Assembly (NCBI GenBank): GCA_026025075.1
Contig: JAPEUI010000014.1
Location: forward strand, 1-64,000
From: Vezdaea acicularis
Taxonomy: Eukaryota
DNA length: 64,000 bases
Reading direction: 5' to 3'
Under the pieces are notes generated by a model, which was given only the letters and a program-made list of their open reading frames with translations, ran no database searches and was not told the origin of the DNA. Below are positions 1 through 64,000 of this stretch, in pieces. How positions within the stretch are numbered: the first letter of the stretch is position 1; every line of letters begins with the position of its first letter. The position numbers and the translations under genes are program-made.

Positions 1-2089
1 CGTGATGTCCATGGTGACCGGTGGTAGTCTCCTTGCTCCTATCTGAGTCAACGCGAGGATCAGCCTTGTTCGCAAGCTCGCTAGAATGAGGTCCCGCGGT
101 GGTCGTGGTTCCGGTAGGACCAGTCTCGGTAGCTCTTTGATCATGGTGTTTATCATGATGCTTGTCAGCTTCGTAGGCTAATCCACCCGCAGCAGCAGTA
201 CCTGCAGCCGCATCTCGTCCATGATGATGTCCATGGTGATCGGTGGTAGTCTCCTTGCTCCTATCTGAGTCAACGCGAGGATCAGCCTTGTTCGCAAGCT
301 CGCTAGAATGAGGTCCCGCGGTGGTCGTGGTTCCGGTAGGACCAGTCTCAGTAGCTCTATGATCACGGTGTTTATCATGATGCTTATCGGCTTCGTAGGC
401 CAGTCCACCCGCGGCGGCAGTACCCGCGGCAGTATCTCGTCCATAGTGATGATCGCCACTCGTTGCGCCAGTTGTTTGCCCGGTCGTGCCTGTCCGTGGG
501 GTATTATCAATGCGTGGGTCAGCAGGGCTACTGCTATAGGGGGAAGTGTGTTCTGAGGTTCCTGTGGGAGCGTTGGTTCCCGTCGTTGTAGCTCCTGTGG
601 ATGCAGCCGTCGAATTGTGATCTTTCTTGTGGTGCTCATAGGCAGCCGTTCCGGCTGCACCTGCGCCGGCACCACCGAGGGCTGTAGCTCCTGCGTGATG
701 ATCCCTAGCAGTGGTTGTGTCTGGCTCATTGGTGGTAGTGTTCTTGACCCTTGGATCGAGCTTATTGAGGAGGCTAGACTTATGTGGACCAGTCGTGGAT
801 CCGGTTGAGGCTTCAGTAGTCGTTCCTGCAGGGGCAGAAGGAGTCGTGGTGCTGTTGCCCCCAGTCAACCCGCCAGTAGATGTTCCACCGGTCCTTGGCT
901 CGGACGGAGTGTTGGGATCAAGTCGATTGCCAGTGTCTGTTGGGTGGGGTCCTCGAATTCCTGAGAAAGCAGGAGGGTGGTCCGTACCTGGCTCAGTCGC
1001 TTTGCTTCCGGTAGTATGTCTACCATCATGATGCTTCTCGTGTTCGTAAGCGCCTGCACCAAGGGCCCCAGCTCCAGCTCCAGCGAGAGCTTCCTCTCCT
1101 CTATGGGAAGACGTGTGATGATCGCCCGCTGTTCCTGTGGTCTGAGTATTTCCAGTGGTCCCCGTAGTTCCAGTGGTTCCCGTAGTTCCAACGGTGTGAG
1201 AGTCATCTCGGTCAGAGTCTACTCTTGGGTCTGCCTTGTTTGCAATGTTGGATGAATGAGGGCCGGCAGTTGTGGTACCACCAGTGGTGTATGAGGGGTC
1301 AGTTCTTGAGTTGTGGCCAACAGCTGTGGATCCAACCGCTGGATCACGGTCTACACCTGATTCGCCAAAGTGTGGCTCATTGGCACCGCCTTGAGTGCCC
1401 GTAGTCCCACTACAATCTGATCAGCTTTTATAAACGAGATATAGGGGTTGGCTGGAAGGACTTCTAGAAGCCATCCGGCTCGTTCTTACCTAGCACGCGT
1501 ACGCTCAGGCAAGGCAGCCCCAGTCAAGCCAGATTCAGTACCCCTCTCGCCGACTGGCGCTTGTGGTAGCGGTTTGTTGAGATCCGTATCGCCGACCGCC
1601 GGGTCTCGTCTCGTTCCGGTCGTGTCGGTGCCAGGCACGCCAGACTTGATACTGGCGACACTGGCATTATCTCTAGGGGCAGTATGCTGATGCGTCTGAG
1701 CCGTGGTTGTAGTGCCCGCGGTAGTGGGGTCAGTCCGATCGGTCTGGCTCAAGTCACTATCCACGCGCGGGTCCGCTTTGTTTGCAATATCAGAGCTGTG
1801 AGGCCCTGCTGTCTGGCCAGTCCCCGAACCATATTGTGCTTTATTTGCTGCCTTGGGATAGGATTCAGTGTTTCCGGGTAAGAGATTCTCGGACGGTGTA
1901 TCGGTGCTGCCCAAATGGGTGCCTGCTCCACTGAAGCCCTGTGATGGAGCCTGGCCTGTACCATACATGACTTCGTCATCCTGGCTCTTGCCGGGGTTTC
2001 TGCGATTTTACATTGTCAGATGATTGGAAAGTAGAAATGGCAGTGGGCATAGGCAGGTGACTTTACAGGATGTTCTTGATCTTCTCCAT
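1..2089 (-). CDS. Fungal dehydrin-like (DPR-repeat) hydrophilic stress protein, 3' end outside the window
   Basis: ATG at 2089 (MEKIKNIL), introns 2066-2000 and about 1489-1410, then a frame that stays in register to base 1. It encodes repeated GPHSS-x-xANKADPRVDSD / GPHKSSLLNKLDPRV motifs and is rich in Gly, Thr and His. Confidence 0.8.
5..447. repeat. Near-identical 222-bp (74-codon) tandem repeat inside the dehydrin-like CDS
   Basis: ATGTCCATGGTGA-CGGTGGTAGTCTCCTTGCTCCTATCTGAGTCAACGCGAGG... starts at both 5 and 227, a period of 222 bp. Confidence 0.9.
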
Positions 2090-3972
2090 CTTGATCTCAA
2101 GCTATGGCTTAGTTGAGACTCTGGTCCGTGGGTTGAAGAGAAGCTAGGGAAGCTAGAGTCCCTCGTTCTTCAAGCAGTATATTTGATGACGACACCAAAT
2201 TCAAGGGAATCTCGAATTTGGAAGGAGGAAACAGATTTACTCGGGAAATGCTTGAGAGTATGAGGAAGCAAATAGAATTATCTAGGAGAAGCTCGAGTTC
2301 TTGTAGGAAAGAGCGGGCGGGGCGGGGGAAGGGAGACGATTGACGCAATCGAGGCCCCCGAAGGCTTGTTTACAGCTTAAGCTCAAGCACTATGACGATG
2401 GTTGGGTGGATGATCTCTGCCAGGGCCGGAATCGGTTGTGGCTGAACAAGTAATGGGCTGTTAGTGTCGTCTTAGTCTGCCTAAAACGCTGCGCGTGATG
2501 GCGAGGGACGCGGCGGTTGGTTTGCTTTCTGCCAATCCTTGGAATATGGAAGATGGAGCAAGTAGCGGTGGCTGTTTGGATGGTGTTGCCATTCCGCCTC
2601 CATTCCACCTCCCCAACCCCCCACGAGCTTGGAGTCACAACTGGAAGGCATCTCGACTCTAGAGAAGCCACGACAGAACGCCGTGGAAGGCATACGCAGT
2701 CTATCCACGCTCGGTCTGCTGCAGTCGATGGCCATTACACTGCGTTCGTAGGTCGCAGCAGCTCCCCGAAACACTCGGCCGAGCTCTGACGTCGTGCATC
2801 TTTCACGTCGAACGGCGAGTTCGCGGGGCAGGAAAACGGCAGAGCCAACCGCATGGGGGATGGCGCGCCTCGACCCCGCATGGGCCATCGACATCTCTGC
2901 AGTCATGGCACCACCCGGTGCACCAGTCGTTGGACGCCGTGGGAGGCTAACAGCGAAAAAGTCGGTCGTGAATGACCGGCGAGAGCAGCCATTCGCACGT
3001 TCAAGCAAGTCTCATTCGTTGGACCTCCGATTCGATTGTTCTGGATCACCGACTGCGCGATGGACAGAGAGTCGATCGTGGACGCCCCATGGCAATTGCA
3101 GTATTCGACGCTGTCTTCTGTCCGCACAATTGTACATCTCGGAGCCATCCTCGAGGATGTTCACTTGCCAGGACTGCAATCAAACACGAGAAACTCTCAC
3201 GCCCCCCATTTGGTTATCGCGCTGCCGCTCAAAGATAATAACTTCCGTTAAGCGCACACTGGCGGAGTGCTATCGAGATGCTTTTGTCACTCACGGCGAA
3301 TGAACGCCTGTTATGCAAAAAGCCTCTTCATGGTCCCCGCGGCGTAAGCAAGGCCAAGACGGAACACCGTGATGGATGAATGATTACGCGCAGAGAAGGA
3401 AGGGCAATGGCAGAGCGCAGGTCCAGCAACGGATGTGGTTTCGCACTGGAACAGTCATAGCTCTGAGGAAGGGCCTCCCGACGCTCGATGCCACCGCGTG
3501 TTGCTACAGTCAACTTATCTTCCACGTGTTTGCGCACGTCCTGGTGCCTGACATCGGCGAATCCTTCCAGATGATGCGGATCTGGCTGTTAAGAACAGCC
3601 CGCGGTGCTGCTGCTGCTACCGCATGTCGGAGTCCGCTGGTCGATACATCCACTCGCTCTTCTACTCTCCTCTCCATATCTCTCCACATCTTTCACGGGG
3701 TTCTGCCACTGCCAGAAGGGCCGAGCAGCCGCATTCGTGCCTAGTGCTGGCGCCACCGTCCTTTTTCTCCAGCGGCAACCTTCCCTTGTGAGCTTAGGGC
3801 CGACAGCCGACCGAGTTCGACTTCTCACCCGACCGACGTAATTCCGGCGCTGCAGGGCCAACGTTGCTTCGGGAGCGGCGGCGCGTGCTCCATTAAAGGG
3901 CCTCGTCGCCCACGTCTCCGCCCTTCCATGGTCTTTCTCTCCATCTTCCTCCCCTCCATCAATTATCGCACA

Positions 3973-4554
3973 ATGCCGGTTCGAGAGCGATTACGGAAAG
4001 TGCTCGGCCGCAGCGAGCTCGACGAGAACGGCAACAAGAAACCCAAGCTCCCGAAGCCCGTCGAGACGCCGAAACCAAAGTACCCGCCGCGATTCAACCA
4101 AGAACACCAGGAGAAGCTGAGAGCCTTTTCCTTCAGCGATGCCTGGAACCGTCGAAAGAGCGAACACTCGGAGATCAGCCCGTTGCATAGTCGAATGCAC
4201 AGCCGCCGAAGCAGCAAGATCGAGGGTCGAAGATCGATGGGTGGGCATCCCAGCAGGCTCAGTGAGCATGCCGAGAGGAAAGACATAGACGGCAAGAGTG
4301 ATGACTCCCCATTACCGGAGCTGTCGCAGAGTGGGACTGACGCCATGACGCCAGAGCTGCCCCTTGACGGTCCAACCGAAAGCAAGAAAGCGCCAGTGTT
4401 GGATCCCGACATCTATGAGACGGAGGAAGAGTCACGAGTCGATTCAGGCGGAGCTCACTTTGACGAGAATGAGCTCGTATTGAGGTTGACGAAGACCGGC
4501 CTGACCATCAACGAACCGGAGGAGCCCCTGGTAAAGGTATCGAGTCCGACATAG
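3973..4554 (+). CDS. Hypothetical protein (basic N-half, acidic C-half)
   Basis: Single-exon ORF MPVRERLRKVLGRS...PKPKYPPRFNQEHQEKLRAFSFSDAW with coding-like codon use and a CT-rich 5' leader. Confidence 0.7.
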   Translation: MPVRERLRKVLGRSELDENGNKKPKLPKPVETPKPKYPPRFNQEHQEKLRAFSFSDAWNRRKSEHSEISPLHSRMHSRRSSKIEGRRSMGGHPSRLSEHAERKDIDGKSDDSPLPELSQSGTDAMTPELPLDGPTESKKAPVLDPDIYETEEESRVDSGGAHFDENELVLRLTKTGLTINEPEEPLVKVSSPT

Positions 4555-5067
4555 GGGGAGAGTACGGTTCCGCTGTCCAGCCTTTCTTGTTTACATTCTT
4601 CATTGAAACACATGCAAGATATTGTGCACTTTATTTGGGATGACATACGGTGGAAGGCGTTCGACTCTGTATCAATTGGACATGGATTTCGCGTTCCACT
4701 GTTTGGGCAAGAGCGCAAGTCTCTTCGTGGATTGGCAAGGCAATGGTTTCATTCTCCGGCGTATAATGGCACCCTGTGTTTCCCAGTCAGTACCACATCA
4801 CTGTGAGCGCTTCGAGATCTCCATGTCATACTATCATCAATCAGTTGAATCGTCTATTTAAATGAGGTTAAGAAGGACTAGACGCCCGCAGAAAGTCTCG
4901 GGGGATCTCGTCATACTGTCCCGTGATCACCCCGCTATGGCATCTGCACGAGGCAAACCCCGCAACCTCGAAGTCACCCACAATATCAATTGTCACCTCA
5001 ACTCCGTTCCAATTGTGATTTAATTTCCATTTCACCATCAAGAAACATTCCAATCACCATATCGACA

Positions 5068-5907
5068 ATGCCACCTCGAGTGCTCCTTCTCGGAGGCCAT
5101 GGCAAGGTCTCCCTGCTCATGACGCCTAAGCTCTTGGCACGTTCCTGGCACGTAACGAGCGTCATCCGCGACGCCTCGCAGACCGAGGACATCACCAGCC
5201 TAGGCAAAGGGCAACCCGGCGAGATCTCCGTCCTGGTGCGAAGCCTGAGCAACGTCAAAAGTGACGAGGACGCCCAGAAGATCCTGGACGAAGTCAAACC
5301 CAACTATGTGATCTGGTGCGCGGGTAAGAAAAGCTTTTGCAGAATCCCCCACTATCAATCCCCTTCCAAAATACGCTGAAGCTCTCTCTCTACAGGCGCG
5401 GGCGGCAAAGGCGGTCCCGAGAACACCCGCGCAATCGACCGCGACGCATGCATCCACATCACCACGGCATCGCTGCAAACGCCGTCCGTCAGCAAGTTCC
5501 TGCTCGTCAGCGCGCTCTCCTCGCGGCGCGAGCGCGCCCCGTGGTGGAACGACGAGGACTGGGGACGGACGCTGCGCATGCGGGAGGCGATCCCGGTATA
5601 CCAAGAGGCCAAGCTGGCGGCCGACGAGCATCTCACCAGGTTGGCCAGGTCAAAGGCGCATGTTCAGTGCATTGATTTCAGGCCCGGGGGCTTGCTGGAT
5701 GAGCCCGAGAAGGGTAAAGTCAGTCTGGGGAAGACGCATACGGGTGGTGGGATCAGTCGCGCGGATGTGGCGGAGGTGGCGGTGAGGCTGCTGGAGAGGG
5801 ATGATACGACGGGGTGGATTGATCTTAATGGGGGAGATGACCCGATTGATGATGCCATTAGCAAGGTCGTGTCCGGGAAGGTGGATTGCATTGAAGGAGA
5901 GCCGTAG
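5068..5907 (+). CDS. NAD(P)-binding Rossmann-fold protein (atypical SDR, YMR090W/UPF0659-like)
   Basis: N-terminal VLLLGGHGKV, then WCAG|AGGKGG across one intron (about 5324-5395), YQEAK, RPGGL and ISRADVA motifs. Confidence 0.85.
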
Positions 5908-6188
5908 CTGGACTGAAGAGGGCTGGCGTGATCATTCGCCGTAGCCTGATTCGAAGTGCACAACTATAAATTGTTGCAACGCCAGACTGTATAATCTCTA
6001 AGGTAGTAGTATATCAAAAGCAAGAAACATCTTTTCACATTGCTCTTGACTTTTTCTCTTAGCTGCGTAGAAATCTAATCTTATCTAATCTCCGCAACTT
6101 TTTCCGCGATCTCGAACTTTTTTCCCATCGCCCACACCGAGATTCTCTAGACGCACGGATGCCCAGCATATAGCTCTCCCCTACAGCC

Positions 6189-8465
6189 ATGCCGAAACGG
6201 AAAGTCGGCGCCCTCGAGAAGGTCGACGCAGATCTAGCCAATCTCCAATCCAAGATTCGGCGGGACCCGCGCTCGTACCGGGACGAGTTCAACGGCCAAT
6301 ACAGCCAATATGCCACCCAACGCGACATCTACATGCAGGCGCCGGGCTCGGTGAACAGCTCGGGTATCGTCTCGTTGAGAGATCTTATCGACTTTATTTC
6401 TCACGTCGCGGACTGCTATAAAGATGTGACGACGAGCTTTCCGGAGGATTTGATGCAGTTGTTGCGGCTGCATCATGCGGAGCTGGAACCGGAACTGCGC
6501 GAGAAGATTGTGGGGAGCTTGGTGTTGCTGAAGAGGAAGGATATTGTGGATTCTTCTACGTATGTATAGCTGGTTTGTTCGCACGGGTCTTTTACTCATT
6601 ACAATGGTGTGCTCAGTTTGCTTCACACCTTGTTTCCGATCCTCATAACCACACCAAGCAAATCCCTAAGGGCGCTCCTTTTCCAAAAGATCCTCTCTGA
6701 CCTCCGCACCTCGAATTCGAAGACTACAAACCATAAGCTCAATCGCACCATCCAGACAGTCCTTTATAACCTTCTGACCGCGGACCGCACATCATCAAAA
6801 GGGTTGTGGGCTGTGAAAATCACACGCGAGCTGTGGAAACGGCAGATATGGACGGACTCGAAAGCGGTAGAGATCATGAAGGAAGCCAGCCTAGCGGACA
6901 ACGAAAAGGTCATCATGGGCGGTGTTCGATTCTTCCTAGGCGGAGACAAGGAGCGAGAAGAATTAGACGACGAGAGCAGCGACGAGGAAGACGTCGATAT
7001 CGGCAAGATCAAGCACCAAGTTGGGATCAACAAGAAGTCGAAGAAGAAAGTCAAACAGCTAGATAAAGCCGTAGCCACCATCAAAAAGAAAGAGCGCAAG
7101 AAGAAGCAGCCTCATCCTCTCAACTTCTCGGCCCTCCATCTCCTCCACGACCCCCAAGGCTTTGCCGAAACGCTCTTCTCTAAACACCTACAAAATCCCA
7201 AGTCAAAACTCAACCTCGAGCAGAAGCTGCTCACCCTCCAACTCGTCTCTCGCCTGGTAGGACTCCACAAACTCACAATCATCAGCCTATACTCCTACTT
7301 TATCAAATACCTAACCCCGCGCCAACCAAGTGTGACCTCATTCCTCGCCTCCCTCGCCCAAGCCACACACACCCTCGTCCCCCCGGACGTCCTCGAACCC
7401 CTCGTCCAAAAGATCGCCAACGAATTCGTCTCGGAGGCCGCCGCCTCGGAAGTCGCCTCTGCAGGCCTAAACGCCATCCGCGAGATCTGCGTGCGCCAGC
7501 CCCTCGCCATGAACGACACCCTCCTACAAGACCTCGTGCTCTACCGCAAGAGCAAGGACAAGGGCGTCATGATGGCCGCCAAAGGTCTGCTCGGCCTCTA
7601 TCGTGAAGTCGGCGCCGAGCTGCTAAGGAAGCGCGACAGAGGCAAGGTCGCGGCCATGGGCGTGCAGTCTGGCGAGCGGAAAGAGCGGCGGTTCGGCGAG
7701 GAGGAGGTCGGGCGGATCGAGGGCTTAGAGCTGCTCGACGCATGGAAGAAGGAGGAGCGCAGGAAGAAAAGGGTTGAGGAGGGTTTGCCGGCCGAGGGCG
7801 GCACGGATGACGAAGCCGCCCAGGCTGCTGAAGGCGACGAAGACGAGAATTGGAACGCCTGGGACGTCGAAGAGGACAAGAGCGACGACTCCGGCGGCTG
7901 GATCAACGTCGATAGCTCCGACGAGCTAGACATCGACATCGCCTCCGACTCGGACGCCGACGGCCCCGTCATCAAAAAAGCGAAACTCTCCACCACCGAA
8001 GCCCCCCCCTCCACCCTCGCCCAAACCCGCATCCTCACCCCCGCCGACCTCTCCAAGTTACAAGAACTCCGCCTCGCCGCCAGCCTCTCCTCCACCCTCC
8101 CCAAATCCCACCCTCCCCCTCGCGCACTCCACCACCCCGAAACCCCCCTCCTCCCCACCGACCTAACCGCCCTCTCAACCCTCCACGCCCGCCCAACCAA
8201 ACTCTCCAAACTCGCCCTCGCCGCCGCTGGCAAGTCCGAGAACCGCCTCACCCACCAATCCATCCAAGCGCGCCGCCAGCTGAAAAAACAGGAACAGGGC
8301 AAGAGCTCGACGAACCAGGAGAAGGCCCGTAAGAAGAACTTTTTGATGACGCTGGGGAAGGCGAGGGGGAAGAAGAGGAGGAGTCTCACGGAGCAGAGGA
8401 GGGTGCTTAGGGGACATGTGGAGAGGAAGAGGAGGGGCGGGAGGAGGGGGAATGTGGGGATGTAG
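6189..8465 (+). CDS. SDA1: SDA1, 60S ribosome biogenesis/export protein
   Basis: LANLQSKIRRDPRSY N-terminus, HPLNFSALHLLHDPQGFAE, and C-terminal SSTNQEKARKKNFLM. One intron at about 6562-6616. Confidence 0.95.
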
Positions 8466-9143
8466 TGGGCGAGGGATGTGGGGAAGGGGGTGTGGGGGAG
8501 GTGGGTGGTGGATGGATGGGGAGGGACGCGTTTCTGGGTGGGGGGAGGGTCATGTAGTAGTGGCGTAAGGGAGGATATGATACACTCGACTTGTTTTCTC
8601 GATCCTCTCCTTTTCGCCTCGCGGGTTGGGGAAACAGAGAAAAGTAGAGAGAGGGAGGAAGGGAGAGGGCTGTATCATCCACGGTCCCGTCCCGGGCTTG
8701 CTTCGTAATTATAGCACTTATAGCAGCAGTAGAAGTGGCAGCACTCACACTCCCCATATGAACCAACATCCAAACCCATGCCGAGCAAGATTCTTATCAC
8801 ACGAGCTAATCTCCCCCTCGCTTTTCCCACGACGGTCGTGAAAAGCGTGAGAGTATGAAGGAAGAAGAAGAGAGAAGAGAGAAGCAAGTGAAAGGAAGAA
8901 AGAAAAGAGAAAAGGAAAATAAGACGCAGGGAATCTATTACGAGCGGGCCCATCAACCCCCTCCCCATCTTTGCTTACGGTGGTGCATCTCAAGAGCTGC
9001 TTTCTCTCCCTACCAACCACCCCCCGCACTTTTCCACAGCCCAGAACCAGGAGCATCACAAGCTCTTTTACGCAGCAAGGAGCTCAGTTTTCCTCTCCCT
9101 CTCCCACCCTCGCACTCGCTCTCTCTCTATGGGTTCTCTTTCT

Positions 9144-11756
9144 CTACCGGAAACGGGCGGTACAGCGGCCCATGACCTCGCCCTGGCAGACGAGCTCAGC
9201 GTTGAATTCGGAGCCGTCGAGGGTGAGGTAGATGTCGAAGTAGACGCGGTAGAAGGTGCCCTGGGGGGTGTCCATGCGCTCGAAGTCCTTCTCCAGGTTC
9301 TTCTTCGAGAGGTCGGAGGTCAGGGTGACGACTTCTTTGATGCCTGGGGCCGGGGAGCCCGCGTTAGTTCTGAGGTACAGTTGGGTTGGGTTGGGACAGG
9401 AGGAGGGTGGGCGCGTAGAGAATAGGAAAAGGTGGGGAGAGGGGAAAGGTGTGACTTACGGGAATCCTTGGTATACTCGGGACACACATCCTCGTCACAG
9501 GCGTACAGGATATCCTCATACATGAGGGTCGCGCCGGGGGCCACCTGGCGGAAGAAGGAGACTTTCACGGGCTCGCCGATCTTGACGCGCTGGCCCTTCT
9601 GCACGAAGATCTGGCGCGTGTACTTGCAGCGGTCCTTGCCGTCGAGGGAGGGCACGCGATATTGCTCGGGGTGGTGGCCCTCTTTGAAGGGCTGGAGCGT
9701 GGCCATAAGGTAGTGGCGGCGCGCGACACGCGAGGTGACCACCCTCTCCGTGATGCCGGCGGTGACAGCACCCTTGACGATGGCGGCAACAGAGTCCATG
9801 GGCCGCACCACCTTCGACTGGAACTGAGGCGGGACGTGCAGCTTGATCTGCTGGAAAAGATATTCGGAGGCGCCGAAGCCGCCAACGACTAGGACATTCT
9901 GTAGAGGGTCAATTGAAGAACTAAGATAGCAAAGCAATGTTATTCACCTGTAATGTTCGGTTTTGTGCTTGGATGGCGATGATCTGGTTGCGGACTAATT
10001 CCAAGATTCGGTTCACAACGGGTTCGAAACATTGTAAAATCTCCTCATTCGTAAAGGTCATGTAGCCCTCCTCGATCCCGGCGTCTGGGAACTCGGCCTC
10101 AATACCGACGTCAACCGCCCATTTCTGGCCGTTGTTCCGGAAATCCGCCTTGATTCTGTTCTCGAAGTCCATGATGCACTTGGCGTAAACTTTGCCGGCC
10201 GTCCTCGACCCGTCTGGAAGCTTCATCTTTCGTATCTTGGCTCGTAAGATGTTGCTGAAGTTACGGTTGAGAGCGGTCGACCCGCAAGAGTCTCCCGAGC
10301 CAGCTGTACATTCGGCCACCGTGAACGGTTGCTCTTCCTCGACTTCATAGGCAATCAAATCGACCGTTCCACCACCACAATCGACGATAAGCACTGCATC
10401 ATGGATCTTCAGGTTGAGCAGGCCCGTCTTCGAACAGAACATGGCAGCCGCCTCGGGCTCGGTAATCAGAGTCAGACGATTGTCGTTCTCGTCTCGTAAG
10501 AAGCCTGCTTGGACGGCTGCTGCTCGAGTTGCGGCCTTTCCTGCGTCGTTCCAGATGGCGGGCACGGTCAAGAAATATCGAATGTTTCGCTCTTCTCGTG
10601 CAAAGACCTCTCCTAGTGTCTTTTGCAGTTGGTTCCTCATCGCTTGCCGAAGCTTGAAGAGGTAGTCTGCTGCGACATCGATTTCCGACTTCCCGGGTGG
10701 CAACGGTGGAAGATTGATGGGATCGATGTAGGTGTTTCCGGACAGCATCAGCTGGAGCTTGAACCATTCTACCTTCTGGACGCCCGCCTTCGGATAGCCC
10801 GTTGGTGCAAGAGCGTCTGCAATATCGGGCCCCCATCCCACCACCTTTTGGTATTGATCGTAGTACAGCACGGTTGGAATCTGCGAGATGTTCAATACTC
10901 GACCCGTAGCACACGCAACGACAGGAACCCTACCTTTTGTTTTGTCTGATTACCCGCACCTGGCCACTCCGTGATTATGTCCTCTTTCGCTTCGTTGTTT
11001 GTTGCAAATGCAAATGCGACGCCCGAAAATGTAGTTCCCTTAAAGCAGCTTTTTGTTAGTCTGACATTGCAACCGACACAGTCCAGTAGAGCAATTATTC
11101 CTTACGAAATCAATCCCGACAATAAGTTGCGCTTTATTAGTCCGTCCCTCTCCTGGCACTTCCACCGCCGCCGGTCTGGGAGCCGCAGCGGGAGCAAATC
11201 CTTGCGGTGGATGGCCACCCATCGGTCCATGTCCCATATTCGGTGGCTGGCCGTACGTATTTCCATAGCCCGGCGGTTGATTCTGAGGATGACCCCCCAT
11301 CTGATTTGGCATCCCTTGCGGTGGGTATCCTGCGGCCGTGTGGATCGGTGGAGGCCCTCCCACATGTTGCGTTGGCGGCTGGTGCCCTTGAGGCGGCATC
11401 GGTGACAACGGTCGCCCTTGCGGCCCACCTGGACCTTGAGGATATTGATAGCTGGGAGGCCGGGGCCCGCCCATCATGTTCGGGTTGTTCATACCGCTGT
11501 TCTGTACGGGAAGACTGGTGGTCGATGCGTTGGGAGGACCGGGAGGGAGGGGTCGACTCGGATCCACGAAGCTTCCCGGTCGTTGTGGTCCTGGTGGACC
11601 TTGCGGTAGGAGGTTAGGCGGCGGGCTCTGTTGCAGCGGCACTGGATTGAACGGCTGCTGAGCGGGCGGAGAAGGAGAGTTCTGCGCCTGGAGGTTGGGA
11701 CTCGAGTTTCGCTTGAAGTTCTGCTTGAGCCCGGCGAACCGTTTATTGAAATCCAT
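9144..11756 (-). CDS. Hsp70-superfamily protein (HSPA12-like) with a Pro/Gly/Gln-rich N-terminus
   Basis: LIVGIDF|GTTFSG, LTVPAIW, ITEPEAAA, IVDCGGGTVD and VVGGFGASEYL motifs. Four introns; stop TAG at 9144-9146. Confidence 0.9.
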
Positions 11757-13324
11757 GAGCTCGGCGAAGGGGGGGTGGGATGTATATGTAAGTGAAGAGG
11801 GAACGACGGCGGGCAGTAGCCTCACCGCGGCTTGCAGTGCCCTTTTTAGAAAAGCCGGCCGCTTGATGGCGGGCGAGATTGCTTCGCCGTGATGCGCTCA
11901 CCCCAACTCTCGCGCGGGCGCCGCCAGACGCTGCAAGAGCGGCGACGGGCGCCGTCAAGAGTCGGGTGCGGTGGGGGAGCGAAGGGACGAGCAGCATGCG
12001 AAGGCGTGCGCCCGCCGCGCTGCGGAGACGACTCAACTACAGTACAGACTACAATACGCACACACTGGCAGCAGCAACAAATTCATCTGCGGTGGGGGGT
12101 GAGCGGGCTGTGTGCGGCTGAAAGCTGGACGAGGACAGTGGATGCACAACGGGGCCCGAACCGTCGTCCTACTGCGTGATGCTGGGCCCTTGATACAGTA
12201 TCGTACCGTATCTCCCCTGGATCTGGGAGTGGTCGAGGGCTTTATTGTGACGATTAATGGCAGATTTCCAAGGAGGCGTCGATTGCGGAAGATGCTGGGG
12301 TTTGGCTGGCACTCGATGCAGCAAGTCGGGGAGGGATCCAACACACTTGCCCCGCAGCAGTCCGAACAATCTCGAGACAAAGGCACAAAAAAGAAAAAGT
12401 CCATGGGATGATGCCGGAAGCAACGAAAAGCCACACCCTGCACAGAGGCTTTCCATCTTCTCGGAATTACTCGACTAGGCCGTGGAGCGGTTGACACGTT
12501 CATAGTCAATATTCAGTCACTGGCCCTGACGCGGGGCTATCCTCTTAAGCAATCGACCAGATCGTCATCCTGACCCTTCTCTTGGAACGTCTGTGGCCCG
12601 CGGTTACAAAGTCGATGGCAGATGCCCCCTCTCCTGGGAAGGGCATCATCTTTCTCACCCCCTCAAATGCGCGAAGTCGAGGGTGGATGGTTGAATGTTG
12701 CACCTAGAGCTTGCCTCGTCAGCCTTGTCGGACTGTGGAACATGGCTTCCACTAGGGTTCTGGCCAAGCCAACTCCGAGTGGGGAGACGCCCACTCGGCA
12801 TGGTGCATCTACCCAATGGGCTAGATGTTCTGCCCATCAGGATCTCGATTCGAGGCATGTCGCCTGTCGGAGGGGTCCATTCCCGTCGTATTGCATTACG
12901 GCAGCAAGTCGCGATGCTATCCTTTCTCGCGAGCTTACGTCGCTCCATGGGCATTCACAAACTCCTCTTCTGTGCAAACAGCAACTTGTGCTTCCAAATC
13001 AGGGATGCGCTAGTTGCTGCGGTCATAAGAGAGGGAAGAGCTAAACAGCAACGAGATCTAGTACGACAGAGCGAATGAATTGAGGGCTGTCTGCGCCTCG
13101 ATGACTTCTCGGCCACCGGCAACATCCATCGCACTAACGTTCTTGGCGCCTCGTCGCATTGCCTAGACACTGTTTCTTCACTCGTACGGGCGTAGCAGTC
13201 TCAAGCCATCACAGCTGCAAAGGTCACCTCAGCCAGACGTACACTTGATCTGTAGGTATATAATGTTAAAGGGAGCGACGGGCTACCTATCTACACTACC
13301 GTCCCAAAGGGAGGACTTTCAGAC

Positions 13325-14457
13325 TCATTGTCCCTCAGCCTTGGGCTGTATCAGGTCCTTTCTTTCCTCTAGTTCAATCGTCTGTTTGAAGTCTGGTCGA
13401 GGAAGCTCTAAACCCTCGGTGGTCCGACTGTAGGTGATCCCTCCGAGCCGACTCATGGGCTTCAGAACCTAGCACTTCTTTAGTATCTTTCCCCCCCGAA
13501 GATATGACCTTGTTGGGAACTCTTACCGCAGGATCTATCAAATTCTTCTCGTCGTTAATGGCGTCCTCTCGGACCCAGAATCGGACCCCTTCAATGATCG
13601 CCATCACACCAGTCTTACTCCCTTTATTCACTCTACTTTCAAATTCTTTTGTGTCCATCAATTTACCTTCAATCGAGAAGACCGATTCCTTGACTCGCGA
13701 TGGCTTTACATCTTTGGAAGGCGCCGGGTGAAGGCCTGAGATCACCCATTCCGAAACTCCGTACGGCGAATTTATAGACGTTGCGTTTGCAGCCTCTACA
13801 AAATGCTCTGATATCATGTTGATCGTACCTTCTCACGTGCATTAGCTTCTGCCTTGTTGCAAAAGTCAATCTTACTTTCTCACATTCTCCAGTATCAACA
13901 AGGTTTCTCAAGGTATCCTTCGCCTTGTCGAAGCCGCCAGAAAATCCGACGACGAGCACAACAGGATCATGGTTGACGACTGCTATCTGTCAGTCTGCCC
14001 AGTCATTCCTGATGAATGCCGTCATACCTTGCGTGTAACTCATAGGTGCAAGGTTTGTTGACTTTCCTGTCTATACGTTAAAGGTGACACGCTATGTGGT
14101 ATACTTGAACTGACCATCCTTCGACACTGTACTGATGAAGCCAATCGGACGCGGAATGACACCAGATATGAGGAGCTTGTAATTAGATACAGAAGGGCCT
14201 ATATGAAGGTCAGTCTGCACCTCTACTCAAAACCCTTCCCACGTACGGCCTTCCTCATAAGGATCAATGTCGATGTGTTTCTTCTTCAAGCTTGCACCCC
14301 CGTCGTTGCCACCAGACCCCAGCTTCCAATCCGGGTCCACGGTCTTCGAAAACGACCATTGCTTGGGTTGGAACGGCGGTCGAGATTCTTCGACCTTTTT
14401 GAAATCTGGATGCGGGTTACGCTTTATAGTGGCCTCGGAGTCCAGTTTGTGAGACAT
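13325..14457 (-). CDS. Flavin reductase-like / flavoprotein oxygenase (FMN-binding split barrel)
   Basis: RNPHPDFKKVEESRP, YKLLISGVIPRPIGFIST, NLAPMSY, KDTLRNL and MSRLGGITY motifs joined over five short introns. Confidence 0.85.
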
Positions 14458-14466
14458 GCCGAAGGC

Positions 14467-14497
14467 TCGTAGACTGGTCGTAGACTGGTCGTAGACT
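14467..14497. repeat. 11-bp tandem repeat (TCGTAGACTGG, about 3 copies) just upstream of the flavin-reductase-like ATG
   Basis: tcgtagactgg tcgtagactgg tcgtagact read directly. Confidence 0.8.
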
Positions 14498-14982
14498 TGA
14501 GCCAAACACGCCCAGAACAATTGAATCTATTGTAGTTCAATTAAGTAGATCTATGGCTGCTATTCAATGTCTATGTATACCTATGAACCTTCCGCAAATT
14601 TCCGCTCGTTACCAATCGCATTGACGTGATTCATGTGATATGTTCGATATCGGAGATCAAATCGGATCTCGGCCCATGCCCGCAACGTCATTACTTCTCC
14701 GCGCTCTCGCTGCGGAAGCGAAGAGCAGATCCCGCATGCATCCCAGCGCTTGTATGGTGCCGGAGTGCGCTTTATGTGCATCGCAACTAGCCCGGCATCG
14801 ACGAAGGGAATCGTTGCCTCCTATAGGACAACCCTGGAGTATATGAACTCAGGTACGAGGGAATGAGCTTGTGTCACTCCGATGGGATCTCTCACCAGCC
14901 AACCCCCTCTTGCTACTCTTGTGGTACATGACCATTACGGCACCCGCAGAAACATAATTGTTCGAGTACAACCATTGCGGCG

Positions 14983-16305
14983 ATGGCTTCGGACGAATAT
15001 GAAGTTTACAAGCTAGGTGACTTCAAATTGCAGTCGAGGAAGGTCCTGCCAGATGCTCATATCGCATACACCACCTTTGGGGAGAGCAAGCTACCCGCGA
15101 TCATCTACCCGACATGGTTCTCCGGAGGTAACTTTCGTGCTCCCATGTAGCCAATGCGCATATGACGGTCTTTGCTAATAGGTATTTCGAGAGAACAGCG
15201 CTGTCTGACAATTTCTGGCTGATTGGCCCCGACAAGGCCTTGAACCCGGAGAAATACTACATCATTGTCCCCGCGCTCTTCGGCAACGGACAATCCTCCT
15301 CCCCATCGAATACCTCGCTCGACCAACCCTTTCCCGCTTGTACGCTGTACGATAACGTCCGCGCGCAGTATGAGCTCGTCACGAAGAAACTCAACGTCTA
15401 CCACGCGCGCGTCATTCTGGGTTGGTCCATGGGCGCGCAGCAGACGTATCAATGGGCGACCCAGTACCCCGATTTTATGGATTGTATAGTGCCCTTTTGC
15501 GGCTCGGCGAGGACGTCGCTGCATAATCAGGTCTTCTTAGAGGGCGTCAAATCCGCGTTGCTGGCTGCGAGGGGGGAGAGGTCGGCGGGGTCCGGGGATG
15601 GTTGGGTTCCTATTGGACGTGTGGGGGCGGAGAAGGCTCGGACGTGGACGGAGGATGCGAAGCAAGTCGGTTTGAAGGCGTTCGGACGCGCGTATGCTGG
15701 GTGGGGCTTTAGTCAGACTTTCTATCGAAAGAAGCTTTATGAGTCGTACCTCGGATATAAAAGCCTTGAGGACTTCATGGCTAACTTTTGGGAAGCATGG
15801 GCTTGTTCCAAAGGTACGTTGTCAGGCACTCTAAGCGTCTTACGAGGCTAACACTTTGCGTAGATCCTGAAAATCTGTTGGTGATGCTGCAGACGTGGCA
15901 GAACGGTGACTGTTCGAAACAACCGCCATATAATGGAAACTTTGAAAAGGCCATGCGGGGCATCAAGGCAAAAGCCTTGGTCCTTCCAGGCCAAACAGAT
16001 CTTTATTTCCCGTAAGCCTTAGGGTTACCAACCGCTACTTTTGCGTCGTCAACTATTAGCTAACCAGTAATTCTAGTCCCGAAGATTCCGAGTATGAGGT
16101 AGAAAACATGACGGAAGGGGTCGGTAAGGTGGAGCCGATACCAAGCATCTGGGGCCACTGGGCGGGCGGCCCTGGACTATGCAAAGAGGACGTAAAGTTT
16201 ATTGACGAGAAGATTAAGGGGTTCCTTTATGAGGCAGTTGAGCAGTACCTTGAGGGCGCTGCTAAACGAGGTCCAAAAAGCATAAGGCTGCCTCTCAGAA
16301 CTTAG
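14983..16305 (+). CDS. Alpha/beta hydrolase of the homoserine O-acetyltransferase family
   Basis: LGDFKLQS, YPTWFSG, FGNGQSSSPSN, nucleophile elbow GWSMG, DLYFP and SIWGHWAGGP motifs. Three introns. Confidence 0.85.
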
Positions 16306-16690
16306 CCCTAGCGAAATAATCATGAGGTATTGGGTCGTCATATGTCTAGTGTATAAGGATATGATTCTCAAATTTGGCGTCTTTTGGTCGGTAAAAAGTG
16401 AAGCAGGTTTCAATGGGACGACTTGAAAACCGTGTACGAAAATAGATGTCATATGATTGCCTACGATTACGGTAAAATAGAACCTTCATTAACAAATGCT
16501 GAAAATTAAGCTGTCCATCCAAAAGCATTTGTATGATGCGGGTAATCCACCTTCCAAGGGCTGACAGCCCTAGCGCCAAGACCACGGTCGGTAAGCGAAT
16601 CTCGACATCGCGACTTTTGATTTCCACGCACGATCTCCAATTTATCGACACCATCCAGCGACTGCGACAGGACGCAGCTCATTGCCCGTC

Positions 16691-17303
16691 ATGTGTAAGT
16701 TAGCTCTGTCTTGAAACTCATATGCCCTGCTTGCGAGGGCTTCACAAAGACTACGACGAATACTGATGGTCGTTGCGCAGCTCTCGTTACCGGCGAGAAG
16801 TCGAATTTCCAGTTCATCCTTCGGCTTCTTAACACCAATGTCGAAGGCAAGCAAAAGGTCATGTACGCTCTGACTAAGATCAAGGGTGTTGGTCGTCGGT
16901 ACTCGAACTTGGTCTGCAAGAAGGCGGACGTTGATCTCAACAAGCGGTGCGATTACAGCTTCTTTCCAACCTTTATGAATGCCCATCTAACATTTCTCCA
17001 TCCAGTGCCGGTGAACTCACCTCTGAAGAACTCGAGCGAATCGTCACCATCATCCAAAACCCTACCCAATACAAAATTCCCTCATGGTTCCTCAATCGTC
17101 AACGCGATATTGTGGATGGCAAGGACAGCCAGGTTCTGGCAAATAATGTTGACAGCAAACTCCGTGATGATCTGGAGCGACTGAAGAAGATCCGGGCCCA
17201 TCGCGGTCTCCGCCATTACTGGGGTCTTAGGGTCAGGGGTCAACATTCCAAGACCACCGGTCGGAGAGGAAGGACTGTTGGTGTAAGCAAGAAGAAGGGT
17301 TAG
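16691..17303 (+). CDS. RPS18: 40S ribosomal protein S18 (uS13)
   Basis: [22 protein letters not shown]...[31 protein letters not shown]. Introns after ATGT and at about 16948-17005. Confidence 0.97.
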
Positions 17304-17638
17304 AGACTTGTGTGAGGATATGGAACCGGCTATTGAGGGGTGGAGGGAATGGCTGGATCTTGTTGAAGGACTTTTTTAAAGACTTGCATTATCGAGAAGA
17401 CGTCTTGTCAAAGATGAAACCACCAATTGCATAGTTTGCCTAGGAAGATCCCTCAATCATGACACCAATATTCTACACTCGACGTTCAGTCACTTTAATA
17501 TCCCTCTGCACTTTAGTAATCTGAGAAAGGTCTTTTCAATGTCCAAATACGCTACTTTCGCTATGAGGGTTATCTAACAATGCCGAAACTCCATTTTATG
17601 CCCGCTAAGAAGCAGTGCCTTTCAAAGACATCATATCG

Positions 17639-18689
17639 TCAATCATCTTCGTGAACAACAGCCATGTCCAGCACTTCAACCCTGCCCTTTCCTCTAGTCT
17701 CCGTTCCCATGAAGTCCCCAAGTCCTTTGAAGGCCCCTGGTTCCACAAATCCAATCGCCTCCCACTCCTCTCCAATGAAGTCTTGGGACTCGACCTGCTC
17801 CACATAGCTCAGTATCCTGTCTTTGACAGTGCCCTTGGCTTTCTCCTCGGGAGCATCATCGTCCCCACCAGCAGGCTTCTCGGCCACGCTCTTCACAGCC
17901 TGCTTCAAGATAGCCGTGGGACAAGTGATCCTCAGCCGCATCCGCGCCCTCGCCACCGGAATCGGCTGGTGCGCAATCAACGCCTTCATAGCATCCAGCG
18001 CCTGACTCTTCGCGCTCTTCGTAGCCACCACGCCCGTCCAGTGCGCCTCCTTCACCTTCGGCTTTGCCTCCCCCTCCTCCCCTCCTTCCGCCGTCGCAGT
18101 CCCACCCTGGTTAGGCGTACCTTTCTCATGCGGCTGCGCGCCATGGGAGCTCAACTCCGCCAGCGCCTTCTCGATCATGCCGGAAGTATAGACGCGCTTC
18201 GTCCGCGGATCAACCAGCTTCCCGGCCACAATATCCACGACCTCATTGTGCACGCGCTCGAGCTGGGCATGCCGCTCTTTCTCCCCGACTTGCAGCTCGC
18301 CCTTTTTCAGGATCTCGAGGATGATGTCGTTGAGCGCTGTTTTGGCGCCGAAGGACTTGGCGAGGTCTTCCTTTGGGGCGGTCTGCCCTTTGCTGACGGA
18401 GAGGAAGACGTTCGGGATTTGGAGAACGTTGTCGAGGTCGGTTTCGTTGCCGCTTCGGTATTCGAGCACTTTGTTCTTGTAGCAGGCTATTTCGTACCGT
18501 TTCTTGCCTTGGGGTGTGTTAAAAATTGGCCTGGGGGAAACGTGGAAATAGTGGGGTTTGACCTTTTTTCATACGCACCAGAGATACATTTGTGAGCTTG
18601 ATTTGGTTTGAAGGCTACATCATACGTAGTTAGCCAGGGTCTCCTGCACATAATAAATTTACGGATATATCAACCAGATTGATAGGCAT
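17639..18689 (-). CDS. SDO1: Ribosome maturation factor SDO1/SBDS
   Basis: MPINL|PSNQIKLTNVSLVRMKK|GKKRYEIACYKNKV, ILKKGELQVGEKER and KSAKSQAL motifs. Two introns. Confidence 0.95.
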
Positions 18690-19133
18690 TTTGGCTCAAA
18701 TGGCTTCTTTCTTGGAAATTTGTGGATCGGTTTTCAGATGTTACGGTGAAGACCCCGCTATGAATTGAGTGTTTGCATTGCTCGCACGTGATGGCGTACC
18801 GGCGGCTTCCGTTCCGCGCCGCTGATGCTGGTTTCAAGAGTACGTAACCGGCTGCCTCGCCAACCTTGCACCAACCATCCACTTCCCGCATCTGTTATCA
18901 GAGCTCTTCTTGCATCAGTTCACCTGCTTTCAAGATATTACCCAGGTGGCTATCAAGGTTTGAGCTGGCTTCCACATCTTTTTATCATTTCTAGAATATC
19001 CTCACCACGGCTGTGGCCAAGTCCCTCATCTAGGTGGTCGAGTATACAAGCGTTAGCTTATCTCGCTGGTCATCCATCTAACTCGACTTCAACCACGGGA
19101 TTTCTTTAATCAACATTCCCGCTAGTGTGCATC

Positions 19134-20825
19134 ATGAGACTTCTTGCATCGACTCTGCTCCTGGGAGCAGCTTCGGCTGGGCTTCCACCGCTTCAGCGAG
19201 TCCTTCAGTCGCCGCTGGAGACGGTCGAAAAGGCCTCAGCTGAGAAGCCATGGGAGAAGCCGCTGTATGAGTTCAAGAACGCCATCGATGGCTTCTCGGC
19301 TGATGCGATGGCTGCTTGGGATGAAGTAGCAGAGCTCTTCCCAGAGGCGATGCAGCGCGCATCGGCTCCGTTCAAGCCAAAACCCAATAGACGCCGGCCG
19401 AACAGTGAATGGGACCACGTCGTGAAAGGTGCCAATATTCAGTCATTGTGGGTTTTAAATGAGGATGACGAGCCGGAGCGTACCGTTGGTGGGAGGCTCG
19501 AGCAATATAACCTACGTGCCAAGCATGTTGACCCGAGTGTATTGGGCATTGACAATGTCACCCAGTACAGTGGGTATCTAGATGACGAGGAGAACGACAA
19601 GCATCTCTTCTATTGTAAGCGTCTGTATATCTAACTTTAATAACTAGACTAACGACTTTCAGGGTTCTTTGAATCCCGAAATGATCCCAAGAATGACCCG
19701 GTCGTCCTATGGTTGAACGGCGGCCCGGGTTGCTCATCGCTGACCGGCCTGTTCCTCGAGCTTGGACCTTCATCCATCGACAAGGACTTGAACACGAAGT
19801 GGAACCCATATTCGTGGAATGCGAATGCTTCTGTCATCTTCCTCGATCAGCCCGTCAACGTCGGCTATTCATACAGCGGCCAGGCCGTTAGCAACACTAT
19901 CGCTGCCGGCAAGGATGTATATGCCCTCCTTACGCTCTTCTTCATGGAGTTCCCGGAATACGCAAAGCAAGACTTCCATATTGCCGGGGAATCATATGCG
20001 GGCCATTACATCCCGGTCTTCGCGTCAGAGATCCTGTCTCACAAGAAGAGGAACATCAACCTACAGTCCATCCTTATCGGAAACGGTCTAACTGATGGCC
20101 TCACCCAGTACGAGTACTATAAGCCCATGGGCTGTGGTGAGGGTGGCTGGCCAGCTGTCTTGGACGAGAACGAATGCCAAGCAATGGAGAACGCCTACCC
20201 GCGATGCGCTCAATTGATTGAGACCTGCTACAGCAGTGAAAGCGTCTGGTCTTGTGTGCCCGCTTCCATCTATTGCAATAACGCCATGATCGGACCATAC
20301 CAGCGTACGGGACAGAACGTTTACGATGTTCGCGGAAAATGCGAAGACAGCGGCAACCTGTGTTACACTCAACTTGGATGGATCAGCGATTACCTCAACA
20401 AGAAGGAAGTCCAGCATGCGCTTGGTGTAGAGGTCGATGGATACGAGAGCTGCAACTTCGACATCAACAGGAACTTCCTGTTCCAGGGAGATTGGATGCA
20501 GCCATTCCACCGCCTTGTCCCAGCTCTCATCGAGAAGCTTCCCGTACTGATCTACGCCGGCGACGCCGACTATATCTGCAACTGGCTTGGCAACAAGGCC
20601 TGGATGGAAGCCCTCGAGTGGCCCGGCCAGAAGAAATTCAACAAGGAGAAGATGGCCAAGCTTGTCTTGACGGAAGGCGGCAAGCAGTTCGGCGAGTATA
20701 AGACTAGCGGAAACTTCACGTTTGTCAAAGTCCACGCTGCGGGTCACATGGTGCCGCTAGATCAGCCGGAGGCTAGTTTGGACATGTTCAATAGGTGGTT
20801 GGATGGCGAGTGGTGGGAGACTTAA
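19134..20825 (+). CDS. PRC1: Carboxypeptidase Y (S10 serine carboxypeptidase, prepro-enzyme)
   Basis: Signal peptide, [26 protein letters not shown] and AGHMVP motifs. One intron at about 19616-19662. Confidence 0.95.
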
Positions 20826-21469
20826 GGGCGCCCTTCTGTAGGCTGTCTTTCGATAGAAAGGGTTGTTGGGCATGTTCTTTTGTATGTAAGAATTGACTAT
20901 GATATCATTTTGCTGGTGTGACACTTCCTCTTCTCTTTTGTATGGATAGCCACTAGAATGTGTATTTGTGTGCATACTAGCAAGCCTAGTTGCTTTGAAC
21001 TGCCATTTCCTGTCCTTAATTTTGCTTCGTCTTGTGCAAGACGCCATAAAGCCTCGTTCACGCAACGGGGGATGCTCCGTATTATTGCTGGGGTCTCGAT
21101 ACCCCAGCGGCCTAACGCGTATAGTTAATTTCCAAAGAGTTTTCTTCAAGATGGTGGTCAAGCCATTTTGAATATGGGAGTTGTCCCATGTTCTGAGGGA
21201 AGTCTTCTTATACATGGCGCCTTGGTTCTATTTTGTTTCCGGGAGTTCTCCCATACGCTAGGAAGTCTCCTAATACGTGTCGGACAATAGCACCTTGGGT
21301 TCTATTTTGTTTTCAGGGGATGTCCATTGTGGCTGTGTGGCATTACGTGGAAACCCTCCCCTTACCCCGCTCACGCGTTGAACGTAAACGTCCAAGCCTC
21401 TCTTTCTTTTCTCTCATCTATCTCATTCATCTCATCCGTTTCTTCCATCTCTTCCAATTCGATTCAACA

Positions 21470-22056
21470 ATGTCTGAAAGAGCCCCTCCCCCCCACCGAA
21501 CCACCCCTGCCCGCAACCGAACCGCCTCCAACCCACCAATTCAACTCCTCCCCGCCCCCATCACCGGCCCCCCCATTCCCATGCTTGCCGCGATCGAGAC
21601 CGTGATCCTCGAGCTGGACAGCATGCACACGGCCCTCCAAGCCCTCAGCGCCGAGATGCGGGATGCGGCTGCCAACCACGTGGACGCAGTGGCCTGGGAG
21701 TCATATCGAGGCGTCCATGCCGACGTTGCCGCTACCGCCTCACAGCGGGATGAGATGCCGCTTCATACTGCGATGATGGATGTGGTGAGTGGCTTGCTCT
21801 ACGATGAGCTCTGGGTTATACTAATTTGGGTTTCTAGAGTGGGAGACGCTATGCTGACCAGTCAGATCAGTGATGCTGGCACGTTTGGTCGTCCCGCCAG
21901 GGCTACCGACGTCGCTGCTCATGCTTCTACGGATGTGGATGAGGTGAGTTGTTCGTGTTTTCAGAAACGGGGGAACTCTCAGAATTGACAACTGCTTTGA
22001 AGCACGATAATAAATTTTCGAACGATAACGGGCATAAAAAGACAGGAGGAGTATAA
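21470..22056 (+). CDS. Putative small orphan protein
   Basis: ATG in ACAATG context after a CT-rich leader, GTGAGT donors at 21785 and about 21944 with plausible branch and acceptor sites. No recognisable domain. Confidence 0.4.
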
Positions 22057-22212
22057 CGGGATGGATGGAAGGGTGGATGAGTGGAAGTATAGATGGTGTT
22101 TATTCAATTCATAGAGGCTTGCTCAGTACTTTTCCATTGCAGGTCTATAGTATCTAGCGCCGTTTACCGTCCCGTCTATGTATCCATACTTGTGCTTTTC
22201 CACTCATAAAGT

Positions 22213-22823
22213 TTACTCTATCTCGCGTGTGATATTCACGACAATCACCCCGTTTGCTATTTGGGAACAGTTTCCCGCTCCATTGACCAACTGTCCGCAC
22301 GTAAAACCCTCTTTACTTGTTGAGTTGTTACTCGCTGCAATGGAGGTATTCCCAAAAGTAGTGGTCGTGTACGTGTCTGGTACCCCACGTGTGCTATTCC
22401 TGCAACCCAGGTGTTAGAAATGGGTTTCAATATGTATAGTAATTCACTTCAAAAGCACATGACATACTCTATAGTAAACATGTTATGCTTCAGCTCAATC
22501 TCAAAGTGACCGATATCCTTATACGAAGAAGAGTTCTTAGTGACGTCTCCCGAGTCGCTGCTGGAGTCATAGAAGCGCCATCCGAAGTTAGGGTCGAAGC
22601 AGGGGGCTGTTTGGGTCGAGGGCGACGAGGCGTTGTAGGTGGAGTTGCAAGTGGTGGAGGCGTTTGTGGCGGAGTCGGTTATGGTGAAGGAGATGCTGGC
22701 GTTGGAGGAGGGGGTGGTCCGGCTGGTGGAGAGGTGCGTGATGAGGAAGGTGGTTGGGAGGACGGGAGAGCAGGTTATGAGGGTACAGAGGGCAAGGAAG
22801 GTGGCGGCGAGGAAGGGCTTCAT
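22213..22823 (-). CDS. Small secreted 4-Cys protein, possibly Alt a 1/AA1-like fold
   Basis: Signal peptide MKPFLAATFLALCTLITCSP, then ISFTITD...TTC...PCFDPNFGWRF...EIELKH. An intron at about 22465-22400 leads to exon 2 ending GFTCGQLVNGAGNCSQ...NITREIE*. Confidence 0.7.
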
Positions 22824-24673
22824 GGCGAACGCACAGGGGGCAGGTTGGGCAGCCTGGTTGATCGCAAGATTTGAGGTTACAACGTCAAAGAATGTTGGGC
22901 GGTTGCTAGAGCAGATATTGCTATTGGCACCTCATATATCTTGGATCCGGAGGATTTTGAAAAATTGGGAATAGGTAAGTGGACGAGGAGACGGACCCAA
23001 CGCTTGAGGTTTCAGATACAAACACACTGCCATGTTTCAGTGGTTCAACGCGTATGCGTAGATGAGGCCCTTGCGTTAAAGTGCGCGTTGTTCAGAATCT
23101 TAAATTGCCGCAGGGGCCTTGTTCTTTTTTCGCGAGGAACGTTGGGTGCGTCATGGCCACTTTGTGAGAATATTCCCACAGGAAAAGAAAGAAGACATAG
23201 AAGACATGAGACAGAAAATGAGAGATGCTGATTGCGATGCTAGCAATCAAGCTAGCAACTGGTAAGTAAATGAAGTCTGGCGATATTCAGAAGGTTATTT
23301 TGAATATCCTGTCATCCGACGCATCATATCCGTGAATGCTCATACATTCAAAACTACCGTGAGAAGCACCGTCGAGCCTCTTTACCGAAGACGCTCCCAT
23401 TGCCGATACCAGTGTTGCCTCTCGATCTCGGATCTTTGCTCCTGGTATAGCATTCCAGAGAGCGCTCGTCCGTCTGCATCCTTGCCGCGTTTGAGAATCT
23501 TGGAAAACTATTGAGATTGAAGACCAAGAATAGCAAGTGAAAAGAATAGCATCCACTTCGTATGCGTAATTCCGTCGATACCACGTGAACCTGCTTCAGA
23601 GAAAGCTGATGATCTGTCCTGCATCACCTTGACGCTATGACAGGATAAGAAACCATTGAACGACGACCGAGGCAACCGAACTGGCTTCTAGTTTCGATGG
23701 CGCTTTTTAGCCTCGGAAAACGAGGGTCGAGACGGAGACAGCCTTCTGAAACCTGAGTCTGGAAGTGCGGTTGGGGTACTGGCCTCTAAAAATAGATGAA
23801 CAAAGCAATGGCCATTTGTCGATCGTGATCTCCATTGATTAGCGTCGCTCATGGCGTTTTCTTCGTATGAAAGACGAGCGACTCTCGAGGGCGCGATATG
23901 GCGTCGGAGAGTTCTTCAAGTCCGCCAATCGAGACTGCTTGCTCGTATGTTGTATGAGCTTGGACGACGTTGTGCATACAGAGATGAAAGGACACCGGCA
24001 TCCACCAGACGAAACGCACGAAGCCATGGCTTGCACAGCCTTCTCGCTCACCGTTGCCCATGCCTGCACTATGCCAGAACCGACTCTCTTTCGCAACGTT
24101 GCTCAGGCTGCAAAAGAGCGGCGTGGATGTCTGGATGAGAGGGGCGATCCGATGAACTGTCAAGCTGGATCTAGCTGCGTCCGTTATCGTGATATCAAGT
24201 TGGACTGGCGGGCTTCCCCCATCAACAGAGTAACTCCATATGTACGAGTGAAGGCCGAGGATGAAACCATTGCTCCCGCTGCTCCATGATCTGTCTGCAG
24301 CGTCTGCTTACGTCTCATTGTAAGCAGTGCCGTTGCATGTCTCTCCAGGAAGCCGTGCGGGGCGACAAGTAGCATCGGAGCCTCCCCAAGCGATCACTCT
24401 CCCATTGCTACAACCCCTCAGCGGCCGTTTCCCTATATGCGGCTTGCGCTATCGTATCCTCGCAGCGTGCAGCTCGCAGCCTCACGCCTCCTTCTCCTGT
24501 CGACTCTCCGTCTCCCCTTTCGCGCGCAGCTATTCCACAATCTTGACTCCTTTCACTCCCAATCGGGAGCTAACGAGCGCGCCTTGGCGTAACCCGGCTG
24601 CGAGGTTGAACTCCTCATATGTAACACCCATCGAAACCACAACGGCGTTGCGGCATCTTCGAGATCCATATCA

Positions 24674-27394
24674 ATGTTCAATCGTTTCAAAACTTCAAAT
24701 CGGTCGCACGCTTCGCTCCAATCCCAACCCCAGGAGCAGGGCGGCCAGGACTCCCCGCCAGTGGATTCTCCTTTACCATCGCCTAGACTTCATCAGCAAG
24801 GAGGCGCCCCGCGTTTTCACGAGGAGCAACAGCTACCTCCGCATCCCGACGATCAGCAGTATCAGTATCACTACCAAGAAAGCTTCGATCAGCCGGATCC
24901 AAACCGACAGCTCCAACAGGCCAATTTTCTACGTAGGTCGCAGAGCCAGCGAAGCCCGCAAATAGGCTACGCTCAACCAACCGTCGTAGTACCTCAGCGA
25001 GGTGCGGCTGAACCCATCGTTGAGACTTCCTATAATCCTCCTCCCGCGAACACCCAGTCGCAGCAGCCGGTCGAACCGCCTAAGAAATCGAAAAGAAGGT
25101 TTTTCGCAGGTCTGGGCCATTCACAGAGCTCGAGAGAAAGCAATCGAGCTAGCGTTGTTGAGCCCAGCCACCTTCAGCCTGGAACATCACAGCTAGGACG
25201 TAAAGTTTCAGTCCGACGACGAGATAACCAGCAGCTAGCTGCAAGACACGGACAAGCACAAGCAGCAGAGCAGGATAGTCCTACAGATTCAACTCAATAC
25301 TGGCAACCGTCTGCGCAAAGCTCAACGTCACAGCTGCAGGCCCCAGGCGAAAACGCACACAACGATCTCGATCCATTCCTCCAAACACAAGACGAATCCC
25401 CGTTGTCGCCTGTTGATGGTCACATTCAGCATCAGACATTACAATTGAACCCAGCGGAAGGTCAGCAATACCTCGGCAATCATCAACACAACAACATAGA
25501 CCCTAGGTACCACCATCCTCGGGAAGAAGATTTGGAATACGATTCACCTCAGCAGGGGGCCGCATTTGATCCTCTCATGCGAAACTCCCATCTTCAAACA
25601 ACAGACCCAAGTGGGCAATACCAAGCCTATCGTCGACCAAGTTCGTCAGGCAGCGCCAACGTACCGCCGGAGCTCATCAATCCATACCAAGACCCTTCGG
25701 CTCAGCAGGGTGGCTCATCGCAGCCGTACTCTGGACAGCCGCAACCACCAGGGTATCAGGCTTACAACCCTCAGCCGCAAACTCAGAACCAGAGAGTGTC
25801 CGTTCAAGGAGCGGCCCCTCAACAAGGTCACGCGGCAATGGCACCACCGCCCGCAGTTGATGGGAAGCTCCGCCGTTCCCAAGAAACACAGCAAAGCAAT
25901 GGACAGGGCCAGCCTCGAGATGGACCCGGCCTAGTTTCCTACGGACAACGAGGCCAGATCCAAATGCAGCAGAGCCAGCCTCCAACTCCGAACGCCTCTG
26001 GGTACCCTCCGCCGCCACCCCCAGGTCAGCAGAATCAAGCTTATCAAGGTGGGCCTCCGCAACAACAACAGCAGCAGCAGCAGCAGGGCCAATCAGGTGT
26101 TAGTGAATTGGGAAGAAGCACTCCACCACTTGGAAGAGGACCAAACGATTCCAATATAGATATTACTACCGTTTTACAGGATAAAGAAACCTTGCGTAAG
26201 TGATGATGAGGATCAACTGAGTTTGGCGTCCACTGACTATCATCGACAGAGGCTAAATACAGTAAAGTCAAGAAGCTATACTTCGAAAAGAATTCACAGG
26301 TTGAGCAGCTTCAAAACACGCTCGCTAACCAGAGACTCTCCCAATCTCGTACGTCGCTGGATGACAGCGAGTATTCTAGCCGATTCGGACGTCTCGATGG
26401 AAATATCAAAAATCTCGCCTTCCACATTCGGACCGAATGGAAAGCTGTCCCTCCCTGGCTCCAGCCCTACGTGAACCAAGATGCTCATATCAAAGGTACT
26501 AAAGAGATGACTGCAGTTGGTAGAGCGGCCATCTCGCGCTGGATTGTAGACGAGATTCTGGACTGTCACTTCCATCCGGGCCTTGATCCTTCATTCAGCA
26601 CCCAATTAAAGATTGTGGAAAAGAATCTCCGAAGATACGCCCCCCCAATACATAGCACTGAAGAAGAGGATGCTTTGATGGCGAAGATTGCGAACTGGCG
26701 GTTGACTACACTTGATGGCCTTCACGAATCGCTCACCTCGCCTCAAGCACAGGAGAATAAGATCAACCTTACGAATCATCTCGCCGAAAAGTTGACTGCT
26801 AATCTCCAGATGAACCTGAAAGAGCCATCCCCACCAGGTCTCGAGGAGAGTGTGAGGATGATTGTAGAATCTGCAGTTGGGATCGCTGCCAATCTACCCA
26901 CTGAAAGTCGAGATGTGTGTGTCGTTTACTTCCTGCCAGGCACGCCCATAAACTTGGATCACATGAAGGTTGAGACTGGGCTACCTCCTCTGACAAACCC
27001 TGGCACTGGGGTAGAGGGCCCTGAGTCAGAGAAGACTTTCAACCCTGAAACGGAGAGCCAATTGAGTGATCAGCGCGATCAGGGCGACAACGATAGTGCA
27101 AGTATCAAAGAGCAGGGCAAGAAAAAGGGCATGATTGGCAATCTTATGGGTCATGGCCATGTTCATGGTAACAATCACAAGAAAACCGCCTCCGGACAAC
27201 CCACAGAGACGATGCAGAAAGCCGGGTCCCAAGTATCCCTTCCCCCCCCACCACCACAGCAGCCTGGAACACAGGGCCAAGGCAGCATAAGGGAGGGGAT
27301 GCAAGACATTCAACGCGTACGGATGGCTGCCTTCTTAGCAGTAGAAATTAGGGGGAAGTTGATTTTGATGAAGGCACCTGTTTGGGCGACATAG
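24674..27394 (+). CDS. Fungal hypothetical protein with a Gln/Pro-rich N-half and an ordered-looking C-half
   Basis: 509-aa ORF spliced (intron about 26196-26250) to AKYSKVKKLYFEK...SRTSLDDSEYSSRFGRLDG...IANWRLTTLDGL. Confidence 0.85.
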
Positions 27395-28079
27395 CCTCAA
27401 GATTTTTCCATTCCGCTTTGAGCCCTGATCATCCGAGCAGTCTAACGATTTCTACGTGCTCCTACACTCTTTAGGTCTCATTTGTCAATTCAACCTCCTT
27501 ACATCGTTTCTATTCTTTATTTTTCTTGCTATCGCCCGAAGCTATGTACAGGGTGTCGGCATTGCAGTGATCAGGCTCCGTAGATACCAAAGGAGGGAGA
27601 CGCCTCTTCTTAGAAATTCCCGCTTCACTTTTCGTGTGCAGATAATCTATATAGAGCAAGTAAAAGTATACCTCATTCAAGAATCGCAGAGGCAGATGAA
27701 ATGGATGTTATGACAAGATAACAACAAACGCCCAAAGGCCCTAACAGAGTTTCTTCATCGCGCCTTTTATCGACATCATGTTGCAGGCATATGCGGGACC
27801 TCGGCAAGTCCCGCAACATCAAAAGAACTGTCCCAATATACGTCTCTTGCAGAGGCACTTCATATTTTGCCGTTGGCTCATGGGCTCTGATTTTAGGGAT
27901 GGTTCCCATCCTTTTGTTTTCTATGCCAAAAGTCCTCAGGACTCTGAATGAAGATAAAAATTCTAATCGCTGTTTCGTCAAGTGCATCGAGGTCTTTGCC
28001 GCGAACATCAAAAGCTGATCGCCGCCGTTGTCAGAAGCCAAAAGAGGAATAAGTGATTCAGCCTCTGATAAACTTCACT

Positions 28080-31000
28080 ATGGCGGAGGATAATCCGGAG
28101 CTCCAAGCTAGACTCGAGGAGCTTGATCATGAGCTTGCCGTCAGTGTCCCTTATGCCTGCCCTACACAACGCGTTTATTGCATGAAACTCCTCCAGAAAG
28201 AATACTTACAATGGGTACTGACTCCCGACATAGGAAGGCGACATCACAGAAAAGGGGTTCGTTTAGGTCTCCATAACACCTTGCCCGCAAAAATATATTA
28301 AACACTCTCGTTCTACTCTTCGCGTTGTAACTCAGCTTATACAAAATGGCTTACCTCAATTTTTCTTAAAGGTACAACAAACGTCGAACGGTTCTTTTAT
28401 CGCAATATCTAGCTGCACCTCCAATTGGCCAAGGCCAGGGTGGTTTGCGGGTACACTCGCCAGCGGATACACTACATCCCACGAACGACGGGTCCAGAAC
28501 TGCCTCCCTAGCAGCTCTCAATGCGCGCTCCGGTAGCAACTCGCCTCAACCGCCCAGATCTCCAGGTGCTCTATCGTCCTCTTTAGCAGACAGGAGGTCG
28601 GCGGCAGGATCTGGTATATCTGGCGACTATGGCGGAAGTCATATAAGGGACGAGTATAGTACACAAGGCGGGGGCTTTCATGGGCGGCAATTAGACATCC
28701 CAGACCCAAGGATGCAACGCCAATCCTCCAATATCCGTCACCATGATTCACTGTTCCTTCCCGACTCAGGTAGCCAAAATATATCTCAAGAGCCTACCAT
28801 GACAATGAGTGGAGATTACGCTTTCAATCCTGAGCGCCAAGGCGGATACAATACTCAAGGGTCTGTCAGGCAACCCATTGAAGATCAAAGTCGGCAAAGT
28901 ACTCTACTAGAGTCGCAACAGGGCTATTTCTCGGATTTCACGGATCAGCAAGGTTACCAAGCTGGACCTGAAAGCTATGGCGGAGGCCCTCATCGATATA
29001 GCGACGCCTTCTCACCAACAGCGGCTATGGCCCCGCCAATGCTGAAACCAAGCGATCTGCCTTCCCCTGGACAGGTAAATCATTTGATGCCCCTTGAGCC
29101 TCGAGACGTGCCTTTCGCGGTATACGATCCTCACAATGCGAACCTACCTATGTCAAAATTCGATAACATTGGGGCCGTACTTCGACATCGAGCTCGTCAC
29201 AATACTAAGCAACCTGCTTTTTGGGTCTTGGACTTGAAGGGGAGGGAAACAGCGTCAATTACCTGGGAAAAGCTCGCAAGTCGGGCCGAAAAAGTTGCTC
29301 AAGTCATCAGAGATAAGAGTAATCTGTATAAAGGAGACAGGGTGGCATTAATATACCGGGATACCGAACTGATAGAATTTGCTGTAGCTTTGTTAGGTTG
29401 TTTCATTGCAGGGGTCGTGGCGGTGCCTCTTAATGAGGTTGACGACTACAGTAAACTGAACGTCATTCTCACATCGACCCAAGCCCATCTCGCGTTGACG
29501 ACCGATAATAACCTCAAGGCTTTTCAGAGAGACATTACTAGCCAAAAACTCAACTGGCCTCGTGGCGTTGAATGGTGGAAAACAAATGAGTTTGGAAGTT
29601 ATCATCCAAAAAAGAAGGATGAGATCTCACCACTCGTTGTACCGGATCTAGCATACATTGAGTTTACGAGAGCTCCTACAGGGGATCTCAGAGGTGTAGT
29701 GATGAGCCATCGAACGATCATGCACCAAATGGCTTGCCTCAGCGCGATTATCTCTACCGTTCCTACCGACGATGATGCTACGGCTGGTCTGAACTCCGGT
29801 GGCCTTAGGGATCGAAATGGAAAGCTCCTTACTGCTGCTGGCTCAGGGGAGACTATCTTGAGCTACTTAGATCCTAGGCAGGGAATAGGTATGATCCTAG
29901 GCATTCTCCTCAGTGTATACGGAGGCCATACTATGACCTGGATGGAGCCGAAAACTGTGGAGACTCCTGGTCTCTATGCACACCTCATCACAAAATACAA
30001 AACAACGTTGATGGTAGCAGAATACCCAGGGTTAAAACACGCGGCGTATAATTATCAGAAAGACCCCTTGACAACGCGGAACTTCAAGAAAAACGTCGAA
30101 CCAAACTTTTCAACCGTAAAACTTTGTTTGATCGACACTTTGACCGTCGATGCTGAATTTCATGAGATCTTAGCTGACAGATGGTTCAAGCCGATGAGAA
30201 ACCCAAGGGCCCAAGACGTCGTGGCACCAATGCTATGCCTGCCCGAGTATGGCGGTATGGTGATCAGCTTGCGAGATTGGCTTGGTGGTGAAGAGCACAT
30301 GGGCACGATCCTTAAGCTAGATCTAGAGGATGACGATGACGATGAAGCTGCAGCGCAAACGACGCCAGCAAGTCAGAATGGATACGGCAGTCTAATCGGC
30401 GGCCAAAGCAGCAAAATGACCGCAAAGAAGGGGCGGGCTGAACTAATGGAAGTTCTGCTAGACAGAGAGTCGTTGAAAGTGAACGAAGTTATCGTCCTCG
30501 CGAAAGGGAAAGAAGCCAATAGGCGGGCAAACGAGCCGGGTGCTATTAGGGTTGGTGCCTTTGGATACCCCATACCAGATGCTACGCTTGCGATAGTGGA
30601 CCCGGAAACTTGCCTTCTGGCTCCTCCTTATGTAGTTGGTGAGATCTGGGTTGATTCACCCTCATTGTCTGGAGGCTTTTGGGCACTTCCGAAACATACC
30701 GAGTCCATCTTCCATGCGCGTCCGTATCGGTTCGTAGAAGGCAACCCGACACCTGTCGTTGTCGAACCAGAGTTCCTCAGGACAGGCTTGCTTGGAACCG
30801 TGATAGAGGGCAAGATCTTCGTTTTAGGGCTTTACGAGGATCGATTGCGCCAAAGGGTTGAGTGGGTTGAGCGAGGGATGGAGGCTACGGAGTATCGGTA
30901 CTTCTTCGTTCAGCACCTTATCGTCACTATTATGAAGAATGTCGGAATGACCTACGACTGGTAAGTTATACCGGCCACTGAAGCTACAAGAAACAGGGTT

Positions 31001-34000
31001 TTGACATAGTCATCTAGTTCGGCGTTTGATGTTTTCGTAAATGACGAGCATCTCCCTATAATCCTTCTTGAATCACAAGCTGCTTCGACTCAGCCAGTGC
31101 CTGGAGGGGTCGCACGCCAGCTTGACAACACGGTCCTAGATGGACTTTCCGAACGTTGTATGGAGGTCCTTTACCAAGTGCACCATCTTCGCGTTTACTG
31201 TGTCATGATCACAGCTCCCAACACCCTTCCTCGCGCCACTAAGAATGGCAGGCGACAAATTGGCAATATGCTTTGTCGGAAGCAGTTCGATGAAGGCGGC
31301 CTGGCATGCGTTCATGTCAAGTTTGGCATCGAGCGAGCCGTGCTAAACATCCCGATTGGAGTCGATCCCATCGGCGGCATTTGGTCTCCCACTTCTGCAC
31401 GTGCTCGGGAAGAATATCTGCTTATGAATGATAAGCAATATTCAGGCGTTGATCACCGTGAAGTGGTCATTGATGATCGAACATCAACCCCCCTTAACAA
31501 CTTTTTCAGCATTGTTGACCTACTGCAATGGAGAACGACTCGTCAGACTGAAGAGCTCGCATATTGCACCGTTGATGGCCGTGGTAAAGAAGGTAAAGGT
31601 GTTACATGGAAGAAGCTTGATCTAAAGATCGCCGCAGTAGCTACTTATCTGAAGAATAAAGTGAAGGTGAAGGCAGGAGATCACATTATTCTCATGTATA
31701 CACACTCGGAGGATTTTGTCTGGGCAGTCCATGCATGCTTCTGCCTCGGCGTGGTTGCAATACCCATCGCTCCACTCGACCAAAACCGCCTTGCAGAAGA
31801 TGTGCCTGCCTTCCTGAACATGGTCAAAGACTTCCGCGTCAAGGCAATCCTTGTTAACTCCGACGTCGATCACCTCCTGAAACAGAAGCCTGTCTCGTCT
31901 CATATCAAGCAATCGGCCGCGGTCTTAAAAATTACCGTGCCGGGGTTTTACAGTACTGCAAAACCCACTAAGGCAGTAAATAGCTGTCAAAATTTGGGAT
32001 ACACCGTAAAGCCTGAATGGATCAAATCAGGCTATCCCGTGCTGATATGGACATACTGGACACCTGATCAGCGCAGAATAGCCGTTCAGCTTGGTCACGA
32101 CACAATCATGGGGACATGCAAAGTGCAGAAAGAAACATGTCAAATGACCAGTTCGCGCCCAGTCTTAGGTTGTGTGCGAAGTACCAGTGGGCTTGGTTTC
32201 ATACATACTTGTTTGATGGGCATTTTCGTTGGTAGGATCCCCGCCTCCACGCACATCTTATGTCAGCCACTAAAGTCTACTAGGCGCTCCTACCTACCTT
32301 GTCTCTCCTGTCGATTTCGCTGGTAATCCCTTATCTCTCTTCTTAACATTGTCCCGGTACAATGTCAAGGATACATACGCGACTAGTCAAATGTTGGATC
32401 ATGCGATGAACATGATGCCTGGGAAAGGTTTTAATCTTCAGGAGTTGAAGAACCTTATGATATCTACGGACGGGCGTCCTAGGGTTGACGTTTGTGAGTG
32501 ACCTTTATCCCTGAGGCTGGATGGGTTATGCTCAGTATTTACGCAGTCCAAAAAGTTCGGCAACATTTCGCCCAGACCGGGCTTGATCGGACTGCCATTA
32601 ACACAATATATTCTCACGTTCTCAATCCGATGGTCGCATCTCGATCTTACATGTGTATCGAGCCAATTGAACTATGGTTAGATACTAAAGCCTTGAGGAA
32701 AGGCTTCATCCATCCGGTGGATCCCGATACAGACAAGACAGCCCTTTTGATTCAAGATTCGGGCATGGTTCCAGTATCGACTCAGATCGCGATTGTCAAC
32801 CCGGAGACTTGCCGTCTTTGTCACATTGGAGAATATGGGGAGATCTGGGTCGACTCAGATGCTTGTGTGAGAGCATTCTACGGATCAAAAGATGCTTTCG
32901 ATAACGAGAGATTCAATGGGAGAACTGCTGACGGAGATCCTAATATCACATATGTGAGGACAGGAGATCTGGGCTTCTTGCATAATGTTAGCAGACCTAT
33001 TGGTCCCAATGGTGCGCTAGTGGAGATGCAGATCCTCTTTGTGCTTGGAGGTATTGGCGAGACTTTCGAGGTCCACGGACTTAGCCACTTTCCCATGGAT
33101 ATTGAATACTCTGTCGAACGCGCGCATCGAAATATATGCCCTGGTGGATCGTAAGTGACTAGTTTCATTTTAGCCTGAGGGTCAGCTAACCCTTCTAGTG
33201 CCATCTTCCAAGCAGGCGGGCTCATCGTCCTAGTCGTCGAGGTCTTTCGACGCGCCTACCTTGCTTCTATTGTTCCGATCCTCGTCAATCAGATACTAAA
33301 CGAGCACCAACTCATTGTCGACATCGTCTCCTTCGTCAGCAAAGGCGATTTCCCCCGCTCCCGTCTCGGCGAGAAGCAGCGCGGCAAAATCCTTGGCTCG
33401 TGGGTAATGCGTAAGCTGAACACCATAGCGCAATTCGCTGTCCGTGACGTCGATGATTCCGAACAAATCGCGGAGGGCGTCGAGCCGACCCTCCGCGGCG
33501 AAACAATGGGTAGTATGGCTTCCAGTGGCCTCCGCAACGTCGAGAGCTCTCCAGCACTTATCCAGCAGCAACAACAAAACCTGCGCAACAGCGAGTCGTC
33601 GCCCCCAGAAAAGACGTACAGCGCCTATGATACGCTTCCGACCGGCATCTCGGAGATGCCTGCCGACTACGACGATATTCTCGTCAACAGCCCAGACGAG
33701 AATACACCCACGAACGCCGCTATGGGCTCACATTTCGGGCTCACCTCTAACGTCGACAACAACAACCTCTACAACCACAACCCAGACCAAAAATTAGACT
33801 ACAACGCCTACCCCGACATCTCGTCCGCGCACGCGCAGCAACACCCCTTCCGCGCCCCCTCCCCCTCCGATATAGACGAATCCTCCACCTCAACCGCGCG
33901 CCAAGACCCTCCCTCACGGCATCGTCCCCCGCAGCTGAACCTCCCACCACAGCCAAGTTTGGGCGGCTTGATGGATGCCACACCGTGGGCTGCGCAACAG

Positions 34001-34201
34001 CAGCAACAGCAACAGCAGCTCCCGCCACAGCCACCGCCTAGGGCGCCAGGAAGTCAGCTCCGCGCCGTCAATTCGACGCCACAGGATGAGATCGATTGGC
34101 CCACCGAGGCCATCATGCATATGAATCTCGCAGGGGGGGATGTCAGGGCCCTCCCTAGTCCGAGTGGGAGGGAGATGGGGGAGCATGCCCCACCGAGATG
34201 A
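28080..34201 (+). CDS. CPS1: CPS1 / DIP2-family protein (DMAP1-binding domain plus two adenylation-like domains)
   Basis: ELDHELA|EGDITEKG|YNKRR DMAP1-binding motif. Two AMP-binding-like domains: LAYIEFTRAPTGDLRGV, GEIWV and FLRTGLLG; then GEIWV and YVRTGDLGF. Six introns. Confidence 0.92.
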
Positions 34202-34662
34202 GGAGGAATCTGGAGAATAAACCGTTCGATCAAAGAAGTTGGGGAAGGAGAGTTCTCTTTGTTCATAGCCTGCTACGTCTATTTGGTCCGTGCAAACCTT
34301 CTCATGTTGTGCATAAGGTCTCGATCGCAACCGCCCCAAATTTAAATCAGTCTCATGCATTAGGAAGGATTGGGTTCTGTAGTTTAGGCAATCGCATGTG
34401 GTACTACATTTCACGAGAAGCTGTGCATCAGGGGCTCTGCTTAATCGGGAGTTCATGACTACATTAACTATCGTATTTTGGAAAAGCGCCATCATGCTAA
34501 CGCTGGTCACTACACACAAGCGTGAACAGCGACTCCCTCCCCCTATAAATACAAGCTAGGCTCAAACCACCCCTCCCCCCGGGAATCCAGAGCTCGCGCC
34601 CCCAATATATATGCACAGAGAAAAAAAACCAACCCCCCTTGTCTACCTAAGTGCATGCACTC

Positions 34663-37600
34663 TTATCGACGCACGGCCTCCAACGCGGCGTTCAGCGGGA
34701 CGACTCGTAAGCTGGGACTGCGCTTAGGCAAGAAGGTCGTCATCGTGTGGCTATCCTGCCACTTACGGAACAGGGCCTTGAAGTCCTTGGGGATACCTTC
34801 GAGTACGACGGTGCTGACCGGGACGAAGGGCCGGTCTTCCATGGAGGCGGCGAGGATGCCGTATTCCTGCGCGAAGTGCAGTGCGCTCTGGAACTCGGCG
34901 TATTTGGATTGCGAGTGTGCTCCGACGACGCTGTTAGGGGGGGGAGTATCAGTCGGAGTTCATTGGTGGGGAGGTCTAGGGGTGGAGGTGGACAGGCTGG
35001 GGTGGGTGTGGGGTGGGGTTAGTTGTTTTAGAGTGGAAACACTCACATGTAGATCTCAAAGAAGGCATCGACGACGTAGATCCCAGTCTTCTCCAGGTCG
35101 GTTTGGCAGAAGGGACTTATTTCAGTGACCTGGGGGGCGGGTGAGCCGAGCGCGGCGGCGACAGACCGCAGAGTAGTAGCGAAATAGCTCACCTTGGACC
35201 TCGCATTGTGGCCGATAAAGAAGAGCCTGACTGCATAGTTGTCATAGCTTGCTTTGAGTCTCCAGTGGTCTGCGGACTTTGAGATCGAGCGTGGATACCC
35301 GGGCCCGAAGACGTCGAAGAAACCCGAGGGCTCGTGGCCTTCGTCAACCTCGTCGATGTCGGGCGAGAGACCCAGGTCCATGCCGATCAGACGCGCGCAG
35401 CCGAGCTCGTCAGCGCCGCTACCTTTCCCTTTCCAAAGATATAGCTTGCCAGTTTTCGAGGAGACGATGTAGGGGAAGCCTGAGCAGAAGTTGTTGGGCG
35501 ACAGGTCTACCTCGTCAAAGGCTATTTGGCCTACGTATCGTCGCCCGCAGAGCATATAGGATGATTGTACGTTGGCTTTATTGCTCGATCCACGCCTCGT
35601 GATGACGATTCCGCCAAGGGCCTGAAAGAAATTGGACGTCTCTTTGCCTTGCTTGAAGCTGATGAATCTGCCATTGAATTCTTTAGCGACTTTCTTGCAG
35701 AAGATTTGTGCGTCCTCCACAGCAGCCTCGGTTACACCATCACCTGCCCATAAGTAGACTTCTGTAGTTCTTGTACCGTTTGCAGCTCCAAATATGTGCG
35801 TGCAGAGATACATGTGATCCTCGAAAAGAATATGTTCTTGGTTTGCTGGCACTGGCTCTCGCTTGCCATCACCGCTGACTTGCCATATCTGCTTACGAAG
35901 AGTTTTGATTTTCTCCGGCTCGCCAGGTCTGGATGAGAGAATTGCGGCCGTGTCGATGTCCTTGGTATGCTCTATATCGGAGTGGTCTCCAAAGAAGTTT
36001 GCCAGAAGGAGGGATGCTTCCGTAGCCTTTGGAAATGGTGAATCCGGCAATGGTTTTGGCGATAGCTCTTTCCTTGATCCAGGGCTAAGCGTGAGGGGAG
36101 AAGCCTTCTGCGCACTTTTCGGCGACAGACCCGCTCTTGGTGGCGGTATATTTGTGTTCAGCATTGGGGGTGATGGTAGCTCCTTGTTCAATAGCATCGG
36201 AGACTTCGGTCTGCCAGGCAGATTTTGCACGCCAAGCCCAATGGGTACTTCCATTGATGAAACGGCAGAATCACGAAGGCCGGCGTTTTGATGAGCAAGT
36301 TCTTCGTCTCTTCTCGTGGGCAGTTTGATAGGTGACCTCGACCTGGTGGACTCTGTAGGCTCGGAAGACTTATGAACCCAGTCTGCAGCGGCATCCTTGA
36401 CCGAGACGAGCGGCTCTTCCTCGGCTGGAGGTACTTCAGCCTTGGGCGCGCTTGGTGTGGGAGATTTCTTATAGACTTCAGGCTTAAGTGAGTCGGCGGC
36501 ATGTAGGGGAGAATTGGTCGGCTTTTTTGTAATTGGTTGTGGTCTAGGACCAGAAAGGGAGGTTTTAGGAAGCGTGTTTAGCGTACTCCTATCTATTTCT
36601 GGAGAGGGCCTTGGCGCAGCAGAGGGCTGTTTTGGCGAAAATGTCGACGTTGGTAGCGTGTCATTACTTGATCTCGGCTTCTCTGGCAAATTTCCAGTTA
36701 TTGGCTTGTCGACTCTGGCTTTAGGAACTGGCTTAGGGGCATCTAGAGCGTTCAAAAGTGCGTTCAGGCCACGAACGGGACCCTTTTGGGGCTTTTTGGG
36801 TGCCTCAGGAACAGGAGATACCATCGATTTCGGAATGACTGATTCAGTCCCAGCGGTCGTCGACGAGTTCGTTTTCTTTGAATGCAATTCTTCTGCATTA
36901 GATTCCTGCGAGACCTTTTCAGGTATTACTGAGGAGTCTGGGCGAGGGACTTCAGCAGTGTGCAGGAGCTTGGCAGGAGCATCCATATCCACAATTGAGG
37001 GAGGGGGACGAGGTTTGCTATCATTTTTGGCTGGTGCACGCCTCTTCGGGCCTTTCGCTCGGCCCTTAGTCATATGAACCAATGGTGCACCGGAAGCGAC
37101 GTCTTCAGCCTGACTAGAACTTAGAGAATCCTTTGCAGGAGTGACAGAATCAACAGAACGGTCTGTATCCTTTGGGGTCGTTGCTGAAGGCGGGCCGCGT
37201 GCTAAAAGATTGGCAAGGGCGGGATTGTATCTGCCGGCAAGTTTTGCTCCAGGCCCGTTCTCTTTTGGGAGAACACTGGATTTATCGGATGGCCTAACAT
37301 CTGGATTGAATCCTTGCCTCGCCTCAAGCTCGGGCTCCCTTCGTAATGGCGTCGCAACAGATCCGTTCCCGCCTCCCAATGTTTTCATATTGGTTTCAAT
37401 GCCCGAATTTGGAAGCGATCGTAGTTTCGCAATTGGTTCAGGTACCATCTCTGATTTTTTAGGAACGCTAAACGCAGACTCTTTCTTAGGAGCTGTAGGA
37501 AGATCTTCTCCAGTGGCTTTAGCTTTCATGTTTTCCTTCTGCTTTAGGATGCTCTCTTTGAATTCATCTTTCCTTTCAGTCTTCTTTGGGCCGCCGGTAT

Positions 37601-39916
37601 TATTAAGTCCCGCCTTGCCACGAAGGATATTATTTTTCAGTTCGTCAGGAGCAACATAATTTTGAGTTTTTGTTTGCCGAAGCCTGCCGAAGACATTCTT
37701 GAATTCCGGCTCTTCACTACCCGTGTTTCCTCCCGCGGTCTGACGGGGCTTGAGGTTGCTTCTGAAATCCTTCTTTGGGGGAGTGTCGGGCTTCGACTTA
37801 GCAGTTGCGGGCGACATTTTAGTAGCGACTGACGGGCTTTTAGTAGCTACAGGTGGAGACCTGGACTTGATACCTGCTTCTGGCTTATTCTCTGGGCTGA
37901 TTGATGGTGACGTGAGATTCCTTGCCGGGGTCGATGGCGCAACTGGGGACTCCGAAGCCTTTGCTTGTGTTGACGCAGCTTTATGATTTCCCGAAATGCC
38001 CTGGCTGGCCACGCTATCGGACCTGCCTTTGCTTACTATCCCAGAACTGAAACCGCTCGGTAGCCCGCCGATGCTCGATGGTTTTATTGGTCCTCCTGGT
38101 GGCGGGGCACGCATTAACCCTCCTGTTTTTATCTCCTTGGAACTGACACCTTGAACGCGATCGACACTCCCTTCGCGTTGCTGCTTAGCCTTATTAATAT
38201 CGGCCATCCAGCTTGGCTGCTTAGGTGTATGCGTTTTCGGCTTCGGAGATTCTGGCCCTTTGTTTAGAGCGCTCTCTAGCCAGCTTGACTTTGTCGGGCT
38301 CCATCTCTTCCCATCTATTGGCTTCGAAGGGCTTAATGGAGGGGACGTGACGCTAGCTAGCAAGTTACTATCGCCTCCATCCTGTTGTGATGCTTCACGG
38401 TTTTCCCTAGTTGCTGTCTTTTGTTGTTCGAGAGGTATATCGTTTTCTTTAGTATTTTGAATTAGAGTTGCATTACTGTAACTAGAGCTGGGGCGTCTAT
38501 TCGGTAGAGGCGAATGGTCTCGGCTTAGTGTCTTAGGCGTAGAAGTCTCCCTGCTAGGGTTCCGCGAGCTCATCGAGCTGTCGAATGCGTTTCCCACACT
38601 TGTAACAGAATCATTTCGCCTTAGGCCCACACCAGGTTGCGCACTCCAACGTTTGTTTACGCTATCCGAACGTTTCATCATAGCACTCTGTACAAACCCG
38701 CCCAACCCCTTTGTTGGCGAGTGCGGCCTATCTAATCGTTCCGGCGATATCCGTCCTTGCGCTGGAGACATAGCAAGTGTTCGCCCCACTAAGAGGTCAT
38801 CTTGGTTTGTACCATCACCTGTCGACGTTGTTTCAGGTGATGGAGGCTCGAAGCGCTGAGAAGACGTGAATGGAAGCGGAGATCGGCCCTCGAGACCACC
38901 AACGCCAGATAATGAGGAGCTACTCGAGATAGTCTTTGCCCAGCCTGCACTCCCTCTGATTGAGCTATCTCTTGAAGGCGACGAAGAGCGGATACTCTCC
39001 GGGGGTGGGCTCTTTTCTGCCACCAAGTCCCTTGTGGAGTCTGAGACCATGCCAGGTAGTTGCATCTTACGGTTAGAGAGAGCTGAAGCACTATCGTTCT
39101 CATCTTGATTTCGCCTATAGGCCGCTGATCCCGTTCCTCTCTCTGCTGTTTGCTTGAACCATGACGGATCCTTAGATCCCAAAGATTGTGCGATCTGGCT
39201 CCGGGAAACCTCAATCTCTGCAGAGTCGGCTCGGCCTGCGGACAAATCTGGTGATCTTGATGCAACGTTTTCCGCCGCTATCATAGATAACGGTCGACTT
39301 CGAGGAGTACCCGGACCCTGCGATTGCGGGCGACGCTGCCAGGAAAGGGTTGACGAGCGAGACGGTGCCATTGCAGCGGTTGGAGACGGCCGAGTGGAAT
39401 GTGTCCGATTTGCAGGTAGATTTGAGTAGACGTCCCATTTTTCTTGAGAGGATGCATCCTTAGTTTCTGATGTCCCATCAGTGAACTGATCAAGGGATGT
39501 GCTGACGCCGTCTTCTCTGGTTGAGGGCTGCGAAGTAGAATTGGGCAGATCCATCATTGGTTTGGACCCACTATCAAGTATAGATGCATTCAAGGCGACA
39601 GAACGAAGCGACTGTGGAGTTGTGGACGGCGAGTCTTTGGTCGGAGAAAGTGACCTTGCGCGTTCTACAGAATATTGGGGCAGTGTCAGCTACTTTCACG
39701 CGGAAAGGGAAGCCAGAAAATTCCAAGTACGGTACAACAACACCATCACTGACCAGCTCTTCGTGCCTGACGCTCCTTTCTCCCCTGCAGAATCTCTTCT
39801 TCTAACTTCCGGTTCCTTTCATCATCTTCGCTTGCGTGCTTGTCGCCTAGTTCACGAATTCGTTCCAGAAAGTCGTTCACATCTTCAGAGCCCTCGGGAT
39901 TGGCCGTAGGAGACAT
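34663..39916 (-). CDS. Gelsolin/villin-repeat protein with a long Ser/Pro-rich N-terminus (DUF4045-type)
   Basis: N-terminal DVNDFLERIRELG and SPTKGLGGFVQSAMMKRSDSVNKRWS. C-terminal gelsolin-like segments EVYLWAG, LYLWKGKGS and IYVVDAFFEIY. Three introns. Confidence 0.88.
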
Positions 39917-40439
39917 CTTCAAGTGACTCCACCCAATTTCCCAGACCCAGGCCCCACGCGCAATCTAGCAGCAGCATCAAGATGCTTGCCACTTTCCAAG
40001 CTGTGCACAAGCAAAATCTGGATAAGGTCTACAACCGTACAGCACGTCCCTCAGTTTCCATGGAATTCAGACGCGACAGCCCTTTCTTGGCAACGTCCTA
40101 ACGAAGCATCAACACAAGTGTTGGTTGAGGAACCGGTATGGTTTTGCGAGGGCAATCGGCGCGACAAGACGATAGTGGGCTATTGTTGACAGATATGAGC
40201 TTGCAATAATGAGGAAAATGAAGATACTCTGGTGAAAGTCATGATTTGTTGTTTGGGTCGACTTCCTATTCGGCCACAAGCATGTAACTCGGTCACGCCA
40301 AAAACCCCTGCACCCGAATCCTCTTACCAAATAGCCGACAGTGTTAGAGGCGCTTCTAGGCATGTGCGACCCGAGACTCCGATGCACGCTCCTGTAAGGA
40401 ACCAGAGACAATGGTGAACCATTACGCATCTATAAATGT

Positions 40440-41260
40440 TCAGAATAGTTTGTGTTTAGCATCTCGCACTACCCATTGCAGCCCTTCGTTGAGGTTACTC
40501 CCAGTCAGAGCGCTGCATTGTATAATAGTCCAGTTGTGAGTCCGGATCGCATCAAGCTGGAGGCCCTATATCCAAGATGAGTTAGGCTGTCCCGGAAATC
40601 ACCCAAGCGAAACTCACCACTCGGATCTCATCCTCCTCCATGCACCCTGCGATATCTGTCTTGTTCGCAAAAATGAGCAGACTAGCTCCCATCAATCTCT
40701 AATTGATAGAGCAACTTAATCAGTGAGGCTGTTATCAGTGATAGCGCTCTTACTCACTTCTTCGAGAAGAAGTCCAGCGAGCTCCTCTCTACAATCATCG
40801 ATCCTCAACCGATCAGTAGCGTCCACTACCCAGATCAATGCGTCTGTCTTCTCAAAGTAATTTTTCCAGTACGAGCGTAAAGTTTTCTGGCCACCGACAT
40901 CCCCTATTCCCAGGGAGTCAGTCCAGACGAAGACTTTTAGAATTATTAGAAGGCCTTGCATATGTTCAATTTGTACCTACTAGGATCAGTAAAGTGCTAG
41001 ACCGGCCGATTTGGCTAACCCAAAAAGGGGTGTGCTCACCCATCAAAATCTATCGTCTTGATGATGAATCCCAAAGTAGGGCTGACGGTATTGATATCCT
41101 CATTCATAACTCTCTTGACTATTGTTGTTTTGCCCGCATTGTCTAAGCCACTGCAATATCATGGTCAGCTAGCCCTCATTACCGCATCTTCCAGTACGCA
41201 CAGCATCAGGATTCGCATCTCCTTATCTTTCATCCGCGCCTTGCGTAGGATTGAAAGCAT
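40440..41260 (-). CDS. ARL2: ADP-ribosylation factor-like GTPase ARL2/CIN4
   Basis: [50 protein letters not shown] and ANKTD motifs. Five introns. Confidence 0.95.
40904..40959 (-). other. GC-AG intron in ARL2
   Basis: AAC ATA T|GCAAGG...CTGAC...TAG|GG GAT GTC GGT restores the conserved NIWDVGGQ. Confidence 0.85.
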
Positions 41261-41743
41261 CTTGTTGCTCGAGTCGTTGCCTCAGTCCTTGCTTGGAGAA
41301 AATACAACCTAATGCCGATCTAGCGGGTGAGACACACAGGTTCACGTAAATACCTCCTGCATTCTAGCGATGGCTCAAATCGACCATCTGTAGATTGAAA
41401 TATACCCATCTAGCATGATTAAATAAGAAAAAACTTGGTGAATACGATAGAAGCCCTAAATTGAAATTATCCAATACATTCAAATATATGTTCATTCTTC
41501 ATGGTCTGCTTCGATCTGTAATACGAGCTCTCTGGTTGGCACGCTAAGCGAGTATCACCATCTTGAACCCTTTGTATGCAAGGCTTCCTCATTCAAGTCC
41601 TGGTAGAAGATTCGTTTCTAAAAAGCATAAAATCACTCTTTAACAGCTGACGCAACCAGCCATGGCCGTGCCCTCAGCAACTATATACGCTCCGTGCTAT
41701 CCGAAACACCTGCAAAGTCAAGTTTTGATCGCTACAGATATAG

Positions 41744-43010
41744 CTATGCTCGAAGCTTGGGCTCGCCCACTAGAACAGTCTCGACGCCCTTGTCACCACG
41801 AACGTCTTCTTCGCTTGAAGCGTCGGACGTGAGATCCGTACCTTCGCTCTTAGGAGACAAGAAAGGCCAATGGCCTTTCTGCTCGAAATACCTCATTGAG
41901 AGGAACATTATGATGGTAACGAGCCAGTACACGTTGTACGAAATGACCGAGCCATAGGTTGCTGAATTGGTCCAGCCAAAGAGCGAGTTGAAAACACCCC
42001 AGCCACCTCCACCTCCAAGATTAGGGCTGCAACACTGGAGAATCATCAGTGATGCCCAACGACATTTCAAGCGTAGAGGATACCCACGTTGACGTGCCAC
42101 ACGCTTCGCGTAATGTCATAAGAACCTGGGCCGTCACCAGTCTCACTGGCATCACCTCCAATTTCCTTATTCCACTTGTTCGTCTCGAAAAAGCCAACAG
42201 CCTTCGAGAAAAGGCCGGCTGCTACAAGATAAAGGAAGCACGTCGAGATGATTAAGAAGGTCTGAATGGACGCGAATCTTGATCCTCTGAAGGAGACTGT
42301 CAGCTCAATCCTCTCCCGAGAAGGAATTGACCATCATCAACTTACTTATATATGAACCACCCGATCAGAGACCCGGCAAGAATGCCTGTCAAGACGGGGA
42401 TTGGGAACGCCGAGGCTTGCTGGCCAACACCGACACCGCCAATGAATACAACAGCCTCGAGGCCTTCTCGTAAGACGGTAACGAATGGCAAGATAAACAT
42501 GGCGTATTTCTCGCCAAAACGCTTGAACCGGCCCCTGGCGCTCCCCTTGAGGCTGTCTTTGGCTTCGAGTGCTATCGCGAGTTTCACCCGCCATTTGTCC
42601 TGCAGCTTGGATACTCGCAATAACGCAGCGCCCATCAGACTGATGATGATGGTCGCGATGAGGCCAAACACACCCTCCCAGACATACTCAGTATTGGACC
42701 ATGCACTACTCCTGGAGAGACCGTAGAAGGCCCCGATCATTCCTGCGCCAACGCATACGCATATCACTAACCCCAATATGGTTCCAAACCAGACTTGTTT
42801 TCGCAGCTTCTTATAGACTAATGGATCTCGCTCAGGGCCCAAAGTCTGCTTCAAGAATGCGAGGAGCACCGAGACAATGATGCTAGTCTCGAGCGTCTCT
42901 CTGAAAACGATGAAGAAAACTGCAGGTTGTCAGATCAATCGCAAACAGGAAGCTTCAAGAGTTCGGGGAATCAGCTTAATAGTACCTGGCACGGCAAAAA
43001 CGGCCACCAT
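41744..43010 (-). CDS. FTR1: High-affinity iron permease
   Basis: Two RExxE motifs (RETLE, REGLE), multiple transmembrane segments and [16 protein letters not shown]. Three introns. Confidence 0.95.
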
Positions 43011-43155
43011 CTTTACGATAGCTTCCACAACAAATCCTAGTCAACGACTTCAACTTCGAATCTCCTTTGTGTCGGATTGGAAAGGTGAATAAATCAGCAG
43101 GTCATTGACTGCACCCTTCGCACAATGGTCGAAGGGGAGGGAACGGAAGGAGAAG

Positions 43156-43874
43156 ATCAGATAAGAAACATGGTGGGCTGAGATCTTGCTTGTCTGATCC
43201 GAAGATAACCTAAAGCCGGACTAAGCGAGGCTTGGCGAGCAGTCGCACGCAGTCAGACATTAGCCTCCTTGGGCAATCGTGTCCTCATGGACAGTGATTC
43301 TAACTCCGGAGGCGCAGGATCATGACAGGGATTGATTGAAATGAGGAGGCATGACTTTAGAGCGTAACGGCAAAGTATCAGTCCATATTGAAGATCACTA
43401 CCGAATATCATGCCTGGCCGACCTCGGAGCCCTTGGCCAAGCGCGATAAATAACCGGAAAACACCATTGGAAAGTGGGGTCACTCCCTAAGGGATGAGTC
43501 GCTCCAGACCCTTTGTCTCGGGTCTACTATTGCCGAGCATTTTAAGATCCTCTATGCTTGCTTATGCCCTAAGGCGCGTACTTCGCGCGCATGCCTCATT
43601 TCAGATTTCTCGCTCTTTTAAGCAAGTTTACTAGAATTTGCGATCATCTCTCCACAAGCTCGGAGTTTTCTGCGCGAGCGTAATACTGGTGCAAGAAGAG
43701 AAGGCCGTCTTCCCACGGTGGCTGACATTGAGCGGTGAAATCCGAGCTGATCCCAAGAGAAAGGAGGCGGCCTTGGCAGCGACAAGGATTCGATCAGATA
43801 ACACTTTAGCGCCGAGTGCTCTCGGCTGAGTGGCTGCCGAGAGTGGGGCAAACCTTCTTTAGATCATCAGATAA
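43156..43874 (+). promoter_or_regulatory. Three exact ATCAGATAA sites (SreA/Sre1-type GATA repressor consensus ATCWGATAA) at 43156, 43793 and 43866
   Basis: Read directly in the shared FTR1-FET3 intergenic region. The motif matches the known iron-responsive GATA-factor consensus. Confidence 0.75.
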
Positions 43875-44788
43875 CTTTTTATCATAAGCGAGCAAAAGCG
43901 GATCCCTGCACCACGCACCACACAACCAAACCATACGCCCGGCCACTTGTGTTGTCGGCAGTCTTGTGTGACTGGGCTTTCCGGACTGTCAAAGCTGTTC
44001 CACTTACCAATTTATATCCGGTCTGAGGAGAGAATTGCCAATCGTTGGCAATTGCACGGGACGTCATTGCGTAAAGCTGTGCTTCCTTGTCAGGCGCCAG
44101 CGTTGCTTTCTGGTTCCCATTTTGCCGTCGATCCCTTCACCTGGACGTACTAGGACTGCATCTCCTTCATTACGTTACTGACTCCTGAGATAAGTTAGAC
44201 GACCTTCTCCGTGTTTGAATGGTAGCGTAGTCGGCCTGCCGAAAGCTGTACGGAACGACCTTTCCAACCTCTTGTGCATGACAGCCTAGCCAAGGCTCCA
44301 ATTACCTGGCCTGGATCTTCTGTTGGTTGACGCCCTCAATTCCTCGGGAAGTGTTGTTGGCTTGCAGGATTCGTACGAATTAATGGTCGATCTCGCCCTC
44401 CTCTACCCTCTCTGCCGCCCATTAGCTGAGGTCAAATCGATCTGTGAGGATTCCGTGGCGATCGGGTTCTTGTCAGGAATATCATCAAGTCAGGAGGGAG
44501 CTTCCGGACCGTGTGTGAGGGCCCCACCCGCTGCCTAGCTTCTCCGCAAGCGACCGAGTACGTTTGTTCCCTCCCTTGAAAGGAGGTAAAATAGCCGGCC
44601 CTGATCCGTGTGTCCATCTGGGAGCGGCCGCATATCAGATCTACTGTCCTTCCTACTGTATCCTCGGTGACCTGTCTGCATAGTCTGAGCCGTGACTTAG
44701 TCTCCAAGGCTCGAACCCGAATAAACTGATTTTCGTTGTCTATATCAACGCAAGAGATTTGTTTTGGCACTGGAATTGGTGCGGCATC

Positions 44789-46916
44789 ATGCCGTTCGCA
44801 CTCTTGTATCAAATCGCTCTCATTTTCCTCCTTCGAGTGGCGTATGCTGCAACTGTCACTTACGACTTCAACGTTGGTTGGGTCAGCGCCAATCCTGATG
44901 GGGCTTTCGAACGTCCAGTAATGGGAGTTAATGGGAAATGGCCTATCCCTGAGATTAGAGCAAGCGTTGGAGATCAGCTAGTCATCAAAGTGCACAATAT
45001 GCTTGGAAACCAGAGCACTAGCATCCACTTCCATGGCCTTTATCAAAACGGTACGCCGGAAATGGACGGCGCAGTTGGAGTGACCCAATGTGCCATTGCC
45101 CCGGGATCATCGTTCACTTACAACCTTACGGTAATACAACGAATGCCCTCAAACTCATCCTCATTCAGTTGCTGACCGTTGGCTAGATAAATCAACCAGG
45201 AACTTACTGGTATCATTCCCATGTCCGCGGCCAGTATCCGGATGGCTTTCGAGGTCCACTAATTATTGACGATCCAAAATCGCCTTACAAAGGACAGTAT
45301 GAGGATGAGATCGTCCTAACTCTATCCGACTGGTATCACGAACAGATGCCAACCCTAATGTCTCAATTCCTCAATCGCAGAAACCCTACTGGGGCAGAGC
45401 CTGTCCCACAGGCAGCGTTGATGAATGACACACAAAATATAACTGTAGCTGTCCAACCAGGAAAGACCTATCTCTTCCGAGTTGTCAATATGGCTGCTTT
45501 CGCTGCTCAATATTTGTGGTTCGAAGGACATACGATGAGAGTCGTTGAGGTGGATGGGATCTATACAGACCCGGCAGAGGCGACGATGATCTACCTCACT
45601 GCTGCCCAGCGCTACAGTGTCCTCATCACGATGAAGAATGATACCGATGCCAATTTTGCCTTTGTCGGGAGCATGGATCAGGTAAGCTCTCTCTGCCCAC
45701 CCATTCAAGGGCCAACGCTTATGCGTCATGCAGGATTTGTTTGATAAGGTTCCAGAAACATTGAATCCAAACGTCACTGGATGGTTGACATATGACAATA
45801 CCAAACCTTTCCCAGAGGCATCGCTCCTCGATGATTTCGACGATGAATTTGATGATTTCTCTCTAGTGCCTCAAGATCAAATGCCTCTTCTTGACCAAGT
45901 TGACTACTCATTTAACCTTGATGTCAAAATGGATAACCTAGGGGATGGAGCAAATTAGTGAGGGATATCAGACCACCATGAATAGGAAGAGCGCTAACAG
46001 AAAGGGACAGTGCGTTTTTCAACGACATCACCTACGTTACGCCAAAAGTGCCAAGTCTCTATACTGTGCTGTCCACAGGCCTAAGCGCCACCAACTCGGA
46101 GATTTACGGAGTGAACACACACGCCTACGTTCTGAAGAAGGATGAGATCGTAGAAATCATCCTGAATAACAATGATCCTGGCAAGCACCCATTCCATCTG
46201 CATGGTCATGCATTTCAAGCAGTGGTAAGATCCGACGAAGAGGCTGGACTTTACAATGGAACTGGATCTGTTTCATTTCCTTCAGTACCGATGAGGAGGG
46301 ATACCTTCATGGTAAGGCCTAATGGGAACATGGTTCTGAGGTTCAGGGCCGATAATCCAGATAAGTAGCTCCTGCTATGTTAAAAATCTACGATACTGAC
46401 ATCTCCTACGCGTCTGGCTTTTTCACTGTCATATCGAATGGCATGTTATTTCAGGATTGACTGCTACTATGATCGAGGCACCGGATGTACTGCAACAAAC
46501 GCTTCAAATTCCACAAGATCATATGCAAGCCTGTAAGGATAGCAAAACACCAGCAGCTGGTAATGCAGCAGGAAACACCGTCGACTTCTTGAACCTAGAT
46601 GGCGCCAACGTCTCCGTGCCGCCACTTCCTCAGGGGTAAGTAAATCACTCAACCCTTTTCGTGGCAGCTTGCGACCGTGACCCAAATGCTCATAGCGCAT
46701 GTTAGATTCACGCCGCGGGGTGTTGTTGCTCTGGTGTTTAGCATTCTCAGTGCATTCCTTGGTCTTGCCGCAATTACCTGGTATGTCCTTTTAGCGTATG
46801 TGTCTCTTGCCAGTAATCCTTTTGCTGATTTCCGTTATAGGTATGGCATGGGGGACCTTGGTTCTGGGGAGCTTACAGCAGTTAGACGACGAATAGCAGA
46901 GGGGGGTATCAAGTGA
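44789..46916 (+). CDS. FET3: Multicopper ferroxidase
   Basis: Signal peptide and all four copper-binding motifs ([23 protein letters not shown]) plus a C-terminal transmembrane helix. Divergent from FTR1; six introns. Confidence 0.95.
46361..46409 (+). other. AT-AC intron (49 nt) in FET3
   Basis: GAT AAT CCA G|ATAAGT...TACTGAC ATCTCCTAC|GC GTC TGG CTT TTT CAC TGT CAT restores DNPGVWLFHCH. No GT-AG alternative retains this motif. Confidence 0.85.
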
Positions 46917-47722
46917 GGCGAAGACCATTCTCGAATGCAACTGTAGAACAAGGTGATGATGGTTGCATTTGATGAGACCATGAGCTCTTTTCCTGCTTTG
47001 TCTGCATCGTGCCCCAGATTAGATAGGTCATACAATCGTAGATTGACAGCATGAACCGTGCAGAAAAGATGTTGCGACCTGCGACAACGCCATGCAGTTC
47101 TTCACATAGCGACTTTCTTACTCCGATTCGTCCATCTCCCCCAAAATGTGGTGGAGGTGCATTCTGTATGCGCGGTAAATGCACGCGGGGTCTATCGATT
47201 GCTCCCGGGCCGTTCCAGCCACTGCTGTCCCGGCGTTTGGAAGGAGCACTAAGGCCGCGCAGGGCTGTTGTTGCGGGGGCCATCGCTGCACCTCTCAAAC
47301 CTTCGAGACGTCGAGTCCCATGCCTCGCGACCGTTTGACCCAAATGCTTTGACCCAAAAACATCGCTGCCGGGGCATGTCATCGCGCAGCGCATTGATCG
47401 ATTATCTGGGTCCCTGCATGCGTGCTACATGCCTTGCGGAAGAGCGGTGGCCTAAGTTACACGCGCTTTTGCGTGCCTTGCTCCATCTACTAAACGCAGC
47501 GCGCACGTAGACCTCATCAAAGCAAGGTTATTGAGGAACTGAGTTCTTCTCTTCGCCCCAAGCCTTGTTGATACTCATGCATTTTGCGCTATTTCTTGTC
47601 CCCGAAGTAGCTTATATATAACTATCATGTTCTCCGCATGTCAACCAGCACCTACTAAGCACGCCCACCAGAACGGCGCCCTCACCTCACTCTCTAGTCT
47701 CAAGACCAAATCAGCCTCTGCA

Positions 47723-49030
47723 ATGGCAGCAAACCCAGGTCATGCCTCCCTCAAACAGACCTACACTGAACGCGCCTCCCATCCAGACACCCACCCTTTG
47801 GTGTGCTACCTGCTACACCTGATCAGTATCAAGAAGAGCAACCTCGCACTGAGCGCAGATGTCACAACCTCCGCCGAGCTGCTCGCGGTGGCCGAGGAGA
47901 CCGGCGGCAGTATCTGTATTCTCAAGACACACGCGGACATCGTTACGGACTTTGGGGACCGCACGATTGCGCGGCTGCAGGAGATCGCGCGCAGAAAACG
48001 GTTTCTGATATTCGAGGATCGCAAGTTTGGCGATATTGGGAGTATGCATCCTCTCACACACCCACCCCCTTTCCTGCCTTTTTACTTCCCTCAATCTCTG
48101 CCAACCTTCCCCAGGAGAAGCTCTAGCTAACAGATGCACCCCTGTGTAGGTACGGTCCAAAAACAATATACATCTGGACCCCTCCGCATTGCAACATGGG
48201 CCAGTCTGACAAACTGCACGCTTTTTCCTGGCCCGTCCATCGTCTCTGCCCTATCCGCCGCCGCAACCAGCACCCTAACGGCACTGTCCACCTCCGTGAA
48301 AACCGACATCACAGCCTCTCCCCGCACAGAAACCCCCTCACCCACATCCAGCTCTCCGAGTCCCACCACCTCAACCTTCCCCGATCAAGCCACTACAAAA
48401 AGCGGGCGAGGCGAGAGCTTCAGCACCTATGACGCCGCCATCCGTGCAAATGGCTACACACGCAACCGCCTTAATAGCGCGCATTCCATCGAGACCACCA
48501 CGACAATCGAGACGTACTCCGAACCACTCGGCGGTCGCCGGCCCTCCCTCGCCCAGTCTCCCCCGTCTACTGCAGCGAACCTTGACGGGCCGTCCCCTGC
48601 AGACCAGCTAGCGGAGTTAGGCCGCGAGCCGCTGAGCCGTGGGCTGCTTCTTCTGGCCGAGATGAGCAGCGAGGGCAACTGGTGCACCGGCGCATACACA
48701 GACGCATGCGTGGAAGCCGCGCGCGAGCACCCCGAGTTCGTCATCGGCTTCATCGCACAGAGGTCCTTGAACGCCGAGGACGGCGATAATTTCCTCACCA
48801 TGACGCCTGGGGTGAGCTTGCCGCCTGCTGGAGCCGATCGGGGGGGACTCCGTGGGGATGGGCTCGGGCAGCAGTATAATTCTCCGCGGCGCGTGGTCGG
48901 CCAGCTGGGGAGCGATGTTATTATTGTGGGGCGTGGCATCTTGAATGCGGAAGATAGGGGGAGGGAGGCGGAGAGGTATCGGAGAGAAGGGTGGAGGGCT
49001 TATGAGGAACGCGTTCGTCGCACCGCCTAG
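47723..49030 (+). CDS. pyrG: Orotidine-5'-phosphate decarboxylase (long form with internal insertion); an in-frame upstream ATG at 47627 is also possible
   Basis: LKTHADI, active-site FEDRKFGDIG, RGLLLLAEMSS, MTPGV, GDGLGQQY and IIVGRGI motifs. Intron 48041-48149. Confidence 0.95.
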
Positions 49031-50884
49031 ATCGATACTTGCTAAGATTGTCAGAGGCGTTCTTGGAGAACGGAAAATCAGGGCGGAAAATAATTTGGAT
49101 AGGGGTTCTTTATTTGACTTTTATTGGCGGAGTAATAAGGCAAGTCGGGCTAAAATTAGAAGTGAGGCGTGATCTCTTTTCAAGATTCCCTATTTGTATA
49201 ACCTGTTAGACCAAATATTTGTTAACCTACCTGAATAGAGTGAGGATCTTATTTCGAACCCCCCTACACTGAGTTGGACTACGCTGGGGCAGAGGTAAGG
49301 GATTGAGAGGAGCCTTCTTGTTGTGAAGACATTTGAGATTCATTCCTCAAATCCATCGCTCGGAGATACTTACCTCCCGAATGCCAACTCTAGAACGGCC
49401 CCCTATTGCCCTAACTATGAGCTCCAACCCCCTCCTTAACCAACAACGCCACCGAACCCGAGAGTCACCCTAACCACAACCACCAACAAACATCCCAGCC
49501 TCATGCACCGAGGCACCGCCCGTCCTCTCCAGTGTCGCAAACTTCATGAACATCCATCTTCAATAACCGTGCTTCCACTGGAACGCTGCACCGCCCAAGT
49601 CCTCACTCGAAGGGGGACGCTCAACAACCGCGCACAGCCTGCGGATAGTACTGTTGCAGGGATTATGAGAAGGATTCAATTGAGGTGCACCCCAGTGTGG
49701 TTGGTCAGAGAAGAATTCACTATGGGCAGAACCCCCTGGATCCACAGCAAAGACCCCTAAAATCCCCGGATACAAATTCCTAGGTGACGTGTCTGTGCTA
49801 GAGAACAAGGAAGTGGAAAAAAGGTTAAATCCTTTCCCCATCCTCGCATCGTCGTATTCGGCCCGCGCGCCAGTATCCAAGCTTCCCGCTCCAGTACCCG
49901 TATTCCCTCACTCTTAGCGCGGGGCACGGGCGTGCGCGAGAACGTGGCTTGTATGTTGTGTTTTTGGTGATGGTTGCTTGTTTGTTGGGTCAGGGAGGGG
50001 CTTGGTATGCGGGGATTTGGCGGGATTGTACCAATAGTATCGGTTCTAATATAGAGGGACTGTTGGCTAGATGCGCTAGAGTCATTGACCTCTAATATAG
50101 GTCTTTAGCCCTCATGGACAAGTGCGTTGGATGCCAGTGGTATCATCGCTTGCCTGGTACCTCGCGCACGCTCGTTTTTGTTTGATTCATGTTGAGTTTA
50201 TCCTGCGCTCCCCTTCTGGGCCTACAGGGAATTTTTGGATATCGGGTTTCGAGATTCCCGTGACCGCAGGTGGGCCAACGTAGATGATGGTGCACATGGC
50301 TATGGGACACAACGTACTGCATTGGATTTGTCACGCTTAGGATTTGCAAAAATAGCATTTTAGAAGTTTCTAATGGGCTTGGAAGTCTTCCCGAATTAAT
50401 GATTAAAAGTCTAGGAAGGAGACTGAAAGAATGCGCCTTGTGGGTGACAAGTAAAATTTATAGAGATAGCCAAGGAAAGTGACATTGTTCTACTCTGCGC
50501 TGGCCTTGCACCTATGCATGCACGTAGTCCTTCCACTTATATAGATCTGCAAGTGGGACACAGGTTCCTCTTGCAAGGGTAATTAGTTGCCAACACTATC
50601 TTGGCTTCGCTCGCGCTGAATATGCAATCGTTAACCGCGAAAGCTCTTGTGAAATACCATATAAGCCTTTATAACAGTAAGCTTACTGTAGGAAAAGTGA
50701 TGGCGTAATGCGCAACGCCCCATCAAACCCCTAACATAATGTAGGAGAGGTGTCACGAATAAAGCGCAGATAGTGCCATGCCCAGGTAATGGAGCAAGGG
50801 CGTTGAGGGTTAGATAATACGTGGTAATCCACTGTCAAAAGGACAGGGCAAGCTAACCTTAAAACGGAGGAAGCATCGAGATAA

Positions 50885-51190
50885 ATGAGTGAGAAGCAAA
50901 TTCTCAAAAGACGCTGCGAGCGCCATCTCACCTGAAGAACCTATAGAGGGATAGAGAAAGATTTCTAAGATATAATCCATATCATGGTGAACTTTTTTTG
51001 TGGAAAGCTGGGAACCACTTGATAAGGACGATCTCTTATGCGGGTATCCAATCAGAATGTTAATTAATAGTAAGCTGCTATAGTAACTAAACGAATAAGC
51101 CGAGTAATTATAGAAGAGCAGAAGAGCAGAATCAGACAAGCTCTTGTAATGTACCACACGTCTTGATATCTGCAAGAGAAAGACTACATA
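50885..51190 (+). pseudogene. Degenerate coding relic with RIP-like stop codons
   Basis: Six in-frame TAA/TAG codons between 51081 and 51149 in an AT-rich tract. Reverting them to CAA/CAG gives KLLQQLNEQAEQLQKSRRAESDKLLQ. Confidence 0.4.
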
Positions 51191-51648
51191 ACGACCACCC
51201 TCAGAGGTTTACCCTTCAGATTGACTTGCTTATGGCTGGAATAGAAATTTCATGGTTTAGGAAGCAACAGTGAGAGCGCAGAATTGTAGCACATTTGGCT
51301 CCGCGGTGTAGAAAACCCGGCCAAAGTTGTTAACAAGGAACGCGTCACTTGTGGTTCGCCATTGCTTATTGCTTATGTAACATGTCCGCCGGAGATTCCG
51401 GTCGGCAGGCCGGCAAAGAAGCTTGCCGACGAGAAATAATATGTCGACGTTCCCTATCCTTAGATGACATCGATCATCCTAATTCTTGGTGCTATCAACT
51501 CTTTGTAAGGGAAACTTGGGCAGCGTCCAGTCCGCCGACCATTCCGTGCGCTTTATCTCAAATATCCTCTTTCCTAGACTCTGCATCAACGTTCCCTCCT
51601 GTTGAAGCCGAAAGCCCCGTTACGATAGAATACACGACCCTTGCCACA

Positions 51649-52912
51649 ATGCCTGGACGCACTCTACCTACGATTCCACAATTAGACGTTGCGTCGCATA
51701 ATACGTCAAAATCATGCTACGTCACGTCTGGGACAAAAGTGTTTGATATCACGCCGTTTCTAAATGACCACCCTGGGGGAGGAGACCTAATCCTGGAATA
51801 TGGTGGTAAAGATGTCACGGAGATCATGGGTGATGAAGTGTCCCATTCACATTCTGAAGCAGCTTATGAGATACTGGATGAGTATCTTATTGGCTTTGTC
51901 GCAGGCCGCAAGGTTCTGGATGCAGCGACAAAGAGCCTCGAGCCGAGTGAAATCATTCCCCTACCACCAACGGATAAGGGGATGCTGGATCTAAAGACAA
52001 ATGGGAGAGCTACATTCGCAGCCACGGGAATGTCATCTGCGGAGGACCTCTCAATTGAGACTGACGCAAGTTCTGACTATCGCACTCACAAGTTCCTCGA
52101 TCTCAATCGACCTCTACTCATGCAGGTATGGAATGGAGGGTTTAGCAAAAAGTTCTATCTAGAGCAAGTTCACCGGCCCCGCCACTACAAAGGGGGTGAA
52201 TCAGCCCCACTATTTGGGAACTTCCTCGAGCCCCTCAGTAAGACCCCTTGGTGGGTCATTCCACTGGTCTGGCTTCCCCCAGTTGCATACGGAACGTATA
52301 TTTCGGGACAAGGCCTTTCGAACTGGCCGCAATTGCTAGGCTATTGGCTTACAGGGCTTGCGATCTGGACTCTTGTGGAATACGTGCTGCACCGGGGTTT
52401 GTTTCACATTGACGCGTAAGTTTCCTTTAGACTATCCGTGAGTGCTTTGCTGATTGTTATCTTAGCTATCTTCCAGACAATCGTGTTGGTATAACGCTCC
52501 ATTTCTTGCTTCATGGGATACATCACTATCTTCCTATGGACAAGCTACGGCTTGTAATGCCACCGACGCTATTCGTAGTTCTTGCTGCACCGTTCTGGAA
52601 GCTTGCGCATACAATTTTCGCATACAACTGGTTTGCAGCCACAGCTGTTTACTGTGGCGGCATATTCGGGTACATCTGCTATGATCTGACCCACTACTTC
52701 CTCCATCACCGAAGGTAAGAAGGCCCACTGGGACTTTTTTAAATACTTGCTGATCATCATGCAGCCTACCCTCCTACTACCGTGAATTAAAGAGGTACCA
52801 CCTTCAGCACCATTTCGGAGATTTCGAAAATGGATTTGGTGTTACTAGTCGCTTCTGGGATAGGGTTTTCGGTACAGAGTTACCGCCTCCGAAAGCTGCC
52901 AAAGCTGCTTGA
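51649..52912 (+). CDS. SCS7: Sphingolipid fatty-acid alpha-hydroxylase with cytochrome b5 domain
   Basis: HPGG b5 motif and His boxes HRGLFH, HGIHH, HYFLHH and HLQHH. Two introns. Confidence 0.95.
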
Positions 52913-53542
52913 AACGTTCATTCTTATTTCATTTGATAAATCCCTTGTGAGCTGTGAGGGCTGGATCCATTTTATGCACCAATTGGGGCCTGCATTGAGG
53001 GTGGTGCGCTCATGTCTGCACCTGGCGTTGGGGTTCAGTGCTTTGTTATTGTAGTGCCTCGGCACCTTCCTTCACCACGTATATTTTCTTTGGGACACAG
53101 GTTGTACCAATAATCACGTAATACTGTACATACCACCATGAATCGTCACAGGCAAAGAGAAACAGAACCAATAGCGTTTCTAAGGCGTGTATGGTTGACA
53201 CAGATTTAGTGGATCATTCACCTTCATCGCAAAATGCACGTGATTAGTCCAAAGATCCGCTTCGTTATCGTCTCAACACCCAACCACATCCATCTTCGCG
53301 TCATCAAATTATTATTGTCTACCACATTCAACACCCTTAACTTTTCCTGATCCTCACGTAGCTAGGTCTGTTGCCTCTGGATTGATAGTGCTGAGCATAC
53401 GAGGCTGCTGCAGGATCTCTAAGCAAAGGGTTCGCTCCAAGTTCATCCGCTGAAGATCCTACCTAACTAGGCTGAAGTGAAAATCTCTTCTACCCTTCTA
53501 CACTTTTGATCACCCGAAGAATTTGTCCAACGTATCACCATC

Positions 53543-55476
53543 ATGTCAGGTCTTGACGTAGAAGCACTTCTTGATTCTACCGCCCAAGCGGCCGCTCCTA
53601 TCTCAAAGCTTGCTCGCCCGGCAGATGAGGAAGATCGCCATAGGGGCGAGCGACATGAGAGAAGAGATCGAGACCATCGCCGAGATGGAAGTAGGGATCG
53701 AGAGCGAGATCGGAAGCGACGCGATAGGGATGGCGTGGTAGACGAAGATTTAAGAAGTCCGAGAAGCGATAGGGGAAGTACTCATGGTAGTCATCGGAGT
53801 AGGAAGCGAAGTCGAAGTCATGATAGTGATAGACGACATTCCCATCGGGATCGTCGCCGGGACTCTCCAGATGGTGAGAGTCGTCGCACTTCTGGTGGAG
53901 ACTACTATCGCGGGGGTGGCCGCACTCGATCTAGGTCTCCTGACGATGACAGATACTACCGCCCCTCTGGCCGAGGAGGCCGTCGAGATGCTGATGATCG
54001 GGATCCTAGAGACAGATATCGTGGCGGCCGAGGAGGTGGGCGCCGCCGAAGCCCATCGCCAAGAAAGGTTCGAAGCAAGTCGCCAACCCCACAGCTGACA
54101 GAAGATGAACGTGACCGCCGAACAGTCTTCGTTCAGCAGCTAGCTGCCCGCCTAAGGACGAAAGAGTTGATACAGTTTTTTGAGAAAGTTGGTCCAGTCA
54201 AAGATGCCCAGATTGTCAAGGATCGTGTAAGTGGGAGATCAAAAGGGTATGTATCACTTGCAAGTTGAAAATGGCTATTTTGCTAAAGCTATCTAGTGTT
54301 GGCTATGTCGAATTCAAACAAGAGGAGTCCGTCCCTCTCGCTATTCAACTTACTGGCCAAAAACTTCTAGGAATTCCCATCATCGCTCAACTTACTGAAG
54401 CAGAAAAGAATCGACTGGCCCGTACTTCGGACGGCTCTACAAATACCAACCCCAATTCGATCCCGTTCCACAGGCTTTATGTTGGCAATATACACTTCAG
54501 CATTACTGAAAGTGACTTACAGAATGTATTCGAACCCTTCGGTGCCCTTGAATTTGTCCAACTGCAGAAGGAAGATCAAGGCCGCAGTCGTGGATACGGC
54601 TTCGTGCAGTATGTTTGTTTATATATGCGCCGTTGCGCTGCTTCGGATGACTGCTAACACTTTATAGGTTTCGGGATCCAAACCAAGCTCGCGAGGCTTT
54701 GGAAAAGATGAATGGTTTCGATTTGGCTGGTCGACCAATTCGAGTTGGTCTTGGTAACGATAAGTTCACTCCAGAGTCTACTGCCAACCTTCTTCAACGG
54801 TTTCACGGTCAGAATCACAACCAACAGAGCTTCCAGGGTTCAGCCTTCTCAGGCCATGGCGGTCGTGGATCTCAGGCTGGCGGCTTAGGTGGAGCGTTTG
54901 ACCGAGCTGGCGGTCGTGACAATGACAAAGGCTCTGGTGGCGCAAGCGCACTCGATGATACAGACGTTGCAGGGGTAAACTTCAACAACTATAGCAGAGA
55001 TGCGTTGATGAGGAAACTAGCAAGAACAGATGACCCTGCGCCAGCCACGAATGGAGTAGCCGACAAGCAAAAGATCGTGAAGCCCAAAGTGGATTCTAAA
55101 CCCCTTCCAGTCAATGTTAATATGGCTAGCAGATGTGTGGTACTAAAGAACATGTTTGACCCCACAGAGTTAGTATCAGCTCCCCCACCATCATTTCTGG
55201 TTACTAACCCTAAATAGGGAAGAGGGTGAAAGCTGGGTCAAAGACCTAGAGGATGATGTCCGAGCTGAGTGTGAGGAGAAATACGGCCACGTCGTTCACA
55301 TTTCTCTAGATCCTAATTCTCAAGGCGACATTTACCTTAAATTCGACAGGGTTCAAGGCGGTGAGAACGCCATTAAGGGCCTCAACGGTAGATTCTTTGG
55401 TGGCAGAATGATTAGCGCCACCCCTGTTGTCGACGCCGTCTACAGTAGTCTCTTCTCACGCACCAAGGCCATATAA
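53543..55476 (+). CDS. pad-1: RBM39/CAPER-like splicing factor (Pad-1/Rsd1)
   Basis: RS/RD-rich N-terminus, RRM1 [15 protein letters not shown]2 [11 protein letters not shown] and a C-terminal UHM-type RRM ([10 protein letters not shown]). Three introns. Confidence 0.92.
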
Positions 55477-55720
55477 TGAGAAACGATCCTACGGACCCTC
55501 GCTCTTCTCTACCTTTTCGAGAATATAAAGGCTATCCCGAGCTGTGGGTATGCATGCGCTGAATAATTTTACAGGTCTTACTGGTTACAAATAATAAACC
55601 ACGCCGATTCCGCTTCGAATGAACTGTAGCTAGTTGATTTAGATTTGAAGACTGATTGATAATATCCTATGCATCCCTTGAGAAGGCTACATGTGTGAGA
55701 GCAGCAGATACGATTTATAG

Positions 55721-58171
55721 TCATGCCCGCACTTCCTTCCCAAGTTCTGCCAGAGCGTCTTCATAACCCCGTCGGTCCTCTTTAGGTAGGGATACCTTAT
55801 ATCTATCTACCTTCCTATTTCTCTTAACCTCCCCTCCGCTTGCAATATTTTTCCAAAACCAATGTGCTTCTCGGTCCGCAACCAGTGTCCATGCATGACC
55901 CAACTTTCCAGCTCGGGCCGTTCGGCCAACTCGATGAATATAACCTCTCACCGAGGTAGGGATATCATAATTAATGATATGAGCAAGATCAACAATATCA
56001 AGACCACGAGATACAAGGTCAGAAGCAACTATGATTGAAAATTTACGATTCCGGAAAGCCGAAAGTGTTTTCCGGCGCCTAGAGGTTGGTTGGGTAGATG
56101 TTAGCACAGCTATTTGGTTGCCATACGGGGGATGCAGAATGGAAAGCAATCGGCTGAGACGGAGGGCTGAGGCATTGGATGAGGTGAATATCAGAACGCC
56201 GTGGATAGCGGGCACATTTCTATCAGTCGCCTCGGTACTAGGCGCTTCTGAGATCTCCGATACTTCTGAAGAAGATTCCGAGGCGTCGGCTTCAGCTTTA
56301 GCCTCCGAAGACGAAGTAGACTCTGAGGACTCTGATGATGAAGTCTCTGAGGACCCCGAGGAAGAGCTTTCATCGCCTGACTCAACTGATTTGCCGGGTA
56401 CAGAGCTATTTTGCAGAACTCGTGTCTCATGTACAACAATTTGAGTTTTAAGAAGTTCGAGGAGAAAGAGGGGCTTTTCACTCCCATCACCAACAGGGAC
56501 ACCTGATTCTCGTAAGGTCGGCGGCAACGCAAACGCTTCCCCTGGAATTTGTCCTTCAGCCACTTCGTCTTGATCTCCGGTGGTCCTTTCGCTTTCGAGT
56601 ATAACAAGCTTAGGTCTCCGCAACTTCAAGATACTAAGCTTCTGTAAATCTGTTGTTATTGTTGCACTCAGTATTACTTTCTGAATCTTTCGCTCTCTTC
56701 GTGGTAAACCCATGTTCAGGAGAACCTGCTCATCCCAGGGTAGCTCGTCGTACGGCTTTTCTCGCAAGAGTTCTTCGGTCACGACCTCTGCCCATCCTTG
56801 GAAGCTTTGGCTCAAAAGTCTGTCAGCTTCGTCAACCACTAGCCACTGGATGTTCTGAAGGGTGAAGCCTTTTGTAGACTTGATATGATCGACCAGACGT
56901 CCGGGAGTGGCGATCAGTATGTCCACGCTAGAAACTAGTTCCACGATGTACCCTTGAATGGGTTGGATATCATCATCGAGATCACCCTCATCTTCTTCGA
57001 ACTCAAAATCTAGATTCTTAAATCTGTCCTGAAATCTTCTCTCCAGAGTTTCGTAAGCTTCAGGATCGTACCTTTGAGTCTTTCTCATCAGTAGCTTCTG
57101 CTCAGTTTTGAAAGTGCGACTTCCGACCGCTGTACCAATATGTAAGCCTAACCCTGCCGCGCACATCTCACACGTTTCTCGAGCTTGGGTTACAAGCTCG
57201 CGCGTAGGAACTACGATAAGGCCTCGAAGTTTTGTGGATGTCTTTTCACGCAGTGATTCGATCATGGGCAACATATATGCCAAAGTTTTCCCAGACCCTG
57301 TTGTAGCGGAAATGCACAAATCTCCATTTAGGTGATCTCTTCCTGGGAGCAACAATGGGAGTACGCCAGCTTGTACTGGTAATGCGCTCTGCAGTCCCTT
57401 CGAAGATAAGTTTGCTTGCACTCTAGGAGAGATGTGGAAGTCTTTGAAGGGCTTTGAAGCCAAAGGTTGAATGCGAATAGGCTCTCTCAGCCAGGGAGGT
57501 AACGTGAAGTACGATGGTTTCTCTGTAGGATCCGGGACAGAGGCTGGTTGGGGTAGGGGCTCAAGCCCTCGGAGCTCTGTAGCCTCTTTCTCATCGCTGA
57601 GTTCTTCACTCCCTGCTCTCGTTTTTTCCTTGGCTGAGACTAGTTTAGATATCCTTGCCGACTTCTGAAATTTCTTCAAGACCTTTGCGTACTTTGAGTC
57701 CGCCCCTTCGTGAGTTTCGTCCTTTCCCTCAGGGAAAGTATTCGTCTCTTCTGGCGATAATTGAGAAGTTGGCTCAAGCTTGTCGTTCACATCTTTCCCG
57801 CCGCCTTTCCGATTCTCCTTCTTTATCTTATCTCGCTTGCTTGTACTCTTCTCAAGGTTGATGGAGGAGACACCTTTAAGACCCTTTGAGTTCTTCAACA
57901 CCGCCTTCTTGGTCTTGTCCTGACCCAGCTCTGGAGGTCCCTCCCGAGCTTTCTCTTCGCCTACTACCAAACCATTTTCAAGTTCTTGTAAGAGCCGTTC
58001 ACTCTTCTTCCTCTTTTGTTTCCTATCAGAAAAAGTTGTAGTTGTAGTTGTAGCCTCCGAGCTCCGTTTTCGCTTCTTCGTCTCCGGGGACTGCGCAGAC
58101 TTGGTAGCTTTAGCCTCAATGGGAGGAGCCTTCACAGGTGGAAAATATCGTGCATACATAGGCGTCGCCAT
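55721..58171 (-). CDS. DBP6: DEAD-box RNA helicase Dbp6 (60S biogenesis)
   Basis: ATTGSGKT, VPTREL, ATPGRLVDH, DEADRLL, SAT, SRGLD and HRVGRTARAG motifs. MYARY-type N-terminus typical of Dbp6. Confidence 0.9.
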   Translation of the reverse strand: MATPMYARYFPPVKAPPIEAKATKSAQSPETKKRKRSSEATTTTTTFSDRKQKRKKSERLLQELENGLVVGEEKAREGPPELGQDKTKKAVLKNSKGLKGVSSINLEKSTSKRDKIKKENRKGGGKDVNDKLEPTSQLSPEETNTFPEGKDETHEGADSKYAKVLKKFQKSARISKLVSAKEKTRAGSEELSDEKEATELRGLEPLPQPASVPDPTEKPSYFTLPPWLREPIRIQPLASKPFKDFHISPRVQANLSSKGLQSALPVQAGVLPLLLPGRDHLNGDLCISATTGSGKTLAYMLPMIESLREKTSTKLRGLIVVPTRELVTQARETCEMCAAGLGLHIGTAVGSRTFKTEQKLLMRKTQRYDPEAYETLERRFQDRFKNLDFEFEEDEGDLDDDIQPIQGYIVELVSSVDILIATPGRLVDHIKSTKGFTLQNIQWLVVDEADRLLSQSFQGWAEVVTEELLREKPYDELPWDEQVLLNMGLPRRERKIQKVILSATITTDLQKLSILKLRRPKLVILESERTTGDQDEVAEGQIPGEAFALPPTLRESGVPVGDGSEKPLFLLELLKTQIVVHETRVLQNSSVPGKSVESGDESSSSGSSETSSSESSESTSSSEAKAEADASESSSEVSEISEAPSTEATDRNVPAIHGVLIFTSSNASALRLSRLLSILHPPYGNQIAVLTSTQPTSRRRKTLSAFRNRKFSIIVASDLVSRGLDIVDLAHIINYDIPTSVRGYIHRVGRTARAGKLGHAWTLVADREAHWFWKNIASGGEVKRNRKVDRYKVSLPKEDRRGYEDALAELGKEVRA

Positions 58172-58416
58172 CGGTATCCGAGAATTGCGCCGCAAAGTAG
58201 AACCATATCTTGTAAATTCAAGTCCAGAAACATTATGACAATTTTCACCGCCTCTGGCAGTATTTCTCGCTAATGATCGGGGACCACTGAGACATTGCGA
58301 TTTAGCTCGGGAGAGCAATCCAACTTGTTCCCTTCGTCTGCTTATACAACGGGTCTTTGAATTGTATTACTGTACGCTGTTCTGATCATCTATGGATTTC
58401 AAATTCGCATCCCAAA

Positions 58417-60152
58417 ATGCCGTCCTACAACATTGCGTAAGTCTACGTGCGAACTTGCTGTTGGTAAACAGGCTAAATTATTGCGCGCAGAATGGTCAGC
58501 GACTTCTTCTTTCCTCAACCAGGTAACTCAATTGAAGCATGCACCTTTTCACTCCACTAAGTCGGATCAGGGGGAGTCGAAAGCCACATCTACCAATTAT
58601 CTACCGTATGTCTAAGAGCTTCTCTGACCCCTGGAATATGCTAACATGAAAGCTAGAAATTGATTGACAGGGGGCACAAAGTTATTATCATCACACATGC
58701 ATATGCCGGCCGGACGGGTGTTCGATACCTTACAAATGGCTTGAAAGTCTACCATGTCCCTTTCTTGGTGGTATACCGCGAATCCACGTTCCCTACCGTC
58801 TTCTCGTTTTTCCCAATATTCCGAAATATAATACTGCGCGAGAACATCGAGATCGTCCATGGTCATGCTAGTCTTAGTAGCTTGTGCCACGAGGGGATTT
58901 TGCACGCTAGGACGATGGGCTTAAGGACGGTCTTTACAGATCATTCCCTCTTCGGTTTTGCAGATGCCGGTAGTATAATCACGAATAAGCTATTGAAGTT
59001 CACTCTCAGTGACGTCGACCATGTGATCTGCGTCAGCCACACCTGGTATGTTTTTCTATGTGGCTCTAGGAAAGTTGCTTATATCTAGATTTTAGTAAAG
59101 AGAACACGGTCTTGCGCGCGTCCCTTGACCCTCTCATGGTATCAGTGATCCCTAACGCAGTAGTTGCGGAGAACTTCCGTCCCTCTTTTTATCCGTCTCC
59201 ACAAAGTTCTCTGAGCTCAACAAACCATGGGCCACCACCTCTTCACCATCAGGTTGGGCCAAACGATCCAATCACCATCGTGGTGATATCCCGACTCTTC
59301 TACAACAAAGGAACGGACCTTCTTGTTGCCGCTATCCCCCGCATTCTTGCGGCTCACCCAAATGTGCGTTTCATAATTGCTGGATCTGGACCTAAAGCTA
59401 TCGATCTTCAGCAAATGCTTGAGCGGCACATACTTCAGGATCGTGTCGAAATGCTTGGCCCAGTTCGCCACGAAGAAGTGCGTGATGTCATGGTAAGGGG
59501 CCAGATATACCTGCACCCTTCCCTCACAGAAGCTTTTGGTACTGTTATCGTCGAAGCGGCTTCATGTGGTTTATATGTTGTCTGCACTCAAGTAGGAGGA
59601 ATTCCTGAAGTCCTCCCCCCGGAAATGACGCAATTTGCGAAGCCAGAGGAAGACGATCTTGTTGCTGCAACTGGTCGCGCTATCGCTGCACTACGTGCTA
59701 AGAAAATCCATCCTGAGCGGTTCCATGATCAAGTCCGTCTCATGTATAGCTGGACAAGCGTGGCCGAACGGACCGAGCGAGTATACAACGGCATCTCTGG
59801 TGTGCTCTCGGAGGAAGAATTCTACGGACCTCGGACGGGTGATGCGGGTGGATGGAATGCCACAAGAGGCCGAGCTGGCGTTGAAAGTTTTGCCATCATC
59901 GATAGGCTGAAGAGATACTACGGATGTGGCATCTGGGCCGGGAAACTCTTTTGTCTCTGTGTCGTAATTGACTACCTCATAAACGTCTTTCTGGATATAT
60001 GGGATCCGAAGGAAGGCATTGATCGGGCAAGAGACTGGCCCAAGAAGGAGCTGCTCAAAGAAGATGACACAATCAATCAATCGCACAGCTCGAATCCTGG
60101 AATGACCCAAAGTTGGAGAGTACATGGCAAGAAGAAAGTTGTAAGCTGGTGA
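58417..60152 (+). CDS. GPI3: Phosphatidylinositol N-acetylglucosaminyltransferase catalytic subunit (PIG-A/GPI3/SPT14)
   Basis: [38 protein letters not shown] and SLTEAFG...EAASCG motifs. Four introns. Confidence 0.95.
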
Positions 60153-61348
60153 GACTAGTGAGGGGACAGCAAAGCTATAGCTCTGGCTTGCTCCATACGC
60201 CCAACTATGAAGGTCCTAAGATCAAGCTATCACTAGCATTGCACGTTTGCTCCTTCCAACAAAAGAGAAAGATCTGTTATCTGGCACCATTGCAGGTAGA
60301 AATACCTCCGGCCAAGACAGGAGAGGAGCCGGATATGTGTTTGGAAGAGCACACTTCCCGAGCGCTAGTGACACAGATTGGAACTAGACTGCCCTGGCTA
60401 CCAATAGTAAGAATCAAACCGCTAAGGCTTTACTATACAGGCTAATGGTATATCTAGTAGCCGCCGATGCCAGAAGAAGACGGAGCTTATTATTTTCGCT
60501 GGTGTTGGAGAGATCTGATCTCTCAACGCAGCATCCGAATACTAAGTATAGGGATTCTCGGACACATGTAAAACGGAGTATAAGAGGGATCTCCGATGTG
60601 CTGCTACTGCGGGAACATAGAGGTAGAAGGGGAAGCCGAAGAAATCGAAACGTCCGAAATACCCAAAGAACTCGAACAACTTGATCCATGTAGGGGATTC
60701 TGAGAGTGGGTTCGGCAATGTGTAGATCATTGAGAATTCTGTAGCTGTCTGCTGACCATCAGGGTTCCAGCGAGGCGTTCACACTGTTCAAACCATGATG
60801 AAGCAGGACTGGCTGAGAAAGAGCTTTGGCATGGAAGACGATCCTCTTCGGCTTTACCTGTCACATTGAAAAAGCAATGGAGAAAAGCCTCTTTACTACG
60901 TTTCTTTAAAGTGGCGTCACTGGAGACGTCAAAGCAAATGTGCGCTTGCACGTTGGTTTATTGTTTGTGGCAAGGGCAGTTCTTTGGGTTACGTCAAGAA
61001 ACCGAACAACATGATGTGAGACCACTCTAATTGCCGTAACAAGACGATATATATGCCCATCAGCGCACTCTACTCTAACAAGAGAGACACAACTGTAGTA
61101 TGTAACGCTTTGGAAACAAAGACAAGGGGGATCATTTCGCTATATGCTCCATGTTACATCCGTGCCTACCTGATCCATCCATAGAGAAATGCAGCCGTGA
61201 CGAAACACGGTGGCAAGCGCGCCACCATGCCCGGTTATATATGCGCTCACCCATTTTGCACGAGCAAGAAAAAAGTGCCCTCCCGTATGCGTGTGTATGC
61301 CTTGTTTATAAGACCTTAACAGATCCCCTTCATGCCAAAGCGGCTTTC

Positions 61349-62998
61349 CTAGAAGACGCTCTCGACGACGCGCGCCACGCGATCGACGATATCCTCCACC
61401 ACGTCCTTCGTGATGTTATACGCGGGGGCAATCAAGACATGCTGGCCTAGTACACCATCGACGCAGCCGGCGCCGGGGTAGATGGAGATATTGAAGGGTT
61501 CGCGCATGGCGCGGTCGTGGATTTCCTGGGCGATGCCAAGAGTGGCGGGGAAGGGGTCTTTGGTCTTTTTATCGCGGACGAACTCGATGCCCCAGAATAA
61601 GCCCCGGCCGCGTATATCGCCTACATGCGCATGCGGCCCAAGTCTCTCTTTCAACTTCTTTTCGAGAAGCGCGCCCATGTTCTTGACGTTCGCTACTAAC
61701 CCTTCGTCGCGGATGATGCGTTGCACCTCGACGGCGGCGGCGCATGCGAGGGGGTGGCCCTGGTAGGTCTGGCCGTGCGAGAAACTGCCGCTTCCCTTCT
61801 CCAAGGCGTTGATGATGCGGTGGTTGATCAGGATCCCGGCGACGGGCGCGTAGCCCCCACCGAGGCCTTTGCCGATGGTTTGGATATCGGGGACGATGCC
61901 TTCCTGCTCCCAGGCATGAAGGGTTCCGCTTCGACCCATGCCGCACATGACTTCGTCGAGAATGAGGAGGGCGCCGTGCGCGTCGCAGACGGCTTTCATG
62001 GCTTTGAAATACCCGGGTACGGAGGGTACACAGCCCATTGCCTAGGGAAGGGGAAGGTGGTCAGTTTTGTGGGTTGGAAGACAGGGTAAGGAAAGATGAG
62101 GGGTTTGAAGAGGGTTAAAGGTCACAGGAGACTTACAGCGCCAACAACAGGCTCGGCCACAAACGCACACACGTTCTCGGGTCCCAGCCTTTGAAATTCA
62201 TCTTCGAGCTCCTGAGCCAGTCTCTCCACATACTGCTCCACGGTCTCACCCTCGTACATGCCGCGGTAAGCGTTGCAGGCTGAGACATGAGAGATGTTAG
62301 GGAGGAGCATAGGTTCGAATGATTTGCGGCGAGCAAGATGCCCGCCCATGGAGAGGGAGCCGATGGTCGTCCCATGGTAAGAATTTTGACGCGCAATGAA
62401 GCGCATGCGGTTTGGCTGTGGGGGGTGCTGCTCAAGGAAGAATTGGCGTGCAAGCTTCATCGCTGCTTCCATTGCTTCTGATCCTAGGGAGTTGTTAGCG
62501 TATTGTTATTGTGTTGCTAGGAGGGTGGAGGAAAGGAGATGACGAAGGCAGAGAGAAAGTAGATAACACAGAGAGCGAGATGCAAATACCTGAGCTGACG
62601 ATGAATGCTTTGGCCATTTCACCATTGGTAGAGTCTATAAGGAGCTTTCCCAAGGCCTCTGCGGAGGTGGTACTGAAAAATAGTGAGTGGCAGTAAGAGA
62701 CCTCGCTCATCTGGGCAACAACGGCCCTCTTGACACGTTCGTCGCCATGGCCTATTGCAGAAACCGCAGCCCCGCAAGTAGCGTCCAAGATCTTTTGACC
62801 ATTTGAGAGCGTCAGGTAGTTTCCGTAAGCTTTGGTCACACCAAGCGGAATAGTAGTGAGGCTTCTATGGAGCACTCCACTCGGAGGTAGCGAAGGACTC
62901 GTTGGTAGCGAAGCAGGCAGCAGAAACATGGATGCTTTGGCTGTGGGTTTGACACTGTGTAAGACCACCTCATTTTGACCAAGGCTTATAGGAGCCAT
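61349..62998 (-). CDS. Class III PLP-dependent aminotransferase
   Basis: DATCGAAV, SG|SEAMEAA, SYHGTT, AEPVVGA, LILDEVMCGMGRSG, TIGKGLGGG (PLP lysine) and HGQTY motifs. Two introns. Confidence 0.92.
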
Positions 62999-64000
62999 GG
63001 TTAGTTCAAGTCTGTCAACAGACTCGGATGTGAGTAATCCGGAGATGGCGTGGCAAGATGGATGATCACCTAGGTGCAGTGGTAAAAGGGGTAATTGATG
63101 GTCCTGGTTTTATGTGTAACGAAATCTCCAGGCCAAGCTCATGCTTTATATCGGTTGAGTAAAAGATCAGCTAGTCATCCGGGTGAAGCGTCCGCTCATA
63201 TGCGGTCTCTGCCACCTTAGTCTCCGTGCAAGAAACGCTTTAGCTGGCACCACCCTCCTTGAAGCTTTACCGATTAGAAGGGTTTCCGGCATTAAGGCAA
63301 GAACGGCTAGGAAAGATCTATTAAATCGGGATGCCGACGACATCATCCGCATCCCGGGAACAAGTGTGACTGCATGGAAAGGCAACGTGCTTGTAGACAT
63401 TTGGAAAAAAAGAGGTGTCGAGCCACCGAATCGAAGGCACGGCTTCTGCTTTTTGGCGGCTTCAGATCAACAACGCCGATCGAAGACAACCGGATCGTTG
63501 ATTATGAGCTACAGGGGCATGCTTCCCGTGTTGGTAAAAAGAGGCCAGCTTTGATTACCTCTTCAAGAATGGATATTCTCATTGAGCCCAAGATGGATTG
63601 ATGATCGTGCCGTATATGGGAGGCACAGGCACATGCACAGCCATTCACGGGAATAAAGAAACCGGTGATCTGCAAGATTCACGGGCCGGCTTGAGAGAAT
63701 CTATGATATCTTCAATTGGCGCAACGGGCGGGATGGCCGTTACCTTCCCTGTGTTCGCCCTAATCTAGAGAAGCTGATGATATCCTGACATCCATTCATA
63801 TACGTCATGGAATGAAGACCCCCCGTCGATTCGACTCAGCCGATGTCTTGGGAGACACCACTAAAGGCCGTCTAAGGGCGGCTACCCTGGACATGTTCCG
63901 GTCTACACGGATCGCTCTTATACGCGCGGCGTTTGCGTGATAGCGTCGGCATCGACTCTCTCGACCTTCACCCTCGGACCGAGCGGCAGCCAAGATGCTC

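Follow-up and report, generated by a model that had tools for sequence, protein, structure and literature searches.

U12-type introns are recognized by a ATATCCTT-like donor and by a branch site resembling TCCTTAAC, which lies 10-15 nt before the 3' end. The fourth intron of FET3, a multicopper ferroxidase gene of the lichen-type fungus Vezdaea acicularis, shares the terminal dinucleotides of U12-type AT-AC introns, but has neither an ATATCC donor nor a TCCTTRAY branch. It very probably belongs instead to a known but rare class of introns. According to the excerpted text of PMC1557818, U2-type AT-AC (AT-AC II) introns are indeed very rare, with 24 cases in about 610,000 introns from five species. 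The vertebrate SCN4A and SCN5A introns of this class, as described in the same excerpt, resemble the FET3 intron in their AT...AC ends, in a donor that is otherwise U2-type, and in the conservation of these ends among orthologues. The FET3 intron differs from them in being a 49-nt fungal intron, presumably removed by the major spliceosome in a lineage reported to have no minor one, and in that, at this codon, other orthologues have a GT-AG or AC-AC intron or none at all.

Suppressor work on the two terminal bases of introns was reportedly carried out in yeast by Parker and Siliciano in 1993. The yeast and human suppressor mutants follow the same pairing rule as the FET3 locus, with a first A only together with a last C, and a first G only with a last G. 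They are, however, laboratory constructs with reduced efficiency, whereas the A...C state of FET3 is naturally fixed across many fungal classes. In U2-type introns of both yeast and human, a G1A change was rescued by a G-to-C change of the last base, although less efficiently (PMC1557818 in excerpt, its refs 52-54). In Fusarium graminearum, a member of Pezizomycotina, RNA-seq gave AT-AC and AC-AC junctions that were checked by Sanger sequencing (PMC3577648 in excerpt); its AC-AC type matches two of our loci, L004 and L074. That study made no comparative analysis. GC-AG introns share the logic of compensation, since a deviant base goes together with a stronger AAGT at +3 to +6 and an AG before the cut (excerpts of PMC1557818 and PMC3577648), but they deviate at +2 only and keep the 3' AG, while the FET3 intron changes both ends. 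Our full-text search, whose scope leaves out most subscription journals, found no paper in which a fungal FET3 or multicopper-oxidase gene was said to contain an AT-AC intron; its hits on lichens concerned domain strings of polyketide synthases.

The gene lies at positions 44789-46916 on the forward strand of the window, by which we mean the whole 64-kb stretch of DNA that was analyzed. Our model has seven exons, an open frame and a conceptual product of 595 aa. Exons 1-3 are placed at 44789-45130, 45187-45681 and 45734-45957. Exon 4 (46011-46360) holds the motif HPFHLHGH and ends with RFRADNP and the G of a split Gly codon; exon 5 (46410-46635) starts with the GC that completes this codon, and carries HCHIEWH at 46424-46444. 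The translation of exon 6 (46706-46780) contains a hydrophobic C-terminal stretch, which by analogy with the Fet3 family is likely a membrane anchor, and the model closes with exon 7 (46841-46916). The five introns other than intron 4 are all GT-AG, with lengths of 52-70 nt. Three cupredoxin domains were found on the exons with Pfam (Cu-oxidase_3, Cu-oxidase and Cu-oxidase_2). When exons 4 and 5 were searched against PDB using phmmer, the best match of both was yeast Fet3p (1zpu_A), with E values of 3.3e-41 for exon 4 and 6.4e-15 for exon 5, compared to 3.2e-09 and 3.1e-06 for the best laccase. Both HPFHLHGH and HCHIEWH, which we take to be the copper-ligand motifs of the Fet3 family, are present in the product and align to 1zpu_A. 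Beside FET3, in divergent orientation, an ORF on the reverse strand (42342-42929) is an exon of an iron permease gene of the FTR1 family (PF03239, E 2.4e-49). Judged by its domains, its motifs, its closeness to Fet3p and its FTR1 neighbour, the gene is a FET3-type ferroxidase, and the two predicted genes side by side are the classic pair of reductive iron uptake.

Intron 4 (46361-46409, forward strand) is 49 nt long and reads ATAAGT...TACTGAC...TAC, with AT...AC ends. Exon 4 closes with GAT AAT CCA G at 46360, the next six letters (46361-46366) being ATAAGT, and from 46410 the sequence GC GTC TGG CTT TTT CAC TGT CAT translates to G-VWLFHCH. The intron thus interrupts a conserved Gly codon (G/GC) in phase 1, between ADNP and VWLFHCH. 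If it is retained, the frame continues as D-K-stop, as the first-pass annotation of this DNA had claimed. Functional Fet3 needs the removal of intron 4, because its retention halts translation before the HCH ligands and the predicted membrane anchor. The fit to known proteins is exact on both sides: by phmmer, exon 4 corresponds to residues 334-456 of Fet3p (1zpu_A) and exon 5 to residues 458-528, so that the single residue between them is the split Gly, and positions 1-110 of the Pfam Cu-oxidase_2 profile fall in exon 4 and positions 112-136 in exon 5. Since shifting both cuts by one base, either way, alters the conserved Gly, AT...AC is the sole pair of cuts that yields the conserved protein.

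We also considered canonical splicing at this site. AG dinucleotides occur within 46361-46460 only at 46364, 46367 and 46453, and there is none between the branch site and the end of the intron. The next AG had been placed, correctly, at about 46454 and said to delete the copper ligands if used, and the one at 46453 would do so. We enumerated all GT/GC...AG pairs that leave the frame open into exon 5, obtaining 28 in-frame candidates; as every one of them deletes HCH (kept by 0/28), these alternatives were rejected. Both the fit to Fet3p and Pfam and the failure of the canonical alternatives bear out the initial identification of an AT-AC intron at 46361-46409 in FET3.

The splice signals, all on the forward strand, are those of a U2-type intron except at the ends. 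The 5' splice site CAG/ATAAGT (46358-46366) agrees with the U1-complementary consensus at 7/7 positions outside +1/+2. A putative branch site of the CTRAC type, TACTGAC (46394-46400), places the branch A at 46399, 10 nt before the 3' end, and the 3' splice site, read from the letters, is TAC (46407-46409), a YAC that is the counterpart of YAG. Since AT and AC are the classic terminal dinucleotides of minor introns, intron 4 could in principle be a U12-type intron spliced by the minor spliceosome. We consider this highly improbable, given that the donor is ATAAGT and not ATATCC, that its context is perfectly complementary to U1, and that the intron departs from the U12-type consensus at the branch site as well as at the donor. 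A motif search found neither the U12 donor ATATCC nor the U12 branch TCCTTRAY in the window intron or in nine orthologous introns with A...C ends (A-type introns, described below). In all ten, a CTRAC or CTRAT motif lies 5-23 nt before the 3' end with no AG after it, and none shows a TCCTTRAY-like branch; their 3' ends are CAC in seven and TAC in three. The U2-like branch and the missing U12 donor consensus that had been reported for the window intron are therefore common to all ten A-type introns. An Rfam search gave no matches in the 64-kb window, a result that covers the window alone and not snRNA genes elsewhere in the genome.

The taxonomic position of the host points in the same direction. 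In its excerpted text, PMC2846911 reports U12 splicing as missing in Ascomycota and in Pezizomycotina, and according to the excerpt of PMC10639083 the Ascomycota yielded no minor introns, so that the group is described in these sources as having neither minor snRNAs nor minor introns; the earlier premise that the host group has no minor spliceosome agrees with both excerpts. Intron 4 has the terminal dinucleotides of AT-AC II introns, a donor that follows the U2-type consensus except at +1, no U12 motifs, and orthologues in which the ends are conserved. Taken as a whole, the sequence comparisons indicate that 46361-46409 is very probably a genuine U2-dependent AT-AC II spliceosomal intron, old and widespread in the FET3 genes of leotiomyceta. 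As for its origin, a bold and rather unlikely possibility is that the FET3 intron started as a U12-type AT-AC intron and survives as a relic, its recognition having turned U2-type when Dikarya lost the minor spliceosome.

Orthologous DNA was available from metagenomes. From 500 confirmed relatives we retained 80 loci, which, like the protein models discussed below, are a best-hit sample and phylogenetically non-independent (with the near-duplicates L039/L041, L076/L077, L004/L074 and L062/L066). At the phase-1 Gly codon, the intron was absent from 53 loci, GT...AG in 16, ATAAGT...AC in seven and ACAAGT...AC in two (the AC-AC introns of L004 and L074); the remaining two had a GT donor on a contig that stops before the acceptor. 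Mixed ends were found in 0/80 loci, and wherever both ends were seen the first and last bases were paired, as A...C in 9/9 and as G...G in 16/16. Aligning the orthologues at the DNP-G-VW position, a check suggested by the first-pass annotation, thus revealed A...C ends in 9/80 loci; as they recur at these orthologous loci, counted as independent, A...C ends at the Gly codon go beyond chance. The A-type introns at the orthologous loci are 52-86 nt long and unrelated in their internal sequences. After the junction, the frame stays open for at least 70 aa and includes HCH[IV][ED]WH in 9/9 A-type loci and in the window.

The donor context separates the two kinds of intron at this site. The motif CAG/nnAAGT was matched at 7/7 positions in 10/10 A-type loci, versus 0/16 GT-AG loci. 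Counted by lineage, the full match was seen in 7/7 A-type versus 0/13 G-type lineages (Fisher p<0.0001), and the Pro codon was CCA in 7/7 versus 5/13 (p=0.015), with kinship overstating the significance in both comparisons. Dozens of fungi, all at one codon and showing only G...G or A...C, provide a natural test of whether the terminal bases of an intron work as a pair, and a perfected donor context goes with every A...C intron. Comparative evidence as clean as this is unusual, and here it comes from a lineage reported to have the major spliceosome only. On the basis of these alignments, the A...C state can be regarded as inherited and widespread among the FET3 orthologues of leotiomyceta, and not private to V. 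acicularis. We also built trees, which we rejected as a basis for the ancestral intron state (112-185 columns, weak support) and kept for a rough picture and for a minimum count of switches.

The window derives from a metagenome assembly, and contig X2 may represent the same data, so that the unusual ends might be suspected to be an artefact of sequencing or assembly at both sides of the intron. This is extremely unlikely. X3 is a 280-nt contig from a different sample, one that shares its study with the probable source sample, and it matches the window over 46323-46602 without a single difference. A relative about 94% identical (X5) is represented by a contig of 29,466 nt, which is collinear over 45900-46850, with 57 differences and 0 gaps. 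Among the differences listed, only those at 46379, 46380 and 46393 lie inside intron 4, and a further 13 differences, outside those listed, probably lie beyond 46721. Contig X6, also collinear and, like X3, covering only parts of the stretch, has the identical three intron differences, so that those listed are internal only in both. TACTGAC is kept in the X5/X6 relative, the nearest listed difference being that at 46393. The same ends are moreover present in unrelated assemblies. The view that the AT-AC ends are no sequencing error is upheld by the X3 identity, by the X5/X6 relatives and by the orthologous loci.

The comparison with X5 also informs on whether the gene is alive. Synonymous codon changes outnumber non-synonymous ones by 13 to 2 in exon 4, by 7 to 3 in exon 5 and by 2 to 0 in exon 6, which argues for purifying selection on FET3 on either side of intron 4. 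A decaying pseudogene, in which a canonical splice site was lost and Fet3 is no longer made, would be compatible with the deposited model, which ends early at 472 aa, but we find it very unlikely. The exons downstream are open and conserved, as exons 5 and 6 illustrate, and the frame remains open with HCH for at least 70 aa in every A-type locus. Furthermore, both complementary end changes occur together here and in 9/80 loci, with no half-changed intermediates, and an intact FTR1 partner adjoins FET3.

We classified 278 homologue protein models from database searches by the residues that follow ADNP. In 224 the protein was contiguous; 36 had 'D..' after ADNP, 10 had 'G..' leading into the intron, the motif was absent from 7, and 1 was of another kind. 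The 36 D-type models read DK (26), DM (5), DE (2), DT, DN and DI (1 each). Seventeen of them resume in frame, all with Arg (17/17), while the resuming G-type models do so with Gly (4/4). Arg at the resumption (C/GN) implies that the last intron base is C, and Gly in G-type models implies that it is G. The 'D' itself shows only G/A[T/C], and these D/R signatures are read from the gene models of others, some of which include predicted inner introns. Several of the 17 resuming D-type models have just 4-10 residues inserted, and these probably hide such a predicted inner intron.

The D signature was found in named species of Vezdaeales, Thelocarpales, Trizodia, Candelariomycetes, Coniocybomycetes, Geoglossomycetes, Lichinomycetes, Sareomycetes, Xylobotryomycetes and Dothideomycetes, as well as in Peltigera, Lasallia, Mycoblastus, Alectoria and others, which belong to Lecanoromycetes. 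Culturable carriers of the signature include Sarea resinae and Neodothiora populina, besides Lasallia/Umbilicaria and Peltigera mycobionts. The deposited protein of the Vezdaea FET3 gene, P0001, has 472 aa, which correspond precisely to exons 1-4 followed by the read-through 'DK', just as had been anticipated when it was claimed that gene predictors would mis-model intron 4. In our sample, 36/278 models of the FET3 protein, the deposited Vezdaea model included, are cut short, contain spurious inserts or leave out the copper site. A survey of iron-uptake capacity in fungi that form lichens, and in their relatives, would mistake FET3 for a broken gene.

We propose that splicing of intron 4 would proceed as follows. 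U1, and then U6, would recognize the donor, the perfect CAG/nnAAGT context offsetting the A at +1, and U2 would pair with TACTGAC, 10 nt from the 3' end. YAC would be used in the second catalytic step, with no AG past the branch and with A as the first intron base, so that A...C would replace G...G in the non-Watson-Crick interaction known to link the two terminal bases of an intron. The predicted junction joins CCAG to GCGTC (GCGTCTGG...). The A...C state is probably kept since reversion of either end alone would impair splicing.

A further role was suggested in the first-pass annotation, which saw the intron as a possible splicing bottleneck or switch on reductive iron uptake. In a rival reading along these lines, which would add a function to the reading preferred here, the A...C ends would be selected for slow or condition-sensitive splicing, and retention would tune Fet3 to iron or copper. 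Retention does lead to an immediate stop in V. acicularis, A...C rescue is called "less efficient" than G...G in the excerpt of PMC1557818, and the A...C state is conserved in many lineages; such conservation, however, is equally expected from locked ends, in which single reversions are deleterious. Moreover, the perfect 7/7 donor context resembles selection for efficient rather than weak splicing. Nor do the orthologues share one effect of retention, since 17/36 read-through models resume in frame with no stop, and many orthologues have no intron (53/80 loci) or a GT-AG intron (16/80) at this position. We therefore found no support for the switch and regard a regulated gate as unlikely. Similarly doubtful is the more far-reaching proposal that the A...C state goes back to the ancestor of leotiomyceta, with an age of hundreds of millions of years, and has been kept as a rate-limiting, condition-sensitive gate on the copper-loaded ferroxidase rather than only through the locking of its ends. 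The FET3 intron offers a tractable system for the efficiency of the major spliceosome on A...C and AC...AC introns in filamentous fungi, and for the transitions between A...C and G...G.

Finally, we looked for species with both a genomic A-type locus and a spliced transcript. For the DNA of the window itself, nine sequencing runs were listed, none of them recorded as RNA. No same-species pair was found among the A-type rows versus all contiguous models and in two added protein searches (with the Peltigera model P0008 and with P0101). The closest pairs, P0101 versus the Alectoria genome model P0159 and versus P0207, reach no more than 90-91% identity over exon 4. P0101 is an uninterrupted ORF of 609 aa, while its A-type genomic orthologues appear as 2-5 tblastn pieces, mostly in different frames; from its uninterrupted ORF, we infer that P0101 is transcript-like.

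The FET3-type ferroxidase gene lies on the + strand at 44789–46916; its seven exons, assembled from the sequence read at 44000–47400, give an open frame of 595 aa and carry three multicopper-oxidase domains (Pfam). Among solved structures yeast Fet3p (1zpu_A) matches it best, with E 3.3e-41 to Fet3p versus 3.2e-09 to the best laccase for exon 4, and 6.4e-15 versus 3.1e-06 for exon 5. Upstream and divergent is an exon of an FTR1-family iron permease (42342–42929, − strand; PF03239, E 2.4e-49), whose gene spans 41744–42929 (−) and shares an upstream region of ~1.9 kb with FET3; together they form the usual reductive iron-uptake pair. An ORF matching orotidine 5'-phosphate decarboxylase follows FET3 (47543–48130, +; PF00215, E 4.9e-17), and one matching an Arf-family small GTPase lies beyond FTR1 (40716–40976, −; PF00025, E 8.8e-19). 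Taxonomically, Vezdaea acicularis belongs to the order Vezdaeales, leotiomyceta incertae sedis.

Five of the introns are GT-AG and 52–70 nt long. Intron 4 (46361–46409, +; 49 nt) starts with ATAAGT, ends with TAC and contains TACTGAC at 46394–46400; if it is left in, the reading frame gives D-K-stop. On Fet3p, exon 4 reaches residue 456 and exon 5 starts from 458, and the Pfam Cu-oxidase_2 match covers positions 1–110 on exon 4 and 112–136 on exon 5. The single residue split by the junction is a Gly codon, G|GC; shifting both cuts one base either way alters it, so that AT...AC is the only solution. The only AG dinucleotides in 46361–46460 are at 46364, 46367 and 46453, and none of the 28 GT/GC...AG pairs with an open frame into exon 5 keeps HCH, the copper-ligand motif just 3' of the intron. 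Both the fit to Fet3p and the failure of these canonical alternatives bear out the AT...AC ends proposed in the first-pass annotation. The deposited protein (P0001, 100% identity to this gene) consists exactly of exons 1–4 plus "DK".

Two other explanations for such ends, a sequence artefact and a dead gene, were considered. Sample X2, possibly the source of the assembly itself, is identical over 45900–46850; X3, another sample of the same study, has a contig over 46323–46602 with 0 differences. In X5, which holds a ~94% identical relative, one 29,466-nt contig runs across all of 45900–46850 without gaps and shows 57 differences, and its variants are present in X6 wherever X6 has cover. Among the differences listed, those within intron 4 fall at 46379, 46380 and 46393, leaving the intron ends and the branch motif unaltered; 13 further difference rows, past those listed, presumably lie beyond 46721. 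The identity of X3 and the ends kept in X5 argue against an artefact, and the earlier claim that the ends are not a sequencing error holds. Codon changes in X5 are mostly synonymous: the synonymous and non-synonymous counts are 13 and 2 for exon 4, 7 and 3 for exon 5, and 2 and 0 for exon 6. Purifying selection thus acts on the coding sequence that would go untranslated if intron 4 were retained, which argues against a dead gene. X5 and X6 (loose ends at 46412 and 46344) also contain other multicopper-oxidase genes, from a paralogue or from a different organism in the sample, with an unbroken DNP-G-VW; not every member of the family therefore has the intron.

Aligned C-terminal fragments served as the query for a scan of metagenome contigs. 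Of 573 matching stretches, 500 were confirmed as relatives, and we scored the best 80 of these at the same phase-1 Gly codon. No intron was present in 53 loci, and 16 had GT...AG; two (L017, L079) had a GT donor on a contig ending short of the acceptor. ATAAGT...AC was found in seven (L001, L003, L005, L039, L041, L076, L077) and ACAAGT...AC in two (L004, L074). The two ends covary: none of these best 80 of 500 relatives had mixed ends (G...C or A...G). Allowing for near-duplicates (L039/L041, L076/L077, L004/L074, L062/L066), we counted seven A-type (A...C) lineages, window included, and 13 G-type (GT...AG) lineages. A-type introns are 49–86 nt long and unrelated in internal sequence. Each has a CTRAC/CTRAT motif 5–23 nt from the 3' end with no AG beyond it, ends in YAC (CAC in 7/10 loci, TAC in 3/10), and gives way to a frame that stays open for 70 aa or more and begins [VI]WLFHCH. 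The close kin L004:1222–1620 and L074:1501–1900 read ACAAGT...CCCAC, with the donor context otherwise perfect and an open downstream frame with HCH; these AC-AC introns relate to AT-AC as GC-AG does to GT-AG (+2 T-to-C).

In all ten A-type loci the cut is preceded by CAG, and positions +3 to +6 read AAGT. Consensus bases at all seven positions outside +1/+2 were found in 7/7 A-type versus 0/13 G-type lineages at the same codon, and the Pro codon is CCA in 7/7 versus 5/13; the 48 intron-less loci counted have CCA (14), CCG (11), CCT (11), CCC (8) and four Ala codons. PMC1557818 and PMC3577648 describe the same donor compensation for GC-AG introns. This pattern suggests that U1/U6 recognise the site, hence the major spliceosome: U1 and U6 would recognise the A-type donor through its perfect context, and the major spliceosome would remove the intron. 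Neither a U12 donor nor a U12 branch motif occurs in any A-type intron (10 loci, window included), and PMC2846911 and PMC10639083 report minor snRNAs and minor introns as missing from Ascomycota. PMC1557818 states that G1A is rescued, "although less efficiently", by a last-base G-to-C change in U2-type introns of yeast and human, and PMC3577648 reports AC-AC junctions from Fusarium graminearum RNA-seq. Intron 4 is thus most likely a U2-type AT-AC II intron. Donor context, branch motif and lack of U12 motifs agree with the U2-type assignment made earlier; formation of the junction in RNA, with the major spliceosome as the machinery, is what we infer from these sequences.

The nearest thing to transcript evidence is P0101, a protein from a run assembly. 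Its uninterrupted 609-aa ORF is collinear over its full length with the Alectoria fallacina genome model P0159 (634 aa), except for a 30-residue block of P0159 exactly at the junction, with D first and R last. Genomic A-type orthologues break into 2–5 tblastn pieces, mostly in different frames, whereas P0101 is uninterrupted and so looks cDNA-derived; with the two proteins only 90% identical over exon 4, it is suggestive of the junction.

Protein models gave a broader picture of the distribution. We classified 278 homologue models from three protein searches at the ADNP junction: 224 were contiguous across the site, 36 continued with "D.." (26 DK, 5 DM, 2 DE, and one each DT, DN and DI), 10 ran "G.." into an intron, seven lacked the motif and one was other. 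A "D" after ADNP implies a donor G|A[T/C]. Where models return to the true frame, D-type ones have Arg before [VI]W (17/17), that is C|GN and a last intron base C, and G-type ones have Gly (4/4), giving a last intron base G. A predicted inner intron is probably concealed in some models; the two edge residues are informative even so. Named D-type species come from Vezdaeales, Thelocarpales, Trizodia, Candelariomycetes, Coniocybomycetes, Geoglossomycetes, Lichinomycetes, Sareomycetes, Xylobotryomycetes and Dothideomycetes, and from Peltigera, Lasallia, Mycoblastus, Alectoria, Hypocenomyce, Pycnora, Ptychographa and Agyrium, which we take to be Lecanoromycetes. Three full-length models (P0003, P0004, P0053) and P0032 lack the HCH copper motif, either because the predictor read on into the intron out of frame or because a canonical splice skipped the motif; such models pass a length check, yet encode an oxidase without a type-1 copper site.

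In a first tree, excluding unnamed contiguous models, the A state dominates the half with the lichen-forming classes. This tree placed a G-type read-through group containing Teloschistales (Caloplaca-like names; P0028, P0062, P0065, P0072, P0114, P0121) among A-type lineages, a candidate switch from A...C to G...G. A second tree excluded all contiguous models (state unknown) and rows under 80 aa, leaving 124 rows, of which 44 were A, 28 G and 52 intron-less. This weakly supported FastTree of 112 columns requires at least 4 A–G changes and at least 16 gains or losses of the intron. We read the trees as pointing to an old, rarely switching A...C state rather than as dating it.

It had also been proposed that retention of intron 4 could act as a splicing bottleneck or switch on Fet3 output, and thereby on iron uptake. 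Nothing found here supports this. The perfected A-type donor context argues for efficient splicing, and the outcome of retention varies by species, from an immediate stop in V. acicularis to in-frame resumption in 17/36 models. Many relatives have no intron or GT-AG at the Gly codon, and ends locked together explain the conservation at least as well.

U2-type AT-AC introns are known but very rare: PMC1557818 counts 24 in five species and gives the hypothesis that xylanase genes of filamentous fungi carry them. In a full-text collection that covers few subscription journals, we found no AT-AC intron reported for FET3 or another multicopper-oxidase gene of fungi. What this case adds is how deeply the intron is conserved, how cleanly its ends covary, the compensating donor context and how systematically it is mis-annotated. 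Finally, the ~40 codons around HCH form an intron hot-spot (L019, L029, L032, L023, L025, L034, L046, L047, L069, L037), where GT-AG introns interrupt the Cys codon, precede DNP or follow VW, HCH or IEW; these belong to different orthologues or paralogues, where they replace the Gly-codon site.
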